From IMG/VR virus record IMGVR_UViG_2713896789_000008: a stretch of 4,493 nt of DNA; one strand, written 5' to 3'. Below are positions 1 to 4,493 of the stretch, piece after piece; the first letter of the stretch is position 1, and each line of letters starts with the position of its first letter. Under the pieces are notes generated by a model. The model saw only the letters and a list, made by a program, of their open reading frames with translations, ran no database searches and had not been told where the DNA came from. Made by a program: the position numbers and the translations under genes. Source of the stretch: a virus (taxonomy: Duplodnaviria; Heunggongvirae; Uroviricota; Caudoviricetes).

Positions 1-2192
1 CCACCGAAAGCACCACCAATGGCGCTGCCGATACGCCCGACAATGCCCACCATGGCCTGTTTAAGCAGGATTTCTGTCATCATGGACAGCACCGAACGGG
101 TGAATCCCCGCCAGTTCTGTTCGCTGCCGGTCAGCATCGCCGCCATATTCTGTGCAATACCGTCAAAGGTCTGCGTGGCAGCACTTTTAACCTGCGAAAA
201 ACTGTCCGTCGCACTTTCCGTCCACTCACCCCAGCCGGACTTCAGCCCGGCCAGCCAGTCACCGCGCAGCATGTCTTCATCCGCCCATGTCTGTTTCAGT
301 GCCCCGGTGACCCGGGCCAGCGCCTGCGGATTATCGCCATACACGTCACGAAGACGCTGCGCTTCAGACTCCCGCTGCGCCTGACGGTCAGTGAGACCAC
401 GGGCTTTTGCGCTGATGGCGGCCTGCTTCGCGCGCTGTTGCTCTTCAAACCGTGCTGCCTGCTGTGCCAGCTCATTCAGGCGTTTCTGGTGCTCCACCTT
501 GTCGCCCAGCTCAGCCAGCTGGCGTTTGTACTCCAGCGTCTCGTCTTTATGCGCCAGCAGGGATTTTTCCTGCCCGGATAACTGTCGTTTCGTGGCAGCC
601 TCTTTCAGGACCGCATACTGACTTTCCGCCTTCCATAAATCACGGCGCTGCCGGCTGATTTTCTCATTCGCACCGCTGTGCTTCTCCAGCGTCCTGAGCT
701 CAGCTTCAAGGGCAAGCAGAGCCTCTCTTGCCTGCTCCTCTTCCCTCTCCCCGGCAGAGCGCGTTTTCGGTGATGTATGCTTTTTACCTGTCAGCTCTTC
801 AGCCAGACGGCTGACGGCTTCCTGCTGCCCCGGACCTTTGCTGACGCCTGTTGCACGCGAACGGTTGATGTACCCCATTTCCCCCTGGCGTATACGCGCA
901 TCCCGTTCCGCAATGGATTTTCTCAGCGCCAGTTCATCGCGTTTTGTATTCTCAATAAATACGCGGTTCTCTTCTGCCAGTTCACCAAACAACGCACCAA
1001 CGCCGGGCACATTCTTTGTCGTTTCCCAGGCTGACTGAATAAATTCAGCCAGCGCCAGATCCCCCTGCACAAGCAGCAGCTTCACCTGTTCAACGGTTCC
1101 GGCCACCACGTCAGTGATCAGACTGAGTGCCCCCAGAGTATGATCACCTATCCATGCCCATGCGTCAGAAGTCCAGGTTTTAACATCGTCCCAGATTTTT
1201 TCCACCGGCGTGGCCGCTTTATCAAGTTGCTCCAGACGTGCATTCATGACATCCGCAAACAGGGACATCGCCTCCGTCACCGCAGCCTGTTTACCTTTCG
1301 TGCGCTCAAGCTCATCAATATGGCGTAACTGGGAAACGCTCAGGAAGTTATACTGCTGATTCAGGGAGGCCAGCGCCTTCACCGGATCTGCTGCAATCCC
1401 TTCAAAGACTTTTTCCACCTTCCCGGCATCGTCCCCCACCGTCTGCAGCCATCTCTGAGAGGTTTCCCCCATGATCCGTAGCTGCCCGGCGGTATATTTC
1501 CCGCTTTCTGCCAGACGGGCCAGATTTTCTGCCGCCTGTCTGATACCACCACCGGCTTCATCGCTGATCACCCCGGCCATTTTCCACAATTCTGCCGTTG
1601 TGGTGGCAGCCGCCCCTCCGGTCAGGGTCAGTGAACGCAACAAGGCCCGGTCAGCCTGCTCTGCCTGCCAGGCGGCGGCAGCAAGCGCGGCCAGTACGGC
1701 AACCCCGCCACCTGCCGCCACACGGGCCACCGACATAAATCGTCCCAGTTCACCGGCATTCCGGGCATTTTCAGCCAGAGCATTTGCCGTATCTGACAGC
1801 GAATCCTCTGATGATTCAGAGGCATCCCTGATCCCGAGAAGTTCCTCCTTCAGCAGGGTAAGCAGGCTGAGCGGTCCACCGAATGAATCGCTGATCTGCC
1901 CCCCCTGCTGCAGCATGATAAGGAAGGGATTCTGACCACCGGCAAGCTGAGTGACAATATCCGTGAACTGTGCGGGCAGTGTGCGCATGGCAGCCTTATA
2001 CTGTCCGACTGATATCCCGGCTTTTTGTGCAGCCAGCGCCTGGCGACTCAGCCCCTGTTCAACAGTACTGGCGGTTTTTCTGGCATCCGCCTCCAGACTG
2101 GAAAAATGGCGGCGTACCCGGGCCATCTGTTCATCAAACCGGGCCGCATCCAGACTCAAATCAATAACCAGATCACCCGCTGGCTGGGACAT
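1..2192 (-). CDS. H: Tail tape measure protein (lambda gpH-like), N-terminal ~730 codons; 3' end lies beyond the window start
   Basis: Hand translation of the minus strand from ATG at 2192-2190 gives MSQPAGDLVIDLSLDAARFDEQMARVRRHF..., closely matching the lambda gpH N-terminus as recalled. Internal checks in the same frame: 1983-2102 gives ...HFSSLEADARKTASTVEQGLSRQALAAQKAGISVGQYKAAMR; 1861-1925 gives FLIMLQQGGQISDSFGGPLSLL; 3-59 gives QAMVGIVGRIGSAIGGAFGG, all lambda-H-like. Absent from the ORF track because no stop occurs in the window. Strong SD immediately upstream. Not every codon was scanned for stops. Confidence 0.9.
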   Translation of the reverse strand, partial: MSQPAGDLVIDLSLDAARFDEQMARVRRHFSSLEADARKTASTVEQGLSRQALAAQKAGISVGQYKAAMRTLPAQFTDIVTQLAGGQNPFLIMLQQGGQISDSFGGPLSLLTLLKEELLGIRDASESSEDSLSDTANALAENARNAGELGRFMSVARVAAGGGVAVLAALAAAAWQAEQADRALLRSLTLTGGAAATTTAELWKMAGVISDEAGGGIRQAAENLARLAESGKYTAGQLRIMGETSQRWLQTVGDDAGKVEKVFEGIAADPVKALASLNQQYNFLSVSQLRHIDELERTKGKQAAVTEAMSLFADVMNARLEQLDKAATPVEKIWDDVKTWTSDAWAWIGDHTLGALSLITDVVAGTVEQVKLLLVQGDLALAEFIQSAWETTKNVPGVGALFGELAEENRVFIENTKRDELALRKSIAERDARIRQGEMGYINRSRATGVSKGPGQQEAVSRLAEELTGKKHTSPKTRSAGEREEEQAREALLALEAELRTLEKHSGANEKISRQRRDLWKAESQYAVLKEAATKRQLSGQEKSLLAHKDETLEYKRQLAELGDKVEHQKRLNELAQQAARFEEQQRAKQAAISAKARGLTDRQAQRESEAQRLRDVYGDNPQALARVTGALKQTWADEDMLRGDWLAGLKSGWGEWTESATDSFSQVKSAATQTFDGIAQNMAAMLTGSEQNWRGFTRSVLSMMTEILLKQAMVGIVGRIGSAIGGAFG

Positions 2193-3035
2193 ATCTCACA
2201 CCTCCGGAAATCCCCGCTGAAGCCATCATTAATGCAACATCATCTTCGCTGACATCCACCACATCCGCAGAAGGTGAAATATCGCCCCCTCCGTCCCCTC
2301 CGAACCGGACGCCTCCGGCAACTCCTGTCGCTTTCTGCATCAGCATGTCTTCCTCGTCCGGCATCTCCGTCTGCTCTTCCTCACACGCTGGAGCAAGCAG
2401 ACTGAAATCCGCCGGATGCATATCCGGATCGCCAAAAAACAGGCTGAGTACGGCGTACGTCAGCCCGGAAAAATGCATATCCAGCTGGGTATCCTGAAAA
2501 TAATGCGTGCAGTAAAAACGTCGCCAGTCGGCATATTCGGTGGATGTCATCCCGGCAAGCATGGCGCGCCAGTCGGCTCTCCCCATCTCACGCGCCAGTT
2601 TCAGGACAAAGTTCAGCTCGCCTTCGAATGCTTTTTTGATGTTACCGGCTCAGTCGCTTCTGCTTTCCCGGTTGGTTCAGGATCGGCATCGTGCCGGTTA
2701 TCCAGCATACCTGAAAGATAAAGCACCCGGTTCGTTGCCTGATTCAGTGCATCAGCAGGCCATCCCAGCATCACTTCACGGCGGATCTGCTGCATCTCTG
2801 TCTCCGGAGAGGCCAGAGTGCCTTTGAGGGAATGGGAATGCCATAGCGACATCGCCACAAGCAGGGATGCCGTTTCCAGATATCGCTGGTTAATGTGCAC
2901 GGCATCATGCTCCGTTGTCTCCTGTTGTGCTGCGTCTGAAACAAACTTCATATAATCAAACCGCTGCAGCGCGGACAGCTCCGACAGCGTGACGGACACA
3001 CCGTTATATTCAAATTGTTCTGTTTTCAGGAACAT
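2173..3035 (-). CDS. GT: Tail assembly chaperone G-T fusion made by programmed -1 ribosomal frameshift: G frame 3035 to 2631, then -1 frame 2631 to 2173 (stop TGA 2175-2173)
   Basis: The -1 frame is closed by TGA at 2652-2650 and opens at 2649. From the slip site it reads KKAFEGELNFVLKLAREMGRADWRAMLAGMTSTEYADWRRFY..., matching lambda gpT as recalled. The ATG at 2586 reported in the ORF track has no usable SD (GTGAG abuts the ATG), consistent with T being made only as a fusion. Confidence 0.8.
2199..2205 (-). promoter_or_regulatory. Shine-Dalgarno for H (GGAGGTG), 7 nt upstream of the H ATG and embedded in the 3' end of the T reading frame
   Basis: Minus-strand sequence TTTCCGGAGGTGTGAGAT-ATG read directly; GGAGGTG is complementary to the 16S anti-SD. 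Confidence 0.7.
2613..3035 (-). CDS. G: Tail assembly chaperone (lambda gpG-like), 140 aa
   Basis: ORF MFLKTEQFEYNGVSVTLSELSALQRF... matches the lambda gpG N-terminus as recalled. Sits between V and the tape measure gene, the conserved chaperone position. Preceded by GGAGG. Confidence 0.9.
   Translation of the reverse strand: MFLKTEQFEYNGVSVTLSELSALQRFDYMKFVSDAAQQETTEHDAVHINQRYLETASLLVAMSLWHSHSLKGTLASPETEMQQIRREVMLGWPADALNQATNRVLYLSGMLDNRHDADPEPTGKAEATEPVTSKKHSKAS
2631..2637 (-). promoter_or_regulatory. Programmed -1 frameshift slippery heptamer A AAA AAG (G frame codons TCA AAA AAG)
   Basis: Plus strand 2631-2637 is cttttttt read as c then six t, so the minus strand is AAAAAAG. In the G frame the codons are AAA(2636-2634) AAG(2633-2631) preceded by A at 2637, the canonical X XXY YYZ register. 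It lies 5 codons before the G stop and inside the only window (2649-2616) where both G and T frames are open. Confidence 0.75.
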
Positions 3036-3042
3036 GCTTTAT

Positions 3043-3051
3043 CTCCTCCCC
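3043..3051 (-). promoter_or_regulatory. Shine-Dalgarno for G (GGGGAGGAG) in the 16-nt V-G intergenic gap
   Basis: Minus strand TGA-GGGGAGGAGATAAAGC-ATG read directly; GGAGG lies 9 nt upstream of the ATG. Confidence 0.65.
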
Positions 3052-3801
3052 TCAGCCCGCAGCGCCATCCGTGACGGTGATCTCCGCCACCGCCGCAAAC
3101 TCACCATTGCCGGTGACAACAGGGATCTGTGCTTTACCTGCCGCAACACCTTTCACCGTGATCGTGTTCCCTTTCACGGTAATGGTGGCGAAATTCTGAT
3201 TTGCCGACGTTGCGCGGAATGTTTTATCCGTTGCGCCTTCCGGCTGAACGGCCACAGTCAGGGTGGTGCTCTGACCTTTTGCCACATTCCCCGTTAGTGG
3301 CGTCACGGTAATACCGGTGACCGGTGTGATTTCTCCCCGATCCTCCGCCAGCGAAGGACGACCGATATTGGTGATTTTTACCGTACGGGTAATCACTTCT
3401 TTGGCGGTCACCGCTTTACCAATGGCGCTCACCCAGCCACGGAACACATCCACCGTACCGTTCGGGAAGCGGATTTTGTAGGCCCGGGTCTCACTGCTGT
3501 CAAACCAGGCAATCAAATCACGCTGCCCTTTCTCGCCGGGCTTCCAGGCCAGCGTAAAACTGGTGTCACCGGCAGATTTCTGCCCCTGCCCGGTGGATAC
3601 CCAGTCGGCATCCTCATCATCCAGATAGTTATCGTCGTAGGATTCCGCCGTCATCTCGCCGGGGGTCAGATCCTTTATTTTTGCCAGACGCGTCCACTCA
3701 TCATCTGACAGCGGGTTTGCATAAGCATCGCCCTTACCGGTGTAAACCCAGAGCGTGGTGCCGGAACCTTTTACCGGCGCCAGGGGATTTGGTGTTGCCA
3801 T
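3052..3801 (-). CDS. V: Major tail tube protein (lambda gpV-like), 249 aa, with C-terminal Ig-like (Big_2-type) domain
   Basis: [39 protein letters not shown]...[36 protein letters not shown]... matches lambda gpV as recalled. The C-terminal ~90 aa ([29 protein letters not shown]...[14 protein letters not shown]) has the Big_2 pattern. Confidence 0.93.
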
Positions 3802-3805
3802 ATCA

Positions 3806-3810
3806 TCCTC
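3806..3810 (-). promoter_or_regulatory. Shine-Dalgarno-like GAGGA for V, overlapping the U stop codon
   Basis: Minus strand TGAGGATGAT-ATG; the U stop TGA (3811-3809) is part of the SD-like element. The spacer is short (4 nt), so this is weaker evidence. Confidence 0.45.
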
Positions 3811-4204
3811 ACATCTCGTATGTAATGGAATAAGTCAGATCTGCAGAGCTCCACAATGCCATATCGTCATCACGACGATACTCATAGCCCTGCGTAACCA
3901 TCGTGGTAATCATGCCTGCCAGTGCAGGGATCGCCGCCATCGCCGGGTAAATCCGGCTTTCCATCCACGAATCAAGCTCTGAATCCGGTACCTGTGCCGG
4001 TAAAAACACCTCAATATGCAGTGTGGCCCGCCAGGTATCTGCATCCAGCTCTTCACCGGTATACTCTGCATCCGTCAGATAAACCGCGATCGCGGGAAAA
4101 TCCTCTTCGTCAAAAACAACGGGGCGACCATCAAACAGCGTCGCCCCGTGTTCATGCTGCTCGAGTGCATCCAGCACTGCAGCACGGATATCAGTATGTT
4201 TCAT
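3809..4204 (-). CDS. U: Tail terminator / tail tube terminator protein (lambda gpU-like), 131 aa
   Basis: [57 protein letters not shown]...[10 protein letters not shown] matches lambda gpU along its length as recalled. Its start overlaps the Z stop (ATGA). Confidence 0.93.
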
Positions 4205-4493
4205 CGTTTTATCGCAATCCTCAGTTGTTGTTTCAGCGCATATGCCAGTTCTTTGGGCAGGCGTTCACGACGGATACGGTCAACGTTTTCATCAAACGCC
4301 TGTTTCAGTGGGGCCGCCATCGGGATTTTCACCACCTGAATGGGAAGGCGATTACGCTTTTTCCTGCCCTTGTCGTCATTGCCCTTCTCATATCTGGCCT
4401 GGGGAAGACGTTGCATAACATGCCAGCGCCCATTATTTAATCGCTGGATAAATGCCCGCTGATAACGATGCTGACCGGCTTTGAGTATGCTGT
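4201..4493 (-). CDS. Z: Tail completion protein (lambda gpZ-like), C-terminal part only; 5' end lies beyond the window end
   Basis: The minus-strand frame is open from the window edge: ...SILKAGQHRYQRAFIQRLNNGRWHVMQRLPQ...[46 protein letters not shown], matching the lambda gpZ C-terminus as recalled. The ORF-track entry 4201..4416 is just the Met-initiated tail of this frame. Confidence 0.85.
   Translation of the reverse strand, partial: SILKAGQHRYQRAFIQRLNNGRWHVMQRLPQARYEKGNDDKGRKKRNRLPIQVVKIPMAAPLKQAFDENVDRIRRERLPKELAYALKQQLRIAIKR

Follow-up and report, generated by a model that had tools for sequence, protein, structure and literature searches.

The tail genes G and T of this phage are very probably expressed through a programmed −1 ribosomal frameshift at the heptamer A AAA AAG, which would make the fusion product GT alongside G, as in lambda. 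The analysed window is a 4,493-nt stretch of phage DNA, and all of its features discussed here lie on the minus strand. An earlier note on this DNA had proposed that the phage keeps the conserved G/GT recoding strategy with a heptamer other than lambda's; this proposal is supported by the gene order, the reading frames, the codon register, the position of the site relative to that of lambda, and its conservation among relatives. Every coordinate and frame in that note is confirmed and its interpretation is sound; the site is an ordinary member of a known recoding family. We infer slippage at the heptamer, its efficiency, and its role in assembly.

The minus strand of the window is a lambda-type tail block with the gene order Z-U-V-G-T-H, and every product of the block scores above the curated cut-off of its lambda counterpart's Pfam family. 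Z (Minor_tail_Z) is represented by its C-terminal part, which runs off the window end at 4493 and has its stop at 4201–4203; it is followed by U (3809–4204; Phage_tail_U) and by the major tail protein V (3052–3801; PF16461 Phage_TTP_12 plus Big_2). The Big_2 match is a C-terminal Ig-like domain of V, covering residues 160–239. G (2613–3035) encodes a tail assembly chaperone whose 140-aa zero-frame product ends at the TGA at 2615–2613. This product matches PF06894 (Phage_TAC_2) with an E value of 7.6e-35 and shares 43% amino acid identity with lambda G, and its flanking by V upstream and H downstream is the position expected of a lambda-type G chaperone. The T frame, open from 2649 to a stop at 2173–2175, matches PF06223 (Phage_tail_T) and is 72% identical to lambda T. 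The window also contains the first 730 codons of H, the tape measure gene, which starts at the ATG at 2192–2190 with a GGAGG ahead of it and matches both PF06791 (TMP_2) and PF09718 (Tape_meas_lam_C).

Translation of the frames confirms that T opens at 2649, directly after a TGA at 2652–2650, and that G and T overlap by 34 nt of G sense codons, which together with the G stop occupy 2613–2649. The same TGA is replaced by AGA in five relatives, where the overlap is 61 nt. A register-aware scan of the overlap finds a single X_XXY_YYZ heptamer, the A AAA AAG at 2637–2631 (read in G as TC[A AAA AAG] CAT), just as the earlier note had stated. The heptamer spans G codons 133–135 and ends with two codons read by tRNA-Lys, AAA for the P site and AAG for the A site. 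Translating a −1 shift at this point reproduces the previously proposed junction ...VTSKK|AFEGELNF..., and the predicted GT joins G codons 1–135 to 152 T-frame codons (AFEGELNF...VPASG; 2173–2631, stop at 2175–2173), giving 287 aa. By a rough estimate, the chance of an in-register X_XXY_YYZ within the ∼11 overlap codons is p ∼0.04. AAAAAAG and GGGAAAG each occur once in the 4,493 nt, against chance expectations of 0.54 and 0.77, respectively. Because these counts are near chance, the argument is carried by register, homology of position with lambda, and conservation.

Positional homology with lambda is direct. Where lambda reads CCT GTT TCT GCG GGA AAG TGT TCG ACG GTG AGC TGA, the window reads CCG GTA ACA TCA AAA AAG CAT TCG AAG GCG AGC TGA, so that AAAAAAG stands where lambda has G GGA AAG, and in each case 15 nt separate the end of the heptamer from the G stop. 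Conservation of the T-frame peptide begins at the first codon 3′ of the heptamer (AFEGELNFVLKLAREMGR... versus VFDGELSFALKLAREMGR...). The two phages thus have in common the gene order, the protein families, the placement of the site, and the A-site AAG, as well as a T sequence that is 85–93% identical at the nucleotide level from the heptamer onward. They differ in the body of G, which is 43% identical in protein, and in the start of the heptamer (GGG in lambda, AAA in the window), which makes the P-site codon Gly GGA in lambda and Lys AAA here. The description of this site as a different heptamer therefore needs to be narrowed: the P-site triplet does differ, but the A-site A_AAG, likened to that of dnaX, is common to lambda.

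The pattern of nucleotide identity across G locates this difference. Compared with lambda and PhiR12_4, the first 75 nt of G (3035–2961) are ∼90% identical, the G body (2960–2634) 30–50%, and the stretch from 2633 on, through T, 85–100%; blastn alignments likewise begin at ∼2634. This profile marks mosaic joints at 2961 and 2634, with the right-hand joint of a divergent G cassette falling inside the slippery heptamer itself. The AAA/GGG difference belongs to the cassette, and the AAG onward to the shared T module.

A third heptamer, G GAA AAG, occupies the homologous position in N15, HK225, mEp237, phi80, mEp043, and Eeyore, in a Superficieibacter prophage (L100) and a Pluralibacter MAG (L101), and in Klebsiella phage Kp4865-4, Salmonella Fels-1, mEp460, and Providencia phage PSTCR8lys. 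Among our loci it lies at 917–923 in L108, 885–891 in L110, 695–701 in L195 and L198, and 683–689 in L196 and L197. The GenBank records of N15 and phi80 label this 7-mer as the slippery sequence, and that of phi80 has a joined gpG-T CDS. N15 gp14/gp15 and phi80 G/G-T share with the window homologous G and T proteins, the heptamer position, and A_AAG in the A site. Their G_GAA_AAG is not a strict X_XXY_YYZ sequence, since GAA re-pairs on GGA, whereas the window heptamer is fully canonical. In Fels-1, mEp460, PSTCR8lys, Kp4865-4, and L101, the G stop follows 0–3 nt after the heptamer, versus 15 nt. Lambda's GGGAAAG, which the earlier note had taken as its reference, is therefore homologous to the window site but is not the norm of the family, in which G_GAA_AAG appears to have the broadest distribution. 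Set side by side, the heptamer classes show the true constraint: the family constant is an A-site A_AAG whose place is fixed, and the three bases upstream vary among GGG, GGA, and AAA. Judging from its host range, which is the widest, G_GAA_AAG is the likeliest ancestral form; from it, the lambda form is one substitution away and the window form two.

To place the window among its relatives we counted the 7-mer at this site in ∼270 loci drawn from viral contigs, phage records, and genomes. GGGAAAG occurs 93 times, AAAAAAG 88 times, and GGAAAAG 87 times, alongside two one-off variants; many loci are redundant and some contigs were counted twice, so that these figures mirror sampling and not natural frequencies. 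AAAAAAG is intact in 87 of 87 A-type junctions, which represent 10 of 10 distinct sequence contexts, and the positions flanking it vary. Among individual loci, L068 is probably a decayed prophage copy: a ∼31-nt deletion (∼1868–1967) takes out its heptamer together with the stop of G (...GGTAAC|TTGTCCTGA), and its G frame thereby reaches 207 codons. L209, a metagenomic viral contig of the N15 type, reads GGCAAAG at the site (495–501). This G_GCA_AAG keeps A_AAG, P-site re-pairing on it would be poor, and it may be either a real variant or a sequencing error. Junctions identical to that of lambda were also seen on short, low-coverage contigs of unrelated assemblies (L083–L096), including Chromatiales, Neobacillus, Oceanobacillus, Kitasatospora, Shewanella, and Leeuwenhoekiella. 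These are most simply explained as lambda DNA contamination. A scan of genome contigs with the G alignment returned mostly such lambda DNA, and little diversity was gained from it.

In the proposed mechanism, ribosomes translating G would reach TCA AAA AAG with tRNA-Lys on the P-site AAA and on the A-site AAG. A small fraction would slip back by one base, re-pair on AAA AAA, and continue with GCA TTC GAA... in the T frame, bypassing the G stop 15 nt downstream. The expected outcome is the 287-aa GT together with a large excess of the 140-aa G. If assembly proceeds as in lambda, the tape measure protein H would be bound by G as well as by the G moiety of GT, and the T moiety of GT would bring in the tail tube protein V.

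Reporter measurements indicate what the change of heptamer should mean for this process. In E. coli reporters, Sharma et al. (2014) determined the slippage on every X_XXZ_ZZN heptamer (PMC4066793). Frameshifting on A_AAA_AAG was 0.29% with no stimulator, 4.3% with the IS911 stimulator, and 39% with the IS3 stimulator; the corresponding values for G_GGA_AAG were 0.28%, 3.8%, and 43% (PMC4066793 Table S3). These near-equal rates suggest that the heptamer swap should leave the G:GT ratio roughly unchanged, and AAAAAAG is probably functionally equivalent to the lambda heptamer. In lambda, GT is ∼4% of G (∼30:1), and a balanced G:GT ratio of about this value is required (PMC3296357, PMC5009743). 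The thiolation state of tRNA-Lys alters the lambda ratio (PMC3296357). Since both slipping tRNAs here would be tRNA-Lys, the AAAAAAG clade could exceed lambda in sensitivity to tRNA-Lys thiolation. The A AAA AAG site at G-T is an expected variant of a thoroughly studied event, using a canonical heptamer of known and equivalent efficiency, and the prophage family that carries it has been sequenced very often.

The same fusion could in principle arise during transcription, if RNA polymerase were to add an extra A on the six-A run. The homopolymer is present in the AAAAAAG variant and absent from lambda, the resulting A7 would encode exactly the same fusion as the ribosomal slip, and rare exact GT fusions occur in databases. 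For two relatives, the predicted GT fusions have exact counterparts in NCBI-derived data (P0002, 252 aa; P0003, 287 aa), which are unnamed and encoded on one or two contigs. These proteins are in line with the ribosomal frameshift as well: they may be slippage annotations or, equally, products of genes in which a one-A insertion or a homopolymer sequencing error has made an A7 run, since the protein would be no different. However, the cited cases of productive bacterial transcriptional slippage involve longer runs, with nine A in Thermus dnaX and An with n > 7 (PMC3711429), and the GGGAAAG and GGAAAAG heptamers at the same site have only three or four A. That sister heptamers with so few A occupy the same site argues for one ribosomal mechanism centred on A_AAG, and we consider polymerase slippage improbable as the source of GT.

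Alternatively, T could be an independent gene, translated without any frameshift from the internal ATG at 2586–2584. PGAP, the Sakai record, and phage 1720a-02 all annotate a separate T CDS from this codon. Yet it is probably not a real start. No Shine-Dalgarno sequence precedes it, whereas G and H each have a GGAGG, and the 14 T-frame codons 5′ of it show cross-clade conservation (E5, L6, F8, L12, A13, R14, and E15 are invariant). Moreover, the N15, phi80, and Klebsiella types have Phe in place of its Met and hence lack such a start. Levin et al. reportedly found in 1993 that only gpGT is made in lambda. On these grounds we regard independent initiation of T as very unlikely, and return to frameshifting at A AAA AAG.

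There is next to no chance that the GGGAAAG at 2669–2663 is the functional shift site or a second one: it is identical in letters to the lambda heptamer, but the G frame reads it as ACC GGG AAA GCA (T G K A) and not as X_XXY_YYZ, so that the slipped tRNAs would have to pair with CGG GAA; the −1 frame at this point lies between the TGA at 2679–2677 and the TGA at 2652–2650 (TNRESRSD), and a shift would add just a few codons; the motif is changed to GGGAAAA or GGTAAAG in 3 of the 10 A-type contexts; and ∼0.8 copies are expected in the window by chance. We therefore rejected it as a chance decoy on grounds of register, closed frame, and lack of conservation. The earlier warning that searching for GGGAAAG alone would misplace the site is borne out, as such a search would strike this decoy 32 nt upstream of the invariant AAAAAAG.

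The ∼10-fold gap between the rate on the bare heptamer (0.28%) and the ∼4% seen in lambda suggests some stimulation by the sequence context. No upstream Shine-Dalgarno-like stimulator is present: the 20 nt 5′ of the heptamer (GCGACTGAGCCGGTAACATC) contain no GGAG, GAGG, or AGGA. On the 3′ side, single-sequence folds and an RNAalifold consensus point to a candidate stimulatory structure, a nested stem-loop of ∼69 nt at 2554–2622. Its outer stem pairs GGCGAGC (2622–2616) with GCUUGCC (2560–2554) and encloses a GC-rich hairpin (2597–2562) in which UGGCGCG pairs with CGCGCCA. The spacer from the heptamer to the outer stem is 8 nt, or 7 nt if the extended model's first pair is formed. The same nested fold is predicted in the 90 nt 3′ of the heptamer in the window, lambda, PhiR12_4, N15, phi80, and Kp4865-4; in loci L001 and L108 it lies at 1125–1193 and 932–1000, respectively. 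Fold z-scores for single sequences range from −2.0 to −4.5 in five lineages.

Over 50 distinct sequences, 95.5% of the alignment cells are paired in the consensus, compared with 21–41% when the pairing partners are slid. There is one clean compensatory pair (16–84), which is G-C in 18 and A-U in 32 of the 50 sequences and in which the 3′ change is a synonymous GCC → GCT. Most other pairs are invariant, and coding constraint confounds their reading, as the region encodes the conserved LKLARE(M/F)GRPDWRAMLAGM. The innermost pair of the predicted hairpin (54–63) is broken in 24 of the 50 sequences. A synonymous-site comparison, which is a weak test, gave codon identities of 0.68–0.70 in the structure region versus 0.56–0.65 downstream. 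The nested fold is not kept in the more distant homologues Fels-1, mEp460, and PSTCR8lys, and an Rfam search around the shift site gave no match. In the study of Sharma et al., a hairpin was predicted for only 51% of the lambda gpG cluster, which was not significant (PMC4066793 Table S8). It is conceivable, though in our estimation doubtful, that lambda, N15, phi80, and the Stx-phage clade have a conserved 3′ stimulator in common, which would explain the gap in rate and leave the P-site triplet free to drift. If this model were true, A_AAG and the 3′ structure would set the G:GT ratio while the P-site triplet drifts among GGG, GGA, and AAA.

Outside the lambda G family, close parallels to the window site are known in E. 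coli. The dnaX gene uses an identical A_AAA_AAG and, as expected here too, relies on the one tRNA-Lys of E. coli, whose pairing with AAA is better than that with AAG (PMC5009743). In dnaX, a Shine-Dalgarno-like stimulator upstream and a close downstream hairpin accompany the heptamer, ∼50% of ribosomes shift, and the shifted product is the shorter one (PMC3711429). The window, in contrast, is without a Shine-Dalgarno-like element and would give a longer product, and by analogy with lambda a low rate is expected. A_AAA_AAG is also marked as a ‘true’ shift site in the ECs1801 tail-chaperone cluster (A_AAA_AAG_25; Sharma et al. 2014, PMC4066793), which likewise concerns an E. coli prophage tail chaperone with a longer −1 product. 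That cluster belongs to a different chaperone family, in which the zero-frame product has 124 aa, the motif is at codon 124, and the fusion has 226 aa, compared with 140 aa, codons 133–135, and 287 aa in the window. In addition, A_AAA_AAG has been proposed as the shift site in Paenibacillus phage chaperones (PMC6003738).

The AAAAAAG variant is common in E. coli prophages. At ≥80% query coverage, the G/T type of the window was counted in 642–644 (so at least 642) of the 5,426 complete genomes of E. coli, is present in prophage Sp15 of O157:H7 Sakai, in EDL933, and in O111, O26, O103, and O121 strains, and also occurs in Stx1a- and Stx2a-converting phages. None of the inspected E. coli and phage records of this G/T type joins G to T; the two are listed separately. 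The main value of the site is for annotation, as these records give T as a separate gene from the internal ATG and the GT fusion is missing from them.

The 3′ end of T varies within the family. In the window, the C-terminal part of T (within 2173–2400) repeats a motif, LMQKATGVAGGVRFGGDG and then LMMASAGISGGVRYVPASG, and T of N15 and phi80 ends after the first copy. Close relatives of the window (L004, L019, and L200, with Sakai Sp15 included) have a shorter and different T end, with a T frame of 123 codons against 158, and a gap before H.
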